Shown here piece by piece: positions 1 to 45,571 of a stretch of DNA of 45,571 nt; position 1 is the stretch's first letter, and every line of letters starts with the position of its first letter. The stretch covers positions 1 to 45,571 of the forward strand of contig JBAQCS010000037.1 of assembly GCA_049294415.1 (NCBI GenBank), in the 5' to 3' direction. The notes below the pieces were generated by a model, which did no database searches, had not been told where the DNA came from, and saw only the letters and a list, made by a program, of their open reading frames with translations. A program made the translations under genes and the position numbers. Source of the stretch: Patescibacteria group bacterium (GTDB lineage Bacteria > Patescibacteriota > Patescibacteriia > Patescibacteriales > UBA12465).

Positions 1-389
1 GCGAATCCAAAGAAATTTCTTACGTTAAAGATTTCAAAATAAATATTGAAGAATATGCGGCAGCAGATGGTATAGAATATTTTATTAGCGCTGATAGTTC
101 CGATGATAAAACTTTATATGGTTTTTGCCGTTTAAGATTAAAGATGGAGAGTCCGATTGCCCCAGCGATGATTCGTGAGCTGCATGTTTACGGCGAACTG
201 ATGCCAGTTGGTGGTGGTAAAAAAACTCAACACCAGGGACTAGGAAAAATATTATTACTTGAAGCAGAGGCAATTGCTAAAAAAGCTGGAGCTAAAAAAA
301 TAGCTGTTATTTCCGGGGTGGGTGCCCGTGGTTATTACCGCAAAACTGGCTACAAGTTGAAAGATAGTTATATGATTAAGGGTATTTGA
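1..389 (+). CDS. Elp3-like radical-SAM/GNAT tRNA U34 modification enzyme, C-terminal (acetyltransferase) part; 5' end lies outside the window
   Basis: Frame 3 is open from nt 3 (ESKEISYVKDF...YGFCRLRLKMESP) into the listed ORF 144..389. It contains IRELHVYG and QHQGLGKILL (Q/RxxGxG/A acetyl-CoA motif), both typical of the Elp3 C-terminal domain. Confidence 0.65.
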   Translation, partial: ESKEISYVKDFKINIEEYAAADGIEYFISADSSDDKTLYGFCRLRLKMESPIAPAMIRELHVYGELMPVGGGKKTQHQGLGKILLLEAEAIAKKAGAKKIAVISGVGARGYYRKTGYKLKDSYMIKGI

Positions 390-450
390 CATAATTAGCT
401 AATGGTAGTAAATTTATTGGAATTATTGTCGAACTTTAAAAAACTATATC

Positions 451-885
451 ATGAATAGAGATGGAAGGTTTGTTATTAAAGAACTCCAAGAAAGAACGCA
501 GACTGCTCAGAAAAATACTGAAATGGCTAAAGCCGAAGAAGCAATCGCTGCCAGAGTTCGTGAGTCTGAAAAAATAAAAAAACAGGCGAAAAAAATCTTT
601 GCCGAAGTTGTAACTGAAGAAAATCTATTTGCGGTGGCTGATAGGGGCTTTAATGATTACCCTATTTTATTCATCAGAAGTGATCGCAAGCCAGCTAAAG
701 ACAAAAAAAATGGCTATAGAGGGTTTAGTGAGTTAGCTGTTTTCTTGTTGGAAGAATTAAAGGCTAATAATTTTGAGCCGCAGATTATTTTTGTTCATAA
801 AGAGGGGCAATTCACAGGACCACATCATATGTTTATGTCTAAAGGCATTGATAAAGTGGGCTATTATTTAGGAATTAAATGGTGA
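451..885 (+). CDS. hypothetical protein (144 aa, Lys/Glu-rich N-terminus)
   Basis: Clean ORF with a TGA stop, followed by a hairpin terminator. No motif recognised. Confidence 0.55.
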   Translation: MNRDGRFVIKELQERTQTAQKNTEMAKAEEAIAARVRESEKIKKQAKKIFAEVVTEENLFAVADRGFNDYPILFIRSDRKPAKDKKNGYRGFSELAVFLLEELKANNFEPQIIFVHKEGQFTGPHHMFMSKGIDKVGYYLGIKW

Positions 886-894
886 AAAAAACAG

Positions 895-927
895 GAAGTC
901 AATCTCATTGGTTGACTTCTTTTATTT
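895..927 (+). terminator. rho-independent terminator after 451..885
   Basis: GAAGTCAA (895-902) pairs with TTGACTTC (912-919), followed by a T-rich run. Confidence 0.6.
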
Positions 928-955
928 TGACAAAAGACCCTTACTAAACTATCAT
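927..955 (+). promoter_or_regulatory. sigma70-type promoter for glyA-folD
   Basis: TTGACA (927-932), 17-nt spacer, TATCAT (950-955). Confidence 0.5.
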
Positions 956-976
956 AAATAGGTATCAAACAAATAT

Positions 977-2221
977 ATGAAATACGAATTTTTGCCAACT
1001 CAAGACCCTGAATTATGGGGTTTTATTCAAGAAGAAGAAGCTCGTCAGGAAACTGAAATTGAGTTAATTGCTTCAGAAAATTATGCTTCCCCAGCTGTTT
1101 TAGAAGCTATGGCTACGGCTTTAGCTAATAAATACAGTGAAGGTTATAGTGGTCATAGATATTATGGCGGAAATTACGTCATTGATAAGATAGAAAGCTT
1201 AGCCATAGCTCGGGCTAAAGAATTATTTAGCGCTGAGCATGCTAATGTTCAACCTTTATCAGGATCGCCGGCTAATGCCGCTGTTTATATGGCTTTTCTA
1301 GAGCCAGGAGACAAGGTGTTAGGATTAAGACTTGATCATGGTGGACACTTGTCCCATGGTCATAGTGTTAATTTTTCTGGCCGCTTATATAATTTTGTGC
1401 AATACGGGGTTAATCCTGAGACTGGTATTATTGATATGGATGAAGTGCGTCGTATCGCTCTAGCAGAAAAACCAAAAATGATTGTAGCTGGTTTTTCAGC
1501 TTATTCCAGGGAGATTGATTGGAAGAGATTTAAAGAGATTGCTGATGAAGTTGGCGCTTATACCTTTGCTGATATTGCTCACATCGCTGGCTTAGTAGTA
1601 GCTGGTGTGGTAAATAATCCAGTTCCTTATTTTGATGTAGTTTCTACTACCACCCATAAAACCTTACGTGGTCCTCGTGGTGCCCTCATTTTATGTAAAG
1701 AGAAATACGCTAAGCAAATTGATCGTGCCGTGTTTCCAGGTATGCAAGGTGGTCCACACGATCACATTACTGCGGCTAAGGCTGTGGCTTTTGGTGAGGC
1801 TTTAAAACCAGAATTTAAAGAATATGCTAAACAAATTATTCTTAATGCTCAGGCCCTAGCTAATTCTTTAATTAGTAAAGGTTATAAAATAGTTTCTGGC
1901 GGTACTGATAATCATTTGTTTGTCATGGATTTACATGAAAAAGGTTTAGCTGGTAAGGAAGTAGAAATTGCCCTAGAGACAATTGGTATTTCAGTATCTC
2001 GTTCCACTATTCCTAATGACCCTAATCCACCAATGAATCCATCGGGCGTTAGAATTGGTACTCCAGCTGTTACTACTCGTGGTATGAAAGAACCGGAAAT
2101 GGAAATATTGGCCGATTTAATTGACCGTGCTATTATCCATCGTACTGATTTAGAGGTTTTAGCCTCCTTAAAACAAGAAATTGAAAAATTAAGTGTATCG
2201 TTCCCGATTTATAAAAAATAA
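977..2221 (+). CDS. glyA: serine hydroxymethyltransferase
   Basis: 414 aa. ELIASENY, GGHLSHGH and TTTHKTLRGPRG (PLP-lysine block) are canonical SHMT motifs. Confidence 0.97.
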   Translation: MKYEFLPTQDPELWGFIQEEEARQETEIELIASENYASPAVLEAMATALANKYSEGYSGHRYYGGNYVIDKIESLAIARAKELFSAEHANVQPLSGSPANAAVYMAFLEPGDKVLGLRLDHGGHLSHGHSVNFSGRLYNFVQYGVNPETGIIDMDEVRRIALAEKPKMIVAGFSAYSREIDWKRFKEIADEVGAYTFADIAHIAGLVVAGVVNNPVPYFDVVSTTTHKTLRGPRGALILCKEKYAKQIDRAVFPGMQGGPHDHITAAKAVAFGEALKPEFKEYAKQIILNAQALANSLISKGYKIVSGGTDNHLFVMDLHEKGLAGKEVEIALETIGISVSRSTIPNDPNPPMNPSGVRIGTPAVTTRGMKEPEMEILADLIDRAIIHRTDLEVLASLKQEIEKLSVSFPIYKK

Positions 2222-2225
2222 AATC

Positions 2226-3059
2226 ATGAAATTAATTGATGGCCGCCAAATAGCCGAAACAATCAAAGACACCATTGCTCAAGAAATTTTTGAGTTAGTT
2301 AAAGATGGGGTTAACCGTCCTAGTTTAGCTATTATTTTAGTTGGCGAGCGACCAGATTCACAGCTTTATGTTTCTCTTAAGGAAAAACAAGCTAAATTAA
2401 TTGGCATTGATACTCATCGTTATGAATTTTCGGAAGACACTAGTGAAGATGAACTTATAGCTACTATTAATTTTTTAAATAATGATCCAGAGGTAGATGC
2501 TATTTTAGTTCAGTTGCCATTACCTAGTCAGATTGATACCGATAAAATCATGGGACAACTTAATCCGTTAAAAGATGCGGATGGTTTTCATCCTAATCAT
2601 CCTGATTACGTGGAATCTCCAGTTATTGCTGCAGTGGGTGCCATGCTTGATGATATTAAAATCAAACCAGCTAATTTAAGTGCTTGCGCTTTGTATAATT
2701 CAGAAGTTTTTGGTTCAGCTTTAACTAGTTACTTAACTAAATATGGTTTTAGAGAAGTAGATGGTGTAACTAGTAGTGAAATTAGAAATAACTGGCCAAC
2801 TTTGCAAAATGCTGATGTTTTAGTTAGTGCTATTGGCTTTCCTTTATTTGTTAATGAGGAAATGATTAAACATGGTTCAGTGATTATTGATATTGGTACT
2901 AATAAATTAGAAAATAAAGTAGTTGGTGATGTTAATTTTGAAAGCGTTAAGGATAAAGTTTCTTATATTTCGCCAGTACCTGGTGGTGTGGGGCCACTCA
3001 CGATAGCTTTCCTATTCAAAAATGTTTTAGAAATATATAAACATAAAAACCTTTCCTAA
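2226..3059 (+). CDS. folD: bifunctional methylenetetrahydrofolate dehydrogenase/cyclohydrolase
   Basis: MKLIDGRQIA start, YVSLKEKQAK, KDADGFHP, PVPGGVGPLT. I chose the ATG at 2226 rather than the track start 2193, which overlaps the glyA end. The NADP-loop region is divergent (NSEVFGS instead of GRSxxVG). Confidence 0.85.
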   Translation: MKLIDGRQIAETIKDTIAQEIFELVKDGVNRPSLAIILVGERPDSQLYVSLKEKQAKLIGIDTHRYEFSEDTSEDELIATINFLNNDPEVDAILVQLPLPSQIDTDKIMGQLNPLKDADGFHPNHPDYVESPVIAAVGAMLDDIKIKPANLSACALYNSEVFGSALTSYLTKYGFREVDGVTSSEIRNNWPTLQNADVLVSAIGFPLFVNEEMIKHGSVIIDIGTNKLENKVVGDVNFESVKDKVSYISPVPGGVGPLTIAFLFKNVLEIYKHKNLS

Positions 3060-3083
3060 TCAGAAAGGTAGTTTTTTAAATAA

Positions 3084-4865
3084 ATGCCGCACCGAAAAAA
3101 ACAATTACAGGAGTTACTTAAAATTCATTTTGGCTATGATTCTTTTCGACCTGGGCAAGAAGAGGCTATTGATTATGTGATGGCCGGACAAAGCACAGTA
3201 GTTATTTTGCCAACTGGTGGTGGTAAATCTATGATTTATCAGTTACCAGCTTTAGTTTTAGAAGGGGTGACTTTAGTAGTTTCCCCACTGATTGCTTTGA
3301 TGAAAGATCAAGTTGATTCTTTGGATCGCGTTGGCATTCCTTCCACGTTTATTAATTCTTCTATTTCACCCCAAGAAACAGAGAATAGATTAAAAAAAAT
3401 AAAGAATGGTTATTATAAAATAGTTTATGTTGCTCCAGAACGTTTTTATAATTCAACCTTCATGGCTGATTTAAAAACCATTAAAGTTTCTTTATTTGCT
3501 ATTGATGAAGCCCATTGTATTAGTCAGTGGGGTCATGATTTTAGACCAAGTTATTTGCGGCTTAAAGAAGTGGTTAAAATAGTTGGCTCACCGACGGTTG
3601 TAGCCCTAACTGCGACAGCTACCCCAGAAGTTCGTGAAGATATTGCTAAGCAGCTTGGTTTAAAGGATCCTAAATATGTTATTTCTGGTTTTGCTAGACC
3701 TAATTTACAATTAGCTTCCGTTCAAGCTAACAATGCTAAGAAGCTAGAATACATTCTCGATACTTTAGATAACAATAATAATTTAGGTTCAGGCATTATT
3801 TATGTTGGTACTAGATCCAAAGCTGATGAAATATTAGAAAGACTATTAGAGCGCGATATTAAAGCAGTAGTTTACCATGCCGGTATGGACCCTGAGAGTC
3901 GCGATTGGGTACAGAATAGTTTTATGAAAGGCGAAGCTCAAGTAGTAGTGGCGACTAATGCTTTTGGTTTAGGAATTAATAAAAAGGATATTCGTTTTGT
4001 TATTCACTTTGATTTACCAGGCACAGTTGAGGCCTATTATCAGGAAGCGGGACGAGCTGGTCGCGACGGCAAACCTAGTTTTTGTTTATTATTTTTTTCA
4101 CCACAAGATAGATACTTACGAGAATTTTTTATTAAAGGTGATAACCCGTCACCTAATATTGTCTTAGAGATTTTTGATCTACTAGTTTCTTGGTCTAGTC
4201 GTAATGCTGAAATTGGTGAAGAAACAGTTTTATTAACCTATACGGAAATCATTCAAAATTTATCAGAAGCTGTGCCAGAAATGGCGGTGGGAACAGCACT
4301 TAAAATTTTAGAAAAAGAAGGTTATTTGTCACGTCCAAATGATAAGAGCTCTAATGCCTTTTTAAAAACTAAATTTGATTGTGAGGCTATTTTTCAGGCG
4401 GTTGGTAAAAGAGCCAAAACACAAATAGAAGTTATTTCTAAATTATTTGAGAAGTATAATTCTGAAATAATTAAAGGTTTTGAATTTAATCTAGATAATG
4501 TCGCGGCTATTATTGGTTGTAAAAAAGATTCATTATCTAGAACTATCAAAAAATTACAAGAAAAAGATTTAATTGAATATCGCCCACCTTTTCGTGGCAC
4601 AGAAATTAAAATTTTAAAACATGTATCTTCGGAAGAACTTAATTTAGACTTTAAAGCGCTAAAAGAAAAGGCTGATAGAGCTTATGAAAAATTAGATGAG
4701 ATGGAGCAATATGTTTATCAGATTGGTTGTCGCCAACAATATATTTTAAAATATTTTGGGGATCATGACGCTAAACCTTGTGGTGCTTGTGACAATTGTT
4801 TAAAATTAAAAAAGGTTAAAGACGCTGGCGGTAAAGATTATCGTTATAAAGAGTATTTAGGATAA
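3084..4865 (+). CDS. recQ: RecQ-family ATP-dependent DNA helicase
   Basis: FGYDSFRPGQ, PTGGGKS, DEAHCISQWGHDFRP, TATAT, QEAGRAGRDG, and a Cys cluster CGACDNC near the C-terminus. Confidence 0.92.
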   Translation: MPHRKKQLQELLKIHFGYDSFRPGQEEAIDYVMAGQSTVVILPTGGGKSMIYQLPALVLEGVTLVVSPLIALMKDQVDSLDRVGIPSTFINSSISPQETENRLKKIKNGYYKIVYVAPERFYNSTFMADLKTIKVSLFAIDEAHCISQWGHDFRPSYLRLKEVVKIVGSPTVVALTATATPEVREDIAKQLGLKDPKYVISGFARPNLQLASVQANNAKKLEYILDTLDNNNNLGSGIIYVGTRSKADEILERLLERDIKAVVYHAGMDPESRDWVQNSFMKGEAQVVVATNAFGLGINKKDIRFVIHFDLPGTVEAYYQEAGRAGRDGKPSFCLLFFSPQDRYLREFFIKGDNPSPNIVLEIFDLLVSWSSRNAEIGEETVLLTYTEIIQNLSEAVPEMAVGTALKILEKEGYLSRPNDKSSNAFLKTKFDCEAIFQAVGKRAKTQIEVISKLFEKYNSEIIKGFEFNLDNVAAIIGCKKDSLSRTIKKLQEKDLIEYRPPFRGTEIKILKHVSSEELNLDFKALKEKADRAYEKLDEMEQYVYQIGCRQQYILKYFGDHDAKPCGACDNCLKLKKVKDAGGKDYRYKEYLG

Positions 4866-4867
4866 AT

Positions 4868-5548
4868 ATGAAAGAACAACAAGTAGAAAAATTACTAAAA
4901 GTTGTTAAAGATAACTATCAAGAAATTGCTGGTGATTTTGATGAGACTCGTAAAAAACCAATTTGGCCAGAACTTCTTAAGAGAGTGACTGAAGTAAAAG
5001 ATGGTAATAGCGTTTTGGATGTAGGTTGTGGCAATGGACGATTACTTGAAGCTCTTAAAGATAAAAAGATAAATTATTTAGGCATTGATAATAGTGAAAA
5101 TTTAATTGCCTTGGCTCAAAAAAATTATCCAGATAATAAATTTTTTGTTGGCAATATTTTAGACCTTGATGAATTAAAGGAAAAATATAATTTCGTAATT
5201 TCTGTGGCAGTCTTACATCATTTACCTAGCTTTAAATTACGTCAGCATGCACTCTTAGAAATGCTTAATACTACTAAAGATAACGGTTCAGTTATTTTTA
5301 GTGTGTGGCGTTTGTGGAATAATAAAAAATATCGCCCACTACTATTACAAAATATTTGGAAGAAAATAACGGGACGTTATGATTTAGAAATTGGTGATTT
5401 ATTGTTTCATTGGAAGAAAGGAAATAGTCAAAGATATTACCACGCTTTTACTAAGAGAGAATTAAGAAAACTAGTCAGGACGGCTGGTTATAAAAATTTT
5501 GAATTAATAACCGAGCAATTTAATTATTGGGTAATTATTAAAAAATAA
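4868..5548 (+). CDS. class I SAM-dependent methyltransferase (possibly Trm9-like)
   Basis: Motif I is VLDVGCGNGRLL. The C-terminal DLLFHW...QRYYHAFTKRELRKL resembles the Trm9/ALKBH8-MT block as I remember it. The family-level call needs an HMM check. Confidence 0.8.
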   Translation: MKEQQVEKLLKVVKDNYQEIAGDFDETRKKPIWPELLKRVTEVKDGNSVLDVGCGNGRLLEALKDKKINYLGIDNSENLIALAQKNYPDNKFFVGNILDLDELKEKYNFVISVAVLHHLPSFKLRQHALLEMLNTTKDNGSVIFSVWRLWNNKKYRPLLLQNIWKKITGRYDLEIGDLLFHWKKGNSQRYYHAFTKRELRKLVRTAGYKNFELITEQFNYWVIIKK

Positions 5549-5557
5549 GCTCAACTC

Positions 5558-5587
5558 TTGACACCCCGAGGGGGTATAGTATATAAT
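5558..5587 (+). promoter_or_regulatory. promoter with embedded GC-rich palindromic operator
   Basis: TTGACA (5558-5563), 18-nt spacer, TATAAT (5582-5587). The spacer is occupied by ACACCCCGAGGGGGTAT (5561-5577), an inverted C4/G4 repeat. The ATG at 5596 lies only 8 nt after the -10 element, so the mRNA is nearly leaderless. Confidence 0.6.
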
Positions 5588-5595
5588 AGCTGTAT

Positions 5596-5826
5596 ATGAA
5601 AACACCCGAACAAAGAATTAATATTTTAATTGGACAACTGGAGTCAATTAAAATTAAATTAGGAGATAAAAAAACTGAATGTGGCGCTTTGATGATTCAG
5701 TTAAAAGCTGTTAAATCAGGCCTGTCTTCTTTAATGGAAGAGGTTTTATCCTCAGAATTTGAGTGTTGTTTAAAAAGCGGTCAAAAAGAAAAAATAAAAA
5801 ATATTTTTAAAGAAATAATTAAATAA
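5596..5826 (+). CDS. CsoR/RcnR/FrmR/CstR-family (DUF156) metal- or thiol-sensing transcriptional repressor
   Basis: 76 aa, all-helical. RINILIGQLESI start; Cys29 and Cys58 are 29 residues apart, as in family members; position 54 (the Cu-ligand His position) is Glu. Confidence 0.65.
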   Translation: MKTPEQRINILIGQLESIKIKLGDKKTECGALMIQLKAVKSGLSSLMEEVLSSEFECCLKSGQKEKIKNIFKEIIK

Positions 5827-5841
5827 TTAAATAATAAATTT

Positions 5842-6174
5842 ATGTCACAAGCAATGGATGTAAATAACTCCAACTTCGAACAAGAAGTTTTAAAGAGTGA
5901 AATACCTGTTTTAGTAGATTTTTGGGCTCCTTGGTGTATGCCTTGCCGTATGATGGCTCCAACTTTAGACGCCTTGGCAGTTGATTTAGCTGGTAAGCTA
6001 AAAATAGTTAAGGTTAATACTGAAGAAAGCGATAACCAAGCCTTAGCTATGAAATATCAAATTCAAAGCATCCCTAATATGAAACTATTTAAGGGTGGTG
6101 AAGTAATCGGTGAGTTCATCGGCTTAAGAGATAAAGAAACTTTAAGAGCTGATGTTGACGCTTTAATTAAATAA
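5842..6174 (+). CDS. trxA: thioredoxin
   Basis: 110 aa. VLVDFWAPWCMPCRMMAP; the active site is CMPC instead of the usual CGPC. Also IQSIPNMKLFKGGE. Confidence 0.9.
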   Translation: MSQAMDVNNSNFEQEVLKSEIPVLVDFWAPWCMPCRMMAPTLDALAVDLAGKLKIVKVNTEESDNQALAMKYQIQSIPNMKLFKGGEVIGEFIGLRDKETLRADVDALIK

Positions 6175-6186
6175 GCTTCAAATATA

Positions 6187-6220
6187 GAAAAAAGCGGGCA
6201 TTTGCATGTCCGCTTTTTAT
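6187..6220. terminator. bidirectional rho-independent terminator
   Basis: A-run, then GCGGGCAT/ATGTCCGC hairpin (6194-6213), then T-run. It sits between convergent trxA and 6228..6854. Confidence 0.7.
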
Positions 6221-6227
6221 TTTGGTC

Positions 6228-6854
6228 TTAGTTGTTAAGACCAGTAATACTGTCCAATATTTTTTCTGCTTTTTTAAGCTCAGATGAACTTAATTCCTTG
6301 GTGTCTTTAACTAGTTCATCGCTGAAGTCACCTGCTAACAAAAGTAATGACTTATTACTTTTGGCGTTAGCAATGATAAATTCTTCTAATCTTTTAGCCT
6401 TTTGCTGATAATCAGGTTCATCTAGCATAATGGATAGTAATACAGATTCCATTAAGAGTTTGGCCCAATGTAAAGAACTTATTCGGTTAGCAGCCGTAGA
6501 AAACAATTCCATTAATAATCTTTTTTTATGAAAATCGGAAATAGAATTTTCTAATTCATAAATAAAGTTAGCCAGTTGAGTAAAAGATGCTTCTTCAATT
6601 AAACTTTCATAATAACTTTTAATGTTTTTTCTGAAAGCCGCGATGTAAGCGATAGGAATTTGAGCAATTAATTCCGGTGTTAGTTGGTTGTTTCCAGCTA
6701 AGGCTTGAAAGAGTTTAATAATTGCCTCGTTTTCAAGAAAATTGATTTCCATTTTTCTTTTCTGTTTTAACAGAACAACAATTAAACAAAACATTGCTAA
6801 GGATAAAACGCTTAACAGTATTAAACCCCAGTTGTTAATTATTAGTTTTTCCAT
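6228..6854 (-). CDS. hypothetical N-terminally membrane-anchored helical protein
   Basis: One N-terminal TM (WGLILLSVLSLAMFCLIVVLL). Distant paralog of 6867..7508, sharing the block W-x-x-LL...(D/E)P-x-D...K..E.I.F.I..A. Confidence 0.6.
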   Translation of the reverse strand: MEKLIINNWGLILLSVLSLAMFCLIVVLLKQKRKMEINFLENEAIIKLFQALAGNNQLTPELIAQIPIAYIAAFRKNIKSYYESLIEEASFTQLANFIYELENSISDFHKKRLLMELFSTAANRISSLHWAKLLMESVLLSIMLDEPDYQQKAKRLEEFIIANAKSNKSLLLLAGDFSDELVKDTKELSSSELKKAEKILDSITGLNN

Positions 6855-6866
6855 GGTTGTTATTTT

Positions 6867-7508
6867 TTATTCTAACTGAGAAAGTGAATTATTAATTCTT
6901 AACATGGCAATTTCAATTTTGTTTTTCCAGCCTTCATTAAAGTGGTCGGATAGAAGTATTCGTCTAATTTTTCCTTCAAATAATTGACTTAACTCCAGAC
7001 CGAGTTCTTGTTGTTCGGCTATAGTAATTACAAAGCCTATTACTTCAGCTGTTTTGTCTAAATCAGCAGGATCTTGGGCGACGGTTTCAGCTATAATAGC
7101 TTGAGTTAAAAGATTGCCCCAGACTTCGATTTTAATTTCTTCGGCTGCCTGATAGAGTAAAGACATTAAATAGTCTCGGCGATCGGAAATAACCACGGCT
7201 CTGATTTGTAAAAGATGATCACCCAGGGTAACGGCTTTTAGTTTGTTAAAACAAATGAAATAATGCTGAACAATAGTTCGTCTAATTTCTTTAATAACTT
7301 CCAGAGGCGTGATGTTAAAGATGTTAACATCGAAGGTTTCTGACTTTTGACTTTGCTCCAGCATAGCTGTTAACAAATTTGTTTTACTGGTTTCATTGTA
7401 AACAATTTTCCGGATACGTTTCACTTTAAGTTTAAAGATAGTGATAACTGCGATTTCAGCTAGAGCGAGTAATACAAAAATAATTACAATTGTTGTAGTT
7501 GTTGGCAT
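6867..7508 (-). CDS. hypothetical N-terminally membrane-anchored helical protein (paralog of 6228..6854)
   Basis: N-terminal TM (IVIIFVLLALAEIAVITIF), same length class and same C-terminal block as its neighbour. An upstream TTGACA-17-TAGTAT promoter is present on the minus strand. Confidence 0.6.
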   Translation of the reverse strand: MPTTTTIVIIFVLLALAEIAVITIFKLKVKRIRKIVYNETSKTNLLTAMLEQSQKSETFDVNIFNITPLEVIKEIRRTIVQHYFICFNKLKAVTLGDHLLQIRAVVISDRRDYLMSLLYQAAEEIKIEVWGNLLTQAIIAETVAQDPADLDKTAEVIGFVITIAEQQELGLELSQLFEGKIRRILLSDHFNEGWKNKIEIAMLRINNSLSQLE

Positions 7509-7596
7509 GATTTTTTAGTTTTTAAGGTTCGTATTATTAACTGTTGATACTAACATTAAATAAAATAAATGTCAATGCTTATATAAACTAGAATAT

Positions 7597-7629
7597 AAAA
7601 AAACAGGACCCGTTAAGGTCCTGTTTTTA
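7597..7629. terminator. rho-independent terminator (serves 7646..8644)
   Basis: ACAGGACC (7603-7610) pairs with GGTCCTGT (7617-7624), flanked by A- and T-runs. Confidence 0.7.
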
Positions 7630-7645
7630 AAGTGTCTAAGTTCGA

Positions 7646-8644
7646 TTATTGAGCACAACCAGCGGCTGCGGCTCCACCAGTAGCAGCACCTTCACCAAAT
7701 CCAGCAGCTGGAGTAGCTGAAGAAAGAGATGTTTCACATTCTTTTGGTTGATTATTAAAGGCTGCACAAATAGTCTTTAATAAGCTAGCACTATCACGAC
7801 CAGATTGAGCCTCTGTACCGTTGATAATTAAAGTTGGAGAACCACCTACACTGTATTTAGTATTATCTTCTTTTTGAACATTGAATCCAGGGAAAGTACC
7901 ACGGAAATCTTTGTTGTTTTTGAAGTTATCTAGAACACTGTAAGTTTTGTCTGTTTTAGCAACACAAGCAGCTAATTTGTCTGTATCAACATTAGCTTCA
8001 TTAAGACAAGTAGCACTTTGAGTCTCATCTTTTAAGAAACAAGTTAAATATTTAGCATATTTAGCATTTTGTTCTTTTTGAACACAATATTGAGTTAAAC
8101 TTTCTTTAAGTTCTTTTTCACCATGCATAGCATAGTCATTAAACTTAATAGAGAAATTAATTTTATTTCCTAAAGCAGCAACTACAGGTAAGATACCTTT
8201 TTCCATTTGAGTACCGTATGGGCAATGAGTCATTACGAATAATTCAACAACTGGTTTATCAGTCTTAGGTAAATTTTCTGGAGTAGCTGGAGTATTAGCA
8301 GCTTGATCGCCGCCAGCAGCAGCTTCAGTTGATTCACCGGTCTTCATAGCTTGAGGGAAGAATAATTTACCATCAAGAGTAGCGTATGATTCAACTTTTT
8401 GGTCACTACCAATATTTACCATTACTTTATAAAGACCATTTTCTTTAGTAACGCTGTCAATTTTAGCAGTAGCGCCAGGAGCCATTAAATTAGCGTTGAT
8501 ATAGTTTTCAAGGACAGTTTTAACAGCCTCAGGTTTTAGATTACCTTTGCCTTTGAATAAAAGAGTAGCCCCTAGAGCAATAAGGATAATAGCGACAAGC
8601 GCAATTGAACCAAAAATAATTTGCTTCTTCATTTTTTGTTTCAT
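7646..8644 (-). CDS. secreted or membrane-anchored thioredoxin-fold (DsbA-like) protein
   Basis: N-terminal TM/signal anchor. ELFVMTHCPYGTQ resembles a thioredoxin-fold active-site region, but as monothiol CPYG. Several further Cys pairs and a Gly/Ala-rich C-terminus. Confidence 0.45.
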   Translation of the reverse strand: MKQKMKKQIIFGSIALVAIILIALGATLLFKGKGNLKPEAVKTVLENYINANLMAPGATAKIDSVTKENGLYKVMVNIGSDQKVESYATLDGKLFFPQAMKTGESTEAAAGGDQAANTPATPENLPKTDKPVVELFVMTHCPYGTQMEKGILPVVAALGNKINFSIKFNDYAMHGEKELKESLTQYCVQKEQNAKYAKYLTCFLKDETQSATCLNEANVDTDKLAACVAKTDKTYSVLDNFKNNKDFRGTFPGFNVQKEDNTKYSVGGSPTLIINGTEAQSGRDSASLLKTICAAFNNQPKECETSLSSATPAAGFGEGAATGGAAAAGCAQ

Positions 8645-8730
8645 AATTTTTTAAATTAATTTTTTATAATCTTTGTCTATTATAGCTGAAAATAAAGTAG
8701 TCGTCAAAAGAAAATAACGGATTTAAACCG

Positions 8731-9501
8731 TTATTTTAGCTTATTTAAAAAGTCGTCTAATTCCTTCGGTAATTCAATAGTATACAATTGTTTATTACCG
8801 TCTAAATCCTTAAAACCTAGTTCTTTGGAAACTAAGAATAAACGGTTTAAGCCAGACTTCTCGTTGCGTACCTTAGTCTTTTTAGTAAAATATAAGGGGT
8901 CGCCAAGTAAAGGACAGCCATAAGCAAACATATGAACTCTAATTTGGTGAGTACGACCAGTTTTAATTTTAACTTCTAATAAAGTGTAATTAACAAAACG
9001 TTTTAGTACTTCAAAATTAGTAATAGCTTCCTTGGATTGATCTTGGGCTTTTAAAATACCACGGTCGCGGTTACCAATTTTATTTTTATCAGTGATGGTA
9101 TCTGAGACACTAGGCAAAGCTGCCATTTTATAACCATCGCGAGATCTTCTAATTGGAAAATTAATAACATCTTCTTCTTTACTAATTTTACCGTGAGCTA
9201 AAGCAATATATTTTTTAGTAACGCGTCTAGCTTGAAATTGTTTTTTTAGATATTCAAAAGCTTTGTTATGTTTAGCCACTACCATCAAGCCACATGCTTC
9301 TTTATCAAGACGATGAACTAACCCAGGACGTAATGGGTCATCACCAACTTTCTCAATTTTAGGATATTTCTTTTTTAACCAATCAACTAAGGTTTCCTCT
9401 TCGATAGTAGGTCCTCCATGAGAAATTAAACCAGCCGGCTTATTAAGCACTAGATAATCATCATTCTCAAAAACAATAGTCGGCTCCAATTCTTTAGTCA
9501 T
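8731..9501 (-). CDS. RluA-family pseudouridine synthase (no S4 domain)
   Basis: HRLDKEACGLMVVAK (catalytic Asp block), GRTHQIRVHM. Confidence 0.88.
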   Translation of the reverse strand: MTKELEPTIVFENDDYLVLNKPAGLISHGGPTIEEETLVDWLKKKYPKIEKVGDDPLRPGLVHRLDKEACGLMVVAKHNKAFEYLKKQFQARRVTKKYIALAHGKISKEEDVINFPIRRSRDGYKMAALPSVSDTITDKNKIGNRDRGILKAQDQSKEAITNFEVLKRFVNYTLLEVKIKTGRTHQIRVHMFAYGCPLLGDPLYFTKKTKVRNEKSGLNRLFLVSKELGFKDLDGNKQLYTIELPKELDDFLNKLK

Positions 9502-9502
9502 A

Positions 9503-10954
9503 TTATTTTTTGTTTAATAAGATTTGTAAGTCGTTTTTAGTAATGCCTTTTAGTAGATATAGTATAGCAAAATATATGATACCCGATAAGGCTATGCCAA
9601 CCAGCAGCCAGGACCAATTATAAAAGTAATGGGAAGGTATTAAATATAAGAATAAACCCATTAAAACAGAGGCTATAATTGACTTGGACACTATTTTAAA
9701 ACTAGGAATAAATTTAGTTTGACGCCAGACTACATAGGCTGATAATAAGGCAATAACTAATTCACTATAAACAGTAGCTGAGGCGGCTCCAAGGTAAGAA
9801 AATTTTGGAATAAGTATTAGATATAATAAGACTGAGCTGATACTAACAAATAGATAATATTTAATCATCTTTTTTTGCTGGTCAATTGCCACTACGGCGT
9901 GAGCAAACATGCAACCTAGAAAAATAGCCAGAATCGCAAAAATTAAAATTTTTAAAATTAAACCACTAGGCGCGAATTCAGCTCCAGCGACTAATACGAC
10001 AATTGGCCTGGCTAGAATTAAAGCCCCGGCAATAATTGGTAGTGACATCAGTGCCATTAAATCAAAAGATTTTTGGAGGGTGATATAGAATAAATCTTTT
10101 TTTTGTTCGAACCAGTAAGCTGTTAAGAGTGGTAGAATAATGCCCGCAAACATAAAAGGTAAAGTGCTAAGTACATCAATAATGCGATAAGCAGCACCAT
10201 ATAAACCAACCTCAGACGGACTTTTAACAAGTGATAAGATTAAAGTATCAGTTTTTAAATATAGTAAATTAAGCACAATCGTAATCGCTAGTGGCCAACT
10301 TTTTTTGATAGTGTCTCCCCAGATTTTTTTATCAAAGCTTGGTCTTAAACCAATAAATTTTAAAGCTAATAAATAACTGATTAAAAAATTAGCAGCTGCA
10401 CTGATAACGCTGGCCCATAAAATACCATTCAAACCATAGTTAAATTTAATTGATAAATAAATACCGACAATTAAAATTACGCGGCTGACATTTTCAGCTA
10501 TCACAGCTTTATCCATTCTTAATTTCTTTTGAAAGAGGCCGATTAAAACTTGGCTTAAAGATGGAAATAAAAAAGAACTGGCGGCAATTAAAATACCAGT
10601 TTTAACAGCTAAGGAATAAGGTAAAAATAAAGCCACTAGTGGTGCTAGCCCAATAAATAAAATAATAGAGACTAGTCTTAAACCGAATAAATTATTAAGA
10701 ACTTTTTTTTCATCAACGCCCGGGATACTAATCATTTGAACTGTTACTAAAGTAAGACCTAGATCAGCGATGATAGCAAAGAAAGATAAAAAATTAATAA
10801 CAGCTGTATATTCTCCGAAGCCAGCGCGTCCTAAATATCTAGTCATCATGGCTAGTGAAATAAGACCAAGAGCGGTAGATAAAAATTTACCAACTAATTG
10901 AATGATTGTATTGTGAGCAATTTTAGAAGAGAGTGACATTGGTTTGTGTTTCAA
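9503..10954 (-). CDS. MOP-superfamily flippase (Wzx/MurJ-like polysaccharide or lipid-linked oligosaccharide exporter)
   Basis: 483 aa, about 12-14 predicted TM helices. The N-terminal SSKIAHNTIIQLVGKFLS pattern is typical of polysaccharide biosynthesis flippases. Confidence 0.6.
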   Translation of the reverse strand: MKHKPMSLSSKIAHNTIIQLVGKFLSTALGLISLAMMTRYLGRAGFGEYTAVINFLSFFAIIADLGLTLVTVQMISIPGVDEKKVLNNLFGLRLVSIILFIGLAPLVALFLPYSLAVKTGILIAASSFLFPSLSQVLIGLFQKKLRMDKAVIAENVSRVILIVGIYLSIKFNYGLNGILWASVISAAANFLISYLLALKFIGLRPSFDKKIWGDTIKKSWPLAITIVLNLLYLKTDTLILSLVKSPSEVGLYGAAYRIIDVLSTLPFMFAGIILPLLTAYWFEQKKDLFYITLQKSFDLMALMSLPIIAGALILARPIVVLVAGAEFAPSGLILKILIFAILAIFLGCMFAHAVVAIDQQKKMIKYYLFVSISSVLLYLILIPKFSYLGAASATVYSELVIALLSAYVVWRQTKFIPSFKIVSKSIIASVLMGLFLYLIPSHYFYNWSWLLVGIALSGIIYFAILYLLKGITKNDLQILLNKK

Positions 10955-11005
10955 ATGATTTTTACGTATAATTAAGACAAGATACGATAATTATATCAAA
11001 CTAAT

Positions 11006-11440
11006 ATGTTTATTACTAAAAAACAAGTAGCATCTTTCATCTTTGTTTTAATCTTAGGAGTTTTACAGCTTAGCTCACTATTTGCAATTAGACCAGCTCA
11101 AGCTGATGAATCATTACTTAGTCAACAACCCTTATTAAAACAGGTTGGTGATCGCACTTATGGTGCTAACCAAAAGGATGTGCAGCTACTAGCAGTTGAT
11201 ATTATTAAAGTAGCTTTAACTTTTTTGGGTATTATTTTTCTAGGATTACTGTTATTTGCTGGTTTTAAATGGATGACTTCGGGTGGTAATGAAAAAACCA
11301 TTGAAGATTCAATAGGTCAGATTAAGGCGGCTGTCATTGGATTATTGTTAGTTTTAGCGGCCTGGGGAATAACCACTTATGTTGTCAAACTGTTGATTTG
11401 TGTCACCACTGCCTCAGGAACGGTCTGTAAATTCAAATAA
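11006..11440 (+). CDS. small secreted two-TM protein, TrbC/VirB2-like pilin candidate
   Basis: Signal peptide ending AQA-D, then two hydrophobic helices flanking GFKWMTSGGNEKTIEDSIGQIKAAVIGL. This layout is typical of T4SS-type pilins common in CPR and Mollicutes. Confidence 0.45.
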   Translation: MFITKKQVASFIFVLILGVLQLSSLFAIRPAQADESLLSQQPLLKQVGDRTYGANQKDVQLLAVDIIKVALTFLGIIFLGLLLFAGFKWMTSGGNEKTIEDSIGQIKAAVIGLLLVLAAWGITTYVVKLLICVTTASGTVCKFK

Positions 11441-11566
11441 CTTTGACAAAACTGTAAAATTTGCTATTATATAGGCAGAAAGCTAGTTGTTAATACAATT
11501 AGCTTTTTCTATAATTATCAATCAAAAGGGCTACTTTTTTAGGTTAGCCCCTAACAATTTAATAAT

Positions 11567-12829
11567 ATGTCTGAATTATCAGCAGCCATCAAACAGGTGT
11601 GCGAAGAGAAAAATTTAGATTTCAACACGGTTATTTCCACGATTGAGTTAGCGCTAGCAGCTGCTTATCGCAAGGATTACGGTGAAAAAAATCAAAACAT
11701 TAAAGTAAAGTTCGATCCTAATAATGGAACGAGCGAGATTTTTGATGTTAAAACTGTGGTAGAAGATTTGCCGGAGCAAGAAGAAGCAGAAATGCTACAA
11801 CACCTTTATAGCCACCCAGAAAAAGGGGCTAAAGAGGAACAATTTCATTTTGAACCAGAGCTAGATGCTAATGGTCAAGAAATTAAAAAGTTTAATCCTA
11901 AAACTGACATCCAAATTAAAGAAGCTGGTATTTTAAGATCCGGCGCTAAAGTTGGTGATGAAATTATTACTGAATTACCTATTCCAGAAAGTTACGGTCG
12001 TATGGCTGCTCAAACAGCTAAACAAGTTATTATTCAAAAACTAAGAGAAATGGAACGTGATATGATTTTCTCTGAATTTAAAGATAAGGAAAGAGACGTT
12101 GTTTCCGGTATTGTTCAACGCCGTGAAGGCCGTTTAGTTTTTGTTGATTTAGGTAAAGCTATTGGTATTTTACCAGCTGAAGAACAAATTTACGGTGAAA
12201 GATATAATGTTGGTGATCGCGTTAAGGTTTATGTTAAAGAAGTACGCGAAGGACATAAAGGTCCTGAAGTAGTATTATCTCGCCGCAGTGAAGAAATTTT
12301 ACGTAAGATTTTCTATTTAGAAATCCCAGAAGTAGCTAACGGTTTAGTAGAACTTAAGGCTGTGGCTCGTGAAGCTGGTTCTCGTTCTAAGGTAGCTATT
12401 TGGACTGACGCAGAAAATGTTGATCCAGTTGGATCATGCGTTGGTCAACGTGGTTCTAGAATTCAAACTATCATTTCTGAACTTGGTGGTGAAAAGGTTG
12501 ATATCATTGAATATAGCGAGAATCCTGCTAAATTTATTTCTAATGCTTTAGCTCCAGCTAAAATTACCGATATTGAATTAAATGAAAAGGAACATAAAGC
12601 TGTAGTTAAAGTAGCCTCTGATAAATTATCATTAGCTATTGGTAAGAGTGGTCAAAATGTTCGTTTAGCTGCCCACTTAACTGGTTGGAAAATTGATATT
12701 ATTGAAGATGGTGCCGCTGGCCCAGTTTTAATTGATAGTGAAGATCCTAAGGCAGCTGAAGAATTTGAGGAAACTGCTCATGTTGATGCTGAAGAAGCTC
12801 AAGACTTCGAAAAAGAGTTAGCCGAATAA
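11567..12829 (+). CDS. nusA: transcription termination/antitermination factor NusA
   Basis: N-terminal domain, S1 (GIVQRREGRLVFVDLG) and KH1/KH2 (CVGQRGSRIQ, AIGKSGQNVRLA), then an acidic tail. No AR1/AR2 repeats. Confidence 0.95.
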   Translation: MSELSAAIKQVCEEKNLDFNTVISTIELALAAAYRKDYGEKNQNIKVKFDPNNGTSEIFDVKTVVEDLPEQEEAEMLQHLYSHPEKGAKEEQFHFEPELDANGQEIKKFNPKTDIQIKEAGILRSGAKVGDEIITELPIPESYGRMAAQTAKQVIIQKLREMERDMIFSEFKDKERDVVSGIVQRREGRLVFVDLGKAIGILPAEEQIYGERYNVGDRVKVYVKEVREGHKGPEVVLSRRSEEILRKIFYLEIPEVANGLVELKAVAREAGSRSKVAIWTDAENVDPVGSCVGQRGSRIQTIISELGGEKVDIIEYSENPAKFISNALAPAKITDIELNEKEHKAVVKVASDKLSLAIGKSGQNVRLAAHLTGWKIDIIEDGAAGPVLIDSEDPKAAEEFEETAHVDAEEAQDFEKELAE

Positions 12830-12857
12830 TTATCTAAAAATTTAAATAACAAGATTT

Positions 12858-14852
12858 ATGATCAACTTGATTATCTTGGGTAGCGCACTAGCCGCCATTA
12901 TCTATGGAGCTATCGTTATCCGCATGATTCTTAAAATGTCTGATGGTAATGAGCGTATGAAAGAAATCGCTCTAGCTATTCAACAAGGAGCTAGCGCTTT
13001 CTTAAATCGTCAGTATAAAACGGTAGCTATCGTGGCTGCAATTTTATTCTTAGTAGTTGGTTTTATCCCATCTTTAGGTTGGATGACTGCTGCGGCTTTT
13101 TTGGGCGGAGCTATTTTATCAGCTTTAACTGGCTACATCGGTATGTTTGTTAGCGTGCGCGCTAATGTTAGAACTGCTGAAGCTGCTCGTGGCGGTATGC
13201 AAAAAGCCTTAAACGTTGCTGTTTGGGGTGGAAGCGTAACTGGTATGTTAGTAGTTGGTTTAGCTTTAATGGGTACTGCCGGTTTTTATTTCTTAACTCA
13301 TGATTTAAATGCCATTATCGGTTTTGCTTTTGGTAGCTCACTTATCTCCATCTTCGCTCGTTTAGGTGGTGGTATTTATACTAAAGCAGCTGACGTTGGA
13401 GCTGACTTAGTTGGTAAGGTTGAAGCTTCTATTCCAGAAGACGATCCTCGCAACCCAGCTGTAATTGCTGATAACGTTGGTGACAACGTTGGTGATTGTG
13501 CTGGTATGGCTGCTGACTTATTTGAAACTTACGCTGTGACTACTATTGCTACTATGGTTTTAGGTCACTTAATTTTCAAGGGCAATGAAACTATTATTTT
13601 ATTTCCATTAGTTCTTGGCGCTGTTTCTATTATCGCTTCTATCATTGGTATTTTCTTTATCCGTTTAGGAAAAAAACAAAATATCATGGGAGCATTATAC
13701 AAAGGTTTAATCGCTGCTGGTGTACTATCAGCTATCGCTTTTTACTTTGTAACTAATTACTTTATTGTTGAAAATACTTTAAATATTTTCTTTGCTTCTT
13801 TAATTGGTTTAGTAGTAACTGGATTACTAGTTGTTATTACTGAGTATTATACTTCCACAGCTTTCTCTCCAGTTAAATCTATTGCTGAAGCATCACGCAC
13901 TGGTCATGGTACTAACGTGATTGCTGGACTTGCAGTTTCTATGAAATCAACTGCTGCTCCTATTATCGTTATTTGTTTAGCTATTTTAGGTGCTTACTCT
14001 TTAGCTGGTTTATACGGAATCGCTATTGCAGCGATGGCTATGTTATCCATGGCTGGTATCATTGTTACAATTGATGCTTACGGTCCAATTACTGATAATG
14101 CTGGTGGTATCGCTGAAATGGCTGAACTAGGGGACGATGTTAGAAACATCACCGATCCTCTTGATGCAGTTGGTAACACTACTAAAGCTGTAACTAAAGG
14201 TTACGCTATTGGTTCTGCCGCTCTAGCTGCTCTAGTATTATTTGCTGATTTCACTCAGAAGATTAAAGATGGTGGTGGAAGTGCTGAATTCTTAATTGAT
14301 AATCCATACGTTTTAATTGGTTTATTTATTGGCGGACTATTACCATATTTATTTGGTGCTATGGCTATGAAAGCGGTTGGAAAAACTGCTGGATCAGTGG
14401 TAGAAGATGTTCGTGCTCAATTTAAAGAAAAACCAGGTATCATGTTAAATACTGAAAAACCAGATTACGGACGCACCGTTGATATCGTAACTAAAGCAGC
14501 TATTAAAGAAATGATCGTGCCTGCTTTAATTCCAGTTTTAGTACCTATTATTGTAGGCTTTGCTTTCATGTCTCATGGTGTTGAGGCTTTAGCTGGCGTT
14601 CTTGTTGGTTCAATTATTACTGGTTTGTTTGTAGCTATTTCCATGACTTCTGGTGGTGGCGCTTGGGACAATGCTAAAAAATACATTGAACTTGGTAACT
14701 TTGGCGGTAAAGGTTCAGATGCTCACAAGGCAGCTGTAACTGGTGACACAGTTGGTGATCCTTATAAAGACACTGCTGGTCCAGCTATCAACCCAATGAT
14801 TAAAGTATTAAACATTGTAGCCTTGTTAATTGTTGGCTTACTTCTAAAATAA
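12858..14852 (+). CDS. hppA: membrane-bound proton-translocating pyrophosphatase (K+-independent type signature)
   Basis: 664 aa, multi-[33 protein letters not shown]. The [10 protein letters not shown] motif (Lys/Thr version) marks the K+-independent subfamily, as opposed to GNTTAA.GKG. Confidence 0.95.
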
Positions 14853-14872
14853 TAATTAGAAAATTGGATAAG

Positions 14873-14905
14873 AAAAAAGCCGTCTCATTGTGAGGCGGCT
14901 TTTTG
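14873..14905. terminator. bidirectional rho-independent terminator
   Basis: A-run, then GCCGTCTCA/TGAGGCGGC hairpin (14879-14900), then T-run. It sits between convergent hppA and 14917..15357. Confidence 0.7.
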
Positions 14906-14916
14906 TAAGAGTGACA

Positions 14917-15357
14917 TTATTTACCAACTAACTCCGTGATAGCTTCCCAGTAGATGGGATGAAAAAAATTAATAAATTCACCGGGGGTGAGATTTAAATC
15001 GCGATTTTCTTCATTGAGCTTATCAACTGTGTTAATAAAGTAACGAGTCCAGATGACAGGGCTAACGGCCAGTTGTTTTATTTTGTCTTTAACAACTAAC
15101 AGCATAACATTTTCAATAACTATTTCTCCTTGAATAGAATCTTCAAGACGCTTGGGTAGTGCTTCTGATGTGATGCGACAGTAAGAAGTCATAATGGCGG
15201 CGTACAAATCATAACTTCGGCATTCGATGTCCAGTTCCGGTTCGTCGAGGCGAATGTCTTCTTGGCTGCTAATAGAATTTTTTTCGATAATTTCTTTTCT
15301 AACGTAGTTGTCAAAAAAGGCTTTTAAAATTTGTTCTTGTCTTTCAGTTAGTTCCAT
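14917..15357 (-). CDS. hypothetical helical protein, member 3 of a tandem paralog trio
   Basis: Shares ERxxxILKAxFxxYVxKxLIEK at the N-terminus and LxxGELxxFxxPxYxExxxExxx at the C-terminus with 15370..15843 and 16043..16480. Confidence 0.6.
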   Translation of the reverse strand: MELTERQEQILKAFFDNYVRKEIIEKNSISSQEDIRLDEPELDIECRSYDLYAAIMTSYCRITSEALPKRLEDSIQGEIVIENVMLLVVKDKIKQLAVSPVIWTRYFINTVDKLNEENRDLNLTPGEFINFFHPIYWEAITELVGK

Positions 15358-15369
15358 GATGATGGTGTT

Positions 15370-15843
15370 TTAAAAGTTGGGAATGAGTTTTAATCTGTCA
15401 AAAATTTCTGTGACGACTTCTAAATAGAGAGGCCCAAGAAAGGCGGCTAGCTCTCCGCTCATTAAATCTAATTCGCGGTCATTTTCATTAAGCTCTTCAG
15501 CTAAATTATGAATTGATGGCTCGAAATAAATTAAGCGGGTCCGTAAATTTTTAAGCTTATGTTTTATAGCTAAAATCATTACGTCAGTCACTTGTTGTTC
15601 TTCGGCTAAATCTTTAAACCGCTTAGCTGGTAATTCAGTGTTATTAATTTTACAGGCAGCGGCTTCAATGGCAATAAACAAATAAGTTTGTTCACAATTT
15701 AATAATTTAGCGAAGGTCACTAGTTCGGTTAGATTAGTGCTCTCGCCATCTCTAATTAATTTTTTTTCAATCAGATCTTTTTTAACAAAATAATTAAAAA
15801 CTGCTTTGAGAATTTCTCGGTGTCTTTCGGGGCTCAGTTTCAT
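15370..15843 (-). CDS. hypothetical helical protein, member 2 of a tandem paralog trio
   Basis: Paralog pattern as above. It has its own minus-strand promoter (TTGACT...) and a CAATATTT-N6-AAATATTG inverted repeat in the leader. Confidence 0.6.
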   Translation of the reverse strand: MKLSPERHREILKAVFNYFVKKDLIEKKLIRDGESTNLTELVTFAKLLNCEQTYLFIAIEAAACKINNTELPAKRFKDLAEEQQVTDVMILAIKHKLKNLRTRLIYFEPSIHNLAEELNENDRELDLMSGELAAFLGPLYLEVVTEIFDRLKLIPNF

Positions 15844-15916
15844 GTTTAATATTTTTAAGGTTCAACAATATTTCTAGTTAAATATTGTAATAATATAAGA
15901 CAAAAGTCAATAAAAG

Positions 15917-15943
15917 AAAAAAGCCTCCGAGTTATTCGAAGGC
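15917..15943 (-). terminator. rho-independent terminator (minus strand)
   Basis: On the minus strand, GCCTTCGA-ATAA-CTCGGAGGC (8 bp including GU) is followed by UUUUUU (plus-strand A-run 15917-15922). Confidence 0.65.
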
Positions 15944-16042
15944 TTATCAGCGATGAGGAGCTGTTCTTGTTCTCTAACCAGTCTTGAAGAGGGTTAGAAT
16001 TACCAGTTTAGGGAGTAAGACTCCACCTAGATCGCTAGAGAG

Positions 16043-16480
16043 TTAAAATCCAAAAACTTCATCGATTACCTCTACGTAAATAGGGTAAACGTATTGAAAC
16101 AGTTCGGCTGTTTTCAAATGCAGACCGGGGTATCTTTCATTGATATCCGCAGTAACATTGCCGAATTCCCGTTTGAAGTTTTTGAGAGGCACTGAGATTT
16201 CTTTAATGCGGTATTTAGCAACCGCTAATAACACCGCTGCTTCTTCTTCGGGCGGTAAAGTTTCTTTAGGCTGATCAGAGATAAGTCGTCGGCAGGCCAT
16301 CATAATAGCAATTGATAGAGAATGGGCCTTGCATCCAACTTCTTTGGCGGCGTTGTTTAGGTAGCGGATTTCGATTTTACCGTCTTCACCAACCAAGCCT
16401 TCGTTAATCAGTTTGTCGAGCACATACAGGTCAAAGGCTGCCCGAGCAATCTGCCTTCTTCTTTTAGGAATCAGATTCAT
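16043..16480 (-). CDS. hypothetical helical protein, member 1 of a tandem paralog trio
   Basis: Paralog pattern as above (RRQIARAAFDLYVLDKLINEG ... AELFQYVYPIYVEVIDEVFGF). Confidence 0.6.
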   Translation of the reverse strand: MNLIPKRRRQIARAAFDLYVLDKLINEGLVGEDGKIEIRYLNNAAKEVGCKAHSLSIAIMMACRRLISDQPKETLPPEEEAAVLLAVAKYRIKEISVPLKNFKREFGNVTADINERYPGLHLKTAELFQYVYPIYVEVIDEVFGF

Positions 16481-16632
16481 TTTTTCAAGTTTTTAAAATA
16501 CTTACTAACACTATCGCTTTCTATAATACAATAAAATAAGCAAAAAGTCAAGATTAGCTCTTTACAATTATAGTCACTGGTGGCAAGATAAGAAGAATTA
16601 ATCGAACATTAACAATTTAATACGATAAAGAA

Positions 16633-17091
16633 ATGAAAATTAGTTCAAGGGAGAAAAAAATTTTTCTCTATAGCTTGCTATTTTTAGCAGCTAGTTTTGT
16701 ATTAGCAATTTTGGCTAATATTTGGTTTACCTTTAATGAATCTTCCAGATCATTTAATATCTTTGTGGCTGGTTACAGTGTCGGATTTTTGGGCTTTTCT
16801 GGCTTAGTGGCGATTGCGGCTGGTAAATTTCTATCCAGATTAAATCGTAACGGTATTTTAACAGCCTTATCTTTTTATGTGATTTTAGCGATACCGAGCA
16901 ATTATATGTTCTGGTTGCTGTTAGGACTACTTATTAAAAAGTTGCCAAAGATATTATTAGATCTAGTTACTTACACTGATGGCAAACAATTAGCCATTTC
17001 CGCACTTAGCACCTTAATAGTGCTTATTAGCTCAACTATTTGGTTCTTTTTGGCCAGAAAACGGCGCAAGAATCGAAAATTAAACAGTTAA
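16633..17091 (+). CDS. hypothetical 4-TM membrane protein (paralog pair, member 1)
   Basis: SREKKIFLYSLLFLAASFVLAILANIWFTFNES aligns with the start of 17118..17585. Basic C-terminal tail. Confidence 0.6.
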   Translation: MKISSREKKIFLYSLLFLAASFVLAILANIWFTFNESSRSFNIFVAGYSVGFLGFSGLVAIAAGKFLSRLNRNGILTALSFYVILAIPSNYMFWLLLGLLIKKLPKILLDLVTYTDGKQLAISALSTLIVLISSTIWFFLARKRRKNRKLNS

Positions 17092-17117
17092 ACATTAACA
17101 ATTTTACATTTTGCGAC

Positions 17118-17585
17118 ATGGAAGTTAGTTTAAGAGAAAAAAGATTTTATATTATTAGTTTTGCGCTAATGATAGTCGGTTGTTTAGTAGGATTAATTGC
17201 TAACACCTGGTATGCCTTCACGGAATCTCCGGAATCAGTTAAATTGATGAATAGTGCTTATTTGTTTTGTTTTTTGGGTTGTTCAGTTTTAATTTCTATC
17301 TTTTTAGGTAGATTAATAGCTAACATAAGCGATGAAACAGATATTTTGGCGGCCATGGTTATCTTTATGATAACGGCTGGACCGGCTAGTACCATGACTT
17401 GTTTATTTACCAGGCTACTAATTGAACCAACCCATCAAAGCCTAGCTTTTCTAATAGATGAGCACATGTGTTTCTTGTCTTTTGCTTTTCCATTATCTTT
17501 ATCACTTATGTCCTTTTTATGGTTTCTTTCCGCAAAAAAATTGCGAAAAAGAAAGCTACTGCTTAACCCGACTAGCCAAAACTAG
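17118..17585 (+). CDS. hypothetical 4-TM membrane protein (paralog pair, member 2)
   Basis: I chose the ATG at 17118 (MEVSLREKRFYIISFALMIVGCLVGLIANTWYAFTES) by alignment with its paralog. The track start 17040 overlaps the preceding gene. Confidence 0.6.
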   Translation: MEVSLREKRFYIISFALMIVGCLVGLIANTWYAFTESPESVKLMNSAYLFCFLGCSVLISIFLGRLIANISDETDILAAMVIFMITAGPASTMTCLFTRLLIEPTHQSLAFLIDEHMCFLSFAFPLSLSLMSFLWFLSAKKLRKRKLLLNPTSQN

Positions 17586-17656
17586 CGGGTTTTTTGTATT
17601 GATTTTTATGCTATAAATGCTATTATATAAATTCATAAACTAGTTAAATAAAAATT

Positions 17657-18967
17657 ATGCAAGTTACTAAAAAAGATTTAGAAAAGTCACAAATTGAATT
17701 AACAGTAGAATTTAGTGCTGAGGAATTTCAACCTTACATTGAAAAAGGTGCTGCTAAAATTTCTGAAAAGGTAAAAATTGAAGGTTTTCGCCCAGGTAAG
17801 GCTCCACTTGATGTTTTAAAGGCTAAAGTTGGTGAAATGTCTATCATGGAAGAAGCTGCTAATATTGTTATTAGAAAGACCATTGATGACATTGTTGAGC
17901 AAAACACTATGGACAGACCAGCGGTTGGTCAACCTAAAGTAGAAATTACTAAGCTTGCTCCTGGCAATCCAGTAGAATTTAAGATTGTGTTAGCTATTAT
18001 GCCGACTGTGGCTCTAGGTAAATATAAAGAATTAAAAATTACCCCAGTTGAAGCTAAGGTGGAAGAGGCTGATATCGAAAAGACTTTAAAAGAATTGCAA
18101 GAAATGCGTGTAAAAGAGGTTATTTCTGAAGAAGGTGTTAAAGATGGGGATAAAGTGTTAGTAGATGTGGAAATGTTTATGGAAAAAGTACCACTCGAAG
18201 GTGGTCAAACTAAAGACTTAGCTGTGATTGTTGGTAAGAATTATTTTGTAGCTGGTTTTGATAAGAATCTACTAGGTGCTAAAAAAGGTGAAGACCGTGA
18301 TTTTTCACTACCTTTTCCAACTGATCACCACCAACAAAATTTAGCCGGTAAAATGGTGGATTTTAAAGTTAAAATTTCCGAAGTATATACTAGAGAATTA
18401 CCAGAAGTTAATGATGAATTTGCGACTGGTTTCCGTTTTGAAAGTTTAGCTGATTTAAGAAAGGCGATGACTGATAATATTTTAGCTGATCGCACCAATC
18501 AAGCTAATCAAAAGACTGAAATTGAAATGTTAGAAAAGATTGTAGATGATACTAAATTTGGTGAAATCCCAGAAATGATGGTAGAAAGCGAAACTCATAG
18601 CATGTTACACGAAATTGAAGATAACTTAACTCACCAAGGTTCTAAAATGATTGATTATTTACAACACTTAGGTAAGACTAAAGATCAATTCGTGTTAGAT
18701 TTAGTGCCAAGTGCTTTAAAGCGTGTTAAAACTGCACTAATAATGAAAGAAATTGGTGTGATTGAAAAATTAGACGTTAGCTCTAAAGAAATTAGCGATA
18801 AGATTGCTGATCTGAAAGAAGAACATAAAGGTGATAAGTCACTTGATGAATTAGAAAAGAACCCAGCTTATCTTCGTTACTTAGGCAATGTCTTACAGAA
18901 TGAAAAAGTGCTTAACAAACTAAAAGAATGGAACTATGCCGATTCTGGCAAAAAACAAAAGAGCTAG
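17657..18967 (+). CDS. tig: trigger factor
   Basis: 436 aa. N-terminal ribosome-binding domain with GFRPGKAP, a central PPIase-like region and a C-terminal arm domain. Confidence 0.93.
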   Translation: MQVTKKDLEKSQIELTVEFSAEEFQPYIEKGAAKISEKVKIEGFRPGKAPLDVLKAKVGEMSIMEEAANIVIRKTIDDIVEQNTMDRPAVGQPKVEITKLAPGNPVEFKIVLAIMPTVALGKYKELKITPVEAKVEEADIEKTLKELQEMRVKEVISEEGVKDGDKVLVDVEMFMEKVPLEGGQTKDLAVIVGKNYFVAGFDKNLLGAKKGEDRDFSLPFPTDHHQQNLAGKMVDFKVKISEVYTRELPEVNDEFATGFRFESLADLRKAMTDNILADRTNQANQKTEIEMLEKIVDDTKFGEIPEMMVESETHSMLHEIEDNLTHQGSKMIDYLQHLGKTKDQFVLDLVPSALKRVKTALIMKEIGVIEKLDVSSKEISDKIADLKEEHKGDKSLDELEKNPAYLRYLGNVLQNEKVLNKLKEWNYADSGKKQKS

Positions 18968-19388
18968 TTTTGATTATAAGATACTTCAAACTTTTGAGGC
19001 TGGTTTAATGTTGCTCGGTCACGAGGTTAAATCCATTAAAGCCGGTCACATTAGTTTGAAGGGTTCTTATGTATCTTTTAGAGGAGACGGACTGTATTTA
19101 ATTGGTGCCCATGTGTCTAAATATAAACAAGCGGGCACTATGGATGACTATAATGCCACCAGAGAACGTAAGATATTACTGAAGAAAAAGGAGATAAAGT
19201 ACCTATTAGGGAAGAAGCAAGAGGGTGGCTTGACACTGGTGCCTGTTAAAATATATACTAAGTCTAGCCTGATTAAAATCGAGCTAGCGCTGGCAGAAGG
19301 TAAGAAGAAATATGACAAGCGCGAAGATCTAAAAAAGAAGGATATTGATCGCGATTTGCGAACTTTGACAAAGAGATCTTTAAGGTAG
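18936..19388 (+). CDS. smpB: SsrA-binding protein SmpB
   Basis: NKRASFDYKILQTFEAGLMLLGHEVKS, basic C-terminal tail. Overlaps the tig 3' end by 32 nt and is immediately followed by tmRNA. Confidence 0.93.
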   Translation: MPILAKNKRASFDYKILQTFEAGLMLLGHEVKSIKAGHISLKGSYVSFRGDGLYLIGAHVSKYKQAGTMDDYNATRERKILLKKKEIKYLLGKKQEGGLTLVPVKIYTKSSLIKIELALAEGKKKYDKREDLKKKDIDRDLRTLTKRSLR

Positions 19389-19765
19389 GGGGATGTCGGG
19401 CTTCGATAGCGAGACTTTCCTTAAACGTGCAAAACGCGGTGAACTACACGCGTAAAACTGGTTCGAAAAACAAATGCAAACAAATCTGCAGCATTCGCTT
19501 GGTTAGTTCCAAGCTATGCACCTGTTGCCGCTTAAATTGCCGCAACCATCGAACTAGCGACGTCTTATAGCTAGCACTCGGTGTCATTAATAAGACTAGG
19601 GTCCTTGGGTAGCTTTCCTCGAGTCTCCGAAAACAATGAAAGATATAGGTTAATTGCTTTTCTTTTCAGTTTTGATGATTAACCTGAACAAAATAAACTG
19701 GAATATTTTTGTAGAAGCGTTTAAAGGTAACTTGTTACACATGGGTTCAACTCCCATCATCTCCA
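19389..19765 (+). ncRNA. ssrA: transfer-messenger RNA (tmRNA)
   Basis: The 5' GGGGAUG pairs with 3' CAUCUCC (includes the G3:U pair), followed by discriminator A. T-arm GGGUUCAACUCCC. Internal tag ORF GCA AAC AAA ... GCC GCU UAA (19476-19535) encodes ANKSAAFAWLVPSYAPVAA. CCA is not encoded. Confidence 0.9.
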
Positions 19766-19790
19766 CATTTATTTTTTTAAATAAATACCA

Positions 19791-19874
19791 GCCGCGGTGG
19801 CGGAACTGGTAGACGCGCTGGACTTAAAATCCTGTTATGGCGACATAGTGCGGGTTCGATTCCCGCCCGCGGCA
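19791..19874 (+). tRNA. tRNA-Leu (anticodon UAA)
   Basis: Acceptor GCCGCGG/CCGCGGC, anticodon loop CUUAAAA, long variable arm (UAUG-GCGA-CAUA), T-arm GCGGG-UUCGAUU-CCCGC. CCA is not encoded. Confidence 0.9.
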
Positions 19875-19944
19875 CATTAAATTTTAGTGTGAAAGTTGGT
19901 ATTGATTAAGAAATAAATATTTGCTATATAATATATAGCAATTT

Positions 19945-20016
19945 GCGGGTATCGTATAATGGTTATTATGCAACCTTGCCATGGTTGAGAAAGGGGTCCG
20001 ATTCCCCTTACCCGCT
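19945..20016 (+). tRNA. tRNA-Gly (anticodon GCC), with an atypical T-loop
   Basis: Acceptor GCGGGUA/UACCCGC, anticodon arm CAACC-UUGCCAU-GGUUG, T-arm AGGGG-UCCGAUU-CCCCU (C at position 55), weak AU-rich D-stem. Confidence 0.75.
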
Positions 20017-20023
20017 CAGAGAA

Positions 20024-20062
20024 CACAAAAGAAGTTCCATTTTTGGAGCTTCTTTTTGTTTT
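20024..20062 (+). terminator. strong rho-independent terminator after the tRNA cluster
   Basis: ACAAAAGAAGTTCCA-TTTT-TGGAGCTTCTTTTTGT, a long stem with one mismatch and one bulge, followed by TTTTG. Confidence 0.75.
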
Positions 20063-20139
20063 GGGGGAAAATTTACTGTCTTGCTAAGGTGTTTAGTGGG
20101 GTATAAACTTAGAATAATTGATAGATTTGCTTTAAAAAT

Positions 20140-21726
20140 ATGACTAATGAAGAATGTAAAGCTGGCAGAGAAGTTGATGTAAACAAAATTGTAACATCAA
20201 AACATCCAAAAAAAATTGTGGTAGCCGGTCCAGGAACGGGCAAGAGTTTTTTATTTCAGAAACTTATTAAAGAAAAGAAAAAAGAGGGAAAAAGTAATTT
20301 TCTGGCGATTACATTCATTGGTAAATTAGGTGATAATCTTGCAGATGATCTTTGTGGGTTAGCTGATACTTATACGATGCATGGTTTTGCGCGTAAACTT
20401 ATAAACAAATTGTTGGGGTGGTGGTACTACCCAAATATTTATCAAATAATTGAAGAAGATTTAAAGAAAGATGGCGTTACCGATTTTGCTATAGGGGATA
20501 AAAATTATTTATCAAAGTCTAAATTTTATAAGACAGCTGGTCATGCCGATGTAATACATTATGTCGTGGAGGTAATGAAAAATGATAATTCAAAAATTCC
20601 AATATTCGACTTAATTTTAGTAGATGAATTTCAAGATTTTAATAAAGAGGAGGCTGAGTTAATTGATTTGTTAGCTTTAAAAAATGAGGTTGTTGTCGCG
20701 GGAGACGATGACCAAGCTCTGTATAGATTCAAAGGATCTTCACCAGATTTTATCAGGGACAAATATAGTGACTCCAACACCGACTTCGAAAGTCATACGT
20801 TAAGGTTTTGTTCTAGATGTACGGAAATAATAATGAAATATTTTAATGCGATAGTAGAAAAATACAATCTGAATGATCCTGCTAAATCAAGAATAAACAA
20901 AGAGTATATTTGTTATTTACCAGATAAAACTGAAGATTCAGAAAAAAATAAATTTATACACTTAATCCAAAACTGCCCCTCAGGAATGGCAGCCTATAAG
21001 ATTCAGAAGAAGTTAGAGACAATGATAGGTGATCAGAAAGTAAAAGACGTTCTGATTATTGGTGAAGGTAGATCGTGTAAAGCTAATTTATTAATGATAG
21101 CTAATCAGCTTAAAAGATATGGATTTAAAAATGTTGATTATAATGATGATAACGGATTATTGAGTTTTAATTCCGGAACTATTGATGCATATAAATTTTT
21201 AAGTCAGAATGAAGAATCTGAAATTGGATGGAGGCTATTAGGTGATCCTGCTGATAAAGAAGAGAGAAAACAGCATATAAAAAACGCTAAAAATCTTAAA
21301 ATTATAATATCTGGAACTTCGTCACAGATATCTGGAATAGGCGAAAAGGGATTTCAAAATTTAGAAAAAAATATAGGCAGTGATTTAACGCCTGATAATC
21401 AAATAAAAAGAGAGCTTTTGATAAGAGAGTTAAAAGATACTAATAGCTCATTGCCAAGACCTTTATGTAATTTAAATATAACTGTGTGCAATATTTTAAA
21501 TTCAAAAGGGCTTGGCGCTGATGTTGTTTTTTTAATTGGTTTTGATAAAAAAAGATTTCCAAGTACCCCCGCTCCTACTGACGATGAAATATACCAAATG
21601 TTAGTAGCAATTACTAGAGCCAAAAAACGATTATATTTGATAAATTCTTCGGATAAAGATGTTTCTGATTTTATAGGTTGCTTAGATGCATCGGATGTAC
21701 GTGCGGAAAAAATAAAATATAAATAA
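20140..21726 (+). CDS. UvrD/Rep-like superfamily-1 helicase (no fused nuclease domain)
   Basis: Walker A VVAGPGTGKS (K35), ITFIGKLG, motif II LILVDEFQDFN, motif III VAGDDDQALYRFKGS, C-terminal KGLGADVVFLIG and YQMLVAITRAKKRLYL. Confidence 0.85.
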   Translation: MTNEECKAGREVDVNKIVTSKHPKKIVVAGPGTGKSFLFQKLIKEKKKEGKSNFLAITFIGKLGDNLADDLCGLADTYTMHGFARKLINKLLGWWYYPNIYQIIEEDLKKDGVTDFAIGDKNYLSKSKFYKTAGHADVIHYVVEVMKNDNSKIPIFDLILVDEFQDFNKEEAELIDLLALKNEVVVAGDDDQALYRFKGSSPDFIRDKYSDSNTDFESHTLRFCSRCTEIIMKYFNAIVEKYNLNDPAKSRINKEYICYLPDKTEDSEKNKFIHLIQNCPSGMAAYKIQKKLETMIGDQKVKDVLIIGEGRSCKANLLMIANQLKRYGFKNVDYNDDNGLLSFNSGTIDAYKFLSQNEESEIGWRLLGDPADKEERKQHIKNAKNLKIIISGTSSQISGIGEKGFQNLEKNIGSDLTPDNQIKRELLIRELKDTNSSLPRPLCNLNITVCNILNSKGLGADVVFLIGFDKKRFPSTPAPTDDEIYQMLVAITRAKKRLYLINSSDKDVSDFIGCLDASDVRAEKIKYK

Positions 21727-21727
21727 T

Positions 21728-22165
21728 ATGGCAAATACAAAAATATTATCTCAATTAATCGAACCTTATATAAGAGAGTGTCTAAGCCAAAAAATGGGGT
21801 TAGATTTCTATGCTCGGGATACTGAGCTAGTGCTAAATACTGGAGGAAAGCATAAATTTGATATCGTTTCATTAGATAAAAGTATTATTGGGGATATTAA
21901 ATCCCACCAAACTAGAGAGAATGGTAATGTGGGGATAGGAGTAAGAAAATCCGTTTATTTTGATATATATATGTTGTCTTTGGTTGAAGCAAAACAAAAA
22001 ATGTTAATTTTAACAGATAAGGATTTTTATAAATTCTTCAAAAGAATATCATCAGGGAAAGTTCCTTCTGATGTTGAAATTTTATTAATGGAATTACCAG
22101 CTGATATAAAATTGGAAGCAAAAAAAGTTCATGATTTAGCTAGTAGAGAAATAGGAAAAAGATAA
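21728..22165 (+). CDS. small PD-(D/E)xK-like nuclease candidate (145 aa)
   Basis: The ATG is 1 nt after the helicase stop. E17 ... KHKFD45IVSLDKSIIGD56IK58S matches the E...D-x(10)-D-x-K restriction-endonuclease-fold core, arranged like Hjc/NucS. Confidence 0.5.
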   Translation: MANTKILSQLIEPYIRECLSQKMGLDFYARDTELVLNTGGKHKFDIVSLDKSIIGDIKSHQTRENGNVGIGVRKSVYFDIYMLSLVEAKQKMLILTDKDFYKFFKRISSGKVPSDVEILLMELPADIKLEAKKVHDLASREIGKR

Positions 22166-22441
22166 CGTAGTAATGTGAATTTTAGTCAACTAATAATAAA
22201 TTGGTGCATCAAGATATTTAAGTAAGATTATTTTTCTAAAAAATTACTATACCATTGCTAATAGCTATATTCATCGCCGTTGGTTAACTAGGATAATTTA
22301 ATAGTATCTGATAATATATGAAGCCCTTTATTTATTGGTTTTTTTTGTGTTTTAGTGATATTTGCACAAAATTAGGAGCTTTCAAATAATATAAAACTAA
22401 GCTACAATAGAATTATAATATAATGAAAATCCTGAGTAATT

Positions 22442-23278
22442 ATGCAGAAAAATACCCAAAAAAAGAGGGTGGAGCCGTTTTTGAAGTGGGCTGGAGGTAA
22501 ATCCCAATTATTAGAACAATTTAAACCATTGTTTCCTAAAGAAGGAACTTATAAAAGATACATCGAGCCGTTTATTGGTGGAGGTGCTGTCTTTTTTTAT
22601 TTGGAGCCAAAAGAGGCTATTATATCTGATTTAAATAAAGATTTAATTGAAGCTTATAAAGTAGTTAAAAGTCATCCTAAAGAACTTGTAGAATTATTAA
22701 AAAAATACGAAAAAAAACATAACAAAGAATTTTATTTAAAAATTAGAGAGGAATACAATGCCGATAAATTAGACAAAATAAATAAAGCTGCTCATTTAAT
22801 ATATTTAAATAAAGCTTGTTTTAATGGTCTTTACAGGGTTAATAGTAAAGGTGGCTTTAATGTTCCATTTGGTCAGCATAAAAAGTTTTCTGTTAATGAA
22901 GCTGGAATATTGGCAACTAGTAAAATATTAAAAAAAACTAAAATAGAACACACTGATTTTACACAGGTTTTAAAAAATGCCAAGAAAGGAGACTTTATTT
23001 ATTTTGATCCACCATACTATCCATTAAATACTGGCTCAAATTTTACTACTTACACCAAGGAAAGTTTTTTAGAAAAAGAACAGGAAAAATTGATGAAAAC
23101 TTTTGAGAAGCTTGATGCCCGAGGGTGTATACTTATGTTAAGTAATTCGGACACTCCTTTTATTAGAAAGCTGTATAAGAAGTGGTATATTACAAAAGTA
23201 AGTGCTAAACGTTTTATAAATTGTATGGCCGAAAAAAGAGGAGATGTATTTGAAGTTGTAGTAAGAAACTATAAGTAA
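22442..23278 (+). CDS. dam: Dam-type (alpha class, DpnM-like) N6-adenine DNA methyltransferase, probably GATC
   Basis: PFLKWAGGKSQLL, EPFIGGGAVFF (motif I), FIYFDPPYYP (motif IV). Confidence 0.92.
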   Translation: MQKNTQKKRVEPFLKWAGGKSQLLEQFKPLFPKEGTYKRYIEPFIGGGAVFFYLEPKEAIISDLNKDLIEAYKVVKSHPKELVELLKKYEKKHNKEFYLKIREEYNADKLDKINKAAHLIYLNKACFNGLYRVNSKGGFNVPFGQHKKFSVNEAGILATSKILKKTKIEHTDFTQVLKNAKKGDFIYFDPPYYPLNTGSNFTTYTKESFLEKEQEKLMKTFEKLDARGCILMLSNSDTPFIRKLYKKWYITKVSAKRFINCMAEKRGDVFEVVVRNYK

Positions 23279-23281
23279 TAT

Positions 23282-24061
23282 ATGTGTTTATATAAAAAGC
23301 AAAAAAACTTTGCTCTTTATCATGGTGATTGTCTGGAAGAATTAAAAAGATTCCCAGAGAATTATTTTGATATGATATTTGCTGATCCGCCATACTTTTT
23401 GTCGGGTGGTAGTTTTAGTTGTCAAAATGGAAAAATGGTTAGTGTTAAAAAAGGAGAGTGGGATTTAAGTAATGGTTTCCAAAAAGATTTTAATTTTCAT
23501 CTGGAGTGGATTAAAGAATGTCGTCGAGTATTAAAACCTCACGGCACAATTTGGGTTAGTGGAACTTATCACTCTATATATCAGTGTGGTTTTATTTTAC
23601 AAAATACCAAATATCATATTTTAAATGATATTTCTTGGTTTAAACCAAATGCTGCCCCTAATTTGAGTTGCCGCTTTTTTACTGCTAGTCACGAAACTTT
23701 AATTTGGGCGAGAAAAGAAAAAAAAGCCAAACATATTTTTAATTATCAAGATATAAAAGAAGGTGCTTGGTCAGAAGATGAGTTTAAAAAACCGCACATG
23801 CAGATGCGTTCGGTCTGGTCTATGGGTACACCTAAAAAAGAAGAAAAAGTATTTGGTAAACATCCAACTCAGAAACCTTTAGATTTACTAAAGAGAATAA
23901 TTTTAGCTAGTACCAAAGAGGGTGATATAGTGCTTGATCCTTTTACGGGCAGTTCGACTACTGGTGTGGCGGCTAATTTACATAAAAGAAAATTTGTTGG
24001 CATAGATTCCGATAAAAATTATTTAGATCTTTCCCTGCAAAGATTAAAAGTATTAGCGTAA
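23282..24061 (+). CDS. beta-class N6/N4 DNA methyltransferase, DpnA-like second methylase
   Basis: Motif IV (IFADPPYF) precedes motif I (LDPFTGSSTTGVAA). Size and position match DpnA of the DpnII cassette. Confidence 0.88.
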   Translation: MCLYKKQKNFALYHGDCLEELKRFPENYFDMIFADPPYFLSGGSFSCQNGKMVSVKKGEWDLSNGFQKDFNFHLEWIKECRRVLKPHGTIWVSGTYHSIYQCGFILQNTKYHILNDISWFKPNAAPNLSCRFFTASHETLIWARKEKKAKHIFNYQDIKEGAWSEDEFKKPHMQMRSVWSMGTPKKEEKVFGKHPTQKPLDLLKRIILASTKEGDIVLDPFTGSSTTGVAANLHKRKFVGIDSDKNYLDLSLQRLKVLA

Positions 24062-24067
24062 AAAAAT

Positions 24068-24622
24068 ATGTCAGAAGCTTTACCTAAAATGGAATTTAAG
24101 AGAAAAGAAGTGACCGTTTTTCCTTTAGCAGTTTTTCCGGCTAACAGCCATTTTCTTATTGGTATTTATCAAGGGTCTTTAAGTAAACATGATATTTTAA
24201 TAAAGTATAGACAAAAAAATAATGAAAAGTGGTCTAGAATAAGAACCCCAAAACATATACATTGGGCTGTCGATATTATGATAAAAATGCACTCAGATCC
24301 TAAAACAACAAAGTTATTTTTAGATTTTCTGTTAAATATTTGGGAGAATACCGCAGGAATAGAAAACAATAGTGATAGAAGGAAAATTTTAAATATAAAA
24401 AATTTGTTAGAATCTAACAGCAAGGAAATATCCGAATACTATAAATTAAGTAACCAAGGCGAATATAGCATCAATTTTTTAGTTTTATTAGCAAGGCTTT
24501 TAATGGTCCAAGAGAAGACAAATCTTAAAACTGCATATATGTTTAAAAAATTGCTTGAAAAATTAAGAAAAAATGAAGATATTTTTTCTATAGTTTCAAC
24601 TGCTACACATAATGGTAAATAA
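24068..24622 (+). CDS. hypothetical protein inserted in the DpnII-type cassette (184 aa)
   Basis: Clean ORF, 6 nt after the methylase stop and 5 nt before the endonuclease start. No motif recognised. Confidence 0.6.
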   Translation: MSEALPKMEFKRKEVTVFPLAVFPANSHFLIGIYQGSLSKHDILIKYRQKNNEKWSRIRTPKHIHWAVDIMIKMHSDPKTTKLFLDFLLNIWENTAGIENNSDRRKILNIKNLLESNSKEISEYYKLSNQGEYSINFLVLLARLLMVQEKTNLKTAYMFKKLLEKLRKNEDIFSIVSTATHNGK

Positions 24623-24627
24623 AAAAT

Positions 24628-25545
24628 ATGAAATTTATTAAATTCTATCAAGAAGCTCTGGGATGTAAAAATGAAGATGAAGTTTTTACTTATTTTCTAA
24701 ATAATTTAAAACCAAGTAATATGCTTTGGTCTTATTTTGTTAATTGGGAAAAAGTTTTTGAAAATACTAGTAAAATAGAATTAGCCTTAAATAGTTTAAA
24801 TTATTTAATTGGTAAGGATGATTTTGATAAAGCATTTAAATTTTTAGTTAAAGAAAACCCAGAAATTATTAAAGTAATTCCAGCCCTAGTTGTTCGTGAT
24901 GGTAGTAAAAGTACTAAATTTAAAATTTTAGTTGATTATACAAAGAAAAAATTAGTCTACGAAGATTACGACTTTTCTAAAAAAGAAATAACCGATAAAG
25001 ATATAGATAATTATTTATTATTTGTAAAAGAAACAGGCCTAAAGGATTTAATTATTTCTCAAAAGATTAAAAATCTTGTTGATTACATGATTGGAGTAGA
25101 AGCTGGTTTGGATAGTAATGGCCGAAAAAATAGAGGAGGACACTCGATGGAAGATATTGTTGGTTTTTTTATTGCTGATATTTGTAAAACTAAAGATTAT
25201 AAATATCTAAAAGAAGCCACATCTGAAAAAATAAAAGTTGAATGGGGTTTTGATGTGCCGGTTGATAAATCATCTCGTCGTTATGATTACGTTATTAATA
25301 CTGGTAAAGAGCTAGTTATTTTTGAAACTAACTTTTATGGCGGTGGAGGCTCAAAATTAAAATCAACCGCTGGGGAATATAGAGATTTATTTAATGTTTT
25401 AAATAGTAAGTATAAATTTGTTTGGATTACTGATGGTAAGGGGTGGATTGGCACATCTAGGCCGTTAAGAGAAACCTTTAATCATAATGATTATATTTTT
25501 AGCCTAGATATGATTGAAAAAGGTATTCTGGGTGAAATTTTGTAA
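24628..25545 (+). CDS. DpnII/MboI-family type II restriction endonuclease (GATC)
   Basis: LVDYMIGVEAGLDSNGRKNRGGHSMEDIV, RYDYVI, ETNFYGGGGSKLKS, WITDGKGW and LRETF match the conserved blocks of DpnII as I remember them. Confidence 0.9.
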   Translation: MKFIKFYQEALGCKNEDEVFTYFLNNLKPSNMLWSYFVNWEKVFENTSKIELALNSLNYLIGKDDFDKAFKFLVKENPEIIKVIPALVVRDGSKSTKFKILVDYTKKKLVYEDYDFSKKEITDKDIDNYLLFVKETGLKDLIISQKIKNLVDYMIGVEAGLDSNGRKNRGGHSMEDIVGFFIADICKTKDYKYLKEATSEKIKVEWGFDVPVDKSSRRYDYVINTGKELVIFETNFYGGGGSKLKSTAGEYRDLFNVLNSKYKFVWITDGKGWIGTSRPLRETFNHNDYIFSLDMIEKGILGEIL

Positions 25546-25643
25546 TTTTTAATTGATTATTTGCTAAAAATTTAAATATAAAAAAAGACTTGTTATTTTT
25601 GTTAAATAGGAATAAAATCTTATGAAACAATAAATTTGCAATA

Positions 25644-26411
25644 ATGTCTGTAAAAAAAATAAAAATTTTACTTATTTTTCTCATCGGTGCTTTTATTTTA
25701 GTCCCAGATGTTTTTGCGTCTTCTAATAACGATCAGATAATAGAAGAATTGAATAAAAACATTAACTTTGTTATTGAGGAAAACTCAAAACTAAAAAGCG
25801 ACATTAATTTTATAAAAAATAATCAACAGGATTACGAAAATAAGTTAGATTTAATAACTTCTAATCAATTAAATGTATCGACAGCGAATGAGAAATTATT
25901 AGAAGCTATTAACACAAAGAACGAGGGGGTAGATTTTAAAGAAAAATATTGGGACATACTATTAAATCATGTAAAAATATATGGAGCCTTGTTTCTTCTA
26001 ATTGCCATTGGTCTTGGTATTTATAGAGCCGGAGAAGTAAGGAGTGCTAAGGAAGATTTTGATAAATTTATAGATCGTGGAAATGAAGATCTTGCAAGAA
26101 TTATTAAAAAGCAGGAGAGTGATTTTAGTGAAATTAAGGATAAATTTATTGTCGAAATTGATGAAGTTAAAAACCAATATGCTGCGAAACTTGCAGATAA
26201 GATTGATTCTTTGAAGATTGAGGCGTCGCAGATTGCAACGAGAGACATAATTGATGGAATTTCAAAAAAATTATTAGACTATGTTTACAATCAGCCAGGT
26301 TATGATGAAACTAAAATTAAAGAAATAAAGGAAATTATGAATGGACTTGCTTTGTCGGAACCAATTGATGATAATTTTGATTTTAAGGGTAAAGACCCTA
26401 GAAAGGATTAG
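25644..26411 (+). CDS. hypothetical coiled-coil membrane protein (signal anchor plus one central TM)
   Basis: N-terminal ILLIFLIGAFILVPDVFASS and central TM IYGALFLLIAIGLGIY. Both flanking segments are heptad-like and rich in K/E/N/I. Confidence 0.6.
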   Translation: MSVKKIKILLIFLIGAFILVPDVFASSNNDQIIEELNKNINFVIEENSKLKSDINFIKNNQQDYENKLDLITSNQLNVSTANEKLLEAINTKNEGVDFKEKYWDILLNHVKIYGALFLLIAIGLGIYRAGEVRSAKEDFDKFIDRGNEDLARIIKKQESDFSEIKDKFIVEIDEVKNQYAAKLADKIDSLKIEASQIATRDIIDGISKKLLDYVYNQPGYDETKIKEIKEIMNGLALSEPIDDNFDFKGKDPRKD

Positions 26412-26418
26412 ATTTTCT

Positions 26419-27705
26419 ATGAAAAAAATAAATATTTTAAAAAACAATTCAATATCTAGTAATACATTTACGGCAAATATTAATTTTTTTGATTTGCAAA
26501 AAATAGCCAGATTAACCGTTAGAGATGATGATAACAAAGAAGATTCATATCAAAGAAGAATTGATCCGGAAAGAACAAAAAAAATAGTTAAATATATTGA
26601 GAAGAGTTTATTTACTGAAGATGAGGATAGATTAATGGACAAAAGTGATATTGTATCTTTATTCCCATCTTCAATAATAATAGCGTTTGATTCAGAAATA
26701 ATTGAAGACGAAGATGATCAAAATTTTGATAATTTAACTATATACAAAAACGGAGATAATTATGAACTCTTAATTCCAGAAAAGATTGATAATAAGCCAG
26801 CATTAATTGTTGACGGTCAACATCGATATGCTGGTGTTAATTATTTTTTTGAAAAATATTCGAATTTAAGAAATTTGGTAACCATTGAATTTCCAGTAAC
26901 TATTTTATTAAATTATGATTTTTATCAGCAATCAGGGGTTTTTGCTAATGTTAATTTTAATCAAAAACAGGTTAATAGATCTCTTTACTATGATATTTTT
27001 GGAGAAATGCCAGAAGATAAAAATGATATAACATTTGTTCATTTTTTATCTAAATATTTAAACAATGAAAATGATAGCCCATTTAAAGGAATGATTAAGA
27101 TGCTTGGTGATGAAAAATTTGGCATAATAACTCAGTCATTTATTTCGGAGTGTATAACGCCTTTAGTTAGAAAAAATGGTATTTTTTATAAATATTTTTG
27201 CGAATATAAGGATGGCAACAGCGGTAAAGAGTCATTTAATTTTGTTCTTAATTGTATAAAAGAATTTTTTAATATAATAAAAGATAATTTTCCCGATCTA
27301 GTCCCAAAGAAAAATATTATAGGCTATTATGTAAGACAAGAATATAAAAGTATAGTCTTTAAAACAACTGGAATAGGAGCGCTTTTCAAGTTGCTAAATT
27401 ATGTTGGCATTGATAATCAATTAAATGAAGTGTATATAAAATACTTAAAGGAGGAAAATATTTTTAATGATCCTGCTTATTATCAAGGTGCTGGCAAGGG
27501 GATGCAAGACAAATTGTTTAAAAGAATTAAAAATATTATTGACTATAAAAAAGATATTATTGGTAAAGAGTTTAATAATTCAATAATAGATGATATTAGA
27601 TTAAAAGACGTCGATGGAAGATTAATGAATGAGATTTTTATGAGAAATGGTACAAAAACATTAATTAATGATATTGAGTTAGAAGAAATAAGAAAGTTAT
27701 TTTAA
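26419..27705 (+). CDS. DGQHR-domain (DndB / ParB-like) protein
   Basis: YQRRIDPERTKKIVKYI, ALIVDGQHRYAGVNYF and FANVNFNQKQVNRSLYYDIF are the DndB-family signature blocks. I chose the ATG at 26419 (MKKINILKNN); the track start 26341 overlaps the previous gene. Confidence 0.8.
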   Translation: MKKINILKNNSISSNTFTANINFFDLQKIARLTVRDDDNKEDSYQRRIDPERTKKIVKYIEKSLFTEDEDRLMDKSDIVSLFPSSIIIAFDSEIIEDEDDQNFDNLTIYKNGDNYELLIPEKIDNKPALIVDGQHRYAGVNYFFEKYSNLRNLVTIEFPVTILLNYDFYQQSGVFANVNFNQKQVNRSLYYDIFGEMPEDKNDITFVHFLSKYLNNENDSPFKGMIKMLGDEKFGIITQSFISECITPLVRKNGIFYKYFCEYKDGNSGKESFNFVLNCIKEFFNIIKDNFPDLVPKKNIIGYYVRQEYKSIVFKTTGIGALFKLLNYVGIDNQLNEVYIKYLKEENIFNDPAYYQGAGKGMQDKLFKRIKNIIDYKKDIIGKEFNNSIIDDIRLKDVDGRLMNEIFMRNGTKTLINDIELEEIRKLF

Positions 27706-27714
27706 AAAGCTTAT

Positions 27715-28407
27715 ATGAAATCCCCCAAAAAAATAGCCATCTTCGATATTGACGGCACTATCTTCCGTTCCAGCCTACTTATCGAATTAGTAGAAGCCTT
27801 GATTAACAACGACCTATTTCCACAAAAAGCCAGAAATATCTACGCTCAAGCTTATAAGGATTGGTCTAACCGCCAAGGCTCTTATGAAGATTATATTGAT
27901 GCGGTAGTTTTAGCTTTTAAGAAAAATATTAAAGGCACAAATCATGATGCTTATCTTAAAATTGCTAAACAAGTAGTTAGTGACAATAAAGATAGGGTTT
28001 ATCGCTATACTCGTGACTTAATTAAAGATTTAAAAAAGAAAAATTACTACTTACTAGCTATATCTAATTCTCCTAAAGAAATAGTTCAAAGTTTTTGTCA
28101 TGAATTAGGATTTGATAAAGTTTATGGTCGGGAGTATGAAGTTGTTAATAAAATATTTACAGGAGAAACACTTCATTTAGATCTTATTTCTGATAAAGCT
28201 AAAATGTTACAGCACGCTATAGAAAAAGAAGAACTAACTTTAGTTGATTCAATTGGTGTTGGTGATTCAGAGGGCGATATTCCATTACTCAAGATGGTTG
28301 AATATCCTATTTGTTTTAATCCTAACAGCAAACTTTATGTTAAGGCTAAGAAATATGGTTGGAAAATAGTAGTGGAGAGGAAAGACGTCATTTATGAGAA
28401 AATTTAA
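27715..28407 (+). CDS. HAD-superfamily (subfamily IB, SerB-like) phosphatase
   Basis: Motif I IAIFDIDGTIF, motif II ISNSPKE, motif IV GVGDSEGDIP. Starts 9 nt after the DGQHR gene stop. Confidence 0.8.
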   Translation: MKSPKKIAIFDIDGTIFRSSLLIELVEALINNDLFPQKARNIYAQAYKDWSNRQGSYEDYIDAVVLAFKKNIKGTNHDAYLKIAKQVVSDNKDRVYRYTRDLIKDLKKKNYYLLAISNSPKEIVQSFCHELGFDKVYGREYEVVNKIFTGETLHLDLISDKAKMLQHAIEKEELTLVDSIGVGDSEGDIPLLKMVEYPICFNPNSKLYVKAKKYGWKIVVERKDVIYEKI

Positions 28408-28414
28408 ACTAGAA

Positions 28415-28451
28415 AAATAAAAAAGCCCGGAAATTTCTTCCGAGCTTTTTG
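28415..28451. terminator. bidirectional rho-independent terminator
   Basis: A-run, then GCCCGGAA/TTCCGAGC hairpin (28425-28446), then T-run. It sits between convergent genes. Confidence 0.7.
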
Positions 28452-28473
28452 TTTACACCTTTGTGTGACTAAT

Positions 28474-29628
28474 TTATCTGAACTTTAATTTCACAATATC
28501 AAAGGCAGTTATTCCTTTGTCTGTGATGTCGCTGCACTGATTAATTATCCAAGCTGTTGGCTTAAAGAACAAAACCCCAGCCCAGCTTTTTGAGTAATCT
28601 GCGCCGTCAAAAGGATCGACTTCTCCGGTTAAAAAGGTATAGAAACGATTAATAGTTTTGCCACTGATAGCTGATATTATTTTTACCGCTAAAGCTGATA
28701 ACGCACCAGTTAGAAAAGCTACCAACCAAATAACTACCTGATTATCCAGATGATTGTAGTAGATGAAATAACAGATAGTGGTAACGGTTAGGGTTATAAT
28801 TAACACGCTTAATTCTTGTCGACTCTTTATTAATTGGATTATGTATTTACATAAACCAACTATGGCTATTAATATCAGGCTTATAACAAGTAATGTTAAC
28901 CCGTAAGAAAACATATAAATAATCAGAGTAATCATTCCTGCGACAAAGATAGCAGCCAACACCATCAAGCTAAAGAATTGAGCCGTCATCTTAACAATCA
29001 CGCCAATCGTTTTCCATTTAGTGTAGAATTGAAAATCGGCATAGAATTCATTTAAGGATTTTTCCGATATTTTTAGAGAGTTAATCCCCGTGCTAATAGC
29101 TAATGATAATAATGACAGTAATTTAAATGAATCAGAAAAAGACATTTTTTGACCACCACCTTCAAATTCTAAAAATCCAGCCTGATACATTAGATATCCT
29201 GTCGTGATAGATAGAGCCGCTAAAACAATTATTTCCTGAACTAAATAAAAGTTCATAGGGTGTTGTTTTAACCAACGGTTAAATTCCATAATTAATCTGG
29301 CCGCCCATTTCCCAAACATAATAAATGGTATTAGCAATACGCTCAGCCTTTTGAGATTAATTGAAAGCACTAAGTATTTTAATTTTTGGTAAGTTGCCTT
29401 AATCGGTAAATTGATATGAGGCAGCGTGAAGCTTAGCTTTTTAATTATCCAATTTGGCCAATTTGCCAATTTAGTTAAGTTGCGCCAGACGTAGCCCAGA
29501 AAACAACCGCAGAATGTTCCTATTGGAACCATTAGAAAATGGTGTTGTCCCGTAAAATAATAGGCATAACCGCCCATTAAAATACCCAGTAAGCCACCCA
29601 AAAAAGCAGACAATAATTTACTTTTCAT
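28474..29628 (-). CDS. hypothetical polytopic membrane protein (384 aa)
   Basis: About 9-10 hydrophobic helices. No catalytic motif recognised. Confidence 0.6.
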   Translation of the reverse strand: MKSKLLSAFLGGLLGILMGGYAYYFTGQHHFLMVPIGTFCGCFLGYVWRNLTKLANWPNWIIKKLSFTLPHINLPIKATYQKLKYLVLSINLKRLSVLLIPFIMFGKWAARLIMEFNRWLKQHPMNFYLVQEIIVLAALSITTGYLMYQAGFLEFEGGGQKMSFSDSFKLLSLLSLAISTGINSLKISEKSLNEFYADFQFYTKWKTIGVIVKMTAQFFSLMVLAAIFVAGMITLIIYMFSYGLTLLVISLILIAIVGLCKYIIQLIKSRQELSVLIITLTVTTICYFIYYNHLDNQVVIWLVAFLTGALSALAVKIISAISGKTINRFYTFLTGEVDPFDGADYSKSWAGVLFFKPTAWIINQCSDITDKGITAFDIVKLKFR

Positions 29629-29722
29629 TTTGCTAATTTTTAAGGTTCGATTTAACTAACTAAAATACCACTATCGTCAAATAACGTCAAGACTCATAGA
29701 TAATGGGTAATTGTCACTATAA

Positions 29723-29751
29723 TTGACAAATAATCAATTTTGTGATATAAT
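29723..29751 (+). promoter_or_regulatory. consensus sigma70-type promoter for 29789..30169
   Basis: TTGACA (29723-29728), 17 nt, TATAAT (29746-29751). Confidence 0.65.
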
Positions 29752-29788
29752 ATCTTTAGTTAATTAATAACACTAAATATACCAAATC

Positions 29789-30169
29789 ATGAAAGAACTA
29801 ATGTTTTTACTGCTTATCGTGTTCGCAATCTCCATGATCTTCGCTTATCGCCACAACCTGAAGCATTTCTTCAGAGAAATGCATTATGGTAAAGACAAGT
29901 ACGTCACCATAAAAGCTATTATGTATGGCGATTACGAAGAATTTCGGGAAGCGTGCTACAAATTAATTAATTTCGAACGCTTCGGGTACGGAGGATGTGG
30001 CTGCTCTTATAGTCACCCCTCTGAAGAAGAAAAGAGGCTGATTGTCGAAGTAGCTCGTCAAAAAGGCTGGTTGTTAAGATTTATGTCTGATACTTCGGAA
30101 AATATGAGAAAAGTTTTCATTTATCCTGACAGCGTTAAAGAAGAAGAAATTTTTAGTCCAATCTTCTAA
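29789..30169 (+). CDS. hypothetical protein with N-terminal TM (126 aa)
   Basis: MKELMFLLLIVFAISMIFAY anchor and a GYGGCGCSYSHP Cys-rich patch, followed by a terminator hairpin (30200-30228). Confidence 0.5.
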   Translation: MKELMFLLLIVFAISMIFAYRHNLKHFFREMHYGKDKYVTIKAIMYGDYEEFREACYKLINFERFGYGGCGCSYSHPSEEEKRLIVEVARQKGWLLRFMSDTSENMRKVFIYPDSVKEEEIFSPIF

Positions 30170-30234
30170 AAGTAAGTTTGAACTAATAACCTTCTAATGA
30201 GATCCAAGCAATTGGGTCTCTTTTTTTATACCAA

Positions 30235-30267
30235 TTGATTTTATTAATTCTAAGTATTAGAATTAAT
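30235..30267 (+). promoter_or_regulatory. promoter overlapped by a 10-bp perfect inverted repeat
   Basis: TTGATT (30235-30240), 17 nt, TAGAAT (30258-30263). ATTAATTCTA (30243-30252) and TAGAATTAAT (30258-30267) are exact reverse complements, 5 nt apart. Confidence 0.55.
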
Positions 30268-30305
30268 AAACGGTCTATTTTCAAAATCAATTAAATTAAA
30301 AATAT

Positions 30306-30476
30306 ATGTCTCACGAAATTGAAGCTGACTTCGTTGCTTATCACACTAACGAAGACAAGCAATGCCACAAATGCACTAGTTATGCTGAGTTTGACGGCAA
30401 AGGTTACTGCAGTGAATTACAAATGGAAGTACCTCCTGTTGGCCACTGCGATTTTTTTCAATCTAAAGACTTCTAA
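30306..30476 (+). CDS. 56-aa four-Cys protein, HiPIP-like (CxxC...C...GHC)
   Basis: The ATG at 30306 gives MSHEIEADFVAYHTNEDKQCHKCTSYAEFDGKGYCSELQMEVPPVGHCDFFQSKDF, stop 30474-30476. It is below the track length cut-off. The Cys spacing resembles small high-potential iron-sulfur-like proteins (C-x2-C ... C ... G-x-C). Confidence 0.5.
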   Translation: MSHEIEADFVAYHTNEDKQCHKCTSYAEFDGKGYCSELQMEVPPVGHCDFFQSKDF

Positions 30477-30484
30477 TCTAAACT

Positions 30485-30961
30485 ATGGATCACATAATTT
30501 CTCACCCCTTATTTACTAAGGGCCTTGTTCTGGTTGATAGCACTATTCACTGTCTTAGTCACTTTCAAAGAGTTGAAAAATTAGGACACATAATGGCTGA
30601 AGAAAATGGCGCTGATAAAAACGTTATTTCTTTATTTGCTTATTTACATGACGCTAGACGTCATGATGATTTAGATGATATCGGTCATGGTCATCGCGCT
30701 TCTTTATTACTTAAAGAATTAATAGCAGCGGAAGCTATAACTTTATCTGACTTCCAATATGATCAGTTAAAGATAGCTTTAGCTTGTCATGAACTGCGAG
30801 AGGCAACCTCTGATGATGTTACTATTCAAACTTGTTGGGATGCTGATCGCTTAGATTTATGGCGTGATGGCATTACCCCTAATCCAGATTTATTATTTAC
30901 TAAACAAGGTAAGAGTCAGCATATGATTAATTTTGCTAAAGAGTTAAACTTTGGAGTATAA
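30485..30961 (+). CDS. HD-domain metal-dependent phosphohydrolase-like protein
   Basis: H...HD...D pattern: CLSHFQRV, AYLHDARRHDD, CWDADRLD. Confidence 0.55.
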   Translation: MDHIISHPLFTKGLVLVDSTIHCLSHFQRVEKLGHIMAEENGADKNVISLFAYLHDARRHDDLDDIGHGHRASLLLKELIAAEAITLSDFQYDQLKIALACHELREATSDDVTIQTCWDADRLDLWRDGITPNPDLLFTKQGKSQHMINFAKELNFGV

Positions 30962-30988
30962 TATTAGTAAATTAATATTATAAAATTT

Positions 30989-31390
30989 ATGCTTATCAAG
31001 TGGAGTGATATTCATTCGGTTAATGTTAAAGAGTTTGATGAACAACATAAAAAGTTAGTAGAGATAATTAATGAATTTTTTGCTAACGGACCAGAGAAAA
31101 AAGAAGGACTTATGTTAATTGTTGGTAAGCTTATCGAATATGCTAATTATCATTTAGAAAACGAAGAAGCTTATTTTAAAAAATTTAATTACGAAGACAC
31201 GGCGGGTCATATTGAAAAACATAATTTTTATCGTCATAAAGTATTAGAATTATCTAAGAAATTAAATGATACAGATGGCGATGTAATTTTTAAGGAGTTA
31301 TCAGAATTCTTGCGAGATTGGTGGATTCTACATATTAATAAAATTGATCAAGAGTATAGTGAATTTTTTAATCAACACGGATTACTTTAA
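30989..31390 (+). CDS. hemerythrin-like (bacteriohemerythrin) metal-binding protein
   Basis: WSDIHSVNVKEFDEQHKKLVEIIN, HLENEE, HIEKH and WWILHINKIDQEY match the His/Glu/Asp diiron ligand pattern. Confidence 0.85.
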   Translation: MLIKWSDIHSVNVKEFDEQHKKLVEIINEFFANGPEKKEGLMLIVGKLIEYANYHLENEEAYFKKFNYEDTAGHIEKHNFYRHKVLELSKKLNDTDGDVIFKELSEFLRDWWILHINKIDQEYSEFFNQHGLL

Positions 31391-31497
31391 AGTTTATTAT
31401 TCAAAAGCAGCCTCAGGGCTGTTTTTTTATTGGTAAAAGTATCTTTATCAAATTTTCATGTCTAATAGTTTATAATAGTTTTAGCTCTTAAAAACTT

Positions 31498-31546
31498 TTG
31501 ACAGGTTAATCTATTTTATATACAATATGTTTACAATTGTAAACAT
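31498..31546 (+). promoter_or_regulatory. consensus promoter followed by a perfect 20-bp palindromic operator
   Basis: TTGACA (31498-31503), 17 nt, TACAAT (31521-31526), then ATGTTTACAATTGTAAACAT (31527-31546), which is its own reverse complement. Confidence 0.7.
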
Positions 31547-31564
31547 AATTAATACGATATAGAT

Positions 31565-32146
31565 ATGTTAGATTTTTTACGTAATGGTCAGGGAGAAATT
31601 TTAAATATTTTTTTTAATAACCCCGATCAAGCTTATTACTTTAGAGAAATAGCCAAGATTTTAGATAAGGAGCCGGCCTATTACCAAAGACAATTAAATA
31701 ATTTGGTTGATTTGGGTATCTTACAAGATGAACGCAAAGGTAATATGCGCTTTTTTAAATTGAATAAAGATTATTATTTATTTTCAGAATTAAAAAGTAT
31801 TATTTCCAAAACTATTGGCTTAGAATTTCAACTTAAGTCACTAGTTAATAAATTATCCGGAGTAGAAGCAGCTTTTATTTTTGGTTCTGTGGCTAGCGGT
31901 CAGTATAATGTTAATAGTGATATTGATTTATTGTTAATTGGACAAGCTGATCAGGATATTTTAGTTAAAGAACTTAGTAAATTAGAACGTCAGCTTGGTC
32001 GTGAGATAAATTATCATTTAGTTAGTCGTACTGAAGTTATCAAAAAAATTAAAAATCGTGATGGCTTTTTTATAAACATTTTTTCCTCTCCACTTATTAA
32101 TCTAAAGGGAGAGCCATATGAATTTATCAGTCTTATCAAACAATGA
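31565..32146 (+). CDS. winged-helix plus minimal nucleotidyltransferase (MNT-type) protein
   Basis: N-terminal wHTH (YYFREIAKILDKEPAYYQRQLNNLVDLGIL). NTase motif FIFGSVASGQYNVNSDIDLLLIG (GS-x9-DxD). Confidence 0.75.
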   Translation: MLDFLRNGQGEILNIFFNNPDQAYYFREIAKILDKEPAYYQRQLNNLVDLGILQDERKGNMRFFKLNKDYYLFSELKSIISKTIGLEFQLKSLVNKLSGVEAAFIFGSVASGQYNVNSDIDLLLIGQADQDILVKELSKLERQLGREINYHLVSRTEVIKKIKNRDGFFINIFSSPLINLKGEPYEFISLIKQ

Positions 32147-32164
32147 GTGGTTAGAAAACACTAA

Positions 32165-32193
32165 TTGACACCAGTAACTTTTTATCTTAATAT
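32165..32193 (+). promoter_or_regulatory. promoter of the membrane-paralog unit 1 (duplicated cassette, copy 1)
   Basis: TTGACA (32165-32170), 17 nt, TAATAT (32188-32193). The downstream leader CTGTTAATGTTATTTAAAAACTAAA...AGGAGG is repeated at 34094-34150. Confidence 0.6.
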
Positions 32194-32241
32194 AAGCTGT
32201 TAATGTTATTTAAAAACTAAATCTAAAAATAGGAGGTAAAA

Positions 32242-33138
32242 ATGAAAAACTTGTTGTTTTGTTTTCTGATGGCGCTAATGGTGCCGGTTTTTGGACAAGA
32301 TTTATCTGTAGACATCAATAAAAAAGGTGTTTATCAGATTTATAGTTCTCCGAAAGTTGTTCCCGACAAAGTCTTAATTGACTCTCTGCTATGGGTTGAG
32401 AATAATCTTCCTGATTATTTAATAATTGAAGTTTATCAAAAAGGTATAATAACTCGTGATTCTGATGTAGTAGCTATGAATTATAGTTATAAGGATTTAT
32501 GGCTAAAGCGCACCAAGGAAATAGATTATAAAATGGCTGTTTATTGTAAAGATATTAAAGTTATTAAAACAGTAACAAAAACAAGAATATCTTCTAATTC
32601 AGCGGCTGTAGAAATTTATTTTTTACTTTTTTCTATCCTAATTATTTTCTGTGCCTTATTTTATGTAGCTAAGAGTAATTATGGTAAAGATTATATTCAT
32701 GAAAAGGGGCGCTTTGGTTTATTTATGTTTGTACCCGTCGCTCTAAATTTGATAGTAGTATTTGTTATGTCTTGTGTTGTTGGTGGCATATCCTTGTGGT
32801 TTCTATGCTTAACTTTATTATCTTTTTTTGTTATTGCTCGCAACCAATCAGAATATCGTTGGACTCAGAAAAAATACTTAAATTATCAAAAGGTTAATTT
32901 TCTTTTAACTGTTTTGGCTATAGGAACTATAACGTTAAGTATTCTCCCGTTAATTATACTGCCGATAATCTTTGCGTTGATTTTTTTCTTATTATCACGC
33001 TCCGCCTTTTATAAAATAATCGGCTTAGCAAAATACCAAAAATATCGTCGAGATTTTAATTACGAGAAATACAGACAATATCTGTGGGACTCTAAATTTT
33101 TTGTTCAAAAGTATTTTAGTCATAAAAATAGGAGGTAA
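32242..33138 (+). CDS. hypothetical secreted-domain plus multi-TM protein (paralog family, member 1)
   Basis: Signal peptide ...VFGQD; YQIY, KDLWLKRT and YKMAVY blocks shared with members 2 and 3; 5-6 TM helices. AGGAGG lies 7 nt upstream of the ATG. Confidence 0.65.
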   Translation: MKNLLFCFLMALMVPVFGQDLSVDINKKGVYQIYSSPKVVPDKVLIDSLLWVENNLPDYLIIEVYQKGIITRDSDVVAMNYSYKDLWLKRTKEIDYKMAVYCKDIKVIKTVTKTRISSNSAAVEIYFLLFSILIIFCALFYVAKSNYGKDYIHEKGRFGLFMFVPVALNLIVVFVMSCVVGGISLWFLCLTLLSFFVIARNQSEYRWTQKKYLNYQKVNFLLTVLAIGTITLSILPLIILPIIFALIFFLLSRSAFYKIIGLAKYQKYRRDFNYEKYRQYLWDSKFFVQKYFSHKNRR

Positions 33139-33142
33139 AAAA

Positions 33143-33967
33143 ATGAAACAGTTATTATGCTTTTTGTTATTGGTGGTTTTATCCTTATTAGCTTATGGAC
33201 AAAAGCCAGAAACAGAAATTGTTATTGAAAAAGATAGTTCTTATCAAATCTATCAGATAAACAAAGTGCCGTTGGGGAAATTAAATTATGTTGATAAAGA
33301 TATTCCCTTGTACGCTGTTAACAAAGCTTATAGCCTTGGTTCAGCGGTTTATGATTCAACCGTTGTAACATGTCACTATAGCTATAAAAATCTTTGGCTT
33401 AAGAGAACTAGTGACTTAAATTATAAAACGGCTGTTTATAATGAGGCTACGCAAGAGGTAAAAATTATTAATACTATCGGTACTTGGCCTAAACTTCCTG
33501 CCTACGAAATTTATGTTTTATTGTTGGCTGTCGTAATTTTATTTTTTTCATTATTATTTGGCACCAAGGAAGACTATGATGGTTGGGACATCCAATATAA
33601 TCAGGTGATTGGTGCATCTTTTTGTTTTCCAGTGGCCTTTTGCATGGCGGTTAATATAATTGTTTATTTTAGTTTAGGTAGAAATCCTTTTACTTTGTTT
33701 GTTTTTAGTGCCGCTTGTTTTGTTTTTCTTGCGGCCATAATCAAAACTATCAAAGCCAATTGGACTAAGAATCTTTATCTTATCCTTCAAAAAATAGTTT
33801 TGCTGTCGACCTTAGTCTCTTTAGGAGTTATTACTCATAGTATAATTTTTCCTACTATTATCGCTGCACTGTTTATTGGAATCTTAAGTATTTTTATACC
33901 TATTAGATTTTCGAGTGTTAAAGTTCGGTCAGCGCCATCAGTGCCAAGTAATAAATTTATCGATTAA
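33143..33967 (+). CDS. hypothetical secreted-domain plus multi-TM protein (paralog family, member 2)
   Basis: I chose the ATG at 33143 (MKQLLCFLLLVV...), preceded by AGGAGGTAAAAAA. The track start 33101 overlaps member 1. Blocks YQIYQ, KNLWLKRT, YKTAVY. Confidence 0.65.
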   Translation: MKQLLCFLLLVVLSLLAYGQKPETEIVIEKDSSYQIYQINKVPLGKLNYVDKDIPLYAVNKAYSLGSAVYDSTVVTCHYSYKNLWLKRTSDLNYKTAVYNEATQEVKIINTIGTWPKLPAYEIYVLLLAVVILFFSLLFGTKEDYDGWDIQYNQVIGASFCFPVAFCMAVNIIVYFSLGRNPFTLFVFSAACFVFLAAIIKTIKANWTKNLYLILQKIVLLSTLVSLGVITHSIIFPTIIAALFIGILSIFIPIRFSSVKVRSAPSVPSNKFID

Positions 33968-34001
33968 GAGTACTAAATTAAACCCATAAAATTGACTTAA
34001 G

Positions 34002-34033
34002 TCCCGGTAGCACAAAGTTATCGGGATTTTTTT
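34002..34033 (+). terminator. rho-independent terminator (duplicated cassette, copy 1)
   Basis: TCCCGGTA-GCACAAAGT-TATCGGGA followed by TTTTTTT. Nearly identical to 34991-35024. Confidence 0.7.
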
Positions 34034-34064
34034 ATTTAATAATACATAAATAAAACTCTAATTA

Positions 34065-34093
34065 TTGACACTTTTCTTACTTTGTAGTACAAT
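34065..34093 (+). promoter_or_regulatory. promoter of the membrane-paralog unit 2 (duplicated cassette, copy 2)
   Basis: TTGACA (34065-34070), 17 nt, TACAAT (34088-34093), then the conserved leader CTGTTAACGTTACTTTAAAAACTAAA. Confidence 0.6.
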
Positions 34094-34150
34094 AATCTGT
34101 TAACGTTACTTTAAAAACTAAAAATAAATCTAAAATAGGAGAAATTAAAA

Positions 34151-34966
34151 ATGAGAAATGTACTGCTTGCTTTGTTGTTTATTGTTATTTCTGGGGTTAT
34201 TTGGGCTCAAGACGTTAAAATTGTTCGATACGCACCTGATGCTTATCAAATTTATGAAATCAAAGAGGTCCCGATTGGCACTTTATCGAAAGTTGACCCT
34301 GATATTCCAGAGTATCTACTGACAGAAGTTTATAAACGCGGTTTGTTAACTCACGACTCTACCATTACCTGGAAAGAGTATAACGCTAAACATTTTTGGT
34401 TAACCAGGAATACTGACGTTAGTTATAAAATTGCCGTCTTTGTCGAAAAAGATAGAGAAATAAAAACAGTTATTCAGCCGGTTAGATCCAAAAAACTACC
34501 AGCTGTCGATGTTTATGTTTTACTATTTTGTTTTTTAATTACAGCTGTCTCTTTATGTGTGGTGAGTGTTCGTAATTTGATTATGCCAAACAATTTTATA
34601 GTTTTTTTTGCCTTTATATTACCAGTAATTTTTTGTTTCGCTATGCTAATCGTTACTTACATATTGCTTGATTATAGTCTATTGTATTTAATTGCTGCTT
34701 GTTTATTTATTGCTTTGCTTATTTATTCAGTTGTAATAAATACGACTAAATTTTTTACAATCAGGAAAGTCTATCTTCAATCACAATGGGTAAATTTAAT
34801 TTTAATTATTTTATCTTCAAGTTTGATTACTAAAAGTTTTTTACTACCGCTTCTATTAATCGTTATTTTTTGGGTGCCATTTGGTATTATTGTTAAAACT
34901 GTAAAAAATAACACAGTGCCAGCACCACCAGTGCTAACCAATAAATTTGTTGACGAAGAGTATTAG
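34151..34966 (+). CDS. hypothetical secreted-domain plus multi-TM protein (paralog family, member 3)
   Basis: Signal peptide ...IWAQD; YQIYE, KHFWLTRN, YKIAVF. The C-terminal PAPPVLTNKFVD resembles member 2 (PSVPSNKFID). AGGAGA lies upstream of the ATG. Confidence 0.65.
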   Translation: MRNVLLALLFIVISGVIWAQDVKIVRYAPDAYQIYEIKEVPIGTLSKVDPDIPEYLLTEVYKRGLLTHDSTITWKEYNAKHFWLTRNTDVSYKIAVFVEKDREIKTVIQPVRSKKLPAVDVYVLLFCFLITAVSLCVVSVRNLIMPNNFIVFFAFILPVIFCFAMLIVTYILLDYSLLYLIAACLFIALLIYSVVINTTKFFTIRKVYLQSQWVNLILIILSSSLITKSFLLPLLLIVIFWVPFGIIVKTVKNNTVPAPPVLTNKFVDEEY

Positions 34967-34990
34967 CCGAACTTATGAAATTGATTGCAG

Positions 34991-35024
34991 TCCCGGTAAC
35001 ACAAAGTTATCGGGATTTTTTTTA
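34991..35024 (+). terminator. rho-independent terminator (duplicated cassette, copy 2)
   Basis: TCCCGGTA-ACACAAAGT-TATCGGGA followed by TTTTTTTT. Confidence 0.7.
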
Positions 35025-35034
35025 TTTTAAAACA

Positions 35035-35063
35035 TTGACTAAACCATTATTTTCCGCTATAAA
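35035..35063 (+). promoter_or_regulatory. promoter of the infC-rpmI-rplT operon
   Basis: TTGACT (35035-35040), 17 nt, TATAAA (35058-35063). Confidence 0.6.
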
Positions 35064-35149
35064 TAGAGTGTTAATATAATATTTAAGTAAATGACCCATA
35101 TTAGGTCATTTTTGGCTAGGACACCCCGGTTCCAGCCCCCAATAAACTA

Positions 35150-35704
35150 ATGAGAATTAAATTCCACAGAACAGAGGCCAAAGAAAAGGTTTTCTTCAAA
35201 TCAAACTCACAAATCAAAGCCCCAGAGGTCTTTTTGATTGATGAAACAGGAGAAAACATTGGTATTATGCCTACTAGTGAGGCAATTGCCATGGCTGCTG
35301 ACTTAGAATTAGATTTAGTTGAAGTAAATCCTAAAGCTAACCCACCAGTTGCAAAAATCGTTGATCTTGGTCAATTAAAATACGAAAGAGAGAAAAAAGC
35401 CCATAAACAGAAGATGCAACAGAAAAAAGTAGAACTTAAAGCTGTTCGTCTTTCTTTTAGAATTAGTGACCATGACGCCGAGCTAAGATTTAACCAATCA
35501 GTTAAATTTTTAAGTAAAGGTGATAAGTTGAAAGTAGAGCTATTGCTGAAGGGCCGCGAGAAGCAATATCCACAAAAAGCCGCGGAAATAATGAATGAAT
35601 TTTTTAATAAATTAAAAGCCGTACCTGACTTTAATATTGAAGCTGAACAGACCTTGACAAAACAAGGTGGAAGATTTAGTATGATATTAATCAATAAAAA
35701 GTAA
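35150..35704 (+). CDS. infC: translation initiation factor IF-3
   Basis: IKAPEVFLIDETGENIGIMPTSEAIAMAADLELDLVEVNPKANPPVAKIVDLGQLKYE plus a C-terminal domain. 35150 is the first ATG after an in-frame TAG at 35117; the exact start is uncertain because IF-3 genes often use unusual starts. Confidence 0.88.
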   Translation: MRIKFHRTEAKEKVFFKSNSQIKAPEVFLIDETGENIGIMPTSEAIAMAADLELDLVEVNPKANPPVAKIVDLGQLKYEREKKAHKQKMQQKKVELKAVRLSFRISDHDAELRFNQSVKFLSKGDKLKVELLLKGREKQYPQKAAEIMNEFFNKLKAVPDFNIEAEQTLTKQGGRFSMILINKK

Positions 35705-35750
35705 GGATATTGTTTAAATCAGGTTTGAACCTGTTTTTTTCTTGAAAAGT

Positions 35751-35948
35751 ATGCCAAAAATGAAAACTCACCAAGCAACTGCTAAACGTTTTACAGTAAC
35801 TGCTGGTAAAAAACTTAAAAAAAGAAAGACCGGACAGGCTCATAATAACGCCCATGAATCCGGTACTACTACTCGTTCTAAGAGAATGGACGTTTCAGTA
35901 ACTAAAACTTTGACCAAAACTATTAAGACTTTGGCTCAACTTAACTAA
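35751..35948 (+). CDS. rpmI: 50S ribosomal protein L35
   Basis: MPKMKTHQATAKRF. I prefer the ATG at 35751 over the TTG at 35742. Confidence 0.9.
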   Translation: MPKMKTHQATAKRFTVTAGKKLKKRKTGQAHNNAHESGTTTRSKRMDVSVTKTLTKTIKTLAQLN

Positions 35949-35981
35949 CTCAAAAAAGATTTTTTTAGAAATTAGAATTTT

Positions 35982-36329
35982 ATGCCTAGAGTAAAACGCG
36001 GTACAAGCCATGTTAAAAGCAGAAAAAACCTCCTTCAGGATGTTAAAGGCTATAAATGGGGCCGCAAAAAATTAATCAAATTAGCAAAAACTGCTCGTAC
36101 TTTAGCCGGTGCTCACGCTTATGTTGATCGCAACAAAAAGAAAAGAGACATGCGCGCTTTATGGCAGATTCGTTTAAACGCTTTTGTTCGTGAATACGGT
36201 TTATCATATTCTAAATTCATGGGCTTATTAAAAGCTAATAACATTGAATTAGATCGTAAGGTTTTGTCAGAAATGGCTATCAACAACAAACAAGTCCTAG
36301 CTAAAATAATCGAGAAAATAAAAAAATAA
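35982..36329 (+). CDS. rplT: 50S ribosomal protein L20
   Basis: MPRVKRGTSHVKSRKNLLQDVKGYKWGRKK, ALWQIRLNA. Confidence 0.95.
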   Translation: MPRVKRGTSHVKSRKNLLQDVKGYKWGRKKLIKLAKTARTLAGAHAYVDRNKKKRDMRALWQIRLNAFVREYGLSYSKFMGLLKANNIELDRKVLSEMAINNKQVLAKIIEKIKK

Positions 36330-36332
36330 TTT

Positions 36333-36545
36333 ATGTCTTGGATTAAAATTGCCCAAGTAATTGTTTCTATCCTGCTTATAGTAGTTATCTTATTACAAAA
36401 TCGCGGCGCAGGCCTTGGTTCAGCTTTTGGTGGATCAGGCGGCGTATATTTGACTAAACGTGGCTTAGAGAAAAAGTTATTCATTGCCACTATTATTATT
36501 GCTGTTATTTTTTTCTCTCTATCACTTTTAGGTATTATTTTATAA
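36333..36545 (+). CDS. secG: preprotein translocase subunit SecG
   Basis: 70 aa, two TM helices flanking LLQNRGAGLGSAFGGSGG. Confidence 0.75.
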   Translation: MSWIKIAQVIVSILLIVVILLQNRGAGLGSAFGGSGGVYLTKRGLEKKLFIATIIIAVIFFSLSLLGIIL

Positions 36546-36555
36546 TCCTCTTAAC

Positions 36556-38511
36556 GTGAATCCTCTTAAAAGCAAAAGAAAAATCCTAGGTTCTGTAGGA
36601 AAAACTTGGTCCCGTTTTTCAAAGTCTTTTTGGAAAACGGCCAGTTTTTTGGTAAAGAGAAGGAAGAGTCAAATGGATCAATCGAGAGCTGATCAGAATT
36701 TAGTTTACACCTTAGCATCGAGCAAGATTCCTAACAGTGAACAAATAAAACAATTAGATAAAACTTTATCTCATAAAGAACGTTTAATTATTCGTATTTG
36801 TTTAGCGATTGTTTTAGTTAACGTTATTTATTTAGGTGTTCGTTATTATAATAAGCACGTAGCTTACTTACCGGTGGTAGGTGGAGTATATCGTGAAGGT
36901 GTTGTTGGTTATCCTCAAACTGTTAATCCTTTATATAGTGTTAATCGTGATGTTGATAGTGATTTAACTAGACTGATTTATTCCAGTTTATTTAAGTATG
37001 ATGAGACTGGTAGTTTAATCGGTGATTTAGCTAGTAATGTTGAAACAGCTGATAGTAAAGAATTTGTAATTACCATTAGACCTGGTGTTAAGTGGCATAG
37101 CGGAGAAGACTTAACAGTTGATGATATTATTTTTACTTTTAATTTAATTCAGAACGCTGAATATAGATCTCCACTTCGTCAGAATTTTGCTGGTGTAACA
37201 GTTGAAAAAGTTAGTGATAACTCTATTAAATTTGTTTTACCAACTGCTTATTCTTTCTTCCCTAATTTACTGACTTTTGGCATCATGCCCCAAAGTGTTT
37301 GGGAAAATATTGCTCCTGGTTCAGCTAACTTAAGTGAACTTAATTTACAAGCTATTGGTTCTGGTCCCTATAAATTCGAGTCTTTATTAAAAGATAAACG
37401 CGGAGAGCTTAAAGAATATAGATTATTAGCTAACTCTAATTATTACGGAGCTAAGCCCTATATCGAAGAAGTAATTTTTAAATTTTACCCAGATTCTAAC
37501 GAATTAATTACTGCCTTAAATGCTGGTGATGTTCAAGGTATCGCCCACTTATCAGTTGATCAGAAAAAAACTTTACTAGCCCAAAATTCTTTACGTTTTA
37601 ATTTACTTGATTCATCTCAAGAAAGTTTAATTTTTATTAATTCAACTATTAATAAGAATTTAGCTGAAGTAGAAGTGAGAAAAGCGTTAGCTTTAGCAAT
37701 TGATAAACCAACAATTGTTAGAGATAATTTTTTTGACTTTTACAAAGTCCTAAGTGGACCAATCGCTAACAATTCTCCATTATTTAATACGGAGATTGAT
37801 CAATATAATTTTAACGCAGCGGCAGCTAATACTAAATTAGATGAAGCTGGTTGGCAGAGTATTGTAGTAACAGCTAATGACGCTAGTGTTAGTGAACCTA
37901 GTGATGAATTAAAAGCTGTTATCGATTATGCTTCTAGCACTAAAGAAGCAATTGATGGCACTTGGCGTTTTAAAAAAGATAAAAAAGGTAATGTCTCATT
38001 ACTAACAGTTGTTTTAACAGCCGTTGATAATGGTGATAGTTTAGTGGTTGCCCAAAGAGTTAAAGACTATTGGAATGCTATTGGAGTTCATACTAGTTTA
38101 AATTTAATTTCTTCTAGTGATGCGGCTAATGTAGTTATGTCTCGTAATTTTGAGACCATGTTCTATAGTGAATTAATTGGCAGCAACCCTGATTTATTTT
38201 TCTTCTGGCATTCTAGTCAAATTGGTAGCCGCGGTTTAAATATTGCTGCTTATCGCAATGACAATGTTGATAAACTTTTAGAAGAAGTAAGAATCAGTAG
38301 CGACACTAATGTTAAAAATAATAATTACCGAGAAGTTCAGAAAATTATAGCCTCTGAATTACCAGTCATTTTTCTATACGAAAATAACTATCTTTATGTT
38401 CAAAGCAAAAAGTTAAAAGGCTTTGCAACTACTGCTATTAACGATCCATCTGATCGTTTCGCTGGAATTTCCAGTTGGTATTTGAAAACTAAGAATAAAT
38501 TCTCTTTTTAA
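36556..38511 (+). CDS. ABC-transporter family-5 (peptide/nickel type) substrate-binding protein with N-terminal TM anchor
   Basis: SBP_bac_5-like blocks (VKWHSGEDLTVDDIIFTF, GSGPYKF, YYGAKPYIEEVIFKF). The GTG start at 36556 is uncertain; an internal ATG lies at 36673. Confidence 0.75.
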   Translation: MNPLKSKRKILGSVGKTWSRFSKSFWKTASFLVKRRKSQMDQSRADQNLVYTLASSKIPNSEQIKQLDKTLSHKERLIIRICLAIVLVNVIYLGVRYYNKHVAYLPVVGGVYREGVVGYPQTVNPLYSVNRDVDSDLTRLIYSSLFKYDETGSLIGDLASNVETADSKEFVITIRPGVKWHSGEDLTVDDIIFTFNLIQNAEYRSPLRQNFAGVTVEKVSDNSIKFVLPTAYSFFPNLLTFGIMPQSVWENIAPGSANLSELNLQAIGSGPYKFESLLKDKRGELKEYRLLANSNYYGAKPYIEEVIFKFYPDSNELITALNAGDVQGIAHLSVDQKKTLLAQNSLRFNLLDSSQESLIFINSTINKNLAEVEVRKALALAIDKPTIVRDNFFDFYKVLSGPIANNSPLFNTEIDQYNFNAAAANTKLDEAGWQSIVVTANDASVSEPSDELKAVIDYASSTKEAIDGTWRFKKDKKGNVSLLTVVLTAVDNGDSLVVAQRVKDYWNAIGVHTSLNLISSSDAANVVMSRNFETMFYSELIGSNPDLFFFWHSSQIGSRGLNIAAYRNDNVDKLLEEVRISSDTNVKNNNYREVQKIIASELPVIFLYENNYLYVQSKKLKGFATTAINDPSDRFAGISSWYLKTKNKFSF

Positions 38512-38609
38512 AAATATCTCTTTAATTTAAATTAATTAAACGAATTAATAACTGCACTTTTAGTCTTATGATTTTAAGTTATTAAGTTTTAATTCTCTCT
38601 CAAACAAAA

Positions 38610-40727
38610 ATGATTACTAAGTACAAGTCACCTTTGGCTGCGGCCGGCAATTTTTCGTCTGGTCAAAAGTCCAATGATGACTCGTTGGTGTTAAAACCAA
38701 CTCGGCCGGTTTTTAATCGCCGCCGACCACAAAATTCTAAGCCCTTATTAACAAAATCTGTTTTAACAGATCCTTTTAACATTGATGCAATTTTAAAAGA
38801 GGACAAAGAATTTTTAAAAAATGAAGGTAAGCCAGTTACTGGCGTGGTAAATCGTCCGACTATTATTCGGGCCGTGAGTCCAGTTGCTCGTCCTACTGTT
38901 TCTGTTGCTAAACCTAGTGCACCTCGTCCCTATAATAATGGTGGTGCTCGCAGTTTTACTAATCGCCCTATTAATCCTAATGTAACCCGTAGTCGTAATA
39001 GTGTTGTGCCAGCTGCCGTTGGCGCTCCAGTTTTTTCTAAGACCAACGGTCAAGATAACTTACGCGTTATTTTCTTAGGAGGCTTAGAGGAGGTTGGTCG
39101 TAATATGTCTGTCATTGAATGTAATGATGATATCATTACCATTGATATGGGTTTACAGTTTCCTGAAGAAGACATGCCTGGCATCGATTACATTATTCCT
39201 AACGTTGCTTACTTACAAGATAAGAAAGACAAAATTAGAGGTTGTATTATTACTCATGGTCACTATGATCACATCGGTGGTATTCCACACATCATGGGCG
39301 AAATTGGTAACCCACCAATGTTCATGGGTAAGTTAACAGCTGGTATTGTCAGAAAACGTCACATGGAATATAAGTCAGCACCTGCTTTAAAGATTAAAGA
39401 AATTGATGACACCATGAAAATTAAATTAGGCGCTTCGATTGAAGTAGAATTTTTACGTGTTAATCATTCTATCCCTGATTGTTTTGCTATTATTGTTCAT
39501 ACCCCACTTGGTACTTTAATTCATACTGGAGATTTCAAAATCGATTTCTCTCCTGTTAATGATAAACCTGCTGATTTACAACGTATTGCTCAAATCGGAA
39601 ACAAAGGCGTGTTAATGTTAATGTCAGATTCAACTGATGCGACTCATGCTGGTTACCAAATTTCTGAATCAGCTATTGGTGATGAAATGGGCAAATTATT
39701 TGAAAAGATTGATGGCCGTATTATTATCGGAACTTTCGCTTCTCAATTATCTCGTATTCAAAAGATTTTTGAATTAGCTGAAAAGAATGGCCGCCGCGTT
39801 TCTTTACAGGGTCGCAGTATTGCGTCGAATGTAGAGATTGCTCACGGTATTGGTTATTTAAAATTCAACCCTCGTTTAATTATTGATGATAAAGAATTAA
39901 ATAGTTTACCAGATAATAAAGTTATTATTATTGGTTCCGGTGCTCAAGGTGAAGACAACGCTTTCTTAAGTCGTGTGGTTAACGGTGAACACCGTACTGT
40001 TTATTTAAAACCAGGTGATACTGTATTATTTTCATCTTCAGTTATTCCTGGTAACGAAAGATCTATTCAAAATTTAATGGATAGAGTTGTTCGTTGCGGT
40101 GCTAAGATTATTAATTACCGCATGTTAGATATTCACGCTGGTGGACACGCTAAGCAAGAAGATTTGAAATTAATGATGCGTTTAATTAAGCCTGAATATT
40201 TTATGCCAATTGAAGCTAATCACTACATGCTTCGTGCTCATGCTGAACTTGCTTTACAAGTTGGTATCGCCCCTACTAAAATTTTTGTGGCTGATAACGG
40301 TCAAGTAGTTAACTTCACTAAAGTTCAAGGTCAGATTCACGGCTCACTTACTCAAGAGAAAGTACCAACTGATTATGTGATGGTTGATGGACTTGGAGTT
40401 GGTGATGTGTCTGAAGTTGTGCTTCGCGACAGACGTATGATGTCTGAGGATGGTATGATTGTTATTATTGCTACTATCGATTCTAAGACTGGAGATATTA
40501 TTGGTAACCCTGATATTATTTCTCGCGGTTTCGTTCACATGAAAGAAAATCGTGAGCTAATTGAAAAGACTCGTATGAGAGTTAAAAAATTAGTAAAAGA
40601 TAAAAACCCAATGACATCACTCGATGATGATTATGTAAAAAATAAAATCAGAAATGATATCGGACAATTCTTGTTTACTCAAACTAAGAGACGTCCAATG
40701 GTTCTGCCAGTTATTATTAAAGTATAA
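38610..40727 (+). CDS. rnj: ribonuclease J (metallo-beta-lactamase / beta-CASP) with a ~150-aa low-complexity N-terminal extension
   Basis: LRVIFLGGLEEVGRNM, ITHGHYDHIGG, SDSTDA, HAGGHAKQEDL. The N-terminal Pro/Arg/Asn/Val-rich segment has no internal Met. Confidence 0.9.
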   Translation: MITKYKSPLAAAGNFSSGQKSNDDSLVLKPTRPVFNRRRPQNSKPLLTKSVLTDPFNIDAILKEDKEFLKNEGKPVTGVVNRPTIIRAVSPVARPTVSVAKPSAPRPYNNGGARSFTNRPINPNVTRSRNSVVPAAVGAPVFSKTNGQDNLRVIFLGGLEEVGRNMSVIECNDDIITIDMGLQFPEEDMPGIDYIIPNVAYLQDKKDKIRGCIITHGHYDHIGGIPHIMGEIGNPPMFMGKLTAGIVRKRHMEYKSAPALKIKEIDDTMKIKLGASIEVEFLRVNHSIPDCFAIIVHTPLGTLIHTGDFKIDFSPVNDKPADLQRIAQIGNKGVLMLMSDSTDATHAGYQISESAIGDEMGKLFEKIDGRIIIGTFASQLSRIQKIFELAEKNGRRVSLQGRSIASNVEIAHGIGYLKFNPRLIIDDKELNSLPDNKVIIIGSGAQGEDNAFLSRVVNGEHRTVYLKPGDTVLFSSSVIPGNERSIQNLMDRVVRCGAKIINYRMLDIHAGGHAKQEDLKLMMRLIKPEYFMPIEANHYMLRAHAELALQVGIAPTKIFVADNGQVVNFTKVQGQIHGSLTQEKVPTDYVMVDGLGVGDVSEVVLRDRRMMSEDGMIVIIATIDSKTGDIIGNPDIISRGFVHMKENRELIEKTRMRVKKLVKDKNPMTSLDDDYVKNKIRNDIGQFLFTQTKRRPMVLPVIIKV

Positions 40728-40741
40728 TAGTTTCTCTATAG

Positions 40742-40771
40742 AAAAAGGCTTCCGCGAGGAGGTCTTTTTTG
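40742..40771 (+). terminator. rho-independent terminator after rnj
   Basis: GGCTTCC-GCGA-GGAGGTC (7 bp including GU pairs), then TTTTTT. Confidence 0.6.
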
Positions 40772-40836
40772 GTATATGGACACGGAGGTTAGGAGGGTAT
40801 ATATTAGTTATGGCTTTTTAAATTAACTTTAATTAT

Positions 40837-41877
40837 ATGGCTCGAATCATTGCTAAAGGTTATTCATTTGACGATGTTTTAATTGTGCCTAAATACAATA
40901 AGATTGTGTCCCGTCGTGATGTTAGATTCCAAACCAGAGTGACTAAAAATTACCAAATTGATATTCCAATTCTAGCTGCTAACATGGATACGGTTTGTGA
41001 AAGTCCGATGGCGATTGCCTTAGGAAGACTGGGCGGACTAGGTGTGATTCATCGTTTTTTAAGTATTGAAGATCAAGTAGCTGAAGTTGCTAAAGTTAAA
41101 TCTGAAAATTTAATTACAGCTGCAGCCGTTGGTATTAAAGATTATGAAGAAAGAGTTAAAGCTTTAAATGAGGTTGGTTTAAATATTATTGTACTCGACG
41201 TGGCTCATGGTCACTCTAAAAGAGCTGGTAAAACTTTAGATTTTATTAAAGAGAATTATCCGCAGATTGATGTGATGGTTGGTAACGTAGCTACTAAAGA
41301 TGCGGCTGAATATTTTATCAGTAAAAAAGCCGATGCGATTAAAGTTGGCATTGGACCTGGTTCTATGTGTACGACTAGAATTATGTCGGGAGCTGGTGTA
41401 CCGCAAATTACGGCTATCATGGATGTCTATGAAGCTACTCAAGGCAGAATTCCAGTTTGTGGTGATGGTGGCTTGAAAAACCCAGGTGATGTGACTAAAG
41501 CAATTGGAGCTGGTGCTGACACGGTCATGATGGGCTCAATGTTTGCAGGAGCTGATGAAACTCCAGGAGAAATTATAGAACGTGATGGTGTTAAGGTTAA
41601 AGAGTATCGCGGCATGGCTAGCTTTATGGCGACTGTCAAAAAATTAAAATTAGATGGTCAAAAAGTGGAAGAAGATGTTCATGTGGAAGGTGAAATGACT
41701 ATGGTTCCTGCCAAGGGACCCGTATCTAAAATAATTACTAAATTACTGGGCGGTTTAGCCTCGGGCATGACTTATATGGGTGCGGCTAATATTGAAGCGA
41801 TTCGCGGTAAAGCTGATTTTATCGAAATAACTAGTGCTGGTTACGGAGAGAGCGTGGCTCATGGGGTAAAGAAATAG
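40837..41877 (+). CDS. IMP dehydrogenase / GMP reductase family protein lacking the CBS subdomain
   Basis: 346 aa. FDDVLIVP, catalytic-Cys loop [38 protein letters not shown] cannot separate guaB from guaC by eye. Confidence 0.85.
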
Positions 41878-41925
41878 ATGTCTTGACATACTTTATAATA
41901 TCTGTTAAGGTAGGGCCAGTTCATT

Positions 41926-42150
41926 ATGCTACATTTAATAACCAAGACAATTCTTGGTTTAGCATCACTGGCTGCTGGGGTTTATGGCTTTTATGTCATG
42001 GGCCAAGCTGACCAGATTTTAGAGAAATTACCATTACTGTTTGGCACGCTAATATTTGTTAGCACTGCTATGACATTTTTGGGGATTAATTTAATTGCTG
42101 AACCAGGATTGCAGGAAAAATTCCAAACAAAGCTAAGTGAAGTAAAGTAA
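41926..42150 (+). CDS. hypothetical two-TM small protein
   Basis: 74 aa with two hydrophobic helices. No other support. Confidence 0.4.
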   Translation: MLHLITKTILGLASLAAGVYGFYVMGQADQILEKLPLLFGTLIFVSTAMTFLGINLIAEPGLQEKFQTKLSEVK

Positions 42151-42363
42151 CTTAAGCTGCTGGTACTGTGGCGAGGATAACGCTGTTTAGTTTTACAATT
42201 TAAGTGTGAAGTAAAATCGTTAAGATAGCTGTTTGATATAGCTAGAGAATTTACTTGGTGCTTCTAAGAGTTTCTAAACGCTTAAGTAATTAAGCAAACA
42301 AAAAACAAGTGTCGGATTAGTCATAAACCAAAATATTGAGCCATTCTACAAAGGATGGCTTTT

Positions 42364-42448
42364 ATATTGACTAGACTAGTAGATATTGGTAAAGTTACCT
42401 GAATTAGTTTTTTTACAAATAAGATTACAAACTTCTAAATCTTTATAA
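42364..42448 (+). promoter_or_regulatory. promoter plus conserved ~55-nt 5' leader (duplicated cassette, copy A)
   Basis: TTGACT (42367-42372), 17 nt, TGgTAAAGT (extended -10, hexamer 42390-42395). The leader ...GAATTAGTTTTTTTACAAATAAGATTACAAACTTCTAAATCTTTATAAATG is nearly identical to copy B. Confidence 0.65.
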
Positions 42449-43075
42449 ATGAAAACAAAAACTTGGTGGCAAATTCCAGCCTTGTTAATGATTTTAATGG
42501 CGATAACCCGTTTGCTAACTTATTGGTGGACCGGTGAAGTTCCCACTGTTGGTAACATCTCTTTCTATCACGACATTGTCGGTGACGGTAATCATGTACC
42601 GAAGTTAAACTTTCCTTACCTCTCTAAATTTTGGGATATTCCAGCAGTTGGTATTTTTGCTTTGATAGTTATTTTTATTATTCGTCTGATTAATAAATTT
42701 GACAGCATCGGGGGTATGCAGTTTTTGAAGATAATTGTATTTTGTTATTTTGGAATAGCCTTTATTATTTTTCCAGTTATGTCGGAAAAAAATCCGTTTG
42801 CTTATTTTTTGATTTTTTTAGTCTTCGCTTTATTTCTTAATATTTTTATAACAATGTTAGGCGAAGGATTATTTGAATTAAGAGACAATATCTTAATTAG
42901 TTCTTTAATCGGATTATTCTCAGGAGCTTTTTTAAGCTTAAATATCGGAGTAACTTTGGGTTTGTTCGTAGCAATAATTATTTTTTTAATTTTTGCAGTA
43001 ATGGACGTCATCTTTTCTCTGATAAAAAGTTTATTCCTTTGGGATTTTAAGATGTCATATAAAAATAATGATTAA
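42449..43075 (+). CDS. hypothetical polytopic membrane protein (208 aa)
   Basis: 5-6 hydrophobic helices. First gene behind leader copy A. Confidence 0.55.
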   Translation: MKTKTWWQIPALLMILMAITRLLTYWWTGEVPTVGNISFYHDIVGDGNHVPKLNFPYLSKFWDIPAVGIFALIVIFIIRLINKFDSIGGMQFLKIIVFCYFGIAFIIFPVMSEKNPFAYFLIFLVFALFLNIFITMLGEGLFELRDNILISSLIGLFSGAFLSLNIGVTLGLFVAIIIFLIFAVMDVIFSLIKSLFLWDFKMSYKNND

Positions 43076-43087
43076 AAAATAGACAAG

Positions 43088-43684
43088 ATGAAACAAGAAA
43101 TTAATTTAATTGGCTGTGTTGCTCCGTTTGAACTTAATAATTTTTTGGACAAGATTATGAGACAAACTGGAGAAAGAGATCCTGCTAAAATTGTAGCTTT
43201 AATTAATTCTGGAGAAATAGTCCTGGCTAATATCAAAACTGGCTGGGAGTATCAGGATGGAATATGTTCCTTCTCGGTTACCTCTGATGGCATGGGCGGT
43301 GCTCAGTGGCCACAAAGATTAAAGAACAAAGGTATTAGTGTTGATGATGAGGTAAAGAAAATACTTCTCTCTGATAAATTCCAACCGACTAGCGGTGTTA
43401 CGACTAAAATATTTATTATTAAAGGACGTAATATTAAGTCCGGTGGTAAATATTTGGTGGAAGCAGCTGAAAAAAGAGGACTGATTGAACCTAGCTATGG
43501 AGCAGAACTGGCTTGTTTGACGAGAGAAAAATTTTCTAACTTGCAAATATGCTTGATGGAGGTAGGTACAATTGTCTTTGGTGTTGGTGAGTTGTTTTTT
43601 TGTCTCGATATTGATAAAGATTATATTACCGCCGTTAAAAGATATATGGACCAGGATTTTTCTTATACTTTTGAAGCAGAATAG
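43088..43684 (+). CDS. hypothetical soluble protein (paralog pair, member A)
   Basis: Aligns along its full length with 43825..44433 (NIKTGW, QWPQRLKNKGISVDD vs QWLKRLKNKGIYVDD, ELACLTREKFSN vs ELACLIRDKFTN, DQDFSYTFE vs DSDFSYVFQ). Confidence 0.65.
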   Translation: MKQEINLIGCVAPFELNNFLDKIMRQTGERDPAKIVALINSGEIVLANIKTGWEYQDGICSFSVTSDGMGGAQWPQRLKNKGISVDDEVKKILLSDKFQPTSGVTTKIFIIKGRNIKSGGKYLVEAAEKRGLIEPSYGAELACLTREKFSNLQICLMEVGTIVFGVGELFFCLDIDKDYITAVKRYMDQDFSYTFEAE

Positions 43685-43737
43685 CATCGCGGGGCTTTAT
43701 TTTATACAAATAATTTGTGTAGAATGGAGCCCCTTTT

Positions 43738-43824
43738 TTATTGACATAAATATCTTATTTTGGTAAAGTTGCTGGAATTAGTTTTTTTTACAAACAAGAT
43801 TATTAACTTCTAAATCTTTATACT
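43738..43824 (+). promoter_or_regulatory. promoter plus conserved 5' leader (duplicated cassette, copy B)
   Basis: TTGACA (43741-43746), 17 nt, TGgTAAAGT (hexamer 43764-43769). The leader matches copy A. Confidence 0.65.
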
Positions 43825-44433
43825 ATGAGTAAGAATACTGAATTTATTGATCAAATTGCCCCTGTTCAACTCGAAATTTTTTTGGGCAGAATTATGCATC
43901 AACTAGGAGAGAGCGATCCCGTTAAAGTCGTTCACATGGTTAATGCTGGTGTAGTTTATTTATCTAATATTAAACAGGGCTGGATAACAAATGATGATGT
44001 AATTACTTTTCCCGTTATTTCTGACAAGACTAGCGGACCTCAGTGGTTAAAACGCTTAAAGAATAAAGGCATTTATGTAGATGATATTGCTAAGGAAATG
44101 CTTCTGTCTAAGGCGTTTAAACCAACCGACGAAATAGCAACCATAGTGGTTATTTTCAGGGTTCCTTATGCTATGTTTGGGGATAATGCTAGTCCTTTGC
44201 CAATTGCTGAAGCTAAGGGTTTAATTGAAGCAGTTAATGGCATGGAATTAGCCTGCTTGATTCGCGATAAGTTTACTAATAAGCAACTCTCTTTGATGGG
44301 TTGTTCGCAGTTAGTAATTAGTGTTGGTGAGTATTATTTTTATGTCACCGGCGGTGAAAATAAACTGGCTGGTTTAGGAGCCTTTAAAAAGAGACTGGAC
44401 TCTGATTTCTCTTACGTCTTTCAGGAAAAATAA
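43825..44433 (+). CDS. hypothetical soluble protein (paralog pair, member B)
   Basis: See 43088..43684. Confidence 0.65.
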   Translation: MSKNTEFIDQIAPVQLEIFLGRIMHQLGESDPVKVVHMVNAGVVYLSNIKQGWITNDDVITFPVISDKTSGPQWLKRLKNKGIYVDDIAKEMLLSKAFKPTDEIATIVVIFRVPYAMFGDNASPLPIAEAKGLIEAVNGMELACLIRDKFTNKQLSLMGCSQLVISVGEYYFYVTGGENKLAGLGAFKKRLDSDFSYVFQEK

Positions 44434-44460
44434 GGAGGTAAATATTATTCGTTTATAAGT

Positions 44461-44491
44461 AGAGGGGGTCAAAAATGACCCTCTTTTTTTG
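44461..44491 (+). terminator. rho-independent terminator
   Basis: AGAGGGGGTCA-AAAA-TGACCCTCT, then TTTTTTT. Confidence 0.7.
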
Positions 44492-44505
44492 TTGGCAGGC
44501 CCCTC

Positions 44506-44533
44506 TTGCCAAAATCGTAATTTCCTGTATAAT
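44506..44533 (+). promoter_or_regulatory. promoter upstream of rpsA
   Basis: TTGCCA (44506-44511), 16 nt, TATAAT (44528-44533). Confidence 0.55.
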
Positions 44534-44595
44534 TAAATCAATTAAATAAACGCCTTTAAGAAAAACCTTTAGCAATAAGAATAATTAATATTCCT

Positions 44596-44644
44596 AGGCG
44601 GCTGAAGGACTCTCTTGCAAGAGGGGGTTAAGACCGCTTTTTTT
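44596..44644 (+). terminator. terminator-like compound hairpin inside the rpsA leader
   Basis: Outer GCGG (44598-44601) pairs with CCGC (44634-44637). Inner perfect palindrome CTCTTGCAAGAG (44612-44623). Followed by TTTTTTT. Confidence 0.45.
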
Positions 44645-44676
44645 ATTATCAAATCTAGAAAGTAGTCTGTAAAAAT

Positions 44677-45571
44677 ATGGAAAACGATTTTTCAAAATTG
44701 TTCGAAAAAGATGACACTCGTATCCCACAAGTTGGCGATATCGTAAAAGGTACTGTTATTACTGCTTCAAAATCCGAAGTTAAATTGGATGTTGATGGTA
44801 TTATGATGGGTATTGTACGTGGTCCAGAATTATATTCTGAGGTAGCTGAATTTGCTAACCTAAAGCCAGGTGACGAAATCGAAGCGGCTGTTATTGATGA
44901 AGAAAATGAAAATGGTGAATTGGAATTATCATTCCGCACTGTTGGTCAAGAAAAAGCTTGGAATCACTTACGTGCAGCCTTTAAAGATAAGAGCACTATT
45001 GCTGTTAAAATTATTGATGCTAACAAAGGTGGATTACTGGCTCGTTATTGCCAAATCAATGGTTTCTTACCAGTTTCACAATTAGCTCCTGAAAATTACC
45101 CACGTATTAGTGGTGGTGATAAGAGCAAAATTTTAGAGAAATTAAAGAGTTTTGTTGGTCAAGAATTTGAAGTTAATGTTATGACTTTAAATGAAGAAGA
45201 AAACAAAATTATCTTCTCTGAAAAAGATGTTTGGAACAAAAAACAAAAACCTACTCTTGATAAATATAAAGTAGCTATGGTAGTAGAAGGTAGAATTACT
45301 GCTATTACTAACTTCGGTGTTTTCGTTAATTTTGACGATGGCATGGAAGGTTTGATTCACATTTCAGAACTAGCTTGGCAGAGAATTGATTCTCCAAGTG
45401 AACTTTATAAGGTTGGTGATAAAATCAAAGCTGAAATCGTTAGCATTGATGGCGCTAAGATCTTCTTAAGTGCTAAGAAATTATTACAAGACCCTTGGTT
45501 AGAAGCTAGTGCTAAATACAAGGTTGGACAAGTTGTATCAGGCACAATTTTAAAGGTTAACCCATTTGGTT
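44677..45571 (+). CDS. rpsA: 30S ribosomal protein S1 (5' part; runs off the window end)
   Basis: Not in the ORF track because there is no stop in the window. The ATG at 44677 is open to the end. Repeated S1 domains (GDIVKGTVI..., GRITAITNFGVFVNFDDGMEGLIHISELAW, GQVVSGTILKVNPFG). Confidence 0.9.
   Translation, partial: MENDFSKLFEKDDTRIPQVGDIVKGTVITASKSEVKLDVDGIMMGIVRGPELYSEVAEFANLKPGDEIEAAVIDEENENGELELSFRTVGQEKAWNHLRAAFKDKSTIAVKIIDANKGGLLARYCQINGFLPVSQLAPENYPRISGGDKSKILEKLKSFVGQEFEVNVMTLNEEENKIIFSEKDVWNKKQKPTLDKYKVAMVVEGRITAITNFGVFVNFDDGMEGLIHISELAWQRIDSPSELYKVGDKIKAEIVSIDGAKIFLSAKKLLQDPWLEASAKYKVGQVVSGTILKVNPFG

Follow-up and report, generated by a model that had tools for sequence, protein, structure and literature searches.

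The window analysed here is a stretch of 45,571 nucleotides from a Patescibacteria group bacterium. Immediately 3' of its tmRNA/tRNA-Leu/tRNA-Gly cluster and immediately 5' of a DpnII-type restriction-modification (RM) cassette lies a pair of genes encoding a UvrD-like helicase and a 145-aa protein (Table 1). The original prediction, which saw in them a two-gene helicase-nuclease defence module, had placed both open reading frames exactly. It was equally accurate in placing the second ATG 1 nt after the helicase stop; the junction reads TAA-T-ATG and joins genes that lie in different frames. A candidate terminator-like hairpin would separate the RNA genes from the helicase cassette, and a consensus scan finds promoter-like hexamers at 22361-22408, upstream of the RM cassette.

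Table 1. Features at and around the helicase/145-aa gene pair, in window coordinates (L numbers denote the loci compared with the window)
Feature	Position	Strand	Basis	Remark
tmRNA, tRNA-Leu(taa), tRNA-Gly(gcc)	19389..20017	+	ARAGORN	Conserved left flank of variable hotspot
Terminator-like hairpin 3' of tRNA-Gly	20027..20056	+	Consensus scan only	13-pair stem and T run
Left edge and 5' leader of mobile helicase cassette	20103..20139	+	DNA homology limits	
528-aa SF1A UvrD-like helicase	20140..21726	+	Pfam, PADLOC, PDB, motifs	GajB-like but distinct RM-associated clade
145-aa protein, REase-like predicted fold	21728..22165	+	AF2, Foldseek, family search	Large unannotated family
Degenerate 5' remnant of 171-aa gene	22167..22240	+	DNA alignment with L001 and L007	
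Hotspot right flank: promoter-like region, then DpnII-type RM cassette	22361..25545	+	Pfam, PADLOC, L003 identity	
Dam-like MTase	22442-23278	+	Pfam/PADLOC	
N6_N4 MTase	23282-24061	+	Pfam/PADLOC	
184-aa ORF of no assigned family	24068-24622	+		
DpnII REase	24628-25545	+	Pfam/PADLOC	

The site between the tRNA-Gly cluster and the DpnII cassette is a genuine variable defence hotspot. A sister contig (L003) is 96% identical to the window up to position 20119 and divergent beyond it, and identity resumes at 94.6% from 22361 onward; in this sister genome, a 7.2-kb CBASS-containing block occupies the site of the helicase cassette. The adjoining RM system that had been predicted is present (22442-25545), and the comparison with L003 confirms the defence-hotspot context. 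The description of the region as an AT-rich island holds in part: GC is 0.30 in the pair and 0.28-0.29 between 22.4 and 28.4 kb, but this is a modest departure from 0.33 in the whole window and 0.35 upstream.

The helicase is a member of the SF1A UvrD/Rep/PcrA-like group, with Walker A, DExx, GDxxQ and VA(L/I)TRAK motifs in order together with the UvrD N- and C-terminal domains. Its translation contains the complete SF1 motif set that had been read from it, namely GPGTGKS (with K35), LVDEFQDFN, AGDDDQALYRFKGS, GLGADVVF and VAITRAKKRLYL, and the motifs are invariant in 24 of 24 homologs. Pfam returns helicase domains only (UvrD-helicase, 1.9e-21; AAA_19, 1.6e-15; UvrD_C, 9.5e-10), which agrees with the claim that neither a nuclease nor a TOPRIM domain is fused to it; residues about 215-430 are without a Pfam match yet conserved within the family. 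In the PDB, the closest sequences (UvrD, PcrA and Rep) match at just 1e-12 to 1e-14, and the NCBIfam AddA and RecB scores fall far under their cut-offs. Both genes are genuine rather than chance open reading frames: searches retrieve 917 homologs of the helicase at E<=1e-10 and, for the family of the 145-aa protein, 428 cluster representatives at E<=1e-3.

The helicase clade is almost confined to RM/defence neighbourhoods, and type I RM operons often enclose its members. Its closest cellular relatives (46-62% identity) lie between hsdM and hsdS/hsdR (L011, L012, L013, L015, L022), and the small gene is absent from these loci. Defence genes such as TgvAB and PrrC occur inside type I RM operons, a principle known as guilt-by-embedding (PMC11411939; bioRxiv 10.1101/2024.01.29.577857), and because of such placement the helicase clade is itself a defence candidate. 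No paper describing the clade as an embedded defence gene was found, and the term 'UvrD' is absent from the text of the guilt-by-embedding preprint (bioRxiv 10.1101/2024.01.29.577857). Several helicase relatives are followed on their 3' side by nuclease genes, of the PDDEXK_1/Cas4-like (L033, L053, L059), DUF2779 (L042, L068), Cas4 plus RNase_H_2 (L031) or Mrr_cat (L060) type, and a Sau3AI-like REase (L021) and GmrSD (L063) are also found in this position. DUF2779 combines a Cas4-like nuclease with an RNase H-like exonuclease (PMC3985635, PMC13621843). About 25 of the 80 helicase-relative loci are without any coupled neighbour gene.

The 145-aa protein has no match in Pfam or PADLOC (searched at E<=0.1), in NCBIfam or PHROGs, or by phmmer in the PDB. 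Likewise, none of 92 family members matches Pfam, and a profile of the 92 sequences finds nothing in the PDB; the family is both large and unannotated. An AF2 model built on the 92 sequences reaches a pLDDT of 94.3 and a pTM of 0.87, while an 8-sequence input gave an unusable pLDDT of 45. The modelled elements (H4-23, E32-35, E41-48, E53-58, H70-84 and E90-95) contain the core alpha-beta-beta-beta-alpha-beta fold of restriction endonucleases (REases). The top Foldseek matches are nearly all PD-(D/E)xK proteins; those in the PDB include AF1548, a chain of the TseT-TsiT complex, the Can2/Card1 nuclease domains, McrC, R2 RLE, RecE, MUS81 and MGME1, and those in BFVD are annotated as 'Restriction endonuclease', PD-(D/E)XK nuclease, YqaJ and endonuclease I. 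The scores are weak but consistent (E about 1e-4 to 1e-2, best 2e-4 to 2e-3; TM 0.4-0.56), and together with the confident model they argue for the REase-like fold that had been predicted.

The more specific proposal of a PD-(D/E)xK core survives in part. E17, D45, D56 and K58 are all present in the open reading frame, and the 8 members of the close subfamily all share E12, D45, D56 and K58. Across the family, however, D56 is not conserved, S, G, A or N standing at this position in most members, and K58 occurs in 46 of the 92. Conservation throughout the family falls on E12, D45, D50, D/E79, T96 and E141 (E12 in 80, D45 in 82 and an acidic residue at position 79 in 82 of the 92); of the acidic residues, E12 lies on helix 1, D45 on strand 2 and D/E79 on helix 2. 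This pattern could represent a migrated-acid variant of the PD-(D/E)xK site, as in Cfr10I, or an inactive form.

Two other metagenomic contigs, L010 and L091, also carry the pair as a discrete unit of 2.1 kb. DNA homology to the window is limited to the pair in both (20103-22183 and 20113-22160, respectively), and the flanking contexts of the three cassettes are all different; in a further contig, L099, homology begins at 20116. Stop/start coupling is seen in all three cassettes, with TAA, 1 nt and ATG in the window and L010 and a spacing of 2 nt in L091, where the small protein is fused to an HNH nuclease. The helicase genes of the window and L010 are 83-93% identical in nucleotides and the small genes 67-75%; one member of the pair was swapped by recombination, yet the pair was kept. 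L099 carries a 79%-identical helicase copy that is frameshifted and without the small gene, and this pseudogene is the sole small-less copy within the helicase subclade. The 183-aa protein encoded downstream in L099 was considered as a diverged member of the small family and rejected (hhalign probability 0.07%). In L099, a recombination breakpoint lies precisely between the helicase stop and the small ATG; others enclose just the small gene (window 21712-22164). Next to the pair, the window retains a stub of a 171-aa gene, with a GTG start and a stop after 16 codons, the full version of which lies 3' of the small gene in L001 and L007; the surviving stub shows an earlier pairing of the small gene with the 171-aa gene.

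The reading that we prefer, with a probability of roughly 0.4, is that of a candidate helicase-nuclease defence cassette, which would be a variant of known logic; a dedicated two-gene defence system is plausible. It is favoured by the coupling in three cassettes, the confinement of homology to the pair and the retention of the pair across the allele swap, as well as by the HNH fusion in L091 and the frameshifted state of the small-less helicase in L099. The REase-like fold, the subfamily-invariant E12/D45/D56/K58, the nuclease genes 3' of helicase relatives and the hotspot site, filled by a CBASS block in the sister genome, point in the same direction. In such a cassette, the two genes would be co-transcribed and translationally coupled, and their products would operate as a split helicase-nuclease directed at invading DNA. 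Once loaded on DNA ends or ssDNA, the helicase would use ATP to translocate or unwind, and the small, dimer-sized putative nuclease would cut the exposed substrate. The pair may also complement the adjoining RM system, and the small protein would be an exchangeable nuclease module rather than an obligate co-evolved partner. The paired reading is weakened by the lack of co-occurrence elsewhere, the uncoupled helicases, the other neighbours of the small gene, the polyphyly of helicase-linked small proteins, the non-conservation of D56/K58, the weak Foldseek scores and the 171-aa stub.

A general partnership of the two genes, as a dedicated system would imply, is not what the wider distribution reveals. 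The pair occurs only in the window, L010 and L091, whose helicases are at least 79% identical, and co-occurrence does not extend beyond one narrow clade of helicases sharing at least 77% identity; a small-family gene lies within 6 kb of a helicase relative in 0 of 80 genome loci. Conversely, of the 13 small-family contexts examined, 10 have something other than the helicase clade on their upstream side. The closest relatives of the small gene, whose products are 62-72% identical to the window copy, lie 3' of a complete Gabija system in L001, of a gene for a HEPN-like-motif protein of 385-388 aa in L003 and L006, or of a tRNA fragment in L006 and L007. A distant member follows an AbiJ/PDC-S32 (AbiJ_NTD4) protein in L092, and the gene is solitary in L093, L097, L098 and L105. 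A metagenome scan with the close subfamily gave no contigs beyond those already found. For L001, it was also considered that the helicase (349-360 aa) and the 171-aa open reading frame are parts of one helicase gene interrupted by the small gene; this was rejected because the former is itself a whole, short GajB and the latter shows no relationship to helicases.

That two autonomous defence-island genes adjoin by chance is about as likely as a paired cassette. In that case the helicase would serve as a stand-alone or RM-accessory motor, the small protein would be a single-gene function, sufficient in itself, that habitually lands at operon 3' tails, and the pair would be a product of modular shuffling at hotspot gene boundaries, inherited in one narrow clade. 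Neither family depends on the other, as judged from the 0/80 co-occurrence, the roughly 25 of 80 uncoupled helicases and the solitary or otherwise accompanied small genes, and close relatives of the helicase reside in hsdM-hsdS/hsdR operons without the small gene. The small gene always starts 0-30 nt after the upstream stop, irrespective of the upstream gene. Moreover, the breakpoints coincide with the junction or enclose only the small gene, and the phylogenies of helicase and small protein are incongruent, with the helicase-linked small proteins polyphyletic. Mere adjacency, however, sits less well with a stop/start junction that is kept in three cassettes and across an allele swap, with a pair that moves as one block and whose flank homology ends at the block edges, with the pseudogene state of the sole small-less copy of the subclade, and with the recurrence of nuclease genes 3' of helicase relatives.

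It is quite unlikely that the small protein is not a nuclease at all, and is instead an inert REase-fold domain serving as a DNA-binding/sensor, antitoxin/immunity-like or regulatory partner, whose original partners were HEPN-type toxins and whose window copy was orphaned by loss of the 171-aa gene. Such a role would account for the non-conservation of the (D/E)xK signature across the family, for the surviving 171-aa stub and for the fusion in L091 to a bona fide HNH nuclease, as expected of a targeting domain. It would also fit the recurrent neighbours bearing an R-N-x-x-x-H-G-S-K (Rx4H, HEPN-like) motif, which is found in the 171-aa protein downstream (L001, L007) and the 385-388-aa protein upstream (L003, L006), along with the AbiJ_NTD4 protein of L092. 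However, the HEPN assignment consists of this short motif and one sub-threshold Pfam match (HEPN_Apea, E=0.029), and homology among the 171-aa, 385-aa and 397-aa neighbours is unsupported beyond the 9-residue motif. Furthermore, E12, D45, D50 and D/E79 are strongly conserved at the positions expected of a metal site, and all the canonical residues are present in the subfamily of the window.

It is highly improbable that the small gene is a selfish, free-standing endonuclease of the homing type, one that spreads by copying into intergenic junctions and is linked to the helicase incidentally: its discrete mobile unit (homology covers the gene and about 10 nt upstream), its insertion right after the stop codons of unrelated genes, its fusion to HNH, a typical homing nuclease, and its position near att-like tRNA fragments and a serine recombinase/Rep element in L006 are outweighed by copies that are 62-72% identical and not near-identical as recent homing predicts, by the lack of a visible target-site duplication or intron/intein context, and by the lack of relatives in 2.9 million viral contigs or a phage collection. 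The same searches led to the rejection of a phage-gene origin of the small protein.

A wider extension of the paired reading appears somewhat unlikely. The 145-aa family would be an undescribed 'plug-in' nuclease effector of several defence motors or sensors (this helicase, AbiJ/HEPN-like proteins and possibly Gabija), and the pair a new minimal helicase-nuclease immune system of Patescibacteria-like bacteria beside RM. Should the two proteins of the pair act together, they would make up one of the smallest helicase-nuclease immune modules known, from poorly studied candidate-phyla bacteria, and would show that a tiny nuclease module is swappable between very different defence partners. Irrespective of the answer, the analysis brings to light a large unannotated restriction-fold family (428 clusters) in defence islands and mobile elements, and a clade of UvrD-like helicases whose genes habitually reside inside type I restriction operons.

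As anticipated, PADLOC models detect no known system in the pair, giving partial GajB matches only and nothing for the small protein. Gabija consists of GajA, an OLD-family ATPase/TOPRIM nuclease, and the UvrD-like helicase GajB; it resembles the window in placing a compact ~500-aa UvrD-like SF1 helicase beside a nuclease-type partner in a defence island, and GajB models are the best defence-database matches of the helicase (PDLC00132, 93 bits in 3 fragments; PDLC00122, full-length, 74 bits), the genuine GajB of L001 scoring 379 bits. Unlike Gabija, the window has no GajA/OLD/TOPRIM protein (phmmer with true GajA finds nothing among the window ORFs at E<=10, and no AAA_15/OLD_TOPRIM occurs among the seven ORFs tested), and the partner is a 145-aa REase-fold protein, which in L001 is encoded by an extra gene after the complete system and not by part of Gabija. 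Hachiman likewise joins a helicase to a separate PD-(D/E)xK-fold effector in a two-gene operon, but HamB is an SF2 (DExH) enzyme whereas the window helicase is SF1 UvrD-like. Neither Pfam nor PADLOC matches the 145-aa protein to DUF1837/HamA, nor does Pfam match any of the 92 family members to it, and the 145-aa protein is about half the size of HamA. Nhi, Hna and AddAB-RecBCD also combine an SF1 motor with nuclease chemistry against foreign or broken DNA, but they are fused polypeptides or much larger complexes, whereas the window encodes two small proteins and no RecB-type nuclease domain. The genes embedded in type I RM operons include relatives of the helicase between hsdM and hsdS/hsdR, and the window copy abuts an RM cassette, although this cassette is a type II (DpnII-type) system and the window pair stands outside it, with flanks of its own. 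Split pairs of a UvrD-like helicase and a Cas4/RecB-type nuclease differ in that their nucleases are 250-500 aa long and recognised by Pfam, whereas the window partner has 145 aa and belongs to an unrelated, unannotated family; they are nonetheless alike in organisation, with helicase relatives at about 30-34% identity overlapping a downstream PD-(D/E)xK nuclease gene (L033, L053, L059, L042, L068, L031).

The coupled pair, a UvrD-like SF1 helicase gene followed by a small gene, lies in a variable hotspot beside a restriction-modification (RM) system and moves as a unit in three contexts. Both open reading frames named by the original prediction, of 528 and 145 aa, were recovered with exactly those boundaries, and they meet in different reading frames at a TAA-T-ATG junction. 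As read from the sequence, this tight stop/start junction is a putative translational coupling of an SF1 motor and a protein of predicted restriction-endonuclease (REase) fold. Immediately 5′ stand trigger factor, SmpB, tmRNA, tRNA-Leu and tRNA-Gly, and 3′ a four-gene DpnII-type cassette with a D12-class Dam-like methyltransferase (MTase), an N6_N4 MTase, a 184-aa unknown and the DpnII REase (8e-90) (Pfam, PADLOC). The DpnII cassette classically has three genes, therefore the 184-aa ORF, which matches no family and is kept in the sister contig L003, is an extra component. The 'AT-rich island' proposed earlier does have a lower GC content, but only modestly so, since GC is 0.30 in the pair and 0.35 in the upstream 19 kb. 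A DndB/DGQHR-like gene (Pfam DndB label from the L003 ortholog), preceded by a 255-aa coiled-coil/TM-like ORF, prolongs this low-GC island past the RM cassette. In addition, an antisense ORF of 157 aa crosses the helicase/small-gene junction, with counterparts of only 59–86 aa in two other contigs carrying the pair (L010, L091), and has probably arisen by chance in AT-rich DNA.

Features of the window and of comparison contigs (L handles), with positions
Contig	Positions	Feature
window	19389-19766	tmRNA
window	19945-20017	tRNA-Gly
window	20120-22360	slot between tmRNA/tRNA-Gly and DpnII
L003	2967-10183	same slot, different cargo
window	20140-21726 (+)	helicase
window	about 20809-21489	invariant cysteines, residues 224-450
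window	21399-21872 (-)	157-aa antisense ORF
window	21728-22165 (+)	small gene
window	22167-22240	stub of 171-aa gene
window	24068-24622	184-aa ORF, between second MTase and DpnII REase
L003	11891-12445	184-aa ORF
window	25644-26411	255-aa ORF
window	26341-27705	DndB/DGQHR-like gene
L091	2411-3280	small-HNH fusion
L099	7001-8579	frameshifted helicase
L003	6174-6362	65-68-aa/221-aa upstream genes
L006	1105-1945	65-68-aa/221-aa upstream genes
L010	10-318	65-68-aa/221-aa upstream genes
L091	574-771	65-68-aa/221-aa upstream genes
L099	6619-6970	65-68-aa/221-aa upstream genes
L001	8449-8964	HEPN-feature protein beside small gene
L003	6852-7970	HEPN-feature protein beside small gene
L006	1935-3086	HEPN-feature protein beside small gene
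L092	6137-7000	HEPN-feature protein beside small gene
L006	3520-3570	tRNA 3′ fragment
L007	about 910-960	tRNA 3′ fragment
L011	7596-8060	155-162-aa ORF in type I RM operon
L012	5087-5572	155-162-aa ORF in type I RM operon

The 528-aa protein is a complete SF1A UvrD-like helicase (UvrD-helicase 1.9e-21, AAA_19 1.6e-15, UvrD_C 9.5e-10), in which Pfam detects no further domain. All helicase motifs quoted in the original prediction are present and are invariant across 24 aligned homologs of 52–80% identity. Its best defence-database matches are partial ones to GajB models (93 bits, PADLOC), and among solved sequences UvrD, PcrA and Rep come nearest, though at only 1e-12 to 1e-14. C224 and C227 (CSRC motif), C258, C313 and C450 are likewise invariant in the 24 homologs; they lie in a region without a Pfam match, which may represent an insertion that binds metal in the 1B/2B region, unusual for UvrD-like helicases.

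The small protein has no match among Pfam, PADLOC, NCBIfam and PHROG models or PDB sequences. A word-indexed search returned only 7 relatives, while exhaustive profile searching yielded 428 cluster representatives at E<=1e-3 (180 at E<=1e-10). Almost every member of the family is a stand-alone protein about 145 aa long, and a Pfam domain was found in 0 of 92. The AlphaFold2 model (92 sequences; pLDDT 94.3, pTM 0.87) has the order helix, three strands, helix, strand, helix, strand, helix, and Foldseek against the PDB retrieves almost exclusively REase-fold proteins, including AF1548, a TseT-TsiT complex chain, the Can2 and Card1 nuclease domains, McrC, the R2 restriction-like endonuclease, RecE, MUS81 and MGME1. 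Matches among viral models include 'Restriction endonuclease', 'PD-(D/E)XK nuclease', YqaJ-type nucleases and endonuclease I. The scores are weak yet consistent (E about 1e-4 to 1e-2, TM 0.4–0.56). These models uphold the nuclease-type fold predicted at the outset, and the protein is accepted as having a predicted REase fold and as a candidate nuclease. D56 and K58, proposed as its nuclease core, are invariant in the close subfamily together with E12 and D45, but across the family most members have S, G, A or N at position 56 and K58 occurs in only 46/92, so the D56/K58 pair is a subfamily feature. Conservation across the family (n=92) instead centres on E12 (80), D45 (82), S48 (84), D50 (79), D/E79 (82), T96 (89) and E141 (88). 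This pattern, with E in helix 1, D in strand 2 and an acid in helix 2, appears to resemble migrated-acid variants of the fold, such as those of Cfr10I-type enzymes.

Compared with the window, the sister contig L003 shows 96% identity as far as 20119 and, from 22361 on, 94.6%. Between these points the window holds 2.24 kb with the helicase and small gene, whereas L003 holds 7.2 kb, comprising a four-gene SMODS/CBASS-like block, the gene of a 385-aa protein, a small gene at 65% identity and two further genes of unknown function. Since the cargo differs between sister genomes, the slot is a strain-variable defence hotspot. The pair recurs in two unrelated short metagenomic contigs, with nucleotide homology confined to it: L010 aligns to window 20103-22183 at 82% and has the same 1-nt stop/start gap, and L091 aligns to 20113-22160 at 77% and has a 2-nt gap. 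The small protein of L091 is extended at its C terminus by an HNH nuclease domain, recognised by the signature DH...N...CxxC...H (P0301, 289 aa), and this fusion lies directly 3′ of an 80%-identical helicase. In a fourth helicase copy (L099, 79% nt identity), homology stops exactly at window 21731, and an unrelated 183-aa ORF follows instead of the small gene; this copy, split into 470-aa and 73-aa pieces, is the only one of its subclade without the small gene. In several contigs, a 65–68-aa gene and a 221-aa gene, or their fragments, precede the helicase cassette or a 385–388-aa gene, which points to a mobile-element backbone shared by these contigs, with a slot for variable cargo.

The expectation that the two genes are conserved neighbours across diverse genomes is not borne out. 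A near-identical tight junction is found in three cassettes (window, L010, L091), each moving as one block, but a small-family gene occurs in 0 of 80 genome loci with helicase relatives (profile search, all ORFs). DNA identity between the window and L091 is uniform across the pair (77–81%). Between the window and L010 it breaks at the gene boundary, from 83–93% in the helicase (87% protein) to 67–75% in the small gene (63% protein), the pair having been kept through an allele exchange. Against the partnership, a tree built from the nine nearest small proteins does not unite the three that are helicase-linked. The pairing does exist, but it is evolutionarily shallow. In the preferred reading, the helicase would load on DNA ends or single-stranded regions and unwind or translocate 3′-5′, as UvrD-family enzymes do, and the small protein, probably a homodimer, would cut the exposed DNA, the module complementing RM. 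This split helicase-nuclease mechanism is given a probability of roughly 40%. The main rival, that two autonomous defence-island genes were joined by boundary-precise shuffling, is rated almost as probable. Such shuffling is evident at all these loci; the 80 helicase-relative loci agree with the rival, and the block-wise movement of three cassettes speaks for a pair.

The nearest relatives of the small gene (62–72%) occur in settings other than the helicase, which likewise counts against the partnership. It follows a complete Gabija system (GajA 2.5e-208, GajB 4.6e-114) and precedes a 171-aa gene in L001, and lies 3′ of a 385–388-aa protein in L003 and L006. In L006 and L007 a tRNA 3′ fragment stands 8 nt before its ATG, with a serine-recombinase/Rep element close by. 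Of the more distant family members, that of L092 follows an AbiJ_NTD4/PDC-S32 protein with no gap, and others are solitary: in L105 within a Qat/Schlafen-helicase island, in L093 amid transposases with PLD and MTase genes, in L098 amid small hypothetical genes on an Azospirillum plasmid, and in L096 and L097 amid housekeeping genes. The tRNA fragment comprises a variable-arm-like hairpin, the T-arm GGGGTTCAATTCCCC and the acceptor strand. No whole tRNA is called at this site in L006 or L007, and the fragment resembles an att remnant left by an integrative element, because a serine recombinase and a Rep gene lie nearby in L006.

The window also retains a decayed stub of the 171-aa gene, which starts with GTG and is cut short by a stop after 16 codons; the intact gene follows 1 nt past the small-gene stop in L001 and L007. 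The stub implies that the small gene came from, or once had, a different partnership. The intact 171-aa protein contains RNNLFHGSK (Rx4H, HEPN-like), and the 385–388-aa family combines RRNDILHGSK with a sub-threshold HEPN_Apea match. The small gene is repeatedly found beside HEPN-feature proteins, although beyond the motif no homology can be demonstrated among the 171-aa, 385–388-aa and L092 AbiJ_NTD4/PDC-S32 proteins. A lesser rival reading, in which the small protein would be a DNA-binding or antitoxin-like module without catalytic activity and HEPN-like proteins its usual partners, would fit the earlier partnership and is improbable. That it is a selfish homing-type nuclease is very improbable.

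Helicase relatives at 46–62% identity have strongly RM-linked neighbourhoods. The helicase stands between hsdM and hsdS/hsdR in five loci (L011, L012, L013, L015, L022), and in L021 the gene directly 3′ of it encodes a Sau3AI-like REase (REase_II model of PADLOC, 1.1e-89). In L014 it adjoins an integrase and a large MTase, in L099 HsdR and a ParB-MTase lie in its vicinity, and in the viral contig L100 HsdM-like ORFs do. HsdM/S-type neighbours occur in 13/80 helicase loci and HsdR-type in 10/80; other neighbours are highly variable, and about 25 of the 80 helicases have no coupled neighbour. The type I operons of L011 and L012 also contain a 155–162-aa ORF, which in L011 is weakly like the 171-aa protein around RNNLF (E=0.004 pairwise), with the histidine replaced. 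Defence genes embedded in type I RM operons are a documented pattern, used as a discovery principle (PMC11411939; bioRxiv 10.1101/2024.01.29.577857), and UvrD is absent from the text of the preprint. In distant relatives (about 30–34%), the overlapping 3′ gene often encodes a nuclease, be it a PDDEXK_1/Cas4-like protein of about 257 aa (L033, L053, L059), a DUF2779 protein (L042, L068), Cas4+RNase_H_2 (L031), an Mrr_cat REase of 201 aa (L060) or GmrSD (L063). DUF2779, described as uniting a Cas4-like PD-(D/E)xK region and an RNase H-like 3′-5′ exonuclease (PMC3985635, PMC13621843), is encoded <=4 kb from the helicase relative in L015, L022 and L063.

Both the unannotated small family and the RM-embedded helicase clade merit testing by experiment, and the cassette is unlikely to greatly surprise a defence-systems specialist. 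Gabija and Hachiman are alike in outline, each with a helicase and a separate nuclease. The claimed distinctness from both stands: the cassette has no OLD/TOPRIM GajA, with no GajA-like ORF in the window, and only weak GajB similarity, and its helicase is SF1 and not the SF2 type of Hachiman, without DUF1837. Nor is it a fused Nhi-type or an AddAB-type enzyme. The closest logic is that of the split UvrD + Cas4-like pairs among the helicase's distant relatives, compared with which the candidate nuclease of the cassette is minimal and belongs to an unannotated family.
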